A stretch of 63,997 nt of DNA, counting the filler, from Thraustochytrium aureum (Eukaryota), in the NCBI GenBank assembly GCA_012862495.1. It is 8 parts of 6 records of this genome, joined end to end, with 100 filler letters (N's around TTAATTAATTAA, not from the genome) between each part and the next. Parts side by side here need not be neighbours in the genome. Positions count along the whole stretch, not along the records: positions 23,882 to 30,171 come from BLSG01000260.1; 7 more parts are not named here. One strand, 5' to 3'. Positions 1 through 63,997 of the stretch are shown here, piece by piece. Within the stretch, counting starts at the first letter, position 1, and the number at the start of each line of letters is the position of its first letter. The position numbers were made by a program, and so were the translations under genes. The notes below the pieces were generated by a model. It had not been told where the DNA came from and ran no database searches. It was given only the letters and a program-made list of their open reading frames with translations.

Positions 1-1581
1 TAGCCGCCTCGCTCGCCTCGCTCGCCTCGCGGCCCAAAACAGGCCCAAGGCCAAAGGGGCCGCGGCGAATCCTCGGTAGGGAGGCAAGGCAGGTTGCCAC
101 CGTGTACAAACAAGAAGGAACAAACCGCGGCAGGTGATGCAGGGCTCGGCCGACAGACAGCCCGAACCGAGCGCCTGCGCGCCTCTCGTCAGAGAATGAA
201 CGCCTCCAAGTGGGCACCAAAAAAACTGGAAAACATGACAACAACAAAACAGCAACAACAACATCACAAACAACAAGGAGCGTGCCCGGCGTAGGCGCGA
301 GTCGGTCGCAATCGGCTTTTGCTGCGGTCGGCGCCTCCCCCACACGGCGAGGAAGCAGCAACCTGTACAAAAAACACCGCTTCCTTTGCCCATATTTCCC
401 CCCCTTCTCGCAGCGTGGACGCCAATCCGCAACCGGCCTCGCTCGTGCCTTGACGCACGAACGCCGTTCTGTGTCTCGATCACGCACAACGGCGTCGCGC
501 AGCGCATCTCTGGGACTCGCCATCCGGCGGCCACCGAAACGGTCCTTGGCACGCGAGTAATAGGTACGGCCAGCAGATTTGTTTTTGATTGACACAGATC
601 ATTTGTGCCTGCCTCTCGGACGAACCCTCGAGTCGTTCCAGATCCAGCGTCGACACGAATCCCGGGTCAGTCTGACGCCGTGCCAGCAGCCCTCGGCGGC
701 TGCTTGACAGTGTTGTTGACACGCCATGTGCAGTGAATTCTGACCTTGCCGAGTGATTTCCTTGCCAAAAAACTCCTGTTCTGCAAAGAAAGGAAGAAAG
801 GAAGAAAGGAAAAGTGGAACGGAAGGGAGCAGCCAGCCGTGCACACTANNNNNNNNNNNNNNNNNNNNNNNNNNNNNNNNNNNNNNNNNNNNNNNNNNNN
901 NNNNNNNNNNNNNNNNNNNNNNNNNNNNNNNNNNNNNNNNNNNNNNNNNNNNNNNNNNNNNNNNNNNNNNNNNNNNNNNNNNNNNNNNNNNNNNNNNNNN
1001 NNNNNNNNNNNNNNNNNNNNNNNNNNNNNNNNNNNNNNNNNNNNNNNNNNNNNNNNNNNNNNNNNNNNNNNNNNNNNNNNNNNNNNNNNNNNNNNNNNNN
1101 NNNNNNNNNNNNNNNNNNNNNNNNNNNNNNNNNNNNNNNNNNNNNNNNNNNNNNNNNNNNNNNNNNNNNNNNNNNNNNNNNNNNNNNNNNNNNNNNNNNN
1201 NNNNNNNNNNNNNNNNNNNNNNNNNNNNNNNNNNNNNNNNNNNNNNNNNNNNNNNNNNNNNNNNNNNNNNNNNNNNNNNNNNNNNNNNNNNNNNNNNNNN
1301 NNNNNNNNNNNNNNNNNNNNNNNNNNNNNNNNNNNNNNNNNNNNNNNNNNNNNNNNNNNNNNNNNNNNNNNNNNNNNNNNNNNNNNNNNNNNNNNNNNNN
1401 NNNNNNNNNNNNNNNNNNNNNNNNNNNNNNNNNNNNNNNNNNNNNNNNNNNNNNNNNNNNNNNNNNNNNNNNNNNNNNNNNNNNNNNNNNNNNNNNNNNN
1501 NNNNNNNNNNNNNNNNNNNNNNNNNNNNNNNNNNNNNNNNNNNNNNNNNNNGCTGCGGCGGCAGCCAGGTGCCGAGGCACG

Positions 1582-3371
1582 ATGTCGATCGTGAGGCTGA
1601 CACCGACGGAGCTCGGCCTGCTCAACAAGCACGCGTTCGCGATCTTGTGCTGGCTGCGCGAGAACGAGGCCGAGGCCGGCGACTGCTTCATCGGCAGCGC
1701 GCTGGACGTAGACGATGATGAAGTGCACAAGACTCTGAAGCGTGTTCTGGTCGTGCAGAACAAGAACGGCGGGTTGAGCAAGGACCAACTGGACGAACTC
1801 CTACACCAAGCCGCACCGCCCGTGTGGGCCCGAAGCGTCCACACTCTGTTCACGTCGAGCACGCCGCGCATCGTCCCTGACGGCGCAACCCAGACGATGG
1901 CCAGTGCACTCGACGCAGCGGGCGGCGCCGAGGCGAGCCTCGCGCGTGTGCAAAAGGCCGTCGAGCTCGGGCTCAACCAGCTGACGCTGGAAAACAAGGC
2001 GGCCCTTGGCGAGCTGTGCTCGATTATCAAGGAAACGAGCATGGACGCAGAATGCACAGCAATGTCGATGGCCCCGACCATCATGGTCTCTCCGGACGCC
2101 GACAGCGCCCTGCGCGCACAGGCCAAGACCGTGATGGTCGTCCTCGTTGCTCACTCGAAGGAACTGTTTGCGATGAACGAGGCCGCCCGCCTCCGCGGGG
2201 CTTCGGCCGCCTCTGCGCGCCCGCGCAACCAGTCAGTAGCGCTCAGCGCCGTGGACAAGGCGCGGAGGGCCGCACTCCGCGAGTTTTACGAGTGGCGCGA
2301 CCCTCCGAACGTCGGCCTCGAGGATGGCCTTTTGACAACTACGAGTTTGTGGACGTCGCCAAGGGCGTGATGCACAAGTACGGCGTCCTGCCAGCGCCGT
2401 TCGCCGTGGAGCTTGACGACATGGTCAAGGATGGCGCTGCCGGGCTCGAGTGGTACGACAAAAGCAAGGTGGCCAAGACCAAGCGGTTCTCGATGCTCCC
2501 GATGATCAACCGCAACCCGTTCGCCAAGCCCGCGGCCTACAAGCCCACGCAGGTGGACCGCATCATCGATGAGATCGTCGCTACCGAGGTGAGCTACCAC
2601 GACACGATGCGAGACCTCCTCGAGAAGTACGTCAACACCGTGCGGGACATCGCTGACGGCAAGCGAGGCAACGAAGCTCGCACCCAGCTCGGTCTTGACG
2701 CTCGCACCGTGGAGGACGTGTTCGGCCCTCGCCTGCAGAACGTGCTTAGCGTCTCAAACGGGCTCCTGGCCAAGCTGGACCTCGTCTCGCTCGTCTCGAC
2801 TCCGCCAAAGTCCGACATTGGACGCCCGGGCCTCGTGGCGCAAATCATGTCCGACCACGCCCCCGAGCTGCGCGTCTACGCTCCGTACATCAGCTCGCAC
2901 ATGACAGCCGTCAAGGCCCTCAAAGTGGCCCTGGCCCGCGTCGAAAAGGCGGAAAAGCTCAAAGCCTCCAGCTCGGCGCGCAAGCTCCTCGGCGACAAGA
3001 AGCGCGAGACGCGGGACACCTTCAGCAACCTCTGGTTTCAGCTCTCGTCGGAGAGCAAGCACCTCAGGGGCCACACCCTCGAGTCCATCCTTATCATGCC
3101 TGTGCAGCGCGTGCCGCGGTACAAGCTCTTGCTGGAGACTCTGCGCAAGGAGGTGCCCAAGCTCGACCCGAACCACGCAGCGATGCCAATCATCGACGAG
3201 GCTTACGAGAGCGTCATGACAGCCGCGCTTCAGATCAACACGGCTGTTCGCCAGCACATGAAGCTCGAGTCCTTCTTCGGCAAGGACGAGATGATCAGCC
3301 CGAACAACTCGATCGTACGCAAGGACGCCGAGGGCAACTTTCAGGCCATCGTCAACAGCTATGTTGGGTAG
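1582..3371 (+). CDS. RhoGAP-like + DH (RhoGEF) domain protein; one frameshift near 2330
   Basis: C-terminal ORF has DH motifs (IIDEIVATEVSY, VYAPYI, LESILIMPVQRVPRYKLLL, INTAVR). N-terminal ORF has weak RhoGAP-like segments (PRIVP, LTLENKAALGEL, MAPTIM). One extra T in ggcc-tttt-gac joins them as GLFDNYEF. Confidence 0.8.
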
Positions 3372-3901
3372 GCGGTCTCCTCGCAGCGCGCCCCCAGGGG
3401 CTGCGCGGAGAGCGCCGCCAATGTCCTTTACCAATGCTCACTTGTGCCGCGGCGAGCGAGCCGTGACCCGCCGACGCCTGATCANNNNNNNNNNNNNNNN
3501 NNNNNNNNNNNNNNNNNNNNNNNNNNNNNNNNNNNNNNNNNNNNNNNNNNNNNNNNNNNNNNNNNNNNNNNNNNNNNNNNNNNNNNNNNNNNNNNNNNNN
3601 NNNNNNNNNNNNNNNNNNNNNNNNNNNNNNNNNNGCAAGCCCAACCGATGTTTTCCCACTTCTCGCACCACCTCGCACCTTCTCGAGCCCGTCCCAGGGC
3701 GGTTGCCTCAGGCGTCCAGTCCAGTCCGCGGAAGCGAAACATCAACTTGAAAAGGGCGCCGCGCTTTGTCTAGTTGGTACTCTGCCCGTGCCGTCAATTC
3801 AAGGAAAACGCACTGGCACTCGCACCGCGCGCTACAAACACGGCGCCGCGGTTCGGTGCGAAGTCGACTGCCTTGCGCCTGCAGTGGCGGCGGCGCCAGG
3901 T

Positions 3902-5586
3902 ATGCGCCGCGAGGCGACAGGGGCTGCCGTTGCCCTGCTCGTCTTTAGCGGCGTTCTGTTGAGCAGGCTGCTCGGTCGGCGGGAGGCATGGCCTCTCAAC
4001 GGGGGGATACTCAGCCCCGCGCTCGTCCCCGCCGCCTTGCTGAATATCTCGCCGGTAATCGATGCCAATAGGGCGAACGCAAGCAGCGCGGCTGCGCCTC
4101 CGCCGTTGGGGAACGGAGCACAAGGCCAGCTGGGCAGCTCTGGCGAGAGTGATCCGCCACCAAAAAAATTCCTTCTCTCCCAAACGACGGGGTGCTTGCT
4201 CTGGAACTCGGGGATTGCGCAGCCGCGGCGATCAGGGACGTGCGCGATGATCCTTGCTACGACTCAGCCACGGCCCTGGGTGGCAACGATTGCGGCTGCA
4301 GCCCAATGAGCGCGGAAGGTGCCGCAGCAACAAGAAGAGCACAGGGGACTTGTCGCTGCTTCTCCCTGACGCAAGCCGTTGGCGCGCACTGGACCGCCGC
4401 GCTCTGGCAAAGGACCTCGTCGTCGCCTTCGTCCACGTCAACAAAGCAGGTGGCCAGACCGTCAAAAGCGGAATCTTCGAGACCATCAAAGCGCAGGGCT
4501 GGGACGGCGCAGGTGTTGGGACGACGCAAGGATGGGCATCGGTGACCCAGCTCGAGCGCTTCGGCCGCTACAGGCGCTCGCTGGGCAAGCGGGGCTCGCC
4601 GCACTTTGGGCGCTGGCTGGTCAAGTCCAAGGGGTCCGCCGGCCCCGGCGGCACGCAGTTCTTCGACTGTGGGCGGCAGGCCGCCAAACTCACCCGAAAG
4701 CCGGACGGAGGGCTCAAGTGCCCGCTGCGCGCGGTCTGGGGCGCCTATTCGATGGGGCTCTGCGGCCTGCTCAAGGGCCGGCCGTGCATCTACATCGTCA
4801 GCCTCCGGCACCCTGTCGCGCGCGCCTTCAGCGAGTACAACTACTTTTGCGTAGCAGGCAAGGAAGGCCGAGTCAAGTGGCTTCCCGAGTGGAAACGCGC
4901 TGGGGCGTGCCCGCTCACGATAGTCGAGTACTTTGAGCAGCGCTTGTCATCTCGAACAATCATCGCGGATCGCCTATCGAGGGGCTGCGAGGCAACATGC
5001 TCGCTCGAGGTGGCCAAGGCCAACCTTGCCAATCCCTGTTTGCAGTACATTGTCTTGGAGACATTCCGTCGCGACACGGCCGCGCTCGCAGCGCGCTTGG
5101 AAGGCAGCCCGCTCCGCGACATTTTGCTGCGGCTCACCAAGGCGCAACCGCGCAACACCACGCCGCTGGCCCCTCGCGCTGCAAAGCAGCTCCAAAACAA
5201 CGCAACTGTTGAGCGCCTCCGGGAACTCTTGNNNNNNNNNNNNNNNNNNNNNNNNNNNNNNNNNNNNNNNNNNNNNNNNNNNNNNNNNNNNNNNNNNNNN
5301 NNNNNNNNNNNNNNNNNNNNNNNNNNNNNNNNNNNNNNNNNNNNNNNNNNNNNNNNNNNNNNNNNNNNNNNNNNNNNNNNNNNNNNNNNNNNNNNNNNNN
5401 NNNNNNNNNNNNNNNNNNNNNNNNNNNNNNNNNNNNNNNNNNNNNNNNNNNNNNNNNNNNNNNNNNNNNNNNNNNNNNNNNNNNNNNNNNNAACTCTTGG
5501 ATACAGATATTCAGCTCTACGAGTATGCCGTTGGTCTCTCCGGGCTCAAACGCCGCCAGCAGCTTGCGTCGTGCAACGAGTGGTAA
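3902..5586 (+). CDS. Golgi-type sulfotransferase with N-terminal signal anchor; frameshifts near 4165 and 4318
   Basis: 5'-PAPS motif FVHVNKAGGQTV; 3'-PAPS motif SLRHPVARAFSEYNY; C-terminal LLDTDIQLYEYA; hydrophobic AVALLVFSGVLL. aactcttg is repeated on both sides of the N-gap, so the gap is probably spurious. Confidence 0.75.
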
Positions 5587-5777
5587 ATGTGGTTTATTTT
5601 TTTGGAGCTTGTAATTGTGGATTCGACCGTCGGGTCTGCTCGAGAGCGCGAACGGGAGATCGTTATTACTACGACCGGGGCTTTGGGCAAACGTGGAGCG
5701 CGGTACGACGAGCGTTGCACCAAAGCTCGTGCGCGCCCTTCCATACCTTTTCACAACCACCACAACTCATTGCCTCA

Positions 5778-8213
5778 TCAGATCTCATACCCTAGCGCAA
5801 CAAAAACGGCCAGAGGAAGCGAGTTTGTCCGCGTCAGAAGGCCGCTGAGGTCGAACCCAGCGCCAGCTTGGGCTCCCTTTGCGTCAAGCTGGCCAGAGTC
5901 CGAAACGGCCACAACAAGTATCTCTTGGCCGCCCTCCAGCACCTCAATCCGGTGGGGCGGAAAGATACGGACCACAACATCGTGTTCGTGAAGGACAGCC
6001 ACCGCAGGGAGGGCAGGCGATGCGAGCATCCCGAGAGCCCCATTCCCCTGGCAAAAGGTCTCGGCAGGGATCAGTCCACGAGAGCTGCGTACTTCATCGC
6101 CTATCTCGCCGCCGTCGTCCTGGCCAACCTCGTCCTCGTCCCCGAGCTCGTTCGAAGCCCCCTGCTGGGACTTTTTAAACTTGAGGAGGTGTTCGCGGCG
6201 AGCAGGGCAGATCAGCAGCCTCACCTGGCGCGCACGGGGTTCGACCTCAAGCGAAATCGACCCCATGCGCGGCCGCTTCTGGCGCGTCCCTTGCGCTGCA
6301 GAGTTGCTTCCACCGTCGGGCTCGCCAGGCGTCGTCTGGCCGGCTGGCGAAGGCGCGCTAGCATCTCTCGCTGGTCGCCGCAAGGTTATGAGCGGGCTGT
6401 GGACAAGGCTTGCCACCAACGCGTTGAACCGGGTCTGACGCTTGATCTCATCAACGATCCGCGGAACGACGTCGTGCTGGTCTGGCCGTAGGGCGATGTG
6501 GCCGATAATCGTGCTCAGGTTTTGCTGCGCCGCCGCAGCAGCGGCACCGCTAAGCGCCGGGTCTGTGGCCGACTCGCTTGCTCCCAAGCGAGATTCCACA
6601 CTAGCTCGAATGCGCACTCCCGGTACACCCCCCCGCCCGCCGCCGCCGCCTTCCTCTGCGCGCTGCTCAACGACAATCGTCGTCTGGAGTGGTGGCGGTG
6701 CGCTCAGCGCGTCGGAGCGGATAGGGCGATGCCCGGCGCGCGAAAATAAGAGCGCAAGAGCAGCGCCCTCTCGCGCGTCGCCACCAGCCGCGGGCGTCTT
6801 GGCCGGCGGCGCAGGCTGCCAGCCAAGCTTGGAAAGCGAGGCGATTTCCCTGGCCGTGCTTGCCCCCATCTCTACGGGCGGCTCCAAGGTAAGAACGAGC
6901 GCTGTGCGTTCTTGCCAGTTCGATTCCGCGTTTGGTGTACTATCATGGCGGAAGGTGAGACTTGCGATGATCCTCTGTTGCTCGAGTCGGTTTTGGGGCA
7001 CAACGCACGAGTCATCGACGCTGTTGCCCTGCATCATTGCTTGAGCCCCTGTGCCCCTGCGCAGAAAGCCGCGGGAAACGTTCAAGCGCGGCAACGCGAG
7101 CTCGAGGCCGCGCGCGACCCGGCTCAGGGAAGCGTCCTCGACTGCGCTCATGGCCGCTTCGACATCCTTCCTCAGCTCTTGCAATGATCCCGCCTTGAGC
7201 GCAATTTCGAGCTCTGACCGACGGATGAGGGCGCGGAGCTTGTCGCGCAGAATCTCGAGCCCGCTTTCGTGATCGTCGAGCTTAAAGCTGTCCATGATGT
7301 CCTTGGACTCGTCCTTGAGCTGCGTCTCGGTGCCATCCTCGTTTAGCGCTGTCGTGAGCGTTGCCTCTGTCGGGGTGTAGGTCACTTCGAGCAAAAGGTC
7401 CTCGCCGTGCGTGAGGTATACTTTCTTTTGGGAGTGCAGCTCGTTTACGTAGCAAAACCCCAGGTCGGTCGCAAGGCGGTACAACTTGGAGGGCAAGCAC
7501 AGCGAGTTGACACCGTACCACCCGTCGATCCCCAGTTGCCGCTCGTCGCGTTCAACGTCGGCGAAGGCTTGCAGAGATTTCGACTTGGCGCCCAGGTGCT
7601 GGATCCTCCCGGTGGTCTCGCCGTAGTCCCGCAACCCGCTTACTAGCCGCTTCGCGGCGATCGCGTCTAGCGTGCTGAGGTGCTTTTTGTAGGGCTCTAT
7701 CACAATCTCCTTGATCTGGCCGAGAATTTTCGCGAAAGCGTGCCTTGCAGCGCCGGGCCCCTCGTCGCCGTCGAACGTGCTCGCATTCAGGTGGGCCATC
7801 GCGCGCGCTGAGGCCACCATGACACTCTTCTGGACCGGTGGCAGTGCCTCTGCTGGCCCACCGTCGAGGCTCGCTGCAGCAGCAGCAGCAGCAGCCTCTG
7901 GCACTGGCTCGTCTTCCTCGACATTGCCGACCTCAGCAACGTTCTCAATGCTCCCAAGCCGCAACTTGACGATCTGCCGGAGTCGCTCCAGCAGCGCGCT
8001 CGCAGTATTCTTATCCTCCTCGGCCTCCTCCTCCATGCCGTCAACATCCAAAGTCTCCAGGACGCCGCCATCCTCGAGCGGCCCGCCCAGCAGCATCAGC
8101 TCATCCTCCTCCATCTGCGCACCTTCCACGCCCGCGGCGGCCTTCACGCCGCACCCAAACGGCTCGGCAGGCAGTGGCAAGTCGCGCAGCCGCACCGTCG
8201 TCCACGCCTCCAC
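5778..8213 (-). CDS. MED1: Mediator subunit MED1-like protein (5' end in gap)
   Basis: Collinear resemblance to the MED1 N-terminal domain as recalled: SALLERLR; LPSKLYRLATDLG..VYLT..LLLEV; LVLTLEPPVEM; IGHIAL..VVPRIVDEIKRQTRFNALVASLV; RTNSLPLAV. Confidence 0.6.
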   Translation of the reverse strand: MEAWTTVRLRDLPLPAEPFGCGVKAAAGVEGAQMEEDELMLLGGPLEDGGVLETLDVDGMEEEAEEDKNTASALLERLRQIVKLRLGSIENVAEVGNVEEDEPVPEAAAAAAAASLDGGPAEALPPVQKSVMVASARAMAHLNASTFDGDEGPGAARHAFAKILGQIKEIVIEPYKKHLSTLDAIAAKRLVSGLRDYGETTGRIQHLGAKSKSLQAFADVERDERQLGIDGWYGVNSLCLPSKLYRLATDLGFCYVNELHSQKKVYLTHGEDLLLEVTYTPTEATLTTALNEDGTETQLKDESKDIMDSFKLDDHESGLEILRDKLRALIRRSELEIALKAGSLQELRKDVEAAMSAVEDASLSRVARGLELALPRLNVSRGFLRRGTGAQAMMQGNSVDDSCVVPQNRLEQQRIIASLTFRHDSTPNAESNWQERTALVLTLEPPVEMGASTAREIASLSKLGWQPAPPAKTPAAGGDAREGAALALLFSRAGHRPIRSDALSAPPPLQTTIVVEQRAEEGGGGGRGGVPGVRIRASVESRLGASESATDPALSGAAAAAAQQNLSTIIGHIALRPDQHDVVPRIVDEIKRQTRFNALVASLVHSPLITLRRPARDASAPSPAGQTTPGEPDGGSNSAAQGTRQKRPRMGSISLEVEPRARQVRLLICPARREHLLKFKKSQQGASNELGDEDEVGQDDGGEIGDEVRSSRGLIPAETFCQGNGALGMLASPALPAVAVLHEHDVVVRIFPPHRIEVLEGGQEILVVAVSDSGQLDAKGAQAGAGFDLSGLLTRTNSLPLAVFVALGYEI

Positions 8214-8995
8214 NNNNNNNNNNNNNNNNNNNNNNNNNNNNNNNNNNNNNNNNNNNNNNNNNNNNNNNNNNNNNNNNNNNNNNNNNNNNNNNNNNNNNNN
8301 NNNNNNNNNNNNNNNNNNNNNNNNNNNNNNNNNNNNNNNNNNNNNNNNNNNNNNNNNNNNNNNNNNNNNNNNNNNNNNNNNNNNNNNNNNNNNNNNNNNN
8401 NNNNNNNNNNNNNNNNNNNNNNNNNNNNNNNNNNNNNNNNNNNNNNNNNNNNNNNNNNNNNNNNNNNNNNNNNNNNNNNNNNNNNNNNNNNNNNNNNNNN
8501 NNNNNNNNNNNNNNNNNNNNNNNNNNNNNNNNNNNNNNNNNNNNNNNNNNNNNNNNNNNNNNNNNNNNNNNNNNNNNNNNNNNNNNNNNNNNNNNNNNNN
8601 NNNNNNNNNNNNNNNNNNNNNNNNNNNNNNNNNNNNNNNNNNNNNNNNNNNNNNNNNNNNNNNNNNNNNNNNNNNNNNNNNNNNNNNNNNNNNNNNNNNN
8701 NNNNNNNNNNNNNNNNNNNNNNNNNNNNNNNNNNNNNNNNNNNNNNNNNNNNNNNNNNNNNNNNNNNNNNNNNNNNNNNNNNNNNNNNNNNNNNNNNNNN
8801 NNNNNNNNNNNNNNNNNNNNNNNNNNNNNNNNNNNNNNNNNNNNNNNNNNNNNNNNNNNNNNNNNNNNNNNNNNNNNNNNNNNNNNNNNNNNNNNNNNNN
8901 NNNNNNNNNNNNNNNNNNNNNNNNNNNNNNNNNNNNNNNNNNNNNNNNNNNNNNNNNNNNNNNNNNNNNNNNNNNNNNNNNNNNNNNNNNNNNCG

Positions 8996-10093
8996 GCGGA
9001 CGCGCACGCCGAGGAGGTTGAGTTGGAGCTCCAAGATGCCAAAGAGCAGCTCGCCGAGGCCACGCGCGGCGTCGAAGACAGGGTCTCCCAGTACGAGGAG
9101 GAGCTACGCGCGCAAGCGGACGAGCTTGACGTGGCGCGCACCAAAGCCGCGCAGCTCATCAAGGCGGAGGCCAAAGTGGCCAAGCTCATGCAGAAACTCG
9201 AGGAGTCGAGCCAGCTCCGCGCCAGGCTCAAAGAACTCGAGGACGAGTCGCAGCAGAGCCTGGCGAGAAAAATCGAGCTAGAGGCAGAGATGAAATCCAT
9301 CGGGACCCTTCGCCAGCAGCTCGAGACGTACAAAGCCAAGGCCTCCGACCTCGAGTCGCAGCTCGCGCAGCACCAGAGGGAGCTTCGCGCGAAGGAGGAG
9401 CAGCTCGCGCAAGCTGCTGCCAAGCTCAAGGCTTCAGCAGATAGCGAAAAGTTCCTGAAAGACCAGCTCGAGGCCAGCACAGACGCCATTGCGCAGCTCG
9501 AGGCGGAGGTCGACATGGCGCAAGGTGGCGGCGGCGGGGGCGCAGCTGGGCCAACGCGGGGCGGGCTCGCTGCCGATCTCAGCGCCGCGGCTGCCTCGAC
9601 ACCTCGCGAGTCGGCTGCGAGCAAGCTGGAGAAGCAACGGCTCGAGCAGCGTGTCGCGGCGCTGACGAGCGAGAACGAAGCGCTCAAGGCCAAGGTCGAG
9701 GAGGCGGCCGCAGAGGCGCGCCGCGACGCTGCGCTCGGGGCCACACCCGACCATGTCAGCCGCCTCGCGGAGGAGCTCAAGGCCAAGGAGGAAGAATGTA
9801 AACAGCACGTCAACGACAAGGAAAAGCTCAAGGCATTTGTGCGCCAGTCGCTGAGTGCGACGCAGGAAAAGTACAAGATGACGCTGCAGACCAAGCAGAG
9901 CCAGATCGATGAGCAGCAGGAGATGATCCGCAACTTCAAGTCCATCCGCGAGGAAGACGACGAAACGCACAAGCGTGAGCAGCGCCTTGTGATGAGCTCG
10001 TTCTACGAGCTTGGCTTTGAGATGCAGCGGCGGGCCGCGCTCAAGAGCCAGACGTCAGGGTCCTGGCTCAACAGGCAGCGCACCAAGGTCTGA
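8996..10093 (+). CDS. HOOK: HOOK-family coiled-coil dynein adaptor, C-terminal part (5' end in gap)
   Basis: Long coiled coil ending REQRLVMSSFYELG...SWLNRQR, which matches the HOOK C-terminal signature. Confidence 0.75.
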   Translation, partial: ADAHAEEVELELQDAKEQLAEATRGVEDRVSQYEEELRAQADELDVARTKAAQLIKAEAKVAKLMQKLEESSQLRARLKELEDESQQSLARKIELEAEMKSIGTLRQQLETYKAKASDLESQLAQHQRELRAKEEQLAQAAAKLKASADSEKFLKDQLEASTDAIAQLEAEVDMAQGGGGGGAAGPTRGGLAADLSAAAASTPRESAASKLEKQRLEQRVAALTSENEALKAKVEEAAAEARRDAALGATPDHVSRLAEELKAKEEECKQHVNDKEKLKAFVRQSLSATQEKYKMTLQTKQSQIDEQQEMIRNFKSIREEDDETHKREQRLVMSSFYELGFEMQRRAALKSQTSGSWLNRQRTKV

Positions 10094-10285
10094 TTCGACG
10101 TTGTGTAGGTTCCGAATCGTTTTACATAAATGCTCGTTGAACGTTGCGCGGTACGCCCGCAGGCACTGTCCGGCCGCGCACGCGCCGATCTGTGCTGCCA
10201 TTCTTCCACTCCCGTGGGAGACTGCCGCGGCGGCACGCGAGGCGACGTACAGGGCGACGTGTGCTGTCCGCTGTCGGTGCTCGGC

Positions 10286-11487
10286 TCAGAGTTCGTCAAC
10301 CATCTGCGTGCTCTGCGTGGAGAACTGGCGCTTCCTCAGTTGCTCCACGCGGTGGATCGCCTGCTTGACCTCCTCTTCAAGCGCCGGAGACGACTTGAAG
10401 TCGGAAAAGGCTAGCACCTTCCCGCACCCTGCTTGCGGGCAAAGTTGACCTTTGCGTTTGCTCGCCTGGTACCGATGCTCGAGACCGCTCCGCGAGAAGA
10501 TGTGGCCGCACTTTTCGCTCCGCATGGGCTCTGCCAGCGGAAGCTGCGCTTTTGCTCGTTAGCGCGAGTCGCAAGCAGCGCAACCCGAAGGCGCGGAAGC
10601 AAGCAGGCACTTACCAAGGTCAGGTAGCACTTGACCGGTACGTCCGGGCCCCTGTTGGTCGTTTCGTCGTCAACGTCTTCGACAAAATCTTCGAGCGGGT
10701 CACTGCCCGACTGTTTCCATTGCAAATACAATGTGTGCGCCGTTGCGGACTCTTCGGGTACCTCGGCTGGCACCGCCCCGAGTTCTGCTTCAAGCAACTC
10801 CTTCAAGTTGGGCACAACCGCGTTGAGGGGGTCGGCCTGGAAATTCCAGTCCCGAACTACCGCGCTGACGCGCTCGACTGCCTTTTGCCGCAGTTCGACC
10901 ACCATGAGCTTCTGCACGGTCGAGACCATCAGGGCATCAGCACGTTGCTTGTACACCTCCATCATGCGCAGGTCGTCCTCCACAATGTCAACGTCGCTTC
11001 CAAGCGCACGGCGCACTTCATCGGCCGCCGCGCACAGCATCGGGGCCGTCGTCTCTGCAAGCGCGGTCGTCGCCGTCCTCAACCCTTCCACGGACTTCTC
11101 CACCTCCTTCCTGATCAACTCGACCGACTTCTTCAACTGGCTATNNNNNNNNNNNNNNNNNNNNNNNNNNNNNNNNNNNNNNNNNNNNNNNNNNNNNNNN
11201 NNNNNNNNNNNNNNNNNNNNNNNNNNNNNNNNNNNNNNNNNNNNNNNNNNNNNNNNNNNNNNNNNNNNNNNNNNNNNNNNNNNNNNNNNNNNNNNNNNNN
11301 NNNNNNNNNNNNNNNNNNNNNNNNNNNNNNNNNNNNNNNNNNNNNNNNNNNNNNNNNNNNNNNNNNNNNNNNNNNNNNNNNNNNNNNNNNNNNNNNNNNN
11401 NNNNNNNNNNNNNNNNNNNNNNNNNNNNNNNNNNNNNNNNNNNNNNNNNNNNNNNNNCCAGTTCTCGTTCTCCTCGTACATCATCAT
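10286..11487 (-). CDS. NSE2: SP-RING SUMO E3 ligase NSE2/MMS21; intron 10544-10614, internal gap
   Basis: Spliced sequence reads KCYLTL^LPLAEPMRSEKCGHIFSR...CPQAGC, an SP-RING. The intron has a GTAAGT donor, a GCTAAC branch site and a CAG acceptor. Confidence 0.8.
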
Positions 11488-11607
11488 GGTCGCCACGCCG
11501 AGGCGAAAGCCAAGAGCGCGGAGATTTGCTCTGCCGAGGGCCTACTTTTGCTGATTCTACTGCCGTTGTTGCTGTTCGTCGTGGTTGTTGGCGCGTGAAG
11601 CGGGTGG

Positions 11608-11653
11608 CGATGCCGCGTCCGTCGATGCCGCGTCCGTCGATGCCGCGTCCGTC
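11608..11653. repeat. 15-bp tandem repeat x3 (GATGCCGCGTCCGTC), upstream of NSE2
   Basis: Directly visible. Confidence 0.85.
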
Positions 11654-12448
11654 GCGCGTCCTCGCCCGCTCGCGTTGCGCGTTGCGCGTCTGCTGCTCCG
11701 ATTCGAGTTTGGCGACCCGCCCTAACCTAAACCCTAACAGACGAGCGTTCAAAAGCCGCCATGACGAGGCAGGCGAACTCGGGGTTTGTTTGCTGACTCG
11801 CTCAGACTCGGAGCTTTGCTGGAGAGCGCGAGAACTTGGACGTGCTTTCAATTGAGCTTTGGGTTCGCCATCGTGATCTCCGTGCGCTTGTGCAACGGCA
11901 AGCGGGCAGAATCAGGGCTCAGGGCGCGAGTGGAGCAGCGTCTGACTTGTTCGCCAGACCAACTTGACGCACGCGATGTGCCAATCTTGATTGGCCAATT
12001 TCAATCGAAAAAGATGAACGAAACGGCGCTGATCAAGACGCAGGCAGGAGAACCTCTTCGAGTTGTTTGTTGTTCACGTTGGTTTGGTGGTTTGGTGGTT
12101 TTCGTTTGCGTTTTTGCACGTCAGGCTGGTTTCCAACAAGGCCTCGACCGGCTTCGCTCTCCCGCATCGATGTACTAGTAGGTACTCTCTACTCTGCTCT
12201 ACTACTTACTACAGTACTCTGCTCAGAGTTGCTGTTCGTTGTCCCGGTTCGCCCCAGCCCCAGCTGCGTTTTTTTTCCTCTGGAGCAAACCTAACCTTAC
12301 CCTAACCGAATATTCAAAGTGGGGAGATGAGGCGTTTGGTTGGAGCAGCGTCCGTCAAGCAGAGCGCGAACGACGGGAGAGCAGGACGCGAGAGCGCGGG
12401 CAGTCGAGAGCGGGCGTGTAGAAGCGGCGCGGGAGGCGACTTTGAACG

Positions 12449-14253
12449 ATGGTGGCGGGCGGCGTCCGCAGCAAGGCGCAATGGGAGGAGTGGTGCGCAG
12501 AGTTTGATGAAAAGTTCGCGGCCGAGCCGTGGAACAAGTTTGATATTGACGAGGTCGCGGCGTGCGACAGGCGACATGCGGCTGTGACGAACCGCGTTGC
12601 GGTGATGAAGATGATCGTAGATGCGCTGCATTCCGTGTTTGAATCCCAAACCAAGTATTCGGACCCGCGCGAGTGGTACGATTCTCTCGGCCCCACGACC
12701 GCGGCCAAGAACGCCGAGGTGTTCCAAATCGTGATCAAGTCCGAGCTGACGGCCGACTTCAAGGACCTCGCCCCGGGCGAGTCGTACGTCTTCTATGTGA
12801 AAGACCAGTTCGAGCGCACCCACTCGACGCTGCAGCAGTACGTCTCCAAGTTCAAACGCGGCGGGTTTCCGTCCAGCAAGTCGACTGCTGGCTCGGACTC
12901 GGGCTCCAAGCCGGCCTCCAAGCCGGCCACCAAAGCGGCCAAAATCGCCGGCCAAGCCCGACAAAGACGAATCGATGCCAGACCCCGCAAAGTACGTGAC
13001 TTTCATCGACGATTCACTGGGCGGCGAGGATGCGCAAGACCTGCGCAAAGAGATGTCGCACACCGCCTTTGAGTGCGCGTATCGCCTGCGGAACCGAATC
13101 AGCACTGTCCTCAAAAACAAGGCGATCACCCCTACGCGATGCAAGACGATTGGGGCCTCGGTCGCAAAGTTTGAGGACGAGACGGCGAAAAGCACGCTCG
13201 GCAAAGGCAAACTGGACGAGTACCGCGAATCGATGGAGAGCAAGTGCCGCAAGCTCCGCCTCAAGCTCGAATACTTTGAGTTGGGGCGTCGCCTCGCAGA
13301 GTCGCACCGCTCCAAGGTGGACGAGCGCCTCGCCGAGCTCGTCAAGGACTTGGCCTCTCCGGCCAGCCGCACACCGGCGAAAAAGGCGGAGAAAACTCGC
13401 CTCACCAAGGTCCTCTCGATGATGAAGGCTCCGGACAAGTTCCCCGAAAACGTGGCGGCCGTGCTGAAGCTAGCCCGCGAGGCGGCCAGCGACCTTGGTG
13501 AGGAGTCGGAGAGCGGCAGAAAGACCAAGACCGCGCGTTCGTCCAAGGCCGAGCCCAAGGATAGCGACGCAACTTCGGAATCGTCCAGCTCTGCAAGTGC
13601 CAGCGAGAGTGGCGAGAGCAGCGGGAGTGAGAGCGATGAGAGCGCGAAGCCGAAGCGCAAAANNNNNNNNNNNNNNNNNNNNNNNNNNNNNNNNNNNNNN
13701 NNNNNNNNNNNNNNNNNNNNNNNNNNNNNNNNNNNNNNNNNNNNNNNNNNNNNNNNNNNNNNNNNNNNNNNNNNNNNNNNNNNNNNNNNNNNNNNNNNNN
13801 NNNNAGCCAAAAAGTGCGAAGGGCGCGTCGCCGTCGACACCCAAACCTGTGGAGAATGAGACGGTCGCCGATGAAAGCGACGCTTCCGATCACGACGACC
13901 AGGAGGCCACTTCAGATGAGAGCGCGAGCGCCCGCCAACCCCGCAAGGTTGCCCGCTCTGTGCCCAATGGCAAGCGCGCTTCGAAGCGCTTGTCGACGGT
14001 CTCGAGCGCGCTGGGCGCTTCCAAGTTGCCCAGCACCACGCCGTCGCACCGCGTGACTCTGGTAGAAAAATTGGCCGGCCTGGTTAAAGAGGAGGTGGCA
14101 AGAGCTCTCCCCCAAGAGGTTGCCAAGGCGCAAGCGACGAGTCCCGCTGTCGACGAGGGTCTCATGAAAGAGATAAGCGAGCGTTTACTGAAGATCGAGG
14201 AGTTCATAAAGGCGTTTGCAAAGTACGCCGACTATAACCATGAGTCGGAGTGA
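12449..14253 (+). CDS. Hypothetical protein with Ser/Lys/Glu-rich region; frameshift near 12945, internal gap
   Basis: Consecutive ORFs with coding-like codon usage. Removing one A from gcc-aaaa-tcg gives KAAKSPAKPDKDESMPDP. No recognisable domain. Confidence 0.55.
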
Positions 14254-14476
14254 CCTTCGCCTTGGACAAGCGCAGACTCTAACGATCCGAAGCTGCAGTT
14301 TCTCACGCGCGGGTTGGCCCGGATCATGCAGGTGCACATCCAGCGCGCCGGCCAGTCGAGGTGGAGAACGCGAGGATGTACCGGCCCGCACCGAGTTGGC
14401 CAGTTCACGTTTTTTGAAATTTGGATCCACAATTGATTTTTTCATCCAAGCTGACCCAAACTCTCAACCCAAGCCA

Positions 14477-14576
14477 NNNNNNNNNNNNNNNNNNNNNNNN
14501 NNNNNNNNNNNNNNNNNNNNTTAATTAATTAANNNNNNNNNNNNNNNNNNNNNNNNNNNNNNNNNNNNNNNNNNNN
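14477..14576. other. Artificial scaffold linker N44-TTAATTAATTAA-N44 (other cores at 23826, 30216, 38900, 46938, 54472, 62560)
   Basis: The identical 12-mer, with stops in all six frames and flanked by N runs, occurs seven times. Confidence 0.95.
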
Positions 14577-14843
14577 CCGCGAGCGAGACGCGCGGACGGG
14601 CGAGCGACTGGAGCTGGCTGGCGTCGGTGCTCGGCTCGAGGCTGTGCGCGAGGCTGTCTGCGCCCGAGGCTGTGCCGGCTGGCGCTCGGCGAGCCGCGGC
14701 CTCGGTGGCTTCGGGGCGCTGGTTGTTCTGCGTCCGCGTCTTCCGGCTCGAGCCTTCGGCCGCTGCAAGCGCCGCGGAGGCGATCGGGCGGGCGGTAGTG
14801 GTGCGGGGGCGTTGGTACAGGGCTGTTGTTGGGGGTGGCAGAC

Positions 14844-15750
14844 ATGTGGACGCGCTCGTTGCTGAGGGCCGGGACGACGGCCTGGCGTGGCGGCCTGGCC
14901 AACGCGAGCGCTGCGAGGCGCGTGGCGGCTGTGACCGCGTCGGGCGTCGCCGTTGTGGGCCTGGCGGGGATGGGCGGCGCGAAGCGCGCCTTGGCGCTCC
15001 AGGCGTCGGCCGCAACTGCGCCGCTGCTGGCGCTCACCGAGCCGGTCAAGCTCTACCAGTACGACGTGTGCCCGTTTTGCAACAAGGTGCAGGCGTTCTT
15101 GGAGTTTCACGGGCTCCCCTTTGACAAGGTCGAGGTCAACCCGGTGACCAAGGAGGAGATCAAGTTCCAGGAGTACCGCATGGTGCCGTTCGCCATCGTG
15201 AACGGCAAGCAGGTGAACGGGTCCGGCGCCATCATCGACGCGCTCCGGCAGGGTGCGCCGAAGAGCCCCGAGGAGGAAAAGTGGTGCAGCTGGGTGGACG
15301 CCCACCTGGTTCACATTCTGCCGGTCAACATCTACAGAACGCCGAGCGAGGCCTTGCAGTCGTTTGACTACATCTCCAAGAGCAGCAACTTTTCCGCGAT
15401 GCAGGCCCTCTCGGCGCGCTACATCGGCGCCGTGGCCATGTTCTTCGTTGCCAAGCGTTCCAAGAAAAAGTACAACCTCGGCGACGACCCGCGCAAGGAG
15501 CTCTACTCTGCCTTTGGAGACCTGGGTCGCCGAGGGCCTCGGCGGCCAGGCCTTCAACGGCGGCGCGGCGCCGAACACGGCCGACCTGGCCGTGTTTGGC
15601 GTCTTGCGCTCGATCGACGGGGACAACTACAAGACCTGGCACGACCTGCACGCCGCGGAGTTTGCAGGCAGCGCTCAGTTCTGGCGCTGGTATGAGGCCA
15701 TCAAGAGCCAGGTCGCCGAGGGCAGGGCCAAGCGCGCCGCCAGCCAGTAA
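14844..15750 (+). CDS. PTGES2: Prostaglandin E synthase 2-like (glutaredoxin/GST fold); frameshift near 15513
   Basis: LYQYDVCPFCNKV (CPFC), VEVNPV, YRMVP, LVHILPVNIYRTPSEALQSFDY, FNGGAAPNTADLAVFGVLRSIDG. Arg/Ala-rich N-terminus resembles a transit peptide. Confidence 0.9.
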
Positions 15751-16995
15751 AACCCCTCGCGGTCGACCTCGCCGCGTGCGCCAGGTCTGCTGCGCGCATG
15801 TCTGCGCCGTCGAGCCGCTTCAACCGTGCGTGGAATCCCACGATCTCTGACCGTCGCATTGATGCGCTGGTGCGCTGGATTTTCCGCACACCGGCCACGC
15901 CGAGTGCCGAGCCCTCCTTCAGCAAGTAGAAAAGAACAACCTGCGGACCTTGCACGGTGGCTCACTGGCCGCTGGACCCCGAGGCCTCTTGAGCCCGACG
16001 CAGAGCCTGCCAGCGCCCTCTGGGGGAGAGCTGTTGAGCGGCCGAGAGATTGCCTTCCGAATTCTGGTTTGGTTTCCGTTGCTCTCACGTGCACACACCG
16101 CAATCGTTTCTGCTCGCCGAGCCAAGCCGGCCTCACGGAAAAGAGCGGCTCTTGAGCGCCGCACGTGCACGAACACTTGAGGCCGGTGGAGGAGGGCCGT
16201 GTCCAAGCCTTCCGAGTCCACTCGCCAGCGGTCGCGCGGCTTTGCGCGTTGTGAGGCATCAAGGTGTGCCGCGACCGTGACAATGGCTTCGGAGCACAGT
16301 CTTCATTCACCTCGGGCAATCATCGCTCTCTCGAGCTCTGTAGAGCCACTGGCAGGTCCCGATGCCGCAGGATTTAGCGAGGTTTTCCTTCCTGCAGGCG
16401 CGGGTGACTCAAGAGCAGAGCAGTTGATCGCGTGCGTTTCTCCGCAGCGCCTGCGTCGGCCGCCTGAGATACTCCGCCGCACATGGCGGTCGCCAGCCGC
16501 ACGGAGGAAGGATGGAAGGACAAGGACGGGGTGTGCTCTAGCAGCTCGGCCAGCTCGCTCACACGGCGCACGAAGTGCATGCACAGGCGCGAGAAAAGAA
16601 AAGCAGCGCGAAAAAAGAGGCTTTTTCGCGAGTTTGAGTTTCGTTTTTTTTGCCTTTTTTTGCACCTTTTTTTCGTGCAAGGGGAGAGAGAAAAGCAAAA
16701 GAGCCTCAGGAGCAGCAGAAGCAGCAGCAGCAGCAGAGCGCCAACGCGGACGGCCAGGGCGCCGAGCGAGGCCGTGCGAAGGACGGAGCGTTCGTTGCTG
16801 GCGGACTGCGCTGGGCTGTGCCTTCGCGGCGCTCGCTCGGCCGCAGGTTTTTTCGGGCAGCGGGAGCGGCTTGGGCAAGTTGGCGCTGCCCACGACCTGG
16901 AGCGCCCCGAAGGCTAGGTCGCTCGCGGCTCGCACGGGCCTGCCCCGGACGGCGCGCGCGAAGGGCCCACGCGGCGGTGGGCAAAGGGGCCGGAG

Positions 16996-19900
16996 ATGAG
17001 GCGGCTGAACCGCAAGTCGAGGGCGCCCAAGGCCAAGCCCACGGACTTGTACACGCAGGCAGGCAAGAAGATGTCCAAGAAAGGCTCCTCCACCTCCTCC
17101 ACCTCCACCTCCACCGCCGANNNNNNNNNNNNNNNNNNNNNNNNNNNNNNNNNNNNNNNNNNNNNNNNNNNNNNNNNNNNNNNNNNNNNNNNNNNNNNNN
17201 NNNNNNNNNNNNNNNNNNNNNNNNNNNNNNNNNNNNNNNNNNNNNNNNNNNNNNNNNNNNNGTCCTCCATTCGCTCCTCGGCGCGAAGGTCCCTGTCGCG
17301 GCTGTCCCTTCCGCGAAAGAACGGGTCGGGCGGCTCGAAGGGCAAACGGTCCACGAAGGGCGACCGCAAGGCCGGCTCGCAGGCCGGAGCGGACGACGAG
17401 GACTATGCGAGCGCAGACAGCATGTCGCGGGCCTCGTACGGGGGCTACTCGCAGACCAGCTTCGAGGACGTGTTCGGCCGGCGCGCGTTCGACGACGAGG
17501 AGCTCGAGGAGGAGTTTGAGTTTGCCAACCCGAGCAAGTGGCGCGACCAAGCCGCCACCAAGGAGGCCGTCTACGACGTGCTGAGCAAGGGCGGCAGCCC
17601 CATGCAGAAGGCCCGCAAGCTCTTCCTTCTGGAGCAGCTCAACCGCCCGGCGCCGCCGAGCGAAGCGCCCAACTATTGGAGCCGCCCCGGAGTGTACGGC
17701 GCAACGCGAAACGGCCCGCGCCGCAAAAAGACCAAAGCGTTCTATGCGATCCCTGGCGCCTCCGGCGAAGGCGCGCCCGCCCCAGAGGCCTTTTGGACCG
17801 TGAGCGACGCCGTGGGCCAGGCCCAAAAGCTCGGCCTGGGCTGGCCCATCCGCGTCGAAATTGTGCTGGACGCAGCCAAACTCCTCGGCCGCCTGCACCA
17901 GGGCGGGTACATCCACGGCACGCTGCGCGCAGAAAACGTGCTCCTCGACGACGGCCTGCACGTGCACTTTCGCGCGGTCAAGACGATCCGCACGCTGACG
18001 CGCGAAGAGATCCGCGGCGATGCTCGCGTGGCCATGCAGCAAATCGACATCCTCGGCGTGGGGATCATCATCCTGGAGCTGGCGCTGGGCAAGCCGCTGG
18101 CTACCCTCGCCTGCCCCAAACTGCGCAGCGCGATCAAGTACGAGGAGAAGCAGCGCTATGACAAGCTCGAGGCTCTGAACGACGCCGTCGCGGACGAAGT
18201 CCGCGCCCTCCTGCAGAGCGAGTCGATCGGCACGCCGTCCTCGCTCGTGGAGCTCTGCGTGCAGTGCGTGTCTCCGATGCGGCTCACGCGGCCAGTCGCG
18301 GACGACGTGATCGGGTGGTTGCAAGACCTCCGCGACGACTTGCAGGACGCGGACACGCCCAAGAAGGGCGAGGTCGCTCAGGTGATGGCCTCGAACAAAA
18401 AGCTCGCGCTCAAGTCTGCCAAGGTGTACGACGTGAAAAGCGTGGCGGTGATCGAGGACGTCGAGGAGGGCTACGAGACGGACGACTCGTATGCGCCCCC
18501 GCCCGACGCCGAGGCGAACGGGATCACCGAGGACGGCAAGCGCTCGAGCTCGCCCAAGGCGCCCGCCGCGGCGAGGTCGGCCAACAAGCTGCAGGCCTTC
18601 CTGCAGTCGACGGCGAACGACNNNNNNNNNNNNNNNNNNNNNNNNNNNNNNNNNNNNNNNNNNNNNNNNNNNNNNNNNNNNNNNNNNNNNNNNNNNNNNN
18701 NNNNNNNNNNNNNNNNNNNNNNNNNNNNNNNNNNNNNNNNNNNNNNNNNNNNNNNNNNNNNNNNNNNNNNNNNNNNNNNNNNNNNNNNNNNNNNNNNNNN
18801 NNNNNNNNNNNNNNNNNNNNNNNNNNNNNNNNNNNNNNNNNNNNNNNNNNNNNNNNNNNNNNNNNNNNNNNNNNNNNNNNNNNNNNNNNNNNNNNNNNNN
18901 NNNNNNNNNNNNNNNNNNNNNNNNNNNNNNNNNNNNNNNNCATCAGCAAGGCAAACATCGCCAAGTTCAAGCAGGCCTACATCTCCAAGCAGCAAGCGCT
19001 CTCGATGAAGCCGATCGACCCAGAGGCGCTCGCGCGCCGCTTGGACGAACAAGAGATCCTGAGCTCCGAGGAGGCGCTCGCCATCATCAAGCGCGCCGAC
19101 CACGTCATGCGGCAAGAGCCCAACCTGGTGCAGCTGAGCGCCACCGCGAACGGCAACATCACGGTGGTGGGCGACATCCACGGCCAGTACTACGACCTGC
19201 GGCACCTGTTCCGCATCGGCGGCGCGCTCGGCAAGGGCAAGGGCAAGACGACATACCTGTTCCTGGGCGACTACATCGACCGCGGAGACTGGGGCGCCGA
19301 GGTGCTCCTCTACCTCTTCGCCCTCAAGGCCAAGTTTCCAGCCCACATTTGGCTCCTGCGCGGCAACCACGAGGCGCGCACCGTGACCTCGTTCTTCGGC
19401 TTCAAGGACGAGTGCGAGCGCAAGTACGGGCTCACGATCTACAACCGGGCCTGCGAGGCGTTCCAGGCCATGCCGATCGCCGCCACGGTGGAGACGCCGG
19501 CGGGCAAGTTCCTCGCGCTGCACGGAGGAATCAGCCCCAACGTGCAGACCATGGACCAGTTTATCGAGTTTGACCGGTTCGCAGAGCCTGCTATGAGCGG
19601 GTTTCTCTGCGACGTGCTCTGGAGCGACCCGGTCAAGGACAACCACGAGGACGGCGTGGGGCAAAGCCTGAGCGACTTTCTCAGCATCGACTTTCTCCCC
19701 AACCCGCAGCGCGGGTGCTCGTACCGCTACGGTTTTCGCGCCCTGGTGTCGTTCCTGGCCGTCAACGGGCTGGTGGGCATCATCCGCGCGCACGAGGTCC
19801 AGGAGGAGGGCTACTTGTACCATTTCCAGGACCTCAGCGGGGGCGCCAAGGCGGAGACCACGGCGCAGGTCACGCCGCCCGTCATCACGGTCTTCTCGGC

Positions 19901-21321
19901 GCCCAACTACTGCGGCCGCTACGGCAACAAGGCTGCGGTGATCCGCATCCACGCCAAGCCCCCGGGCCGCAAGGTCAAGCGCGGCGTGGGGGTGCGCCCC
20001 CATCCAGCTGCTCGAGCCGATCCAGTTTTCGGCGGCGCCGCATCCCGAGCCGGTCCAGCTTGAGAACGAGCAGGCGCGCCAGACGGGCCGCATCGAGACC
20101 ACGTGCCCGTACATGCCCACCACGTTCGCCAGCTTATCAAGAAGGCCGTCGAGCTGGGCGAGGAGGAGGCCCGGCGCGGGATCCACCGCGCCGCGGCTGC
20201 GNNNNNNNNNNNNNNNNNNNNNNNNNNNNNNNNNNNNNNNNNNNNNNNNNNNNNNNNNNNNNNNNNNNNNNNNNNNNNNNNNNNNNNNNNNNNNNNNNNN
20301 NNNNNNNNNNNNNNNNNNNNNNNNNNNNNNNNNNNNNNNNNNNNNNNNNNNNNNNNNNNNNNNNNNNNNNNNNNNNNNNNNNNNNNNNNNNNNNNNNNNN
20401 NNNNNNNNNNNNNNNNNNNNNNNNNNNNNNNNNNNNNNNNNNNNNNNNNNNNNNNNNNNNNNNNNNNNNNNNNNNNNNNNNNNNNNNNNNNNNNNNNNNN
20501 NNNNNNNNNNNNNNNNNNNNNNNNNNNNNNNNNNNNNNNNNNNNNNNNNNNNNNNNNNNNNNNNNNNNNNNNNNNNNNNNCCGCCTCTGCCGCCGCGCCG
20601 CGTCGAGCCGCAGTCCGAGCCCGAGGGCAAGGGCGGCTCCAAGGCCAAGAAGAATAACTGGAAGGCCGCGCAGTTGCTCGGCTTTGAAGACGGCGCGGCC
20701 GCCGACTCGGGTGCGGATGGCAAGGCCAAGGCGGGGAAGAAGAAGCGGAAGAAGAAGGTCAACAAAAAGTACACCGAGGCAGCGGCGCAGGACGGGATCA
20801 ACGAGATGAACCCGCTCGTGGTGGAGGAGAAGATGAAGGAGGCGCAGACCAAGCTCAAGCCGGACGCGCTCCACCTCCCGAACTCGGTGCGCCTCCAGGA
20901 GGGCAGCAACCGGCGCAGCTTGATCAAGAACAGGGACCGTGCGCGCTCGCAGTCGCCCGAGCCGGACGTGTCCAATATCGCCACCAAGGGCGAGGACGGG
21001 GACGACGCCATCACCTTTACGTCGTCCGAGCTCGTGGGCTTGCAGACGCTTTTCCTGTTTATCGACACGCGCGGGCGGAGCTATGTCACGGTCGAGGACC
21101 TCGTGCAGTGGTCGGCGGAGGAGGGCCAGGCCGTGCAGCGATCGGAGGCCGAGCTCTGCATCAACTACGTCGACGTTGACATGGACGGCAGGATTGGCTT
21201 TGAGGACTACCTCGTGTTTGCTGCGCGCGTCAAGGACCAGTGGCTCATCCGCGAGTACGGCAAGGTGATGAGCCACATCAAGACCATGCAAAAGCAGAAC
21301 TCCTCGCCCAAGCTCCTCTAG
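16996..21321 (+). CDS. Putative pseudokinase + calcineurin A-like (PP2B) phosphatase + EF-hand protein; three gaps, frameshifts near 19990 and 20127
   Basis: Kinase C-lobe WPIRVEI..LHQGGYIHGTLRAENVLL..DILGVGIIILEL. PPP motifs GDIHG, GDYIDRG, RGNHE, HGG, RAHE, SAPNYC. EF-hand loop DVDMDGRIGFED. Continuity across the gaps is inferred. Confidence 0.7.
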
Positions 21322-22272
21322 CTCTAGCTAGTAGAGAGCGACTCTCGAGCTAGCTCGAGCTAGAGCGAGCTAGCTGCAGTAGCTTGCTTTGCCCGTGGCT
21401 GGCTCGGTAAACAAATACTTTTTCAATCGTGTCGCTCCTCGCTCGGCCCAGCCTCGCCACGCTTTTCCTCGCGCGACGCATCTTGATCACAGCAAAGGCG
21501 CGCTACGTCCGCCTCCGCCGCCGTGCACCAGTTTCGCATCGGTACAGAATCAGTTCAGAAAAATCAGAACAGATCAGATCCAAACTCTGACCCGCCACTG
21601 GAATCCGTTCTCCGCGCACCACCCCAGCGCTCTGCTCTCCGGTCGATGCAGTACTTCCTCGCCGCATCCCACTGGAATCCTCGGGCAACAGAGCGCCAAA
21701 AGTCGCCCAAAACCGACCCGAAAACTTGAAGGCCAAAACCAAAAACCAACGACACACACATTCTCTCTCTGTCGAGCCCGAGCCAGCCAGAGGGCGCACC
21801 GCCTGAGCCGCGAGAGCGCAGGTCAAGAGCGGCCAAGACGAGGAAGCGCGCGCGCTGGGGCTGGGCGGGCCGAGGGAGGGGAGGGTGGTGAAAGTGAACG
21901 ACTCGGAGCCGCCCACCTCACTCCATCGATCCATCGCGCCGCTCATCAGTGCAGAATGCGTCCAAGTCGAACTTGAAAGAAAGGGCGGCCAACAGCGGGT
22001 CGAGCAAGTGCACAACCCTACCCACCTTCCTGCTCCTGCAAACAGTACCTGCTTGGCTGCCTGCCCGCGTGCCTGCCTGCCCGCCTGCCTGCTGCAGCAG
22101 TTGCTTGCTCTGCGCAGCGCGCTCGAGCGGTCGGTCGCGGCGGACGTGGCCCGGAGGACAAGGCACGGCACGGTCGACCACCAGCCAGCAGCCCCTTGTC
22201 GCCTCGCGCGTGCTCGCAGTAGGGTCAGGTTGGGCCGGGCTCGCGGGGAAGTACGTGAGTACGTACTGAGCG

Positions 22273-23451
22273 ATGGCGGACGCGAGGTCGAGCGCGAGGT
22301 TCTCGGTGGACCAGCGGAGCAGCGCGAGGTACTCTGTGGAGAAGACGGAGGACGCCGACGCCAAGACCGGGTATGCGGCGCTCGCGCTGTCGTCCATGCT
22401 GACTGCGGTCGGCGGCGGGGTGGCCGTGTTTCAGGCCCACGCGGTTCGCAAGGACGACTTTTACCCTTTCACCGTCTACCTGCTGGACGTGATGGAGCAG
22501 CCGGCGTACATCCAGTACCTGGTGAACGGGACCTTCTTCTCCGGGCTCAGCCTCTTTCTCGCCTCGTTTCTGGCCTCCACGGGGTCGATCCTGGCGCGTC
22601 CCAAGCTCGCCCAGGCCGGCCTCGTGCTCTCCTTTATCGCGGCCGCCTTTGTGATGGTGGGCGGCATCATCTCGCTCAACTTTATCAACGGGCTGAACGG
22701 GGACATCAACACGGGCGCCCCGACGCTCGAAGGCCCCTCGCGCCAGCTGCAGGACTGGTCCATCGCCATGTACGACCGCTGCTGCCTGTGGCCCAACTTT
22801 GTCGACCGCAGCAACGCGGCCTTTCTCAAGTACCTCAAAGGCGAGGACATTGACGTCACGCTCAAGGAGATGTTGACCTGCGAGGACTTTTACAAGAGCC
22901 GCAACATCGACCGAACGCGGCTGCCAGGCCTCGTGCAGGCCTGCATTGGCAACCGGCTGCACTTGCAGTGGTTCAAGGTCGCCACCACCGACTGGATGTG
23001 CGACATCCTCAACTCGACCGAGGTGGACATCTCGAGCGCCGAGTTTCAGCAGATCAGCCTCTCCGAGTTCCTCGACACGGAAGCGATCGTTCTCGCCTCG
23101 CAGGCCACGCAGCCGACCTATGGGTGCGGCGGCGGGAAAATTCTCGCTTTCCAGTACCAGTGCTACCTGTGGTTCCAGAACACCTGCCGTCCCGTGGCTG
23201 TGGTGCTGATGGTCGTCGGGATCCTGTCTCTGCTCTGCACGTTTTTCGGCGCCGCTTCGTTGGGTCTTTCGTCGAGCAACCGCGACATCGACATCGACAT
23301 GTCTGTCGTGCAGGCCTACATGAACCGACAGTCGCTGCGCAGAGACGAGATGAACCATGCGGCGCTTGCCGGGGTGTCGCGCCCGACGCGGCCGGAGGGC
23401 CAGCAAATGGTCCAAGTGGCTGTGCCGGTGAACGTGGACGACAAGATCTGA
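22273..23451 (+). CDS. Tetraspanin-like 4-TM membrane protein
   Basis: Three N-terminal hydrophobic helices, a long Cys-rich loop (DRCC, YGC) and a fourth TM VAVVLMVVGILSLLCTFFG. Confidence 0.6.
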   Translation: MADARSSARFSVDQRSSARYSVEKTEDADAKTGYAALALSSMLTAVGGGVAVFQAHAVRKDDFYPFTVYLLDVMEQPAYIQYLVNGTFFSGLSLFLASFLASTGSILARPKLAQAGLVLSFIAAAFVMVGGIISLNFINGLNGDINTGAPTLEGPSRQLQDWSIAMYDRCCLWPNFVDRSNAAFLKYLKGEDIDVTLKEMLTCEDFYKSRNIDRTRLPGLVQACIGNRLHLQWFKVATTDWMCDILNSTEVDISSAEFQQISLSEFLDTEAIVLASQATQPTYGCGGGKILAFQYQCYLWFQNTCRPVAVVLMVVGILSLLCTFFGAASLGLSSSNRDIDIDMSVVQAYMNRQSLRRDEMNHAALAGVSRPTRPEGQQMVQVAVPVNVDDKI

Positions 23452-24478
23452 AAGATCTGAACTGATCCTACGCTGGCTGCTCGTCCTTGTTGGTAGAAAG
23501 TATTTCTGACAGAGTGTTGATGTTGATCGTTTCCCGTTTGGGCGGCGTGGAGGGAGCGCGTCGGTCCGCTCGCGACAAGCGGCTTGCCGCGCGGCGCTTG
23601 CCCCCGTGCGAGTTCACCGCTCCGCAGAGCGCGCGCGCGAGTTAGTGCGCCAACTGGGCGATGAGCGCCTCCGTGTGCGCCCAGAGCTCGCGCGCAAGTC
23701 CTGCGTCTTGGCAGAGCGGCGCTGCAGGAGCCACAGCCGCGTCATAATAGTAAAGCCCCGTCTCGTTCGCCGTGCCCGGGGNNNNNNNNNNNNNNNNNNN
23801 NNNNNNNNNNNNNNNNNNNNNNNNNTTAATTAATTAANNNNNNNNNNNNNNNNNNNNNNNNNNNNNNNNNNNNNNNNNNNNCATCCTGTCCAAGTCGCTG
23901 CAGAAGTCGGTCTTCGGGACGCTTTGAGGCAGCAAGGATACTCGTGCATTTGCAAATTTGCAGCACAGCTCGCAGGCGACGGGTGGTGAGAGTTTTCGCT
24001 TTTCGTTCTCACACCTGGGACAAACAGCAAGCCAGAAGCCGGTGCGCCATGTTTTTTGTTGTTTTTTCGGCGTTTTTCGCGTCCCACGCGCCAAAACAAA
24101 CCCCAAAATCGTTGAGACCGTGCTCGTGCAATGTGCAGTGGACTGACCGGTCCGGTCCGGGCTCCAGACCGGTCATGTCTCCCGGACGAGTGCTTGAAAA
24201 GGCGGCCGTTGGGTTTGGAGCCGGGCTGCTTTCCTTTGCGCGCTGGCCGCAGAAATGCGGAGCGCAGCGTGTTATGGTGTTGTGCGTGCTTGCGAGCGAG
24301 TCACGTGACGTGAAGGCGATTCACGCGGCGATGTGGCGACGGAAGTGGGTGCCAAGCCAACTTCTCGAGCAGCCTGGGCACCAGCAAAACCTCATCGCGA
24401 ACGGGCTCGAGCAGAGACCGGCAAGAAATAAAGCCAAAGCAAGCTCTCCACACGAGCGAGAGTCAACCAGCAAGCCTG

Positions 24479-27043
24479 ATGACGGCGTGGAGCGCGGCGA
24501 CGCTCGCCGCACTGACAGCGCTTGTCGGGCTCGCCCAGCAAGCCGACGGGCATGGCCTGATGACTGTCCCCAAGTCGCGCAACCAAGTCGCTCACGAAAA
24601 GGGACTCAACTACTGCGAGCACTGCATGAACTCGGGTGGGACGGGCACCGTAATCGCGAACGACGCGAACGGCGGCATCTGGGTGCGCAACTACCCCGAG
24701 ACGAGCGCGAGCGCCGTGCGCCACGGGTTGTGCGGCGACCCTGCTGGGGACGACAAGCACATGTTTGGGGGGTCTATCTACGGCACGCCGCAGGGCGGCA
24801 ACGTGCAAGCCGTGTACGAGCAGGGGGCTTCCATCGACATTACGATCGACGTCCGCACGCACCACCACGGATGGTTTGAGTTTTACTTGTGCGACATGCG
24901 AGGCGGGCCCACCACTCTGACGCAAGACTGCCTCAATGCAAACCAGCTGATGCGCGACCCGGAGGACCCCTCAGAGAGCCCCGTCGACGACAATTACCCT
25001 GGCCGCTTTTACATGATCCCCAAGTGCGCCCCCGGCGCAATGCTGCAGACGATGCGGTACAGGCTTCCCGCAGACCTCACCTGCGAGCACTGCGTGCTCC
25101 AGTGGTACTGGGTGACCGCCAACAGCTGCCACGGGGGCGGGTACGTAGGGGTGGACTTCCCAAACACGTACTCCGACTGCATCGGTGATGGCGGGGCCCG
25201 AGGCTGGGAGCCTCGCAGCGTGACTGGCGCTCGATGCTCCGAGGCGTCCACAACGTACCCGGAGGAGTTTTGGAACTGTGCTGACATCGCCATCATGCCG
25301 GCAGGCTCGCCCACCGCGAGGCCCGCGCCCTCGTCGAGCCCGCCGCCCGTGCCAGCGCCGACAGCCGCGAGCCCGCAGACAGCGCCTACATCGGCCCCGC
25401 CCCCGTCTGGAGGCTGCGCGGCTGCCGTGCCGAGCGGGACGGACTGCTCGACGGCGCCAGACTGCTGCCCGAGCGGCACGCGGTGCTTCCGCAAGAACCA
25501 GTGGTGGGCCGGTTGCCTCGAGTCGTGCCAAGCGGGCTGGGTTGACAACTACGACCAGCTGCCCTGGGCATGCACGCTCCTCAGCGGCGGCAGCGGGGAA
25601 GCGGAATGCGGAGCGGACGCCACGCTCGGCGCTGTCAGCAGCCAGGGCTTTGCCCGCACGCACGGCAAGCTCAAGCTGGATGGCGTGCAGCTTGTGGGTT
25701 CCCGGGGCGAGCCCGTGCAGCTCGTGGGCATGAGCTCGCACGGCGTGCACTGGTTCCCCAACTGCTACACGTTCGAGAGCATCGCTTTCTTGGTGCGGAA
25801 TTGGGGCATCAACGTGTTTCGCGCCGCCATGTACGTCGGCGAGGGCGGGTATGCGTCGAGCCGCGCCGACGCCCAAATCGTCAAGAGCATCGTCGACTGG
25901 TGCGAGCAGCTCGGCATCTACGTTGTCATCGACTGGCACGTGCTGGCGCCGGGCGACCCGAACGCGTGGCTGGACGGCCGGGGCGCGAGCTCGGGGCTTG
26001 CCATCGACTTTTGGACCGAAATGGCGGAGCTTTACAAGGACAAAGACCACGTTCTGTATGAGGTAGCCAACGAACCCAACGGGGTGTCGTGGTCCGTGGT
26101 CAAGGCGTACCACGACGCGGTCATCCCTGCCATCCGCGCCATCGACCCGGAGACGATCATCATCGCAGGAACCACAACGTGGAGCCAAGACATCCACCTT
26201 GCGGCTGCCGATCCAGTCGCCCACCCGTACAACGTCATGTACGCTTTCCATTTTTACGCAGGCACGCACGCCTCACTCTACCAGCGCGTCGTCAGCAACA
26301 TGGACCGGATCCCGATTTTCGTCTCCGAGTGGGGCACTTCTGCAGCATCGGGCGACGGGGGCCCCTTTCTGGACGTTGCGCAAGACTTTCTCGACTTGTT
26401 CTCTGGGGCGGTGGGCTCCTCGCCCGTTCGCCTCAGCTGGGCGCAATGGAGCTTTGCCGACAAGGTCGAGGTCTCTGCGGCGCTGCAGTCTGGCTCGTGC
26501 GCCTCAAGGCAGTGGGACGATACCAAGTGCTCTGGGACTTGGGTTCGCAACTATATCAAGCGTTTGGTTTTGAGCCAGCAGGGCGTGACAAACCCGCCGA
26601 CGCCCCTTGCCCCATCGGCTTCCCCGCCCACGACATTGCCGCCCACGACATTGCCGCCGACTACGATGCCGCCCACGACATTGCCGCCTACGACATTGCC
26701 GCCCACGACATTGCCGCCCACGACATTGCCGCCCACGACATTGCCGCCGACTACGATGCCGCCCACGACATTGCCGCCCACGACATTGCCGCCCACGACA
26801 TTGCCGCCGACTACCGAGAGCAGCTGCGCCCCGCTCTACAGCCAATGCGGGGGCTCCGGCACAAGCCCCAAAACGTGCTGCCAAGGATCGATCTGCCATC
26901 GTCAATCCCAGTGGTACTCGCAGTGCGTGCCTGACCCAGCACGTACGTGCAAGAACGTGCACGAGTCATGCACAAATTCTGCGTGCTGCCCCGCGTACGA
27001 GTGCCGCGGCGACAGATGGTACAAGCAGTGCTACCTAAAGTAG
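24479..27043 (+). CDS. Secreted modular CAZyme: AA15-type LPMO + Cys-rich CBM1-like + GH5 (subfamily 2-like) endoglucanase + PT linker + CBM1-like modules
   Basis: Signal peptide ending ADG then His1 (HGLMTVPKSR); GLCGDP, HHHGWFEF, LTCEHCVLQWYW, EEFWNCADI. GH5 motifs VQLVGMSSHG, IDWH, ANEP, HFYA, SEWG. CBM1-like YSQCGG..CC..QWYSQC. Confidence 0.92.
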   Translation: MTAWSAATLAALTALVGLAQQADGHGLMTVPKSRNQVAHEKGLNYCEHCMNSGGTGTVIANDANGGIWVRNYPETSASAVRHGLCGDPAGDDKHMFGGSIYGTPQGGNVQAVYEQGASIDITIDVRTHHHGWFEFYLCDMRGGPTTLTQDCLNANQLMRDPEDPSESPVDDNYPGRFYMIPKCAPGAMLQTMRYRLPADLTCEHCVLQWYWVTANSCHGGGYVGVDFPNTYSDCIGDGGARGWEPRSVTGARCSEASTTYPEEFWNCADIAIMPAGSPTARPAPSSSPPPVPAPTAASPQTAPTSAPPPSGGCAAAVPSGTDCSTAPDCCPSGTRCFRKNQWWAGCLESCQAGWVDNYDQLPWACTLLSGGSGEAECGADATLGAVSSQGFARTHGKLKLDGVQLVGSRGEPVQLVGMSSHGVHWFPNCYTFESIAFLVRNWGINVFRAAMYVGEGGYASSRADAQIVKSIVDWCEQLGIYVVIDWHVLAPGDPNAWLDGRGASSGLAIDFWTEMAELYKDKDHVLYEVANEPNGVSWSVVKAYHDAVIPAIRAIDPETIIIAGTTTWSQDIHLAAADPVAHPYNVMYAFHFYAGTHASLYQRVVSNMDRIPIFVSEWGTSAASGDGGPFLDVAQDFLDLFSGAVGSSPVRLSWAQWSFADKVEVSAALQSGSCASRQWDDTKCSGTWVRNYIKRLVLSQQGVTNPPTPLAPSASPPTTLPPTTLPPTTMPPTTLPPTTLPPTTLPPTTLPPTTLPPTTMPPTTLPPTTLPPTTLPPTTESSCAPLYSQCGGSGTSPKTCCQGSICHRQSQWYSQCVPDPARTCKNVHESCTNSACCPAYECRGDRWYKQCYLK
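26624..26815 (+). repeat. Coding 15-bp tandem repeat, PPTT(L/M) x12 plus a partial copy; O-glycosylation-type linker
   Basis: GCCCACGACATTGCC-like units are directly visible. Confidence 0.95.
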
Positions 27044-28355
27044 GAAGTACTGCATCGTCGACCTGCGCTCGCCCGCCAGCCTGGCAGAGCTGCGCCGCAG
27101 CCATGTCGCGACTCGAGCCTGCGTCAATTTGTGCCGGTAGATCCGCTCGCGCGCGGCCAGCCACCGAATTGTTCCCATGCCGGGTCGGCAGCCACTGATC
27201 CCAGGTCTAGCTCCGTCAGGCTCGCCAGCCACCCAAGCTTCGCCTGCTGCAAACAAGTAGAGCAAGTAGNNNNNNNNNNNNNNNNNNNNNNNNNNNNNNN
27301 NNNNNNNNNNNNNNNNNNNNNNNNNNNNNNNNNNNNNNNNNNNNNNNNNNNNNNNNNNNNNNNNNNNNNNNNNNNNNNNNNNNNNNNNNNNNNNNNNNNN
27401 NNNNNNNNNNNNNNNAGCAGGCAAGCATTCCTTCCTTTCAGCCAGCCAGCCAGCCTGCGGGACCTGCGTCGAGTAAGTACCGCTCTGTCTACGCAGCCAG
27501 CCATGCCCGCCGCGGCAGGCTGGGGCATCATCGCAATCCTGCCGCGAGCTGAACGCGGCGGGCCGCGTGCCGACCTTCGCATTCGCATCGGGAATCGGGA
27601 CTCTCTGCCGTGGCGTCGGCCATCGGGTACACCGGCGAAACTCTTTCGCCATCCATGACGATGGAGGGCACAAATCCACCAGCAGAGCCATCAGAGAACG
27701 ACAGCCGGCCACCGTTTCAACGCCCGTTCTGAATCTACTTGGCCCTCCTCCGCCCACTCACCAGCCTGCCGGCCTGCCAGCCTGCCTGCGATGGCGAGAT
27801 GAGAGCGAGAGGCAGGCCGCTGAAAGCTCTGAAACCGAACGTTGCGCTTGATTCAGCCCCAGCGGCGCGGAGCGTGCGAGGGATGAACGAACTGGCACTG
27901 GCATGCAAGCAAGCACGGCCGCCTCACATCTCGCGGGAACTCGGCACGGAAGCGCTCCGTGGGCCGCTTTCTTTCTTTCTGCTTTGGCGCGCTGGTTGCT
28001 TGATTGTGCGCTTTTCTTGTTGGGCTTTTTGTCGATTTTTGGTTGTGGTTTTTGTCGATTTTTTGTTGATTTTTGTTTGTTTTTTGTTGATTTTTTGTTT
28101 TTTTTTGTTCTGCGTTTCGATTGAGGATGGATCATCGGTGACGATCATCGATCGATCGCTCGGTCGCTTGGTTGCTCGGTGCCCAGCAGACCCCGAAGAG
28201 CATCGAGAGAGCACCGAACGGGCGATCGATCAACGCAGCGGAGCGAGCGCGAGGAGCAGCAGGCCAGGCAGCCAGGCAGGCAGCCGACGCTCTTGGCGCC
28301 AAGAGCCAGCAAGGCAAGCGAGCAGGCAGGCCGTCGAGGGCGGTGGGCTGAGGCG

Positions 28356-29894
28356 ATGGCGGTGGACGCGGTGAACGTGACGCCGCAGGAGGAGGACGCG
28401 GGACGCAGGAAGGATGGGCTGAGCGACCTGCTCAAGGCGAACGAGGCGACGGAGGAGACGCAAGCGGCGCGGCTGGAGGCGCTCAAGGGCAGGACCTGCC
28501 TGTGGATCACTGCTCCCGTGATTCCGATGATGAGCGCCGTGCTCATGGCACGCGTGCGCTGGGCCAAGCGACAGGGCGTCGTGATCGTCGCAGTGTTCAA
28601 CTCGCCCGAGGACAAGCTGTACTCCATTATGGGCGAGAACGGGCTGATGGACAAGAGCGTATTCGCCGACCTGCACTCCAAGGCCGTGAGCCAAAACGTC
28701 GTGAACGCCGTGCGCGAGGCCAACCTGTCCGTGGATGCTGTTTTTAGCCCGTACGAGCAGTGCCAGACCATCGTGGGCGAGGTGGGCACCCTGATGGGCC
28801 TGCAAGCCAACTCGGCTCGCGCGTACACCGTTGCGCGCTCCAAGGACCTCACGCGCGAGGCCTGCGCTGCCGCCAACGTGCCCACGCCGAAGGCCCGGCC
28901 TTGCTCGACGCGGGAGGAGCTGGCGGCAGCTCTCGAGCACGTCGGCTTCCCCTGCATTCTCAAGCCTTCCTCTGGCGCGGGCAGTGCGGGCGTGCACCGA
29001 GCCAACAACGCGAGCGAGGCAGAGCGCGCCTTTGATCTCATCATCGCCGATGTCGGCAAGAACGCAAACCTGAACTGGAACCCTGGCGTCGAGCGCAACA
29101 CTTGCCTCGTGGAGGAACTCCTGGAGGGGCCCGAGTTCGACACCGACGTCCTCATGTGGGACAGCGAGGCAGTGTACATGCGGACTGTCGACAACTGGCC
29201 TTGCATCCCGCCATACTTTCTTGAGACGGGCTCGAACATGCCCTCCTTGTTCACCCCCGCAGAGGTCAGCGCGCTAGAGTCGTACGCGATCGACTGCGTG
29301 CGCGCCTGTGGGTTCACCTTTGGCTGCTTTCACGTCGAGTCGATCTTGACCAAGGACGGGCCCCGGCTGATCGAGGTCAACGCGCGTCAGGGCGGAGGGT
29401 CCATGCAAGAGTTTAACGAGCTCATGCACGACGTCGACGTGTTCGCCAACTTCTTCATCGGCTCGTTTGGCATCCCCATAAACCCGCCCGTCACGCCGCA
29501 AAAGTTTGCGATGGCCGACTATTCGATCACCTGCCCGGTCTCCGGGATTATCGAGGACATTGACTTTGTCGACCAGGTGCGCGCGCACCCGAGCGTCGTG
29601 CGCTGCACGTCCTTTGTGAAGGCGGGCGACAAGGTCACAGGCTACGACTCGGGCTTTCCAATTTGGCTTGGCGAGATCCTCGTCAAGGGCGAGACTGCCC
29701 AGGAGGCGTGCGATATTGTCAACGAGATTGTCGAGGCTCTCAAGATCAACATTACGCCCGAGGCCAAGGGAGCCGCGCTCTCCGGCTCGGCCGAGCCTCC
29801 TGTCGTCTCATATGCGGCGGCAGAGGCCGCCGCGGAGACCGCCAAGGCCCCAGCGCCGGCCTCCGAGTCAGTCCTCCCTGCCATGGCGCTTTGA
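28356..29894 (+). CDS. ATP-grasp ligase (L-amino-acid ligase / carnosine synthase-like)
   Basis: ARSKDLTREAC, VGFPCILKPSSGAGSAGV, LVEELLEGPEFDTD, GCFHVE..GPRLIEVNARQGG, plus a C-terminal LAL_C2-like segment. Confidence 0.8.
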   Translation: MAVDAVNVTPQEEDAGRRKDGLSDLLKANEATEETQAARLEALKGRTCLWITAPVIPMMSAVLMARVRWAKRQGVVIVAVFNSPEDKLYSIMGENGLMDKSVFADLHSKAVSQNVVNAVREANLSVDAVFSPYEQCQTIVGEVGTLMGLQANSARAYTVARSKDLTREACAAANVPTPKARPCSTREELAAALEHVGFPCILKPSSGAGSAGVHRANNASEAERAFDLIIADVGKNANLNWNPGVERNTCLVEELLEGPEFDTDVLMWDSEAVYMRTVDNWPCIPPYFLETGSNMPSLFTPAEVSALESYAIDCVRACGFTFGCFHVESILTKDGPRLIEVNARQGGGSMQEFNELMHDVDVFANFFIGSFGIPINPPVTPQKFAMADYSITCPVSGIIEDIDFVDQVRAHPSVVRCTSFVKAGDKVTGYDSGFPIWLGEILVKGETAQEACDIVNEIVEALKINITPEAKGAALSGSAEPPVVSYAAAEAAAETAKAPAPASESVLPAMAL

Positions 29895-30842
29895 TTCTAC
29901 CATAAGCCTGCACACCTGTCTGCCTGCCTGCCTGCCTGCGTTGTGAAAGGGAGAGTGAGGGAACTCTTCTGCAGAAGCCCAAGCAAGTTCGGAACTCCCG
30001 GCGGCCGCAGTCGCTGCGGCTTCCCGTGGCCGGCGGCGCTCTTGCATCTCGCACCTCCCCCCGACCAACTCTAGCTAGTAGCGAAAACGAAAAATCGATG
30101 AAGCTTGCCTGTACTCTACGCAGGCAAGGCATGGAAAGCAGTACGACAGGCAAACACGAGCGTCGCCCGAGNNNNNNNNNNNNNNNNNNNNNNNNNNNNN
30201 NNNNNNNNNNNNNNNTTAATTAATTAANNNNNNNNNNNNNNNNNNNNNNNNNNNNNNNNNNNNNNNNNNNNAGTGAATCACGTCTAACGTTGAGTTCTTT
30301 GAATTCGGCGAAAAGTTCAGCATCAATGGCGTATATGAGCAACCCGATGCTGGCCCACCCCGCCTCACCATACGGGAGACCATTTTTCCTGAATATGCGC
30401 CGGGAAGTTCGCTTGACGATGTTGCACGCAGTTCTCCACATGGTAGCCCTTCTCTTGTTGGAACCTGGAGCTCACCAGGCCACCGGTCTGTAGAGAGAGA
30501 GGAGGATCACCCTTGCTTCATGTCCTACGAACCTACGAACCGAGGGCAGGTCACGGATGAAGAAGGGCCCTTGAGAACTCTGGGCCTTGTGCTTGGGCGC
30601 TAGGACTCGTGTGCTTGGAGTACCTCTGCCCTCCTCGGTCGGTGCCTCCCCTCTTTTCCTCTTGTTGTTGTCTCGCTCTTCGTTTGGGGTCTGCCGGAGC
30701 CTCGGACTCGCTGCTTGGTCTCACACCTATTTCATAGGCCGACACCTAAGTGATAGACAAGAGGCCTCCACCTTTGTGATAGGGGCGTCACCTATTTGAT
30801 TGGCAAGCACAGGAACTGGTCAGCCCACATTTAGTCCGAGGC

Positions 30843-30918
30843 GAACTCCATCACGGCGAAACCCACCATTTCAGGAACTCCATCACGGCGAAACCCAGGA
30901 ACTCCATCACGGCGAAAC
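30843..30918. repeat. Three copies of GAACTCCATCACGGCGAAAC
   Basis: Copies start at about 30843, 30875 and 30899. Confidence 0.85.
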
Positions 30919-32227
30919 TCCCGCCCGCGGCTCATCCGACGAGAACGAACGACAGCGCCAAGGACTGTTCGCGATCAAGCAGGTCTTCGCGATCATGACG
31001 AACCGATCAAGTTCCTGGCCGAGTTGAGAACAGAAAACACGCCAGCAACGCGCGGTACAACCTGCCGCGGCCATCGCCCATGAACCAAACAATACGACCA
31101 CAACGAACCCAAGCGACCCTAATCGTGAGGAGGAAGCCTTGCGCCAATGAAGCGAGCTGCATGAAGCGGCTCAACGGCGCGGATAGGCTACTCGGAGAGT
31201 CCTTGGTGACGTGTGAGAGACTCCCTGCGATCACGACGCAGGCTTGCTCGCCCGTGCAAGCCCACGATCCTCAAAGGGGCAGGCCCACACCTCTTCAACA
31301 AGGCAATTCACTCCAAACGACTCGGAAACGACCAGAGAAAACGCCAACGACCAGAAGATTGATCGCCTTTGCAGGATCAGCGGCAGCACACTTCGACGAA
31401 TGTCCCTGCCAAAAGAAACTCGCGTTCTACCGGATCCGGCTCCTCGCCGCTGCCGATGCCTACAAGTGCGACGGCGGCCGCACTGATGATAATGCTCGAG
31501 CGCATTCGCACGGACATGCGGCTGCTTTCGACGAGCATTCGGTCACCGAGCTCACTCGCACTAGATGAAGCAGCGTTCAGAGACGCGCTGTCAATAACTG
31601 TCAATAATCGCGCAACTGCCTACCACGACGCTGCGTGTGATCTGCGTCATGGGACGGGGCGGTTAGAGCGCCAGGCCTTTGTCGACAGGCCCATGTTGTG
31701 GCTCTTCCCTCGCCCTCCAACCCCTCCAGCGCTCCCGGCCTTGTGCTGCATGCTGCGACGCGCGCAGCCGTGCCGTGATTCAACCCATGTCGTTTTGTTG
31801 GTTGCTGGGCCGCGGGGCGCGCGCTGTAGTGGAGTGGCGGAGGCGGAGGTGGCGAAAGTGGCCGTTGCGCTTCCTGTTTTGTCATCCTTGGCTTGGGCTG
31901 CCGGTGGCTCTGCGCCGAGAACGGTGCGCCCTCCTTGCGCATTCCTGAGCAAGCCATCTGCGTGGCCAGCAGGGTGGAGCGAAAACCGACCTACCTTGCC
32001 GCCGGTGGTGGTGTCGATACAGCGAGGGCCGAAAAGAGCCCCCCATTCACTCAGAGCCGTGCCTTTCCTCCAGCCAGCCAGCCAGCCAGCCTGCCAGCCG
32101 ACGCACCGCGAGCAGGACCCTTTCGCAAAGGCCACGGACGAGCGTACCGGCGGCAAGGCTTGCCGGCGAAGGCGCAGCTTGCCGTGAGCGCCTCGCGCGT
32201 CTCGGCTGGGCTCGTCCGCTAACGGAC

Positions 32228-34161
32228 ATGGAGCAGCCGCAAGAGCCCAAGCCAGCGAGCAAGGGGCTCCTGACGCGGGTCTATGGCGCAGTGCTCGGGG
32301 CCGCCCTTGGCGCCGTGATCGGGGCCTCCGGGGAAGCCGGCGTCACCTCGAGGCTTGCCGTCGCCGCTGGCGTGGGGCCCCGACGCCGAAACATCAAGGC
32401 TGAGCCAAGCGCCAAACAACCGGGCTCGAACGCGACCCTTTTGGCGTCAACCGGACAGCGCATGCACGCATCGAACGTGTCCAAGTTTGCAACCGCCAGG
32501 GCCGCGAGCAGGGCCGCGCTCGAGCTCGCCAGAGCCGGCGAGCGCGCCGCACAACTCGCGCATGAACTTCAGACGGCCTCCGACGAGGCCGCCGCGCGCC
32601 TCAAGCAGCACGACCTCGGGCCGGCCAGCGACGTCGAGGGCGCCATCTTCGCACGAAAGGGAAGAAAGACGTATGGGGCTTTCCCGACACGTCCCTTCGC
32701 CCAAAAGACGACATTGCAGCGTGGGAAGAGGAAGTACGGCATGCTCTTGCTGTAGCCAAGGACCGCGGCGAAGGCCACGACGAGGTGGAGGCGGTCATCC
32801 GCCGGAGCGGGGCGCGCCTGCCTGGAGAGGTCCTGTTCAAGCTCCCTGCCCTGGGGGCAGGCCCTGAGAAAGAGCCGGCCTGCTTCAAGGCGGCTGAGGC
32901 CAAGACTTGCGGGTTTTCCGCTGGGCCGCTCTCTGCAAATTGCGACGAGGACGCGACACACGTCGAACTCGACCTCCTGGAGTCGTTCTACTCCTGGCTT
33001 CCTCGCGAAGCCTCGGTCTCGCACGGGCAACTTGACGGCGCAAATCGCACGTTTGCAGGCGAGCTGGCTTCAGAGCGACATGGGGAACGCGACAGCGTCC
33101 TCGAGACAGAGCCCTTCCAGGCGCTGTGCCGCATTGCGTGGGAGGGCGAACTTGAGCGGCCTCAAGCTTCTGCTGCCGAGGTCATTCGGCGGTTCCACGA
33201 GCGGGAGAGCGCGCTGTGCAACCTAGCGCAGCGAATCCCCGCCGACAAGGAGCTGCGCGGGCTGTGGGCCCCGTTCGCCTTTCGCGTTCTGCAGCAGGCG
33301 CATCCAGGCGTCGCGATCACCGCAGAGGCTGCCTCTGCTGTGAACGACATCATTACGGACCTTATGATGCGGCTCACCGACCCCACCGGCGGCCTCTTCG
33401 ACGAGGCAGGCAAAGTCAGCGTCGTGGACGTGTCAAGGTCGGCGCGCCTCGCCCTCGTTGGCGAGCTCGCAGAACGAGCCGTGGTGGAGGGAATGCGCGC
33501 GGCCGCAGGCAGCTCGGGGTGCGTCCCAGACCGCTTGCCGCAGACGGAGGAAGAGCAACTGAAAGCCCACCTTGTTTTCCCAATCGCCCTGATCGCACAG
33601 GCCGTTTGCAGGCGCCGGGGCGTCGCCATACAGCCGTCTGCTGCGCGATTCCTTGCGGCGGCACTCGAATACATGACGGCAGAGGTGCTCGAGCTCGCGG
33701 CAGACAGGTCTCGCGAGCACCTTCGCGACTTCATCACGCTCCGGGACGTCCACCTCGGCATCGCCGAGGACGCAGAGCTGGCGGGTTCCTTCCCGGGCCG
33801 TTCTTTTGCTGTGGCCTTTGCTGGGAGTCGCCCGGCGGAGGAGGCGCAGCTCGAGCCTGAACAGTCCATCGCTGTCCAAGAGAGGGATGCTCGGGCTGTT
33901 CGGGAGCTACAAGACGAGCAGACCAGTCGCTACGCGGCGATCCCTCGCGATGCGATGCGCGATGCCGTTCGAGGGGTAGCCAGCGAGGCGATCGGCGAGT
34001 ACGAATTCACTGCCGCTGCGCTTGACGCGCTTCATGCCGCTTGCGAGCAGCATCTGCTCACTACTTTTGTGGCTGCCTCCGAGGTCGCTTCCGCTGGCAA
34101 GCGGCACTGGCTGCGCCGCGAGGACCTGCTTTGTGTGAAGAGGATGCGCAGCGGGCCGTAA
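32228..34161 (+). CDS. Fused histone multiplet protein (N-terminal extension + H2B + H2A + H3 folds); start uncertain, probable frameshift near 32640
   Basis: H2B: FAFRVLQQAHPGVAIT..NDIITDLMMRL..ARLALVGELAERAVVEGMRA. H2A: AHLVFPI..AARFLAAALEYMTAEVLELA..ITLRDVHLGIAEDAEL. H3: AVRELQDEQTS..IPRDAMRDAVRGVA..FTAAALDALHAACEQHL..GKRHWLRREDL..KRMR. All lie in one frame. Confidence 0.88.
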
Positions 34162-34491
34162 CGTCTCCTTCCTCTGTACAGCTCGTGCTCGTGCCAATTG
34201 TCCCAGTTTGAGAGCCAGCGCTCTCTGGTTCCCGAGACCCCCCCCCCGGCGCCGTCTTCGGGGCGTGTTTGGACGCAAAAACAACTCTGGTTGAGACTCG
34301 AAAGAATGGCTGCTTTCCAGACTACAGTACTCACCTTGTCATGGTGTAGAGCAAAGATACTACTTGGCATGGCGCTGTCTCTGTTGACCGCAAGGGAGGC
34401 CCGTCCACCCTTGCGAGCCGCGCGCCACCAAGCGCCACAAGCCCCCCTTTAGATTCGTATGCAAACAGGAAACGACTGCTCACCCCCAACC

Positions 34492-36942
34492 CTAACCGGC
34501 CGCCCGCTTCTGGTACGCGTCGAGGTCGCCCTCCTCGCGCTCGAGGGCTTCCTGGTCCGCCTCCATTGTCGTTGCGGCCAGGATCTTGCGGGGCTGCGTC
34601 CTGGCGTACGCTGCGCGTATGCCCAAGTCATCCCCGCCGTCGCCGCCGCGCGCGCGCTTGGGGACGTGCGCGTCAAGCGCGTCCTCTGGAAGTGCAAACT
34701 TTAGCAACTCTTCTCGGGGGTCGGCGCNNNNNNNNNNNNNNNNNNNNNNNNNNNNNNNNNNNNNNNNNNNNNNNNNNNNNNNNNNNNNNNNNNNNNNNNN
34801 NNNNNNNNNNNNNNNNNNNNNNNNNNNNNNNNNNNNNNNNNNNNNNNNNNNNNNNNNNNNNNNNNNNNNNNNNNNNNNNNNNNNNNNNNNNNNNNNNNNN
34901 NNNNNNNNNNNNNNNNNNNNNNNNNNNNNNNNNNNNNNNNNNNNNNNNNNNNNNNNNNNNNNNNNNNNNACCTGCGTAGGGTCTTTGGACATCGACCGCC
35001 GCGCTGCATCGGGCGCTGGCGGCAGGTCGGGTCTGCCCGAGCGCCGAGCGTCTTCGCGAGCAGCCCTGTCCCGCTTGCTCTTGCTTTGGTGCTTGGCTGC
35101 GGGCTCTTTGCGGAACATTGGCAGCGCGTTTGGGAGGATGATTTCCTGGCGGTCTGTGCGCGTGGAGACTGCCTCTGAGACGTCGTTGTCGCTCTTTCGA
35201 GCAGCCGCCCGGCCCGAGCTCAGAAGGGCACCCTTCTTGGAGAGCCCGTCGTCGAAGAGCACGCGCGCAGTCCCGTCGCCGCAACCCACGACGAGTTGGT
35301 TGATGCGCTCGTGCCACTCGACGCAAATCACTGCGCGGTTGCGCGCGCCCCAGGTTGGGTCCACGGCGAGGCGGCGAGGAGCCACGTCAGCGCCGTTCGC
35401 CGCGAGGAAAACCAGCTCGCCCGTCTCGGCGTCCCCTGCGACTACCAGGGAGCCGTCTGGGCTGAAGCAAACATTGGACTCGGAGCGCGCGGCAAGGCCG
35501 CGACCCACAACAAGCTCCACTACAGGCGCTTTGAGCTGGCGCACATCCCACAGCTTGAGTGTGCCAAGCTCGCTCCGCGTGGCTAGCACGCTCCCGGACG
35601 GCGAAAAACGCACCGCCGTGACCTCGCCCGGGCCGTGTGCTGGCCGAACGACCACATCCGGTTTGGAACTCGCCGAGCCCGCGCGCATGGCCCAAATCTG
35701 GATCGAGCCGTCAGATGCGCCCGCAGCGAGGCACCCACCTGCTGGGTCCATGGCGCAGGCGTGTACTTGGATCCTTGCATTTCGCGCGCTGCGGGCCTTG
35801 AGAACACTCGAGCAGATGAGCTCGTCGTCCAGAGCGGTGCGGGGCCCGCCCACGGGGTCCCAGATCCGGCAGGTCCCGTCAATCCCGCTGGTTATAAACA
35901 GGCTGCCGCTGCTCGGATGCCAGCACCCGTCCGTAATTTGCGAGGGGTGCCCCTTGGTCTTTTGCATGTCGTGCAGGTACGGATCGCCTTTGGTGGTGGC
36001 GATCATCGGAGCCCCGTCGCGGTCCAGAATGCGGGCCTTTGACGCAGCAGGGAGGGCCAATACGGACGCCCCAGACGGAGAAAACCGCACGTGACGAACT
36101 GCGTGACCCTCTGCTGGGGTGACCACGCGGAACGGCCGGTGGTCGGACGTCATTCCGCCAAAGTCCCACATTGCGACCTGGTGGTCGTACCCGGCTGTTG
36201 CGAGCCGTGCGCCGGGAGGGTCGAAGGATAGCGAGCAGACCCCCTTGTCGTGCGCGGCGAGCCGCACTTGCCGCCCGACTGGGAGTCCTTCCCACGGGTC
36301 GTCTTGGGGCGCCGGCCGTGCGCTGCCTTGCTCTTGCGGCTCGGCGGCGGGAAGGGGGTCCGCGCGAATGCTTGGGGCGCTGCTAAGCATTGCGTCGGTC
36401 ATGCGCTGGATGGCCGCGCGCCGCTCCTCGCGCGTGAGTCGCGCGTCGTCCACTAGCGCCACGCTGGCCGGCGGAGCCTCAATGTGCGACGCCGATGCAG
36501 GCCCAGATTGCGCGGGGGCCGACGTCACAAGGCGATAAACCCTCGAGCTCATTCCAAAGGTGACCTGCGCGCCCTGCGCAAGCCACACAAGCTCGCCTGG
36601 CCCGACTCGTTTGCCGTCAACAAAGGTCCCACAGGAGGACTTGAGGTCGACGAGGCCGATTCTCCCAGGCGCGCACGGCGCCACCGCGGCGTGCACCGCC
36701 GAAACAGACTTGTGCTCCATAACCACGTCCACCCTCTTGCGCTTGCGTCCGAGCACGACGGCGCGCGAGTGGCCGTCCCGTCCGAGGCCAAGCCGACCGC
36801 ATTCCGCAAGCAAGACCCGGCCAGCAACCTGCCCGTCCTTGACCACGTCAAACCAAGCGTCAAACCTCGCGAGCCCCTCCGCGGACCACCCTTCGCCGCC
36901 CCGCGCTCCAAACTCCTCCAGCGCGCTCTCCACGGCCTCCAT
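34492..36942 (-). CDS. WDR70: FHA domain + WDR70-like WD40 protein (internal gap)
   Basis: FHA: LGR..HKSVSAVHA..DLKSSCGTFVDG. WDR70: DPPGARLATAGYD..WDFGGM, ILDRDG..KGDPYLHDMQKTKGH, IILPNALPMF, DPREELLKFA..AYARTQP. Confidence 0.85.
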   Translation of the reverse strand: MEAVESALEEFGARGGEGWSAEGLARFDAWFDVVKDGQVAGRVLLAECGRLGLGRDGHSRAVVLGRKRKRVDVVMEHKSVSAVHAAVAPCAPGRIGLVDLKSSCGTFVDGKRVGPGELVWLAQGAQVTFGMSSRVYRLVTSAPAQSGPASASHIEAPPASVALVDDARLTREERRAAIQRMTDAMLSSAPSIRADPLPAAEPQEQGSARPAPQDDPWEGLPVGRQVRLAAHDKGVCSLSFDPPGARLATAGYDHQVAMWDFGGMTSDHRPFRVVTPAEGHAVRHVRFSPSGASVLALPAASKARILDRDGAPMIATTKGDPYLHDMQKTKGHPSQITDGCWHPSSGSLFITSGIDGTCRIWDPVGGPRTALDDELICSSVLKARSARNARIQVHACAMDPAGGCLAAGASDGSIQIWAMRAGSASSKPDVVVRPAHGPGEVTAVRFSPSGSVLATRSELGTLKLWDVRQLKAPVVELVVGRGLAARSESNVCFSPDGSLVVAGDAETGELVFLAANGADVAPRRLAVDPTWGARNRAVICVEWHERINQLVVGCGDGTARVLFDDGLSKKGALLSSGRAAARKSDNDVSEAVSTRTDRQEIILPNALPMFRKEPAAKHQSKSKRDRAAREDARRSGRPDLPPAPDAARRSMSKDPTQXXXXXXXXXXXXXXXXXXXXXXXXXXXXXXXXXXXXXXXXXXXXXXXXXXXXXXXXXXXXXXXXXXXXXXXXXXXXXXXXXXADPREELLKFALPEDALDAHVPKRARGGDGGDDLGIRAAYARTQPRKILAATTMEADQEALEREEGDLDAYQKRAAG

Positions 36943-37417
36943 CGCGTTCACGCTCTCGCTGCCACTCTCGCTGCCCCGCGCTCGCTGCTCACACCGTGCG
37001 TCCACGTAACCTAGTACCCCTCGTTACGAGGACCCGACCGCCAATCTCAACTTCCAAGAAATGGCACCAGGTGGTGGAGCGAGCAGTTCGGAGTTCGTTC
37101 GTGCGCGACCTCGAAGAGATCCGTTGATGTGGCGAGGGCGCATGCGTTTGCTTGCATGTCGCCGAATGCCTCGTCGAGTGCAGTGCATGTCGCGGACGAG
37201 CGCAGTGCGGCGGCGGCGGCAGAGTACGAGCGCGCGAGAGATCGACCCGTGCATCGATCTGCCCATCGCTCGATCGCTCGATCCATCCATCCATCCACCG
37301 GTTGATTGATTGATTGATTGATTGAGCGAGCGAGCGGGCGAGGCCACGTTGGTGTTGGCGGCTGGCCGAGCTTGACGTGAGCGACCGCCGGGCGAGGAAG
37401 GACAGGAAGCACGGACG

Positions 37418-38794
37418 ATGCCGCCGCGACGGCTGAGCCGCGAGGCGTTTGAGGAGATTAGCGAGCTCGTGGCCCCGGCCCGGCAAACGGATGGCGACCG
37501 GAGGCGCGAGGAGAAGATGCGCCTCTCGGAGGAGCGGATGAAGCGCTGGCCCGACACGATCCAGGCGCAGCGCAAGAAGAAGGAAGACGCGTACCTGGAC
37601 CGACTACGCAAGCAGGAGGAGCGACGCGTGGAGCTCGACAAGGAGGAAGACGAGCGCCGCGCGCGGGAGCGCAAGGAGAAGATCGAGTACGCGACAAAGA
37701 CAATCTACCGCAATACGGACAAGATCAAGCGCCTCTCGTCCGCCGAGCTGCTGAGCGACTGCCTGCACACCCGCGAAGCGCAGATTGCGCTCGCTAAGCG
37801 CGTCGAGTCGGCCGAGAAGGAGTGGAACGAGGCCTTCCTCGCCCAGGAGCGCGAAACGCTGAAACGACTGGAAGCCCGCGAGATTGCCGAGACCGAAGAG
37901 CGCAAGCGCGTCGCCAAAGAGGTCTCGCGAGTGCAGCAAGAGCAGCTGGCCGAGGTTCGCGCCAGGTATGAAGCAGAGCTGCAAGAGCAGGAGGAGGAGG
38001 GGCGCAGAATGCTCGAGCGCGCGCGTGAGATGCAGCGCGAGGCCATGGCCAAGCAAGAGCAGAAGCAAGAGCAGGGCCGCCTCAACCAGCTGGCCGTCCT
38101 CGAAGCCAACGAAGAGCTCAAGCGCATCAAGTCCAAGCTGCAGGAGCGCGAGGAGGAGGAGAAGCTCAAGATCGAAGAGTACGCGCGACAAAAGGAAGAC
38201 CTCAAGGCCCGGCAGGCCGCTCAGTTCAAGAAGATCGAGGGCACAAAGCAGCGCAGGCGCGAAGAGATGATTGAGCAGGGTGTCAGACGGCTGCGCGAGC
38301 TCAACCAGCAGAACAGCGAACGGCTCGAAAACGAGATCGCCGAAGCGCGCCGTGTTGAGGACGAGCGCTTCCGCATCCTTAGCGAAAAGCGCGCAGAGTT
38401 CGCGCGCTCTATCGACTCGTCGCGCCGGACACAGGTGCAGATGCGCGAGCTGGAGAAGCAACGCCAGCACGAGAAAGAGCAGGAGCAGGCCATTCGCTGG
38501 CGCGAGTACAACCAGGGCGCCGAGGAGCTCGAGCGCCTCGAGGACGAGGCCGAACGTCGCGCCGCGCGCCAGCACGCGCAGATTCTTCTCAACCAGGCGC
38601 AGGAGAAGCGCGAGCGGCTCTTGGACGAGCGGCGTGAGGAGATCTTTCAGGCGCGCTCGCTCGCAGATCAAGAGCAAGTGAACCTGGACGACTTCCGCAA
38701 GGTCGCGCTCGAGCGCATCGCGGTGGTCGAGGCGGCCGGGAAGAACCCGTACCCGCTCAAGAAGTGCCTCAACGACGTCATGGCTGGACGCTAG
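37418..38794 (+). CDS. CFAP210: Cilia/flagella-associated TPH-domain coiled-coil protein (CFAP210/CCDC173-like)
   Basis: SEERMKRWPDTIQAQRKKK, DKIKRLSSAELLSDCL..REAQI, C-terminal GKNPYPL. Confidence 0.7.
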   Translation: MPPRRLSREAFEEISELVAPARQTDGDRRREEKMRLSEERMKRWPDTIQAQRKKKEDAYLDRLRKQEERRVELDKEEDERRARERKEKIEYATKTIYRNTDKIKRLSSAELLSDCLHTREAQIALAKRVESAEKEWNEAFLAQERETLKRLEAREIAETEERKRVAKEVSRVQQEQLAEVRARYEAELQEQEEEGRRMLERAREMQREAMAKQEQKQEQGRLNQLAVLEANEELKRIKSKLQEREEEEKLKIEEYARQKEDLKARQAAQFKKIEGTKQRRREEMIEQGVRRLRELNQQNSERLENEIAEARRVEDERFRILSEKRAEFARSIDSSRRTQVQMRELEKQRQHEKEQEQAIRWREYNQGAEELERLEDEAERRAARQHAQILLNQAQEKRERLLDERREEIFQARSLADQEQVNLDDFRKVALERIAVVEAAGKNPYPLKKCLNDVMAGR

Positions 38795-39276
38795 CTAGCT
38801 TCGTTTGGATTAGCGTCTCTCTAGCGAGAGAGAGAGAGGGGAGGGGGGGGTCTAGNNNNNNNNNNNNNNNNNNNNNNNNNNNNNNNNNNNNNNNNNNNNT
38901 TAATTAATTAANNNNNNNNNNNNNNNNNNNNNNNNNNNNNNNNNNNNNNNNNNNNCGCGCCTGACGCGGCTGGCGGGGACGCCGATCGCAGCCTGGCTCG
39001 TTGCCGCGCTCGGAGGGCCGCTGGTGCGCTAGGCGGTACTTGGTGGGTGGTGGATCGCCCGTGCAGGCAGGTCGAGCAAGGGCGAGCGGGCAAGTGCGGA
39101 AGGAAGCAAGGAGGGAGGGAAGGACCTCGGGCGCCGATGGGCCGAGCCCCTGCCGAGGGATCTTGCGGTGGGCTGTAGGTGATGGGCGGGGGCGGTTGCC
39201 GCGGATCGCCAATGCTGCTGCGCACGCTTTCCTTTCCCCAATGGATCTTGCCGATGTAGAGCGCGCGCGGCTTGGC

Positions 39277-39669
39277 ACGCCAATGTACTCGACTGGGGGC
39301 AAGCCAATCGCGGCTGGCCCGAGCCGCGTTGTCGACAACAGCAGCGTTTACCCGCTTCACAGTCTGTATTTCACAGTCTGTATTGATTGATGAACGCCGC
39401 AACGTGCCGCAGACCGACGCCAATGTACTCGACTGGGGCAAGCCAATCGCCGCTGGCCCGAGCCGCGTTGTCGACAACAGTAGCGTATACCCGCTTCACA
39501 GTCTGTATTGATTGATGAACGCCGCAACGTGCCGCAGACCGACGCCAATGTACTCGACTGGGGGCAAGCCAATCGCGGCTGGCCCGAGCCGCGTTGTCGA
39601 CAACAGTAGCGTATACCCGCTTCACAGTCTGTATTGATTGATGAACGCCGCAACGTGCCGCAGACCGAC
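39277..39669. repeat. ~125-bp tandem repeat x3; the first copy has a 14-bp internal duplication
   Basis: Units begin ACGCCAATGTACTCGACTGGGG at about 39277, 39417 and 39542. Confidence 0.9.
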
Positions 39670-40649
39670 TGCACCCACACCACCCGGTGTGACCTCCTCG
39701 CTGGAATTGTGACCACGCCAAGCAAGCAAGTGCCGAGCCGCCGCGGCGCACCACATTTGCGTCGAAGCGGCCCAATCACGGCACTGCCGGGCCAGAGCAT
39801 CCATCATCATCCGCCGTTCCATCATCGAACGAAAATCGCCACGCCAGCCCCACCAAGGCCACACTGGCAGCCTCGTAGATAGCGATGCTTGATCGGCTGG
39901 AGTGATGAGGACTCGCAAGGCAACTGCAGCCAGTGGCGGGCGCAAACGCCACCACTGACGAGGATGGTTTCGAAAGAACGCGTCCAGCGGCCCGACCTCG
40001 AGAGGGCGGTGAACCCCGCGGTCACGCCAGTGCGAGCATCAGCCAGTGCACACCGCCGTGTGGTTTCGCGATCTAGACATCCAGTTCTCCTCGCGTGCCT
40101 GACGCCTGTACAAATACTGACGTTCCATAGTCAAATCAACACGTTTTCTACTCCTGCAAAAGCGAGTTGAGGAGCTTGTCCAACCAACCTCTGCCTGCCA
40201 GTGCGTGCAGGCGCACTCGGTCGCGCAGAGTTGCTTGCCGGTCGGTGCTGCCTTGCTGCGGCATTCATTCATTCATCACAGCTTGGCCGCCGCGAAAGTA
40301 GGCCCGCCAGAGTAGGTACTCCACCTCCGCGTCCTGCCTGAATTCTGCTGCTGGCACACTCGAGGAGCCGCTTCCTGGCGTGGAAGTACTTGCCACACTC
40401 AGCTCGCCTTCCGACTTCCAAACCCGCGAGGACGTCAAGCGGAGGTACTCTACCCACTGACCGCGCAACGCGTTCATCGAGCCAGACGGAGCCCGAAACG
40501 GAGCGCGAAGGGTGGGTGGCCCTGCGCGCGAAGACGCTTGGACGGGCGACCGGTGCCGCTGCGCTCGTGCAGGCCACGGCTTGGGAGGGCGCTAGCGCGA
40601 GAACGGGGGCGCAAGGGCTCGAGCGCTGGCCAAAGACGCGCTGGACAGG

Positions 40650-41974
40650 ATGAGTGCGATAGTGCAGGTCAAATGCCAGACCGACTTTGACGCAACGGCA
40701 CCTTGGTGTGCTACACGCGAGATCGGTCGTCCTGGCTCCCGGAGGGCGTCAGCTCGACCTGCGACTGCTCGACGTTCTGGGGATGGACCGGCCCCCAGTG
40801 CGACGGCTTTACTGCCCAAGTCGCCCTCGTCCTTGCACTTAGCTCGTTCGTCGGGCTGCTCGCGCTCTTCGCGCTGTCCTACAACGTGCGAGTCATCGTC
40901 GGCATCCTGCGGCTGGGCCACACCAAAAAGTGGAACAGCAGCAACGCCACGCTCGCCTTCACAACGGTGGCCCTCGTCTCGTTGGTGCTGTGGCGCGCGC
41001 TCACGTTCGCGGTCCTCGTCACGCCTTCGAAAAACACGCTCAAGCTCAGCAACTCGGACGAAAAGCTGCATCAGTACCTCCCATTCGAAAAGGTGTTTAT
41101 CGCCGTCGCGGTCGTCATGACAACGCTGTCAGCGATCAGCGTCTCCGTCTCGTGGATCGACATCGCCAAAAAGTCATCCAAACTGCTCCCAGCCTCGCGC
41201 ACGGGCGCTTTCGCCGACCACCGGCGCAAAGTGTACGTGTTCGGGTTTCTTTTCTGCTGCGCTATCGCCGCGGGGTCGTCGCAGGCCCGCACCGACGTGG
41301 CCGTCATCGCGGCGCTCCCCTTCGTGCTCGTGATCATCATGAGCTACGTGTACGCGCAGCACCGGATGTCGGAAATTTTGCAGATGATGATGGAGACCGG
41401 CTCGAAGGGCACCGACTTGGGCCAGTCTTCCGACGCGGAGCCCGCCGTCTCGACGAGCCCGGAATCTCGCTCCTCTGTCTCGCGGGCTCTCGGCAAGGTA
41501 CGCCGCGCCGGGTCCCTCGACAAGTTCAGCCCCTCCCGCAAGCGCAAGCTGGTCAAAAACCGATACATGGCCCTGCTCGGCAAAGTTCGCCTCACCTCTC
41601 GAGTCGTGATCGTCAGCCTCACCCTCTTGGTCGGCGTGGGCGCCTGGTTCGCTTTCACGGAGGCCCTTGTCGGCTGGCGGGATGCCTGCCCGATTGGGGG
41701 CAGTATCTGCACGGTCACCCTCGGCAACGACATGCTCTCCGTCTTTGTGCTCGCCACCGCAATGGCCGTGCAAAAGTTCATCTACGACAACTTCAAGTTG
41801 CAGCTCGCGCGTCTGCGCGAGATGCGCCGCGAGTCGAGCAAGGCTGGCAGCGGCGATCATCTCGTAGCTCGCCGGCCCTCGTTCTTGCCGGCAACACATA
41901 TGCAAACCGCGAGCCCGAGGCTGCAAGCGGGCTCGGTGCTCTCTGAGACTGAGATTGATGACATGCAGTTGTAG
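40650..41974 (+). CDS. EGF-like + multi-pass (7TM, GPCR-like) membrane protein; frameshift near 40691
   Basis: Adding one T gives CQTDFDCNGTLVC..CDCSTFWGWTGPQC. About seven hydrophobic helices follow, with a long loop between TM5 and TM6. Confidence 0.65.
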
Positions 41975-42178
41975 CTGGCTTGCGTTGGCGAGAGGTTGGA
42001 AATTGGAGTTTTTGCTGTTGCGGTCTGTTTTGCTTGTGCTCAACCGTCCAACTCCACAAAGGGAGACCCAGGGCAAGCCCAATTCGCGCTGGAGCCATTT
42101 CCAATAAAAGGAGCGACGTTGCGTGAGGCGGGCAACGGACGCATGGCGGATTAGGGGACTTGGGCCCCGGAGCGAGTA

Positions 42179-42368
42179 CCTATACCAAACCTACAAACCA
42201 ACTCTTTATTCTGCTCTGGCACTGGCGCGTTTCTATGGTAGATCTGCGAAGCGCGAGGCAAGCTGGCAGCACCGGCCTGATCTGCTGTGCCTACACCAAA
42301 CCTGCAAACAAACTCTATATTCTACTCTGGCACTGGCGCGGCGAAGCGCGAGCAAGCTGACAGCCCCG
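42179..42368. repeat. Diverged ~110-bp direct duplication
   Basis: CCTAYACCAAACCTRCAAACMAACTCTWTATTCTRCTCTGGCACTGGCGCG at about 42179 and 42290, each followed by GCGAAGCGCGAG..CAAGCTG. Confidence 0.7.
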
Positions 42369-42444
42369 CCGTGCAGTGCTCGCATCTACGCCTGACACAC
42401 CAAATCTAGACTCCGTCCCCGCGACTGGGCGAGACCCGACGCGC

Positions 42445-44192
42445 TCACCGTGTCTTCTTGGCCTCCCGAGCCACAGATTCTTGGGCCCGCAGCGTCTCAA
42501 GCGTCATCGGGAACGCTTCACTCTGAAAGTGCAAAATCGCAGACTGCACAAAGCTTGGATGCTCCTTGACAAGCTCCCGAAACAGCGGCCACGACACAAG
42601 ACGGCGCCCTGCGTCGTCTTTTGGTGCGCCGTGCTTGGCGGCAGCCTCCTCAAAGTCCCGCACCTCGCGCCGCAGCGAATCGTCGACGCGAAAAGACCCA
42701 CCCCTGGTGTGCGCCAACAAGTTGAAGAACTCGTCCTCGCTGATGACCCCGTCATGGTTTCCGTCGTAGAGGTCGAAGGCGAACCGCGCCTTCTCTTCCT
42801 GCGACGTAGAGGCGCCTTCGCAACAGATCGCCATCGAGAGTACGAGCTCTCGAAAGTCGATACTGCCAGTATGATCGCGGTCAATGAAATCAAAGATGAG
42901 GCGCGCATGGTCTGACTCGCGGTTAAGCCCAAGCGCCCTACAAAACTCGTCGAAATCAATTGTTCCATCGCCGTTGGCGTCGATGCGCTGAAAGACGCGC
43001 AGGGCATGCTTCACCTCCGAAAGCCCGTAGGACGCGTCGCGCGCAAAGATGTCCTTGACCTCTTTAAGCTGCAGGTTGCCCATGGACACCTTGTCGCTTG
43101 CCGAGGGGGTCTCGAGAAGCGAGACGACGTGCTTCTCCTCCTTGATGTCCAAAGCCTCTTTGTACAGCTTGGCGTCTTCAAAGTAGTGGTCCGTCATGAC
43201 CACGTCGTCGCCCAGCGCCGTCGCGATCTCGCGCCGTACGTTGTTTGCAAAAAGTGTGGGGTCTGCCTTTTCGGCCTGCGTGGGGATGTGTAGCGGCAGA
43301 AACGTGACTTTCAGCCGCATCCAAAACTGCGTCAGGTGCCGCCTGTGGAAGAGGTCCTTCTTGCGGCACACCACGTACGACGGGTCAAAGTACTTGTTGG
43401 CGCTGTAGTCGAGCGCCACGGGCTGCACTGCGAGCCCTGGCAGGAACGCGCCGCGCTGAAACATAGTCAGCACCTTGTTCTTCGTGGTCGTGCCTTGCGG
43501 AAATATCAGCACTTGTGGAAACCTCTGGCCTGCGGGGAGCGCCTGCGACTCGGCGAATCGCGTGATGGTACTCTTCGTCTCCTCGCGAGCCTCCTTGCTC
43601 TCCCGCTTGACGGGGATGACCTGCAGCGCGCGAAACACCGCCCCAGGACGGGCACTTTGAAGACCTCGGCCTTGGCGACCGGAGCAGGCCGCGTCAGCCA
43701 GTAAAGCACCAAGGCATCGAATAGACTACAGTGGTTGGGAACAATAAAAGCGGCGCGCGGGTCTGGCCTGCCGACGACCTCGATGTGGTAAAACCCGAAC
43801 ACGAACAGCGCGGCGCGGCAGAGCCAGGCCACTGGAGCGAGGATCGCCCGCCTCCACGGCGCATAAGGCTGCACGGTCGCCTGGCGCGGGTCCAGGCCAG
43901 CCGTCGCTACCAGGCACAGCACCAAGACCACGGCAAGCAGTGTCAGGAACGCCACGACGCGCACCACGGCGAGCAGACTTATCGTGAAGAAAGCAAGCTT
44001 GAACACTTCCCACATCCCTGGCGGGCTCGAGTACTCGAACGGGTTGATCTCTTGCTTGATCCTTTGCACCTCGTCGCGCAATTCCGACAGAGGGTCGTTG
44101 GACGCGGCGACTTCCCGCAGCACCTTGTCCTCCACGGTGCTCGACGTCCCGAGCGGCGGCGCACCGCGGGGCGGCTCGCCTGCTTGCGCCAT
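42445..44192 (-). CDS. LPCAT: Lysophospholipid acyltransferase with EF-hands (LPCAT1/2-like); frameshift near 43642
   Basis: INPF, TM helix, NHCSLFD (HxxxxD), LIFPQGTTT, FQRGAFLPG..VQPV; EF loops DANGDGTIDFDE, DRDHTGSIDFRE, DGNHDGVISEDE. Confidence 0.88.
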
Positions 44193-44196
44193 CCCC

Positions 44197-44223
44197 AACA
44201 ACAACAACAACAACAACAACAAC
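44197..44223. repeat. (AAC)n microsatellite immediately upstream of the LPCAT ATG
   Basis: Directly visible. Confidence 0.9.
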
Positions 44224-44948
44224 GTGCCGCCGCCGACTCGGCCTCCAAGCGCTCAACGACCCGCGCCGCGCCTGGTGGGCCGCAACCAGCGCGCTGGGCA
44301 ACGAAACCTCTCGCTCGCTGCTCCCTTCCTGCCGCTCCGGCTCAACGGTTGCGGCTCTGCGCGACGAGGAACGAGGAAACCAACCTCTCGCGCGCGGCCC
44401 AGGCCCGTTCCCCGGCGCGCCTGTTCCGCCGCACGCCTGTTCCCCGGCACGCCGGAGCCCACCACGACCACCACGACGACGAGAAGGACAGGCTGCGGTG
44501 CGCAAGCGCCTCCTGAGCGCAGAGCTGGCAGGACTCTCCGGGAGCCGTCGTGGTCAACGTGCGCGTTGTGAACGGGCTGGGCCAGCGGCCAGCAAGGGCG
44601 GGCGAGGCGCTCGATGGCGCCTGCTGCAGCTTTGCATCGCATGCTGTTGCGAACGTCGACGTCCAGGACGCGCGTGCCCGGCTTCGAGGTGGGCGAGGAC
44701 GTGCATGCCGCACAAGCCTCGGCTCCGTGCTCCGAGCACCTCCGAGCACCTGCCCGTGAGTCCTGCTGCTCGTTGACGAGGACTTGGCCCAACCCGATTC
44801 GGTGATGCCCGCGCAGCTGGCCGCGAAGGCAACGTGTTTGTTGAGCAGCAGCTCGTACTCGTCCGGGTTGGTTGATTTAGTTTTGCGCTGCAGCTACGGA
44901 TTGGCGCACAGCGCCTTTTCGCGTCGGGGCTCGTTGGCCAACTCACAC

Positions 44949-46893
44949 TCACATTGCTGTGCTGTCCATCGCAAGGTGCGCTTTGCAAACCCATAACACG
45001 CGGCCGCTATTGCTCTGCGCAATGGGGAAGAGGCCCGAATCCCGTCGCGCGTCAAACCCACTTGGCAGAAGCGTTCTCATCGTCTCAAGTGCGTTACGAG
45101 TTGCCGTCTGGGCTCGATACAGCGCATGGCCGAACTGGATCCCCCTGCGGTCCAGGGCCGATCCGTCCGCTGCGGCGCAGTCCAGCACTGCGGCTTCTGC
45201 AGCCGCCACTGCTTCGGCATCCGGATCGCCGCGCTGCGGCGAAGGAAACGCCGCTTGTAGCGCCGCCACGGCGTCGCGGGACTTGAGAAACTCCAGGCTT
45301 GGTAGGCTACTCCCGGAGAACGGGAGCGAGTACCCTGCGACAGCGGCAGCGCTCGAAACCCCCTCCAGGACCTTGAGCGAGAGCCGAATACCGGGCAGCA
45401 TCTTCGACAGCTTGTCGGTCGGGAGGGTCACCGTGACGGCATGCGACTTTGCGCATGGGCAGGACCGGTCCTCGCCTTGGCACAGGAAAACGAGCTTGTA
45501 CTCGTCGACTACGGACGACTTGATCGCCTGCGCGACGTTTCTGCCAAAGTTGAGCAGTTTCGTGACAAGCCCAAGGTCCTCCTTGTTGGAGGCCGCGGCA
45601 GCGGCCTCTGCCTTGACGCTGAGCGACTTCGGGATGAGGACGAAGAGCGGCGGAAGCGTTGCAAAGTGAATCTGCGAGGCCAACCTCATGGACGCGTCGG
45701 CCTTGGTCATCAGCGCCTTCGTTGTGGCCTTTATCTCGGCGAGGTCGTTGGCGATGCGCAGCAGGGTGGCGTCGAAAAACTGGAAATCGTCAGGGTCCAC
45801 AACTTGAGCAAGCCGGCTCGTGAGAGGGCCAGCAGGTGGAGTATGCGAAGTCATAAGGACGTGAACCGATGGCGCGTGTCTCGCGCCCCTATCGTCTCGC
45901 CCCAACAGCCTGGACACCTCGCGCAGGACGTCGTCCACGTGCGACAGAAATTGGGTGTCGGCCTGGCCCGCGTGCGTGAGGAGGACGACCACGCGATTGG
46001 CCCTGTGGACGCCGACTCGCGACGCTTTGTCCGACGCCCAAGAGTGCGTGAGCGGAATCCCGCAGCAGGCCTGAGCGTCCATGATTGACCGAACAATACT
46101 CAAGTCCGCCTTGGCGCTCAGGTAGTGGATGTGGTTTGGGATGCCTTGGCTCGTCGTGACGGCCTCCGAAGCCACGTGCGACCGACTTGCAGAATCGTTG
46201 CCGCTGGTCGCAGAACGAGCTGATGACACCAAAGACGCGACTTCGGCGGAGGCCAGGTTTGCCGCGTCAGGAGCCCCGCTATCAGAGTTCTGGCCGCCAT
46301 GGCTTGCCCCGGTATCCAATGCCCTCCACGTCGGCCCTTGGTCGATTGCGCTCAGACCAGGCGCCTGCCCTGCTGGGTCGACGCCGCTGAGAGTGCCCTG
46401 CCCCGCATCTGGAGAGGCATTCGATGTTGCACCGGCTTTGGACTTTGTTCCAGCGATGTTGAAGTGCATGCACGCAAACTCTGGGCCATACGTTCCTTTC
46501 GTGCGAAAGCTAACGACCCCAATGATAGGCTCCTCAGCACATTCCACAAAGAAATCAAACGGGATGCTCGCCACTTCGCCCGTCCAAACCGCATACGTAA
46601 CGCCGTCTCGGGCGGAAAACTCGACATCGTGGCCGCTCTGGCGTGCGGAAACAAAAACAAAGACTGGCGTTCCGAGCTGGAGCATGCCTTCTCGCTTGCT
46701 AACCTTTGCCGCCGCTGCGCGCTCCTGGCCAAGCACACGCTCAGCAGCCGTTTGCTCGGCCAGGCTTTCTTCGGGCTTTGCTAGCGTGACGAGGAGCATT
46801 TCGTGTGTCTTGGCGACGCAGCATGGCGGCGTCCGCAAGCCAAGCACGACGGGCACCTTGGTGACACCAGGGCGCCTACTAGAGGCCTGTTTT
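44949..46893 (-). CDS. Hypothetical protein with degenerate TIR-like region and COR-C-terminus-like domain (5' partial)
   Basis: Long ORF; GVHRANRVVVLLT (TIR-like); LPPLFVLIP..KLVFLCQ..H..LSLKVL..GL..GRVLWVCKAH. Confidence 0.5.
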
Positions 46894-46993
46894 NNNNNNN
46901 NNNNNNNNNNNNNNNNNNNNNNNNNNNNNNNNNNNNNTTAATTAATTAANNNNNNNNNNNNNNNNNNNNNNNNNNNNNNNNNNNNNNNNNNNN

Positions 46994-49606
46994 CAGGAAG
47001 GTCACGCCGTACTTTGGGCTATTGGAGGAGCTTAAAGCCGGCAAAGAGGCCGCGCAAGTGCGCGACCTTTTTGCGGCCCTCGCGCACAATGCCGCTTTGG
47101 TGTCGCGCAATCACAACGAGTTCAAGGATCTCCTTGGTCTGCTGTTTTTGTACGATTGGTCCTTTGGCGAGGAGGTCTCGCGCGCGTTCGAGGCCATCAT
47201 CTGCGGCCTCGTCTCGTCCAACGCGGGGTTCCTCGAGCCCGTGTTCACCCTGTTGGTGAAAAACTTTTTCCCCCCAGATCACGGCGACTCAGACTCGGAC
47301 TCCGACTCGGAGGCCGGGTCTGATATCGACGTCGACGAGCAGGGAGGCGTAGATGTTTCTGTCAAGAAAGAAGGCGGCGAGGCGCGCGAGGGAACCAGCG
47401 ACCTGGAGCGGTCACGGCTCGACCGCGTTCACGTGGCCATGCAGTCGATCCTGCGGATCCTGCCCCTGGGGTGCACCACGCTCCTGCCGGTTTTGGTCGC
47501 CCAGTTTCCGCGGCACGCCGAGCCACTGGAGCGACNNNNNNNNNNNNNNNNNNNNNNNNNNNNNNNNNNNNNNNNNNNNNNNNNNNNNNNNNNNNNNNNN
47601 NNNNNNNNNNNNNNNNNNNNNNNNNNNNCCAGTTTCCGCGGCACGCCGAGCCACTGGAGCGACAGCTCGCCTTCGTGCGCGAGGCGTTCCGTGTCTGCGA
47701 CTATGTCCCGGTCCTCCGCGACCGCATCGTCGCCCTCGTCGTCGAGCGCCTCCTCTCGTTGGACAGCGAGCTGCGCATCGACGACCTTGGCGCTGCGGCG
47801 GACGACGAAGGCGGGCAGGACGGCGAGCTCTTCGCCATGGACGAAGTCGCCTCGGAGGCCCCATCCTTCGACGACCGCGACACCATCGAGGTCGAGGACA
47901 TCGAGCGGTCGCGCAAAGCGGAACGGCAAGCAAACCGGCGCCGCAAAGACCTCGAGCGCGTGAAGAGCGCCGCAGAAAAGCTTGACCAGCTCCTTGTGCT
48001 ACTGCTTGACTACAGCGACGACCAGGCGAACCGCGGAAAACGCGTGGCCAAGGTCTACTTTGACCTGATGCTCAACATATTCGACCGCCTCGTTCTGCGC
48101 ACGCACAGCTCCAAGTTTGTGCAGTTCGTGCACTTTTACATCTGCAGGAAGCGCGCCGACTTTGTGGACCGGTTCCTGGAGCGCTTGCTCGAGCGCGCTC
48201 TGGGCGGCGCGTCGCACTTAGGCGCCGCGGCGCCTCCGGCGGTGCAGCTCTGCGCGGCAAACTACCTGGCGAGCTTCTTGGCTCGCGGCCTGTACATCCG
48301 CGTCGACGCGACCCACTCTGCGCTCCAGCACATGATGCAGTGGGTGCAGGCGTACAACGCCAACTTTGAGAGGGTCGCTGCAGAGTGCAGGCGCCGTCAC
48401 GGTCGGGTCATGGTTGAACCATCGGACCACGTCCAGTTTTTCGCAGTCTGTCATGCCTCGATATACGTGCTCATGTTCAAGGGCGAAGATCTAGACACTG
48501 GGGATCTCAAAGCGCTCGGGTGGGATGTGCTGGCCCAGAGCCCGCTCAGGCCGCACTTGCACGTCTCGGGCGACTTGCTCGAGGAGTTCGTCCGCTTCGC
48601 GCAGGCCAAGGAGCTCCTCGCGCCTCAGCTGTGCGCCGCGATGCTCCAAGAGCACGCGCGAGTCAAGCCGCTGCCGGCAGCCTCAGCTCCCTCACAAGTC
48701 CTCGCGCAGGCCGAGGCGGCAGCTGGACGCTCGATGGCCGCAGCCCTGGCAGGGGCCTCTGTCGCGCCTCCGTCAGCGCCGTCGGAGCCTCAAGCGCAGC
48801 GCGGCGCGACAGCGGTTATGAACGAAGATGAAGCGAGCGCGACAAGGGCCATGAGGATCCTCGCCGAGCACTATCCGTACGATCCGTGCCTGCTTCGCCG
48901 CACTGCTGCTCGCGTCGAGCCGTTTTACCAGCACTGGCTGTCCGCCGAAGGCGACAAGCACGCTGATGCGTACGAGCGCTGCGACGCGGCCATCGAGGAG
49001 CAGTCGGGCGCCGAGCTGGACGAGCGAGCCGCAGCGGAGGCTGACGAGCGCGAGCAGGCCAACATTCAGGCTGTTGAGCGCGAGCTGGCCCACTCCGACG
49101 GCATTTTGCCCCCGCCTATCGAGATCCCGGGGCTCTCGCAGCGCGCCGCCCGGATGCTGAGCCAGCTTGGAGCTGGCAGCACCGTGCTAGGGAGCTTGCG
49201 GGCCAACACAGACACGTTTTGGGAGTCCATGTTTGCCGCGCCTGCCTCGATTGCCTCTTCCGCGGGCAGCGCCAGCTCCGCAGCGCGGTCCATCTTCGCA
49301 GAGTCGCCGCGATTGTCGTTTCTGGGCGCAGACAGACCTCTCGCAATGTCGCTGCAGTCCTCGTCGATTCGGAGCTCGAGCATGTCTTCGGTCGGGGGCT
49401 CGGGGGCGGTCCGGGGCGGCATCCTCCGTGCGCGCATCCTTGGAGAAGTCGCGCACTCGGCTCGTAGTGCGGCTTCTGGTAGTGTGGTGTCTGCCGCGGC
49501 CAGCACCATTGGCACGCCCCCTGTTGGGGTGCCGATCCCCGTTGTAAATAAGGCGGCCCGTGGAGTCTCTGAGGACAGTGGGGACGGACTGTCGGGCAGC
49601 TGGTAG
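46994..49606 (+). CDS. RRN3: RNA polymerase I initiation factor RRN3/TIF-IA (5' partial)
   Basis: VERLLSLD, KLDQLL, LRTHSSKFVQF, AANYLASFLARG, FFAVCHASIYVLMFK, YPYDPCLL. About 35 nt are duplicated on both sides of the gap at 47536-47628, so the gap is spurious. Confidence 0.9.
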
Positions 49607-50053
49607 CGGCCACACGGAGTAGATCAAGCAGCCCAGCCCTGTTCTGTTTTGCTTTGTTTTGCTTTGTTTTTCTTTGATTTTGCTTTGNNNNNNNNNNNNN
49701 NNNNNNNNNNNNNNNNNNNNNNNNNNNNNNNNNNNNNNNNNNNNNNNNNNNNNNNNNNNNNNNNNNNNNNNNNNNNNNNNNNNNNNNNNNNNNNNNNNNN
49801 NNNNNNNNNNNNNNNNNNNNNNNNNNNNNNNNNNNNNNNNNNNNNNNNNNNNNNNNNNNNNNNNNNNNNNNNNNNNNNNNNNNNNNNNNNNNNNNNNNNN
49901 NNNNNNNNNNNNNNNNNNNNNNNNNNNNNNNNNNNNNNNNNNNNNNNNNNNNNNNNNNNNNNNNNNNNNNNNNNNNNNNNNNNNNNNNNNNNNNNNNNNN
50001 NNNNNNNNNNNNNNNNNNNNNNNNNNNNNNNNNNNNNNNNNNNNNNNNNNNNN

Positions 50054-51335
50054 CGCTGGGCGAACTGGACGTCATCGAGATCCTGCGCGCCAGGGCCGAG
50101 CTCGGACTTGTCCAGCCCGATCATGACGTACATCGCCCCTTGCGGCACGATCACTTGGATCCCCTTGACTCGCGAAAGGCGCTCGGTGAGGAACTGCGCG
50201 TTTGCCTCGAGTTTGCTCAACGTGTCCGCGTGAAAGGCCTCCAAGGCAGCCTCGTCGGCGCTGCCGCTCTCTGGTGCCAGGATACGAGGCAGCGCTGCCT
50301 GGACGAGCGTGTTCGGGCCGACCAGAAGCTGCGAGAGCGCGATGACGCCTGTGCGAACCTCCTGCAGAGCAGTTCGCGGCGCCGCCGCGTCTGGGCTGCT
50401 GGCAGGGACGTCGTGGAGGATGAGCCAGCCGAGGCGGAAGCCTGGCACGAGAAATTCCTTGGCGATCCCTCCAACCTCGAGTATCGGGACCGTCCTCGTC
50501 AACGAGGCAAGCGGGTGGAACGTGTTGCCCTTGAACACGAGGTTGCCGTAGATCTCGTCCGCGATGACAGGCAGCTTGTGCTTGTGCGCGATACCCAACA
50601 GGGCCTCCAAGTGTTCCTTGCTGTACACGCTGCCGCAGGGGTTGGAGGGGTTGTTGATGAGGATCGCGCGAGTGCGCGAGTCGATTTGCGCCTCGAGGGC
50701 CTCCAGGTCGGCCTCCCACGCCTTCTCTGGGACGAGCGGATAGTAGTGCACCTCGGTGCCGTTGCTTTTGGCAAGCGTCTCGTAGAGTGCGAATCCCGGT
50801 TTGGGGACCAGAAGGTTGTCCCCTTCGCTGCAGAGGGCCTTAATCGCAATGTCGAGCGCGCCGGAACAGCCACTGGCAAGGACGATGTCGTCCTCGCTCA
50901 AGGCTCGCCCCGAGGACTTGGAATACCTTGCGGCAACTGCGCGCCTGGCTGACTCCATGCCCGCGCTGTGCTTGTACCCATGGTTGGCAAGGTCGGCTAC
51001 CGCGTCTTGCACCGCCTTTACGAGGACCTCTGGCGCCCTGAGGTTGCCGAAAACGGTGGGGTCGCCGATGGACAGCGGGATCAGCTTCTTTTCGTCGGTG
51101 CTTTTGGGGATCTCGAGCTTCTGGATGATCGTACGGATCGGGTTGACTGTGCGCGTCGCATAGACCGAGCCTGTTGCGCGAACGCGGCCGAGTCAGTGCC
51201 CAGGCCCACGTCGCCTCGCGGCCGCGCAAAACCTCCCAGCCAACTCGCTCGCGGGGCACTCGCCAGAAAGCCAGATCGCGACGCGCGCCCAAACTTACGC
51301 GGCAGCACGGGGAACGAGTCGTCCGCTTGCTCCAT
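50054..51335 (-). CDS. TAT: Tyrosine aminotransferase (class I PLP-dependent); intron 51171-51298; 3' end in gap
   Basis: Spliced MEQADDSFPVLPR-SVYATRTVNPIR; LSIGDPTVFGN; SGCSGAL; INNPSNPCGSVY; ADEIY; GGIAKEFLVPGFRLGW. The intron has GTAAGT, ACTGAC and CAG signals. Confidence 0.92.
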
Positions 51336-52258
51336 CTCCTCACGCCGCTTGTTATTCCTTGGGCCTCCGCTCGGCGTGTTCAACGTTGTTTCGGGTTTGA
51401 CGCAACTGATGCGTTGCGTCCGGTGCTGCCGCCAAGCACGATCTCGCGCGCCGCGTCCAGGCGCCTCCGTTTAAGCGGACGACCTCTTGCGCGTTGCTAG
51501 CTCGATGGTGCGTCCTGCTGGGCTCGGCCGCCGCTCGATTCGGGTCTGTCTGCGTCCTGCGAAGAAGGAAGGGTCACAAAGGTCAAACTTCCCACGCTTC
51601 ATGCCGCAGCCTTGACTCGGCCATCCAGGTCCACGTCGAGGCCTCGACCGTGCAGCGATCTGACCTCGCGCGATTGTAGGCAAGCGCCGGGTAAGAACTC
51701 GCGTAGAACGCCGCAGTTTTGCGCTGGACGAGACTGGTTGTTCGCTCGCTGGGCATCGATCAGTTCAGGTCGGGAGAAGCAAGGCGAGCTGTCGAAGCAG
51801 CGTCGCGCCCAAGNNNNNNNNNNNNNNNNNNNNNNNNNNNNNNNNNNNNNNNNNNNNNNNNNNNNNNNNNNNNNNNNNNNNNNNNNNNNNNNNNNNNNNN
51901 NNNNNNNNNNNNNNNNNNNNNNNNNNNNNNNNNNNNNNNNNNNNNNNNNNNNNNNNNNNNNNNGACACGGCGGAAGGGAGCGAGAACCATCGGCTCCAGC
52001 GGCGAGTGTTGCAAGCGCGATTACACGGCGGTAAGCGCGATTGGCGGCGCGGAATCAGGATCGCCTCGGGCGGCTCTGTCGAGACTCGTGAGATTATTTC
52101 AAGTTGTCTACGAGTACATTCTTTTACAGGCTAGCCCAGCCCTGCGGCGCTCGCCCCAAAGTACAGCGCGAAGGCAGCCAGGACTACGCAAGCGACTGCC
52201 AAAACTGGCCGCCTCTGGTACCACCTCAGCCGGCGCAACTTGAGGGCTTGAGCCACGT

Positions 52259-54427
52259 TTACAAGCTTGACCCCGCGAGGCGCCGTGGGGGCCTCCGGCA
52301 AAACGTGGGGCACGCTCGAACCACCACGCTTCGCCGCCGACCATCAGAGACAGCCCGCGAGCGCCGCGGGAGAGATGCCGTCGAGCACGCCCCCGTCTCC
52401 TTTTCGACTGCAGGAACTCTAAAAAAACAGGTTGGGCAGAATGCACTTGTGCGGCCATCGCTGCAGGTCGCAGCCACTCGTGCGCGGAGCAACGTGCCCG
52501 GCTTTGTAATCGAAGGCAAAGCGAATTGCGTTTCTGGGCCGTTGTACACCTCGCGGAATTGCTTGTCGTCGCCACCCTCTTCGGCGACTTGAACAACATA
52601 TGTCGCGACTGTCGTGCTGGCCTTGGGCGGGCTCCAAGCGACGACAACAAGGCCGTCAGGGCCAAGACCCACGGAGGCTTTCAGGGGCGGGCACGGGCAC
52701 TTGCGCAGCGTTCGCACCTGGGCCCACTCGCAAAAGGGGCCAGCCCCAACTTTGTTCACCGCTCGACTCCGCACCGCGTAGGCCGTGTCCGGATCAAGGC
52801 CCTTTACCTTGGCGCGAGGCGACTCCCTCGGGAAAAACTGCATCGAGCCTGCAGAGTCGCTCCCGGACTCTAGCGCGGCCAGCGGAACCACGTGAACGTC
52901 ATAGCCGAGCAGGGGTTCCCCTCCGTCGCTCTCCGGAGCTCTCCACTGACACCTGATCCAGCTCGGCGCTGACTCGACGAGCTCGAGGCCTTCCGTCGGG
53001 CCAGGTGGGAAGGCCGGCGCGAGAAGCGCGACGCTGTCAGAAGCAGCGCCGGTGCCAGCAGCGTTTGAAGCTCGAAGCTGGACGACGACCAGGGAGCGCG
53101 GCAACACGTGGCCGATCTCCAGTTTGCGCTGAGTGACGGGGATCCAATTCTGGTCCAGCACCGCGCCGTCGGCAGGTTTGGGATCAGACGAACCGCGGCG
53201 CCGGGTTGTCTGGGCTCGAACTTCGAGCAAGACTTCATAACCAGTGACCGGGGCGCCGCCAGAGTCAGCAGGTTCGTCCCAAACGAGAGCCAGGCAACGG
53301 GGCTGCGACGGATCGCCGCCGCTTGACTGGCCCGCTTGGTCCATCACAAGTCGGGCACCGCAGGGCGGCCCAGGCGGAGCTGGTCGCGTCACGGCCCCAG
53401 CTGGGAGCGACCAAGCCCCGTTGCCAAAGGAGTTTAGTCCCCTCGCCCGCAGAACGACGGCACAGGCTGGCGCGGGAACCGCGACGCGGATCGGCTCGTC
53501 GCTTGCTTGCGTTGCGCTGACCGTGGCAACGGTAGAGTAGCTCGGGCTGTCGAACGCTACTACGGGGGTTCCAAAAGGCGCACATGCGCCTTGGGCGAGC
53601 TGAGCCAGAGCCACTGAGACCTCGTACGCCTTGGCCCGACCTCTGTCCCGTCCACTTGATAGCGAGGGAAGCTGAACAAAGACCGCGTCGTGTGCCACTT
53701 GCACTACACGAGGCGCTGCCAGCTGGGCAGGCACATTCGGCCCCGCAAACGCGCCTGCGAGGACAGCACTCGGCAAGCCCAAGCCTGCTTCATTCACAGC
53801 GATGACGCGCACGTCGTATGATATGCCAGGACAGAGCCCTCCCACCGTTGCGCGGCACTTGGCACCCACGTCGCGAGCGGCGGACTCGCAATCCACTTGA
53901 AGCACCGTCCTCCACGAGCCGGTTTCGAGCCCCTGACCCGGTTTCTTTGGGGCTGTGTCATCGGCTGGAAGTTCTCCGCGCACGATGTAGGCGCAAGACG
54001 CTTCGAATGGTTCTGTCGAGTCGTCCAGAACAAGGTTGTACCCGGTGCTGGTCTGGCTCGCAACAACAGCACCGACATAGTCGCCACGGGCGGGGCTCCA
54101 CACGCCGCACCTTGACCCTGGTTCCAGTCTCGCGAGCAGCTCTGTCGGCTCGGCGCTGACCTGAACCTCAGGGTGGTCCAGCAAGCAAACGAGGACGTTC
54201 CCGTGGCGGTCCGGGTCGTCGCCGAGCACTCGCGCGACGTGCGAACACAGGGTCGCGGGGCAAAACCAGTCACTAACCGTACCAGGCGCTGTCGCCGCTC
54301 GAGGGGCAAGGCGCAGCACTTGAAGGCGCGCCGCAGGAAGCGCAGGGAGCGCGTTCTCGGCCCCTTTTCGCCAGCGTTTATGCACGTGCAAGCTGGTGGA
54401 GCGTAGGGGGCAAGTTCGCAGCGCGCG
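52259..54427 (-). CDS. Fibronectin type III repeat protein (5' partial)
   Basis: Repeated FN3 motifs: WDEPADSGGAPVTGYEV, LCPGISYDVRVIAVNEAGLG, LDPDTAYAVRSRAVNKVGAG. Confidence 0.85.
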   Translation of the reverse strand, partial: RALRTCPLRSTSLHVHKRWRKGAENALPALPAARLQVLRLAPRAATAPGTVSDWFCPATLCSHVARVLGDDPDRHGNVLVCLLDHPEVQVSAEPTELLARLEPGSRCGVWSPARGDYVGAVVASQTSTGYNLVLDDSTEPFEASCAYIVRGELPADDTAPKKPGQGLETGSWRTVLQVDCESAARDVGAKCRATVGGLCPGISYDVRVIAVNEAGLGLPSAVLAGAFAGPNVPAQLAAPRVVQVAHDAVFVQLPSLSSGRDRGRAKAYEVSVALAQLAQGACAPFGTPVVAFDSPSYSTVATVSATQASDEPIRVAVPAPACAVVLRARGLNSFGNGAWSLPAGAVTRPAPPGPPCGARLVMDQAGQSSGGDPSQPRCLALVWDEPADSGGAPVTGYEVLLEVRAQTTRRRGSSDPKPADGAVLDQNWIPVTQRKLEIGHVLPRSLVVVQLRASNAAGTGAASDSVALLAPAFPPGPTEGLELVESAPSWIRCQWRAPESDGGEPLLGYDVHVVPLAALESGSDSAGSMQFFPRESPRAKVKGLDPDTAYAVRSRAVNKVGAGPFCEWAQVRTLRKCPCPPLKASVGLGPDGLVVVAWSPPKASTTVATYVVQVAEEGGDDKQFREVYNGPETQFALPSITKPGTLLRARVAATCSDGRTSAFCPTCFFRVPAVEKETGACSTASLPRRSRAVSDGRRRSVVVRACPTFCRRPPRRLAGSSL

Positions 54428-54557
54428 NNNNNNNNNNNNNNNNNNNNNNNNNNNNNNNNNNNNNNNNNNNNTTAATTAATTAANNNNNNNNNNNNNNNNN
54501 NNNNNNNNNNNNNNNNNNNNNNNNNNNGGGAGGCTTGGGCCGGCCCTCGACGAGAGG

Positions 54558-56346
54558 ATGGCTGCGGCGGCGGGTCGCAAGGTGGTCAAGAAGGTGACGG
54601 ATTATGTTGTGCTGGGCGCCGGGTCGGCCGGGTCGGTGCTGACGAACAGGCTGAGCGCTGGTGGAGCCAACTCGGTGGCGCTGGTAGAGGCTGGGCGGAC
54701 CGATGTGGGGCGGTGGGATTCGTGGACGATCCAGATGCCGGCGGCGCTGACGTATTCTGTGGCCGATGAGCGGTACAACTGGAACTACTGGACGGTGCCG
54801 CAAAAAGGGCCTGGCGAACCGGAGCGTGCACCAGCCGCGCGGCAAGGTGCTCGGCGGATCCTCCTCGATCAACGCCATGGTGTACGTGCGCGGGCACGCG
54901 CTCGACTTTGAGAGGTGGGCGAACGACGAGGGCGCCAAGGACTGGGCCTACAAGGACGTGCTGCCGTACTTTAAGCGAGCGCAGGCGTTCACGGGGCTCG
55001 ACAAGACGGCGAGCACAGACCCCAGCCCGTACAAGGGGTACGAAGGCCCGCTCAAGGTGACCAACTACGAGAACAAGGGCAGCCGCACCAACGTGCTCTT
55101 CGACGTCCTCGAGGAGGCTGGCGCAGACGCCGGGTACGCGATCACGAACGACACCAACGGGTTTCGCCAGGAGGGCTTTGGGCCCTTTGACATGACGATC
55201 GACGCCAAGACCGGCAAACGCTGCAGCGCAGCCACCGCCTACCTGCACCCAGCGCTCAACAGCCCCGAGCACCAGGTCGATCTCTTCTCGCGCACGCTCG
55301 TGCGGCGCGTCCTCTTTGACGAGCCCGAAGAGCGCGCGGGGGCCGCGCCACGCGCTATCGGCGTCGAATGCGAAAACCTCGACTCGGGCGAGCTGTTCGA
55401 GCTGCACGCGCGCAAGGAGGTCATCGTGAGCCAGGGCGCCGTCGGGTCGCCCCAGCTGCTCCAGCTCTCGGGGATCGGCGACTCGGCGGCACTGGAGCGC
55501 CTCGGCATCCAGACCGTGCACCACAACCCGCAGGTTGGCGCAAACCTCCAGGACCACCTGGAAGTGTATCTGCAGTACCTGTGCGAAAAGCCGGTGAGCC
55601 TCTACCCGGTCGCCTCTTGGACGTTGCGCCACTTTCACACGCGTGTCATGGTCGGCCTCGAGTGGTTTCTGCGCGGCACGGGGATCTGCGCCTCCAACCA
55701 GTTCGAAACCGGCGCTTTCATCCGCAGCGACAAAGGCATCCAGCACCCGGACATCCAGTACCACTTTATTCCCGGCTGCGTGCTAGGCCAGCTCGAGTTC
55801 CTCCCGCACCACGGGTTTCAGATCCACGTCGGGACGCTGCGCCCCACCTCGCGCGGGTCGGTGCAGATCACCAGCGCCGACCCGAAGGCCGCGCCCCTGA
55901 TCGACCCCAACTTTCTTGACACGGACAAGGACGTGGAGGACATGCGCAAGGCGGTGCGCCTAGCTGATGAAGTCATTCAGCAACCCGCCTTTGCTTCGTA
56001 CAAGGGCAAGCGGCTGGCGCCAGAGCCCGGCATCGACATGGGAGACATGTCGGCCAAGACGGACGCCGAAATCGACGCATGGGTGCGCCAGAGCAGCCAT
56101 TCTGCGTACCACCTTTCCTGCACATGCGCGATTGGGCGCGTGGTGGACTCGGAGGGCCGGGTAGAGGGCGTCAGCGGCCTGCGCGTTGTGGACGCTTCGA
56201 TCATGCCATCCATGACGAGCGGCAACCTGAACGCGCCAACCATTATGATCGCCGAGAAGATCTCAGACAGCATCCTTGGCCGCCGCCTCGAGCCGGAGGA
56301 GCAGCCGTACTTTGTGCATGCCGAGTGGGAGTCCAAGCAGAGATGA
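54558..56346 (+). CDS. CHDH: Choline dehydrogenase (GMC oxidoreductase); frameshift near 54803
   Basis: DYVVLGAGSAG, SWTIQMPAAL, PRGKVLGGSSSINAMVYVRG, NLQDHLEVY, AYHLSCTC, SGNLNAPTIMIAEK. Confidence 0.93.
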
Positions 56347-56523
56347 GAGCGCGAGCGCGACCTGGTGGTCGAGGCGAAAACTACGACTAAGAAATCAAGC
56401 GATTTTCGCTCATGAAAAGGAGAGCTAGTGGAGCTGTCACGAACCGAGCAGGCTTTGTTGCTTTTTTGCTATGCTCCAGGGCGGCAAGTCGATGAGTGCC
56501 GTGCGCCTTTTTCGCGGCCCGGG

Positions 56524-57854
56524 CTAGTGGTCGCCGGTCTCGGCGCTCTCGGCCTCGGCGCCAGCGTCCTTGCTCTTGCCCTCTGCTTGAGCGGCGCCCT
56601 CCGCGGCGCTTTCTGGTGCCGGCGGCGGCGGAGGAGGCGGAGGCGGCGTCGGGTCGTCTTGCTGGCGCGCACGGTCAGGCGAACCCGGGGCGTCGCCACT
56701 CGGCTGTGCAAACTCGTCGAGATCCTCGCGGCGGCGAATCTCGACCTGCGCCTCGCGGATGACNNNNNNNNNNNNNNNNNNNNNNNNNNNNNNNNNNNNN
56801 NNNNNNNNNNNNNNNNNNNNNNNNNNNNNNNNNNNNNNNNNNNNNNNNNNNNNNNNNNNNNNNNNNNNNNNNNNNNNNNNNNNNNNNNNNNNNNNNNNNN
56901 NNNNNNNNNNNNNNNNNNNNNNNNNNNNNNNNNNNNNNNNNNNNNNNNNNNNNNNNNNNNNNNNNNNNNNNNNNNNNNNNNNNNNNNNNNNNNNNNNNNN
57001 NNNNNNNNNNNNNNNNNNNNNNNNNNNNNNNNNNNNNNNNNNNNNNNNNNNNNNNNNNNNNNNNNNNNNNNNNNNNNNNNNNNNNNNNNNNNNNNNNNNN
57101 NNNNNNNNNNNNNNNNNNNNNNNNNNNNNNNNNNNNNNNNNNNNNNNNNNNNNNNNNNNNNNNNNNNNNNNNNNNNNNNNNNNNNNNNNNNNNNNNNNNN
57201 NNNNNNNNNNNNNNNNNNNNNNNNNNNNNNNNNNNNNNNNNNNNNNNNNNNNNNNNNNNNNNNNNNNNNNNNNNNNNNNNNNNNNNNNNNNNNNNNNNNN
57301 NNNNNNNNNNNNNNNNNNNNNNNNNNNNNNNNNNNNNNNNNNNNNNNNNNNNNNNNNNNNNNNNNNNNNNNNNNNNNNNNNNNNNNNNNNNNNNNNNNNN
57401 NNNNNNNNNNNNNNNNNNNNNNNNNNNNNNNNNNNNNNNNNNNNNNNNNNNNNNNNNNNNNNNNNNNNNNNNNNNNNNNNNNNNNNNNNNNNNNNNNNNN
57501 NNNNNNNNNNNNNNNNNNNNNNNNNNNNNNNNNNNNNNNNNNNNNNNNNNNNNNNNNNNNNNNNNNNNNNNNNNNNNNNNNNNNNNNNNNNNNNNNNNNN
57601 NNNNNNNNNNNNNNNNNNNNNNNNNNNNNNNNCGCACTAACCCCTTCCCGTTCGGTGACCTTGCCGTTCGCCACGGAGGCCTGCTGCGAGAGCAGAACGA
57701 GCGACTCCATGGCGCCCTTGCCCTTTTTCGCCGGGGGGCCGTCTTGGTCGGGAGCGCCTTTGTCGGCCGTGTCTTTCGACGTGCTTTCCGCTGTGCCAGC
57801 GGCATTTTCCCGCCCATTCACCGCCTCGGCTTGCGCCACGTCCTCGTCCTCCAT
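56524..57854 (-). CDS. Hypothetical protein, mostly within an N-gap
   Basis: ATG-led MEDEDVAQAEAVNG..PPAKKGK (NLS-like) before the gap; acidic/Pro-rich tail ending AETGDH-stop after the gap. Confidence 0.45.
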
Positions 57855-59278
57855 GGCGGCTGAGCGCTGCCCCGACTCGAGCCGCGACCAAGTCACAGCA
57901 GAAGCAGCTGCAGCGACAGAGCCAGCTGCTACTGCGGCGGCGGCGGCGGAACAGAGCAACGGAACGCGCCAGCGCTGGTACGCACAACCCCTCGCACAAC
58001 AGCCTGCGCCAGGGAGTGGAGGAGCGAGCAACCACCTCCACGACGACCTCGCGCCAGATCGACGGGCGTCTGCGCCGCGGGAGTCGCCAGCAATTCAACA
58101 ACGAAGAGTCCAGGAAGATCAAAAGGGAGAATGCACGAGTTGGGCCGCACCCGGCCTGATCGCCGCCGCGAGCCACGCGCCACGAGAGCGCCCGACAGGC
58201 CGCCTCGTCCGACCTCGGCTGTTCTGTCCGACCGCAAAGCGTACCTTGCGAATGGGTCCGCAAAAGGGTTCTGCTGCGCGAGGGCTGGGGAACTGTTGCT
58301 CGGCGCGCCTCTCCCGCGCAATTAGATAATGAAAACGTTTGAACGGATTTTAAAAGACCTGTTGAAAAAGGTTGAGTGGTGTGAGCTGGAAGGCGTACCG
58401 CAACCTGCAGTTTTAAGTGCCGGCGCTTTCGTCCGCCTTAAAAACGGTCTGTGGTGGCAAGCGTAGGAGTAAAGGAGTACCAGTAGGCTACTACAGCAAG
58501 GGTGTGAGTTTCATGCAAGTCGAGGTTGGCGTGGCCGGGCCCACTGGTGCCTTCACATGCTTCGCGCGGAAGTCGCTTGGGCCAACTGCTCGAGCTGATC
58601 CGCAGGTGATCGATCACCAGAAAGTCTGCCACGGACGCCTCGAGGCAACCCGCAAGGCGGTCATCTGTCATTGTCGGCGTCGTCTCGATTGCGTTCGCGC
58701 TCATGCTCTTTCACTTTGCTTTTGAGGTCGCACGTACGTACTCAGTAGAGGAACAACCCACCCAAATGGAGTATCAAGTTTGAGACAAGACGCTCGACCG
58801 CTTCGCCCCACACTTGGCAAGCAAGGGTCCTCTCCAGCGAGCGCACAGCGAGGCGTGCCTGTGGTTATGGTTCGTTCCGTCCACCTTTCAAGGTCGCGCC
58901 TCTTGGCGGAACTGGTGGCTGGGCACGCAGGCTTCGTCTGGTTTTCTCGAGCTAGCTCCACCAAGAGGTTGCTTGTTGCAACGTTTTCGATCCGCGCGTG
59001 ATCGATCGCCAACAAGTTTTGTCACGTCAGCATCGCAAGGCCATTCAACAATTATTCGTCAGGGTTTCAGCAGAGTTTTGGGCTGCTAGCACGGGGCTGG
59101 TCTGGAGGCTCTTCTGCTCGCGGCCTCCCTCGCGCGCAGCGGCGCCCCGTCACTGGCTGGCCGCCGAATCCTCAGCGTCTTTTTTCCTTTCTTTTTCCTG
59201 TAGACTTTTGAGCGTCGAGCGCCCTTCCACACTCGAGCGCGCTCGCTGCCTTGGAGAGACTCGCCGGTCGCGCCTGGT

Positions 59279-62200
59279 CTACAGCTCAGTAGCGATGGCG
59301 GGCGTGACGCCGGCGTGGTTGGCGATCTGGTCGCTTGCCCCAGCGCGGCGCAGCATGAAAAAGATGCGTTTGTGGCCGTAGAATTTGGCAAAGTGCATCG
59401 CCGTCTGCCCAGTCACATTCTGGAGGTCAGCGTCGATGCCCCGGTCGATCAGCATTTGGACGTAGTCGTCGTGGCCGTTCTGGACTGCGATGTGCAGCAG
59501 CGAGTTGCCTCGGTCGTCCACCTGGTTGATCGGGAACGCAGGGTTGTCCTCGTCGCCGTCCAAATACTTGAGTAGGTCCTCGCTGCGGTGCCAGCGGCAT
59601 CGAGAAAAAGCGGGATGTAGCCTGGGCCTTTCGTTCGAGCGGCGCGCGAGCCGGTTGCGAAAGCTCTCGTCGCCGTTCGTGCCGAGCAGCTGCCGCATGC
59701 GGAGCTTCCAGCGCATCAAGTACTGCACAGAACCCAAAGTGGTGGCGACCTGACGGTCGCGCTGGGTCTTTTCCAGCTCGTACCGCGCCAGCCACATTCC
59801 TAGAAACCCTGCCTCAAGCACGACGCTCACGCCGTGGCGCTCACAAAATGCGGGAGAGTTTTGCAGCTTGTCTATGAGCGAGTCGACGTGCGCGATTCGC
59901 GCCATGTTTTGGGCGAGCTCCTCGCGCATACTGAGCGTGGTCGCGTCGCAGCGATTTCGGAAACGGTTCGCTCCGCCTCGACTCTGCGCTCGGCCCACGC
60001 TGCCTCGAGGTCTCGGCGCGTCAACGATGCATGGCCGTCCAGGCGGTCTTGCTTGGCCAGCTTTGCTATCCCGAGCTGCGCCTTGTCCCAGAGTGCTGGA
60101 GACATGAGCCCGAACTGCAGGCCAGCGCACATAAAGTCGTCGCGCTGCACGACCTGATTGTTGGTCCCCATGGCGAGCGCGGCGCGGTACATCTGGCCCA
60201 CCTTGTGCTTGGACATCATGGGGTTGGCCGCGCGGGCCGTGGCCACGAACGCCTGAGAGGCCAGGGTCCCCTGCCCCTCGACATCGGCAGCGAGGAAGAG
60301 CGCGTGCAAGCGCGCCAGCAGCTCCAGCTTGGCCTGGGCCCAGCGCGTCAAGAGTGTGTCGAGGGCCACGTCGACGGGGACGACGCTGGTTTGTCCGCGC
60401 GCCATTTTCTTCGGGATGACGTACTGGCGATCGACGAGCGCGAGCGTCTGGCCGAACTTGCGGCCCACCTCATCCACGAGCGCCTCGACCGCGTCGTCCG
60501 ACTGCAAGAGCACCAGCGAGCTCTGCGCGACGCCGGCAAACGCGTCCAGCGGGGTGTATTGCCGGCCGTCCTCCTTGTCCTCGATCATGCTGCTTGCGGC
60601 GCGGCTCTGGCCGTCGTCGCGGTAGCAGAGCTGGCCGTACGCCTCCTCAAAGAAGGCTAGAGCCTCGGGGTCCCGTGCAACGGGGTTGTCGAGGGCGCTG
60701 GGGGCTCCGTCAGCGGCGTTGGCGCCCGATGGGTTTTGCCCGTGCGAGCCGGCGAGCTGGGCCGCGGCTTGCCCGCGGCCCCACTTGATCCCCACAAAGC
60801 GGCGGAATAGCTCGACCCAGTGACACGGCTCCTCCATCCAGCGGACGGTGTCGAGCAGGTCAAGGAGCTTGGTCTCCGAGACCTGGGGCATGCCGTACTT
60901 GACCACGAAAAAGTCGTAGAGCGACTTGCGAAACCCCGCCCTGACTTGTGACGCGCTCTTCCCGGCGGCCGCACCAGCCCAAGCGGGGACCCCGCGGACG
61001 ACTTGCAGCACCTCCCGGCCATCCCCAGCTCGTGCGGACTTGCGAGGCGACATGGGCTCGGTTGCGGCGTTGGAGGAGCGAACGCCGCGCGCCCGAAAGG
61101 ACGACGCGCTTTTCGGACTCGTCGCGGCCGCGGCGGCGACGGGAGCTGCTACCGAGGCCGCGCTTACCGCGGGCAAGATTTCCGTTGGCCGCCGAGCAGC
61201 GATTCGGTCGCGCTCGCGCGCCTGCGCGACGGCTTGTTGCCGAATCGTACGATCCTCGAGGTAGGCTTGGCTGATCAACTTGCGCAGTGTGCGGATCGCC
61301 ATCGTCTTGGGCTTGTAGCTCACGTTGACGCTGGTGAGGAGCTCTGCAAAGCTCAGTGGGATCGCTGGGTTGAGCCGCGTCTGCTCGATGTTCCTCTTGA
61401 GCGCCCAGCCGCCCCGAGACCGCAACCAGACCTTGGAGGCCACCGAGCCCGCGCTCTGCGCGACATAAAAGTCTTGCTCGTCGGCCTGCACGCACGCGTC
61501 GCGCGTGCGGCTGTAGACGTGCCCAAACAGATCGGCGTCCAACTCGCCCAGCGTCCGCAGCGCGCCGTCGAATGCGTCGCGCGCCTTTGCGAGTATCCCC
61601 TGCCGCCTTTGGTGGTCGCGTGCCTCTTGCGCCGAGCGCTGCCGTTCCTCGGCCTCCTTGACGAGGTCGCGCTCTGGGCTTTGGCGCGTTTCGAGCAGCT
61701 CGAGCATGCTTGCTGCCGGCGGAAGGTCGCTTTCTGGCTCGGCTGGCCGAGCCTCGCGACTCAATACTCCCGTTGCGACAGAGCGGCGCGCTTTCGGCTC
61801 GACAAAGACCTTGGCGGCCTCGACCTGCAGCTGGCGGTGCTTTCGCAGCTCTGCCTCGAGCCGCTTTTGTATTTTCTCGCGATCCTTGTCAGGGTTTTCG
61901 TTTCTTTGGCGAGGCGCGTGATGTTGCGCAGGAGGCGCCGGTTCATCAGCGTGACGGTCTTGCGCCGTATCTTCATCTCGCGGTCGCGGTTGCTGCGGAT
62001 CTCGTTCTCGAGCACAAGGACCTTCATCTTTTGGTAGTCGAGGCTCGCTTGCGTGACGCGCGTGGCGTGAACGAGGTGCTGCGATTCCTCGGCCAAGTTG
62101 ACCTTGACCACCTCGAGCAAGTGCCTGTAGGCGGCAAGGTTGTTCCGGAGGCCCTGGGCCAAGGCGTCTTTGGCCTTTATGAGCCGAGCCACCTCCTTGG

Positions 62201-62515
62201 TGCGCTTATCGCAGCTCTGCCTCCTTATTTCCGAGACGCCGTGGAAAAGGCGGACCAGTAGGGCCCAGAGGTTGGCCAGCGCCGTGCCGCTCCTGCGGTT
62301 GGAGGCGGTCACAAAGCGCACGAGTGCGTTCATTGCGACTGTGAGGATCGTGTACACGTGGGGAAAGTTGACCAGCTGGCCGTCAAGCTGCTCGAGCGCT
62401 TCCTCGAGCCATCCTTCCAGCTCGCGCGGCAGCGTGTCCTGCGCCTCGGCGAGGCGAGCGCTGCGTGCGTGCTCTTTCACGCTCGGCGCGTCCCTGACCA
62501 CTAGCGCGGCGGCAG
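59279..62515 (-). CDS. Large coiled-coil / EF-hand-like / C-terminal ankyrin-repeat protein (5' partial; frameshifts near 61830 and 59930)
   Basis: Three overlapping ORFs. LYDFFVVKYG..VELFRRFVG segment (possibly TSNAXIP1-like); LFLAADVEGQGTL (EF-like); ankyrins GNSLLHIAVQNG and GQTAMHFA. Confidence 0.65.
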
Positions 62516-62617
62516 NNNNNNNNNNNNNNNNNNNNNNNNNNNNNNNNNNNNNNNNNNNNTTAATTAATTAANNNNNNNNNNNNNNNNNNNNNNNNNNNNN
62601 NNNNNNNNNNNNNNNAG

Positions 62618-63997
62618 ACGGATATTCAGACGCCGCAGCTGCGCGAGCTGGCAGACTCTGGCGTGAGGCTCGGCAACTATTACACGCAGACGGTCTGCAG
62701 CCCGACGCGGACGAGCCTGATGACGGGCATGTTTCCGTTTCGGGTGGGCATGCAGCACTCGACAACGCTGCTTCCGGGCACCACCGCGCACCTCCCGCTT
62801 GGCGTGCCGACAATCGCCGAGTTGCTGCGAGCCAACTCGTACCGAACGCATATGATCGGCAAGTGGCACCTCGGGTACGCCAAGCGCGCGTACACGCCGG
62901 CGGGGCGGGGCTTTGAGCGCTTTTACGGATACCTGCAGGGCCAGGAGGACTACTTCAACAAGACGACCGGCAGCAATGTGGGCTCGGGCTACGACTTTTG
63001 GGAAAACCACGACCCGGTCCCAACAGAGGAGGGCACCGCCAAGTACAGCCTCGATCAGTACGCAGACAAGCTCGACGAGATGCTCCACGCCTACCTGGCC
63101 GACCAGACCTCGCTGGAGGAACGCGCCGCACGCCCCTTCTTCCTCTACATGTCTCACCAAACCGTGCACATCCCTTTGCAGGCGCGCAACGAGGACGAGC
63201 CCGCTTGCTCACACATCACCAACATCTGGCGACGCCGGTACTGCTCCATGCTCATCGAAATGGACAAGGGCATGGGCGAGATGGTGCAAAAGTTCAAGGA
63301 CGCTGGGCTGTGGAATAACACGATCATGCTCCTCACCACGGACAACGGAGGCATGACTTTCTGGGGCAAAACCGAGGACGGCACGCCTACCTGGCCCGCG
63401 TCAGTCGGGTCGAACTGGCCCCTTCGCGGCTCGAAATCCTCGCTCTTCGAGGGCGGCGTCCGCGGCACAGCCTTCATCACCGGCGGCGAGGCCGCGTTGC
63501 CCAAGCTCGCGCGCGGGACCACCTACAATGGGCTGATGCACGCCGTCGACCTCAACGCAATCGCGCTTGCGGCGGCTTTCGAATCAGTTGACGGCCAGCA
63601 GCCAAGCCCCGGCCATCGAAGCGCGGCCACAGATGGGATTAATCTCTTGCCGGCCATGATGGTCCCGAGCGAGGCCGGGGGCGCCGCGCTGCCCGCGCGA
63701 ACTGACGTGCCTATCAACATCAACTACAACGGCAAAAAGTACACGGCCATTCGGTTCGGTGAGTACAAGCTCATTGTGCGCACCCCGGTGCTTGTCGACT
63801 GCGACGGCTGGTTTCCGATCGGAGCAGGCGACCGCGAGGAGGCGCCTGCTCGCAAAGGCCCGTACATGCTCTTCCACATTGCCAGCGACCCGGACGAGCG
63901 CAACGACATTGCCGCAGCGAACCCGCGCGATGTCGCCTTCGGCCTCGACCTCATCAAGAACTACATGAGCTCCGGGTACCAGAGCCCGCAGCCCAAC
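62618..63997 (+). CDS. Arylsulfatase B-like S1 sulfatase (both ends partial)
   Basis: YYTQTVCSPTRTSLMTG (CxPxR formylglycine motif), GKWHLG, RGFERFYG, DNGG, NWPLRGSKSSLFEGG, DPDER. Confidence 0.92.

Follow-up and report, generated by a model that had tools for sequence, protein, structure and literature searches.

AA15 LPMOs are described as joined to GH18 and GH19 (PMC5823890) or to GH9 and GH18 (PMC8615602), with GH5 not named in the parts of either paper drawn on here. TdAA15A (PDB 5MSZ) acts on both cellulose and chitin with oxidation at C1, and it boosts GH6, GH7 and GH9 cellulases, according to the sections used of PMC5823890. Axial Phe is an accepted AA15 state, found in chitin-specific TdAA15B and AaAA15A, cellulose-active TdAA15A having Tyr. 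Modular GH5 proteins include one with a former-CBM33 module (PMC3526467, Fig. 2 legend) and, in the portion consulted of the same paper, subfamily GH5_2, with 2A3H as a representative, comprises mostly endo-β-1,4-glucanases and a minority of chitosanases (EC 3.2.1.132), some being bifunctional cellulase/chitosanases. Labyrinthulomycetes are counted among marine decomposers, and the cellulase-producing ones carry secreted GH5_2 genes (PMC10101102); the CAZyme papers on the group that were searched name no LPMO.

We analysed a window from Thraustochytrium aureum (the whole stretch of DNA examined, 63,997 nucleotides with filler), a stitched pseudo-scaffold in which the N-flanked joiner TTAATTAATTAA occurs seven times. 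We infer that this motif is a contig linker and that the gene's own contig extends from about 23882 to 30170. The analysis points to a labyrinthulomycete as the likely host. Positions 24479–27043 of the + strand, on which all features below lie, form an intact ORF of 854 aa with no stop and no N, read without an intron, just as the sequence-only reading had described it. Its order is signal peptide, AA15 domain, linker, 8-Cys module, GH5_2 domain, linker, CBM1 and CBM1-like module.

Residues 1–24 (24479–24550) are a predicted signal peptide, with a hydropathy peak of 2.3 over residues 9–19 and an A-D-G end directly followed by His25 (24551–24553), an assignment made from hydropathy; this histidine lies where it had been placed, and small residues precede it at −3/−1 in all 12 fused proteins checked (the window protein and 11 relatives). 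The domain that follows (residues 25–273; 24551–25297) matches Pfam LPMO_10 over residues 25–270 (E 3e-18). Among solved structures, 5MSZ was the sole LPMO match in a sequence search (1.6e-12), and a profile search gave 5MSZ at 5.6e-22 and AA13 at 6.4e-5, with no AA10 chain at E <1. The predicted fold of the domain (pLDDT 84.8, pTM 0.88) found an AA15 match with Foldseek at 2.3e-14, and in VIA structural comparison TdAA15A was best (Z 20.3, rmsd 2.8, 182 aligned), ahead of AA13 (Z 14.9, the next best) and AA10 (Z 13.5). An AA10 identity, despite the Pfam LPMO_10 match, was rejected, solved AA10s scoring far below AA15 (Z 10.8–13.5, 11–22% identity). Judged by sequence and predicted fold, AA15 is the LPMO family nearest to this half of the protein, in agreement with the type first proposed.

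The second brace histidine, His129 (24863–24865), falls in the alignment at His91, a copper ligand in TdAA15A. It lies in the HHHG cluster that had been singled out, which is present at residues 128–131, but it alone of the three histidines matches the ligand. The EEFWNCADI motif was found at residues 262–270 and contains the axial Phe264 (25268–25270), which aligns with Tyr184 of TdAA15A and is one of the two axial aromatics (Tyr or Phe) that characterise AA15. His129, the Glu that corresponds to residue 182 in TdAA15A and the axial Phe are each invariant in 32/32 aligned relatives, and His1 is kept in all 28 that reach the N-terminus. Thr127, present in 12 of the 32, occupies the position of TdAA15A Ala89 beside the copper site.

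The GH5 domain (residues 386–697; 25634–26569) matches Pfam Cellulase over residues 408–657 (E 2e-50) and Bacillus-type Cel5A (1a3h/2a3h) at 6.6e-79, mannanase or endoglucanase H entries reaching only 1e-7 or worse; its top solved relatives are named endoglucanases. Acid/base Glu532 (26072–26074) lies in NEP at residues 531–533 and nucleophile Glu617 (26327–26329) in SEWG at 616–619, with R448, H487, N531, H591, Y593 and W657 also present. The eight active-site residues checked are conserved in 33–34 of 34 clade members. By these residues, the 1a3h/2a3h match and the subfamily table, the domain is GH5_2, and complete as the sequence-only reading had it. In a 61-row tree, built after dropping near-copies, second domains and some of the prokaryote-like rows, it falls in one eukaryotic clade (support 100/100) apart from Bacillus-type Cel5A. 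A full-length AlphaFold model from 14 sequences (pLDDT 60, pTM 0.46; uninformative on domain contacts) has a well-formed GH5 of alternating strands and helices, as in a clan-A (β/α)8 domain, with pLDDT mostly 70–97, and linkers and C-terminal modules below 50.

Linker 1 (residues 274–312; 25298–25414), P/S/T/A-rich and mostly below pLDDT 50 in that model, leads into an 8-Cys module, M1 (residues 313–366; 25415–25576), the linker and Cys module that had been noticed after the LPMO. M1 contains a WW pair and resembles a CBM1-like knot in extended form; it reaches 10.5 bits with a local CBM1 profile and may bind substrate. Its counterparts are 61% identical in P0144 (cluster of P0004) and 48% in P0008, with weaker copies in diplonemid proteins; an ESM Atlas search returned an unnamed best match (0.84), at most a lead. 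Linker 2 (26570–26824) contains a PPTTL/PPTTM tandem repeat, 12.3 copies of a 15-bp unit at 26624–26808, confirming the PPTTL linker noticed earlier. In the X1 and X4 contigs 135 bp of it are skipped; an intron was rejected, the skip being in frame, exactly nine repeat units long and with AC..CC ends. The flat face of CBM1 consists of three aromatics. Residues 783–817 (26825–26929; Y787, W812, Y813, Q815) are near-canonical at 28.3 bits against the local profile of relatives' modules; since the Pfam CBM_1 match (residues 786–813) has 17.5 bits, under the 20.6 gathering cut-off, we call this module CBM1-like and not a curated member. The pattern QCGG...C...C...(W/Y)YSQC with Y787, W812 and Y813 fits only this module, and neither residues 313–366 nor 824–852. 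The latter (26948–27034), a degenerate 6-Cys CBM1-like module, scores −0.7 bits, so that of the CBM1-like modules first claimed one is near-canonical and the other degenerate. Taken together, these two modules share 49% identity with the pair at the C-terminus of P0144 and P0002.

An architecture search showed that an AA15-like domain recurs with the same GH5_2 clade in at least 13 other 90%-identity protein clusters among the 120 matches listed. M1 is shared by 2 of 13, and the binding modules of these clusters, at least 13 in number, are Pfam CBM1 in six, CBM2 in three, CBM4/9 and CBM5/12 (P0017) in one each, and no named CBM in two. Locus L002 has the identical domain order, M1 included, on a separate 8.2-kb contig with different neighbours. 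Close LPMO relatives are also joined to GH9, GH45 or CBM1 alone, sister LPMO domains to GH19 (P0044, P0124) and other relatives to GH18; P0013 carries AA15, GH18 and GH5_2 on one chain, a triple also found at loci L010 and L017. In 80 metagenome loci, LPMO ORFs occurred with CBM1 in 31 versus with GH18 in 8, and two peptide patterns in the GTDB genome collection yielded 61 candidate stretches, none of them a relative of the window's LPMO clade. P0026 and P0036 have N-terminal domains of His1 type, neither with a Pfam match, and for that of P0026 no LPMO was among the best 60 of 61 PDB rows. The same GH5_2 clade is moreover joined to a GbpA/CBP21-like AA10, a chitin-type LPMO, in likely diplonemids, and to an AA13-like LPMO in the pelagophytes Pelagomonas and Aureococcus. 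On sequence grounds, this one eukaryotic clade is repeatedly paired with three LPMO families: AA15, AA10 and AA13-like. The GH5_2-fused AA15 domains do not form one clade (AU p 1e-7), and a single origin of the AA15–GH5_2 fusion with co-inheritance is rejected for the LPMO half.

The most likely reading, and one we consider probable from sequence and modelled fold, is a one-chain oxidative plus hydrolytic cellulase. Predicted cleavage after Gly24 would free His25 to bind one copper together with His129. The CBM1, and perhaps both other Cys modules, would anchor the chain to crystalline cellulose, where the reduced copper site, by analogy with TdAA15A, could oxidise C1 of surface chains and open nicks; the GH5_2 barrel would then cut the loosened β-1,4-glucan, Glu532 serving as acid/base and Glu617 as nucleophile, as is usual in the family. 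The two long Pro/Thr linkers would let the domains act as tethered, independent units, and tethering may keep the LPMO on its substrate and allow a single open-water cell to bring the two activities together on the same particle of plant or algal detritus. CBMs and substrate proximity have been reported to shield LPMOs against self-inactivation (PMC7658087). We favour this cellulase because of the domain anatomy, the intact catalytic residues, a fold closest to TdAA15A, the predominance of endo-β-1,4-glucanases in GH5_2, the description of CBM1 as cellulose-specific, the abundance of CBM1 in relatives and the recurrence of the M1-bearing order on L002. It is weakened by the axial Phe, shared with chitin-specific TdAA15B and AaAA15A, by the GH19 and GH18 partners of LPMO relatives, the P0013 triple and the CBM5/12 of P0017, and by the chitosanases within GH5_2, the sub-threshold CBM1 and the Thr-for-Ala change beside the copper site.

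The axial Phe, the GH19/GH18-joined sister domains and the AA15–GH18–GH5_2 triples would also suit an enzyme of two substrates, its AA15 acting on chitin only and its GH5_2 on cellulose or mixed glucans in mixed marine detritus, with no synergy on one polymer. Since the same GH5_2 clade is also fused to a chitin-type AA10, the LPMO substrate is not fixed by its GH5_2 partner. CBM1 or CBM2 in the window protein and most fused relatives argues against such a division of labour, as does the fact that the link between axial Phe and chitin is not strict, some cellulose-active AA10s carrying this residue, and we consider the two-substrate enzyme rather unlikely. A chitin/chitosan enzyme, with the LPMO on chitin and a GH5_2 having chitosanase activity, could likewise draw on the axial Phe and on the chitosanase and bifunctional entries that the parts used of PMC3526467 list in GH5_2; with chitosanases a minority there, top solved relatives named endoglucanases and a CBM1 present, it appears very improbable. 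The AA15 domain might instead bind copper without cleaving polysaccharide, serving an ordinary cellulase as an oxidase (an H2O2 source) or surface-binding module. AA16 enzymes are reported, in the part consulted of PMC10088020, to boost other LPMOs without cleaving, and the long insertions (249 aa versus 195 in TdAA15A) and Thr beside the copper site would fit, but the invariance of the His brace, residue-182 Glu and axial aromatic across relatives makes this improbable.

That the ORF joins an LPMO gene to a cellulase gene by misassembly is virtually refuted. The window is admittedly stitched, and among the contigs listed linker 1 is crossed only by X2 (25264–25509, bridging the LPMO end and M1), possibly the source sample; no listed X1 contig covers 25368–25415, a hole which proves nothing. 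Nevertheless, the frame is open, X1 (25416–27260) bridges M1, GH5 and CBM1, GC3 is 0.83 in the LPMO part and 0.82 in the GH5 part, and the domain order recurs on L002 and in the other clusters, two of them with M1; checking for a chimeric join, which had been proposed from the outset, thus revealed none. X1, X3 and X4, from one study and RNA only by guess, have contigs over the gene and its ATP-grasp neighbour and little between; because X2, a DNA run, also has a hole (27780–28257), this pattern is uninformative on expression.

More tentatively, the sequences may reveal an undescribed, widespread class of one-chain LPMO-cellulases in marine microbial eukaryotes, built on this GH5_2 clade and at least three LPMO families, in which the window protein would be the first labyrinthulomycete LPMO, its Phe-axial AA15 cellulose-active with in-chain synergy, and the pelagophyte AA13-like enzymes would be inactive on starch. 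The LPMO–GH5_2–CBM1 chain, with its predicted secretion, would give labyrinthulomycetes an oxidative route into crystalline cellulose. It is also a natural test of whether linking an LPMO covalently to an endoglucanase is beneficial or detrimental, and of whether axial Phe restricts AA15 to chitin; the repeated joining of a single GH5_2 clade to LPMOs of three families offers matched natural constructs for this.

Like TdAA15A, TdAA15B and AaAA15A, the window's LPMO has a candidate His1, here after a predicted signal peptide, a second His in H-x-G, an EE-aromatic-x-NCAD end motif and a Cys-rich β-sandwich. It differs from TdAA15A (26–31% identity) in its long insertions, in Phe for Tyr184 and Thr for Ala89, and in the attached GH5_2. 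The latter resembles Bacillus-type Cel5A (1A3H/2A3H) and Thermobifida E5 (E ~1e-79, all eight active-site residues), but belongs to a separate eukaryotic clade and has an N-terminal LPMO. Bacterial AA10 (CBM33)–GH5 enzymes also combine an LPMO with a GH5 in a single secreted chain (secretion predicted here), whereas the window protein has AA15, CBM1-type modules and a eukaryotic origin. AA15-like and GH5 domains share a chain in Cymbomonas KAK3288067.1 (public in NCBI; GH5_2 of the same clade, AA15 distant), in Karlodinium (cluster of P0295; a different GH5_2 clade) and in Creolimax CFRG2165T1 (three CBM2; GH5 without a match to the window GH5_2 at E 1e-10), entries labelled only hypothetical protein, cellulase or by id. 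The sequence-only reading had taken AA15+GH5 to be unusual: no description of it, or of AA15+GH5_2, was found in the papers searched, but it recurs in the clusters above, the Cymbomonas protein is public, and AA15–GH9, like AA10–GH5, is already in print. Relative to those papers, what is new is AA15+GH5_2 itself, the joining of one GH5_2 clade to three LPMO families, and the failure of the GH5_2-fused AA15 domains to group as a single clade.

The reading frame at 24479-27043 (+) comprises 854 open codons without an N, and the motifs that a sequence-only reading had claimed were all found in place: His25 at nucleotide 24551, HHHG at residues 128-131, EEFWNCADI at 262-270, NEP at 531-533 and SEWG at 616-619. 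Pfam matched LPMO_10 to residues 25-270 (E 3e-18), Cellulase to 408-657 (E 2e-50) and, below threshold (17.5 vs 20.6 bits), CBM_1 to 786-813. An assembly chimera of LPMO and GH5 was rejected from spanning contigs and, more strongly, from homologous fusions. A contig from the DNA run X2, possibly the source sample, covers the LPMO end, linker 1 and M1 (an 8-Cys module, residues 313-366) at 25264-25509, and one from X1, a run of another study, covers M1, GH5 and the C-terminal modules, with a 135-bp in-frame skip in the repeat. The AA15-GH5_2-CBM1 protein is real and well formed.

Linker 2 holds a tandem repeat at 26624-26808 (15-bp unit, 12.3 copies), nine units of which are absent from the contigs of X1 and a third run, X4. 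At the 3' end of the gene, X1 has five additional bases after 27035 and X2 lacks four at 27042, and only the last residues would differ. The differences at 26624-26808 and 27035-27042 are either alleles or assembly effects.

Runs of N flank TTAATTAATTAA seven times in the window (14521, 23826, 30216, 38900, 46938, 54472 and 62560); read as contig joins, they confine the gene to its own contig at about 23882-30170, and gene order across them is not real synteny. The sole clear neighbour on this contig is an ATP-grasp / L-amino-acid-ligase-like ORF (28356-29894, +), whose product has few relatives (15 matches at E < 1e-40). Of those with a name, the best come from Mucochytrium quahogii, at 58% over part, and from Hondaea fermentalgiana, at 51%, the Hondaea relative carrying the name carnosine synthase 1; others are three EukProt proteins (38-39%) and proteins without a name (up to 62%). 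These matches make a labyrinthulomycete host likely. Since GC3 in the LPMO (0.83) and GH5 (0.82) regions is like that in seven other in-frame window ORFs (0.72-0.89), the fusion gene looks native.

Among solved sequences, TdAA15A (PDB 5MSZ) was the sole LPMO match to the N-terminal domain (E 1.6e-12), and a 32-sequence profile gave AA15 at 5.6e-22 vs AA13 at 6.4e-5. The predicted model of this domain (pLDDT 84.8, pTM 0.88) likewise had 5MSZ as best match by Foldseek (2.3e-14) and by VIA (Z 20.3, rmsd 2.8, 182 aligned; AA13, Z 14.9; AA10, Z 13.5). Alignment with TdAA15A, numbered as in the available text of PMC5823890, equates H129 with His91, F264 with Tyr184 and T127 with Ala89; H129, E262 and F264 are invariant in all 32 aligned relatives. 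Two peptide patterns run against a prokaryotic genome collection yielded no LPMO relative among 61 candidates.

Beyond its domains and their residues, which are established, the protein is predicted to be secreted with His25 as residue 1; its LPMO domain would bind copper and oxidize at C1, its GH5_2 domain would hydrolyse in endo mode and CBM1 may tether the chain. Cellulose is the probable target of both halves, given the GH5_2 and CBM1, the CBM1 or CBM2 of fused relatives (9 of 13) and the activity of TdAA15A, which acts on cellulose and boosts cellulases according to the accessible part of PMC5823890. A chitin LPMO joined to a cellulase, towards which point the axial Phe accompanying chitin specificity in TdAA15B and AaAA15A (PMC5823890 and PMC8393829, available portions), the chitinase partners common among relatives and the fusion of the same GH5_2 to chitin-type AA10, appears unlikely to us, though the evidence on that side is real.

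An AA15-like domain with the same kind of GH5_2 occurs in 13 clusters (90% identity; P0002, P0004, P0007-P0017) among 120 listed of 268 matches. M1 of the window protein is 61% identical to that of P0144, from the cluster of P0004, and 48% to that of P0008, and the C-terminal pair (CBM1 and a degenerate CBM1-like module) is common to the window protein, P0144 and P0002 at 49% identity. Metagenome locus L002 holds the entire architecture, flanked by neighbours other than those in the window. LPMO and GH5_2 share one ORF in 8 of the 80 best metagenome loci for the LPMO (six with this GH5_2 clade, two with another), a count leaving out L062, where they lie in two overlapping frames; in the top 150 of 1816 representatives (50% identity), many of them fragments, GH5_2 is present in four and other GH5 in one. 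The AA15+GH5_2 fusion is recurrent, yet a minority form.

Other arrangements were also seen. AA15, GH18 and GH5_2 all lie in one chain in P0013, L010:98-835 and L017:176-916, and in P0125 and L011:308-1078 a close AA15 relative precedes an EGF module and then a large domain without a Pfam name, for which, in P0125, a GH8-like label would be a guess from sequence.

The best solved matches of the GH5 domain were Bacillus-type endoglucanases including 1a3h/2a3h (6.6e-79), 2A3H representing GH5_2 in the available text of PMC3526467. In a 61-row GH5 tree it falls inside a 34-row clade (support 100/100) whose named members are Cymbomonas, Diplonema, Flectonema, Pelagomonas and Aureococcus and whose remaining members are, by inference, eukaryotic; eight active-site positions are retained in 33-34 of the 34 rows. 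Because all rows but two outside the clade are prokaryote-like, its bacterial origin is plausible on this midpoint-rooted tree.

AA15-like domains accompany 14 rows of this clade. GbpA/CBP21-like AA10 is joined to it in eight proteins (P0019, P0021, P0024, P0025, P0027, P0028, P0030 and P0031), on contigs of 0.46-1.8 Mb and in two cases also with GH18; the LPMO domain of P0019 matches GbpA (2e-51), with no AA15 row among its matches, and the three of these proteins in the GH5 tree lie near the diplonemid Flectonema with modest support (91/72). In pelagophytes the partner is an AA13-like domain (P0322, Pelagomonas calceolata CAH0366520.1; P0308, Aureococcus anophagefferens KAK7253611.1), with AoAA13 as sole LPMO match (7.7e-28 and 4.5e-24, respectively). 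As AA13 is described as starch-active in the consulted part of PMC8615602, a cellulase partner is unexpected. For one GH5_2 clade to be paired with three LPMO families, no fewer than three events, fusions or swaps, are needed. P0034, also with GH18, is a candidate for the AA13-like group. The N-terminal domain of P0041, fused to the same clade, matches AA9 weakly (4.5e-4), and His1-type N-terminal domains on this clade in P0026 and P0036 were placed by no library.

On a quick tree with 64 rows of AA15 domains, at least six changes across starred branches are needed to account for the 14 that are fused to GH5_2, and the sisters of these carry GH19, GH45, GH18 or no hydrolase. A single group of all 14 was rejected (AU p 1.2e-7); holding together the 11 closest, a group picked after the tree was seen, gave AU p 6e-76. 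The AA15 tree shows shuffling, which both repeated gains and one gain with losses and swaps fit.

Cellulolytic labyrinthulomycetes secrete GH5_2 according to the available part of PMC10101102, where, two supplements included, AA15, AA10 and monooxygenase had no mention, nor had they in the main text of the Labyrinthula genome preprint. No paper on AA15+GH5 was found in the literature searched, mostly outside subscription journals and CAZy. The partners named for AA15 are CBM1, CBM14, GH18 and GH19 in the accessible text of PMC5823890, whose Suppl. Fig. 4 could depict a GH5 fusion, and GH9 and GH18 in that of PMC8615602; a former-CBM33 module appears under the modular GH5s in the accessible portion of PMC3526467. 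The interest lies in a single GH5_2 clade having been paired convergently with LPMOs of three families, and in an LPMO in a likely labyrinthulomycete. LPMO-hydrolase fusions are already known, and AA15-GH5_2-CBM1 is a variant of these, not a new category.

Follow-up and report, generated by a model that had tools for sequence, protein, structure and literature searches.

Viral histone triplets are tail-less and carry their folds in the order H2B–H2A–H3 with short linkers (excerpts of PMC11222145, PMC9145170, and 10.1101/2024.12.06.627149; loci L001 and L002). Viral triplets probably arose via excision of H4, and histone fusions are described as not observed in eukaryotes (excerpts of PMC11222145). 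When combined with H4, a viral triplet forms particles (excerpts of 10.1101/2024.12.06.627149). The IMG/VR contig L002 contains two adjoining H2B–H2A–H3 triplets, one of which is much diverged, together with an H4 singlet.

In the SOS H domain, ABTB2/Cca3, and Cca3S, a cellular pseudodimer consisting of an H2B fold and then an H2A fold is part of a larger protein (excerpts of PMC13088155). Predicted eukaryotic proteins with several core-histone folds are also found in databases (PMC13520046; P0167-type rows). These animal multiplets are 75–100% identical to canonical histones, retain the DNA contacts, and derive from clustered histone genes; they are suspected to result from mis-splicing or mis-annotation, and no eukaryotic fusion is confirmed (excerpts of PMC9145170). 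The main text of PMC13520046 contains only near-canonical, mostly animal database fusions. No description of acidic multi-histone fusions in protists was found in the literature covered, in which subscription journals are thinly represented and supplements are set aside, nor in the available passages of PMC10919886, 10.1101/2021.11.30.470311, and PMC13525598. The family of long acidic multi-histone fusions described below is thus apparently undescribed.

The window (the whole stretch of DNA analyzed, 63,997 nucleotides from Thraustochytrium aureum) contains a gene at 32228–34161 (+ strand) that resembles the viral triplets in fold order, short linkers, and lack of tails. Unlike these, it has a cellular context, is acidic (the viral triplets have a pI of about 10), has lost its DNA contacts, and bears a long N-terminal extension. 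Also unlike viral triplets with H4 singlets, it is found in a window devoid of an H4 gene as judged by core-histone profiles, and the two groups are separate in most trees.

Gene Model and Histone Folds

The whole gene (32228–34161, +) begins at an ATG at 32228 and comprises two overlapping ORFs, which are joined via an extra base present in a contig of the DNA run X1; it is probably intronless. The histone-bearing frame (32566–34161, +) has 531 codons without a stop, and the upstream ORF from the ATG at 32228 is in a different frame. This ATG is probably the start of the gene, and the full-length product is then 644 aa with a net charge of −16 (break position read as X). The start, which was overlooked in the earlier note, lies about 1 kb upstream of the folds, and about 345 aa precede H2B. 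GC3 along the three parts of the gene is 0.82, 0.71, and 0.73.

In the window's copy, the frame is broken by one base at 32652–32653 (+), and an extra A behind 32652 brings both ORFs into a single frame; this repair comes from one X1 contig (depth 5.7), the only contig to span the site among the sequencing runs compared. Unless the extra base is present, the histone frame has its first ATG within H2B. Three nearby genes have comparable mid-domain frame breaks, at about 2350, 15515, and 43700, in a RhoGEF-containing gene, a GST gene, and an EF-hand acyltransferase-like gene, respectively, and judging by these breaks, indel errors seem to be frequent in the assembly. The break at 32652 is therefore probably an assembly error, and possibly a null allele. 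An intron replacing the missing base was considered and rejected: 11 GT–AG pairs could restore the frame and none is backed by a contig joint, at a place that no RNA contig spans.

All three folds that the earlier note had read in one frame are present, with concurring evidence from core-histone profiles, PDB sequence search, Pfam, and AlphaFold. The H2B fold (33265–33510, +), the H2A fold (33556–33804, +), and the H3 fold with helix αN (33883–34158, +) were each detected by the first three and modeled by AlphaFold. Profile scores are 49 bits for H2B (33265–33504), 58 bits for H2A (33556–33804), and 33.5 bits for H3 (33883–34104), and no further histone fold, H4 included, exceeds 3 bits when all six frames of the window are scored. 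The top matches in the PDB sequence search are engineered H2B–H2A chimeras (E 2.5e-19), and the last fold alone matches solely H3 chains, helix αN included, among the best 60 of 143 (best E 6.7e-4). AlphaFold with a 12-row alignment yields three folds (mean pLDDT 77.6); single-sequence prediction is uninformative (pLDDT 37.9). The H2B–H2A model superposes on engineered single-chain H2B–H2A dimers with a TM score of 0.87 (target) and an rmsd of about 2.6, and less well on SOS or the Melbournevirus doublets.

The linkers between the folds consist of 15 and 26 aa and are both acidic, and basic tails are absent, as the earlier note had stated. The H2B–H2A linker is bridged by contigs of X1 and X2. 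At the H2A–H3 linker, contigs of X4, X1, and X2 overlap, with no single listed contig entering both folds. Neither a stop nor an indel is found within the folds in four runs, where covered, nor a stop or misjoin between them across the contigs of X1, X2, and X4. Because independent contigs bridge or overlap the linkers in this way, neither a misjoin nor mis-splicing accounts for the fusion. Like the animal multiplets, the locus combines a number of core-histone folds within a single predicted eukaryotic protein; unlike them, it consists of one unspliced open frame with about 30% identity, and mis-annotation of clustered histone genes is rejected on these grounds and by the bridging contigs. 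The triplet is thus confirmed as a genuine single-chain H2B–H2A–H3 fusion.

The pseudodimer shared with the SOS/ABTB2 type is probably a protein-interaction module. A similar logic, with the pseudodimer serving as a protein module (excerpts of PMC13088155), and the appearance of the SOS histone domain at rank 37 of the fold search (E 9e-8) are consistent with a known non-nucleosomal histone-fold protein (SOS, ABTB2/Cca3, SPT3, TAF, or NF-Y). This identity is nevertheless very improbable: core histones score far better than NF-Y, TAF, and SOS by sequence and by fold (in Pfam, Histone E 1.4e-10 versus NF-Y/HMF 0.056), the DH–PH–RasGEF and ankyrin–BTB domains are absent from both ORFs (Pfam), and those families have two folds, none with an added H3. 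The relatives of the locus, moreover, bear all four folds, unlike the double histone folds of SOS and ABTB2.

Near the beginning of the N-terminal region lies a glycine-zipper-like hydrophobic stretch (32264–32329, +; Kyte–Doolittle 1.65 over 19 aa) with a match to Pfam Gly-zipper_OmpA under the cut-off (E 0.042), which weakly suggests a possible membrane anchor. Basic clusters are also located close to the N-terminus. An acidic part (32656–33264, +; net charge −11), with no Pfam family and no match among the best 150 of 1140 hits, follows and leads up to the H2B fold. A hidden H4 in the N-terminal region is rejected, as H4 profiles score no better than on local shuffles and the hhalign probability is 0.4%; an H4 likeness noticed by eye likewise failed against shuffles.

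Relatives and Phylogenetic Placement

The best 150 of 1140 hits have 24–37% identity, confined to the folds, and three kinds can be told apart: near-canonical rows, long acidic fusions, and basic multiplets of compact build, the last of which group with IMG/VR loci. With a profile built from the long acidic fusions, 209 proteins are retrieved, and dozens of the best 120 are 600–1360 aa long. In these long fusions the typical fold order is H2B–H2A–H4–H3, the other order being H4–H2B–H2A–H3, mostly with an insertion within H2B. Additional domains include RING (3 of 28 scanned), SAP, R3H, and Ras/Roc GTPase, which are cellular in kind, and the profile matches include one MMETSP entry and one complete EukProt transcript ORF. 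These two protist transcriptome entries and the domain content indicate that the relatives are probably cellular. P0041 carries a Ras/Roc (Ran-like) GTPase domain ahead of a split-H2B–H2A–H3 triplet.

In an LG+G4 tree (121 rows, 287 columns), the locus lies within a 44-row group (SH-aLRT 99) that is separate from both the canonical and the viral rows; this group was delimited from the tree rather than named in advance. The tree omits 25 animal annotation fusions, 22 near-duplicates or fragments, most doublets, and five long viral-side branches, P0009 among them, and the 18 IMG/VR loci of a second pattern scan are outside all trees. Among the 43 rows grouping with the locus (P0091, P0216, P0258, P0088, P0041, P0043, and 37 more), 38 are net negative, the median length is 776 aa, and H4 and a split H2B are each found in 34; the H4 fold is absent in the other nine, some of which are fragments. 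The group is retained after removal of 35 basic columns (SH-aLRT 94) or of four Ala-rich rows (99), and H2B-only and H3-only trees also place the locus inside the long acidic group. Under C20 the locus stays in the group, with a support of 68 for the exact 44-row set. When 237 placements are tried, 99.98% of the likelihood weight falls on the long acidic group. The diagnostic residues comprise 5 of 10 for the family and 2 of 15 for the outgroup.

The long acidic fusions and the locus have in common that H2B–H2A comes first and H3 last, that the chain is acidic, and that DNA contacts are lost and the acidic patch is kept; diagnostic residues and a disturbed H2B α2–L2 are shared as well. The locus differs in having no H4, no H2B insertion, and no long spacers; its N-terminus is unrelated, and its H3–H3′ bundle and docking domain are more eroded. 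These sequence comparisons make it likely that the locus belongs to the long acidic multi-histone family.

The earlier note had offered a domesticated viral triplet and an independent cellular fusion as the two possible origins. A one-off fusion is weakened, as the gene appears as a reduced member of a four-fold family, and viral origin is weakened by the placement and by most trees. Transfer of a Nucleocytoviricota H2B–H2A–H3 triplet, followed by loss of its basic surface, would explain the fold order and compact spacing, and database searches give viral proteins first: a 343-aa viral cluster in the ESM Atlas (score 0.93) and an LCMAC102 protein in BFVD, for a model built on viral-type rows. 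These viral-first results reflect architecture. AU tests give no firm exclusion: of the six top viral placements, four are rejected, as are all six top canonical ones, but the other two viral placements have p-AU 0.053 and 0.060, and with a smaller row set a viral-side placement has p-AU 0.33. FastTree on H2B+H2A puts the locus beside the basic viral-type quadruplet P0009 (flagged as long-branch attraction), and a larger tree built on H2A alone pairs it with a viral-side row as sister; the locus is the longest branch in the trees (1.4–2.2) and has a biased composition. Against such a transfer, the best viral placement is 17 log-likelihood units worse, removal of the basic columns leaves the locus in place, few outgroup-diagnostic residues are present, nearby viral genes and a GC shift are absent, and a direct IMG/VR scan with the triplet finds no relative (a single viral-type query likewise finds none). 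Viral descent is accordingly regarded as quite improbable.

No orthologue is found by word search with the triplet, and the longer ORF gives one distant hit. Metagenome contigs yield one ordinary H2A only, and a GTDB scan returns a single basic doublet and stray clusters of canonical histones, with no family member in context. Long acidic forms are absent among 27 and 18 IMG/VR histone loci from two insensitive pattern scans, which cover partly the same contigs. The canonical eukaryotic histone clusters L051–L063 lie within several bacterial GTDB MAGs and are evidently contamination.

Other fusions are found outside the acidic family. P0023, P0187, and P0219 are five- or six-fold fusions (H4–H2B–H2A–H3–H4–H3) that branch with canonical histones, and represent a separate fusion event. 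Many H2B–H2A doublets branch on the cellular side (P0018, P0026, P0027, P0028, P0031, P0048, P0067, P0249, P0272, and others); FG-rich low-complexity tails or an N-terminal ubiquitin occur in some, and the doublets may make up a second cellular class of fusions. The near-canonical H2B–H2A doublets P0029 and P0055 have an N-terminal hydrophobic, signal-peptide-like leader, which would direct these histone fusions to secretion or to an organelle.

Residue-Level Surface and Proposed Role

The triplet contains 4 lysines and has a net charge of −10 and a pI of 5.3, whereas eleven compact viral-type triplets range from +20 to +43, with pI 9.7–10.6. With canonical numbering and site lists of DNA contacts, patch, and interfaces, 10 of 32 DNA contacts and 7 of 9 acidic-patch residues are kept (Fisher p 0.02). 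Mean retention in the family is 0.24–0.35 for DNA contacts and 0.95–0.98 for the patch, and on the viral side 0.57–0.66 and 0.90–0.93; as the patch is conserved nearly equally in viral histones, its retention may be partly structural. A patch retained beside an erased DNA path is the surface signature of the family.

Residue loss in the locus is selective, not uniform. In H2B, Pro-Gly-Gly near 33376–33393 shortens helix α2, Glu105 and Glu113 are retained, and 4 of 9 residues of the H2B–H4 bundle are kept; at the place of this α2 break, 34 of 43 relatives have an insertion, which the locus itself lacks. In H2A, the patch residues Glu56, Glu61, Glu64, Asp90, and Glu92 are retained and Arg29, Arg32, Arg35, Arg42, and Arg77 are lost; the core is kept at 9 of 10 positions, and the docking domain is degenerate (4 of 13). 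In H3, the H4-facing core is kept at 10 of 15 positions, DNA contacts at 5 of 15, and the H3–H3′ bundle at 3 of 10 (His113, Leu109, and Cys110 are lost). The suggestion of the earlier note that only H4 would be needed for a half-nucleosome is not borne out: because the chain is acidic and DNA contacts and the H3–H3′ and H2B–H4 interfaces are largely lost, a DNA-wrapping half-nucleosome is unlikely.

The same residues bear on a possible role as a specialized chromatin variant, in which the chain would recruit host H4 and enter or cap nucleosomes, giving unstable, poorly wrapped particles. Short H2A variants provide the comparison for such particles. The well-kept H4-facing H3 core, the presence of helix αN, and the intact H2A core are compatible with this role, and the N-terminal basic clusters could be nuclear signals. 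Viral triplets with H4 do form nucleosome-like particles (excerpts of 10.1101/2024.12.06.627149). The net acidic charge, the depleted H3–H3′ bundle and docking domain, the H2B–H4 bundle with its broken α2, and the 345-aa N-terminal extension with a hydrophobic stretch all argue against it, and render the role unlikely.

The favored explanation, to which we give slightly better than even chances, is that the gene encodes a reduced, fast-evolving member of an acidic, probably cellular fusion family, and that its product is predicted to be a non-wrapping, protein-binding mimic of the nucleosome surface. H2B and H2A are predicted by the structural model to fold onto each other within one chain, and this pseudodimer would serve as a scaffold or a decoy whose acidic patch is open to arginine-anchor proteins. 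Candidate partners would be chromatin readers, remodelers, chaperones, or viral nucleosome binders. The lone H3 fold may take cellular H4 on loan or may be decaying. The triplet may have arisen from a four-fold ancestor by loss of H4 and spacers, and so would have converged upon the viral order.

A broader proposal is put forward tentatively, at less than even confidence: that protists possess ancient, widespread single-chain histone fusions, apart from canonical and viral histones, which became nucleosome mimics free of DNA, some of them joined to RING, SAP, or GTPase domains, and that the gene is an H4-less cellular member with a convergent order. If so, fused histones have survived in eukaryotic cells, contrary to the published view, and would form a third lineage of core-histone folds bearing on nucleosome origins, possibly a living trace of a fused stage in nucleosome evolution. 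The protein would then be a natural DNA-free nucleosome mimic that is directly expressible and testable. The locus is a genomic, unspliced, apparently constrained fusion in a cellular setting, and through it a family of 43 or more sequences comes to light.

Genomic Context, Constraint, and Expression

The cellular nature of the scaffold, asserted in the earlier note from the lack of viral hallmarks and the host-like GC, agrees with a Pfam scan of 35 window ORFs, which gives cellular families only: RhoGEF, HOOK, GST, calcineurin-like, GH5/LPMO, ATP-grasp, RRN3, aminotransferase, fn3, GMC, ankyrin, EF-hand, and sulfatase. None of the 35 is a viral hallmark gene. No GC shift is present around the gene, and the GC3 of the triplet (0.73) is host-like, at the low end of the window (0.74–0.92 in 9 neighbors). 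The window is intron-poor and has no tRNA gene. The neighbors of the gene encode an FHA+WD40 protein and a TPH protein, compatible with the WDR70 and CFAP210 named earlier. In the convergent neighbor (34495–37023, −), which resembles WDR70, an FHA domain is located ahead of the WD40 propeller, and an N gap of 242 corresponds to 41 bases in two runs. WDR70 is linked to H2B ubiquitination.

The four runs have 24 coding differences, of which 14 are synonymous versus 26% expected (p 0.0007; low-depth contigs, transition bias ignored), and 10 are non-synonymous, one of them in H3. The coding region is apparently under constraint, judging from these differences. Contigs of X2, X7, and X11, all guessed to be RNA runs, lie over genes and are absent at 30846–31993, a stretch covered by DNA runs. 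Of the gene itself, X2 has pieces, X7 a small piece, and X11 nothing. X2 is probably an RNA run (its type is guessed by the tool), and its cover is a hint of transcription of the gene, short of one proven transcript.

These data also bear on whether the gene is a decaying relic, that is, an eroding, H4-less family member that is under weak constraint or, in this strain, has already become a pseudogene. The frame break at 32652, the branch length, the low-end GC3, the ten non-synonymous differences, and the lack of any relative above 37% identity among the best 150 of 1140 hits are what such decay would leave. However, the strain differences have a synonymous excess, the folds are free of stops and indels in four runs where covered, and similar breaks in three neighboring genes suggest assembly errors; together with the selective rather than uniform loss of residues and the probable RNA cover, these make decay improbable, and the reading as a reduced, probably cellular family member is preferred.

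Elsewhere in the window, an ORF at 24314–27040 (+) encodes an LPMO_10 domain fused to a GH5 cellulase, and its tail is rich in repeats.
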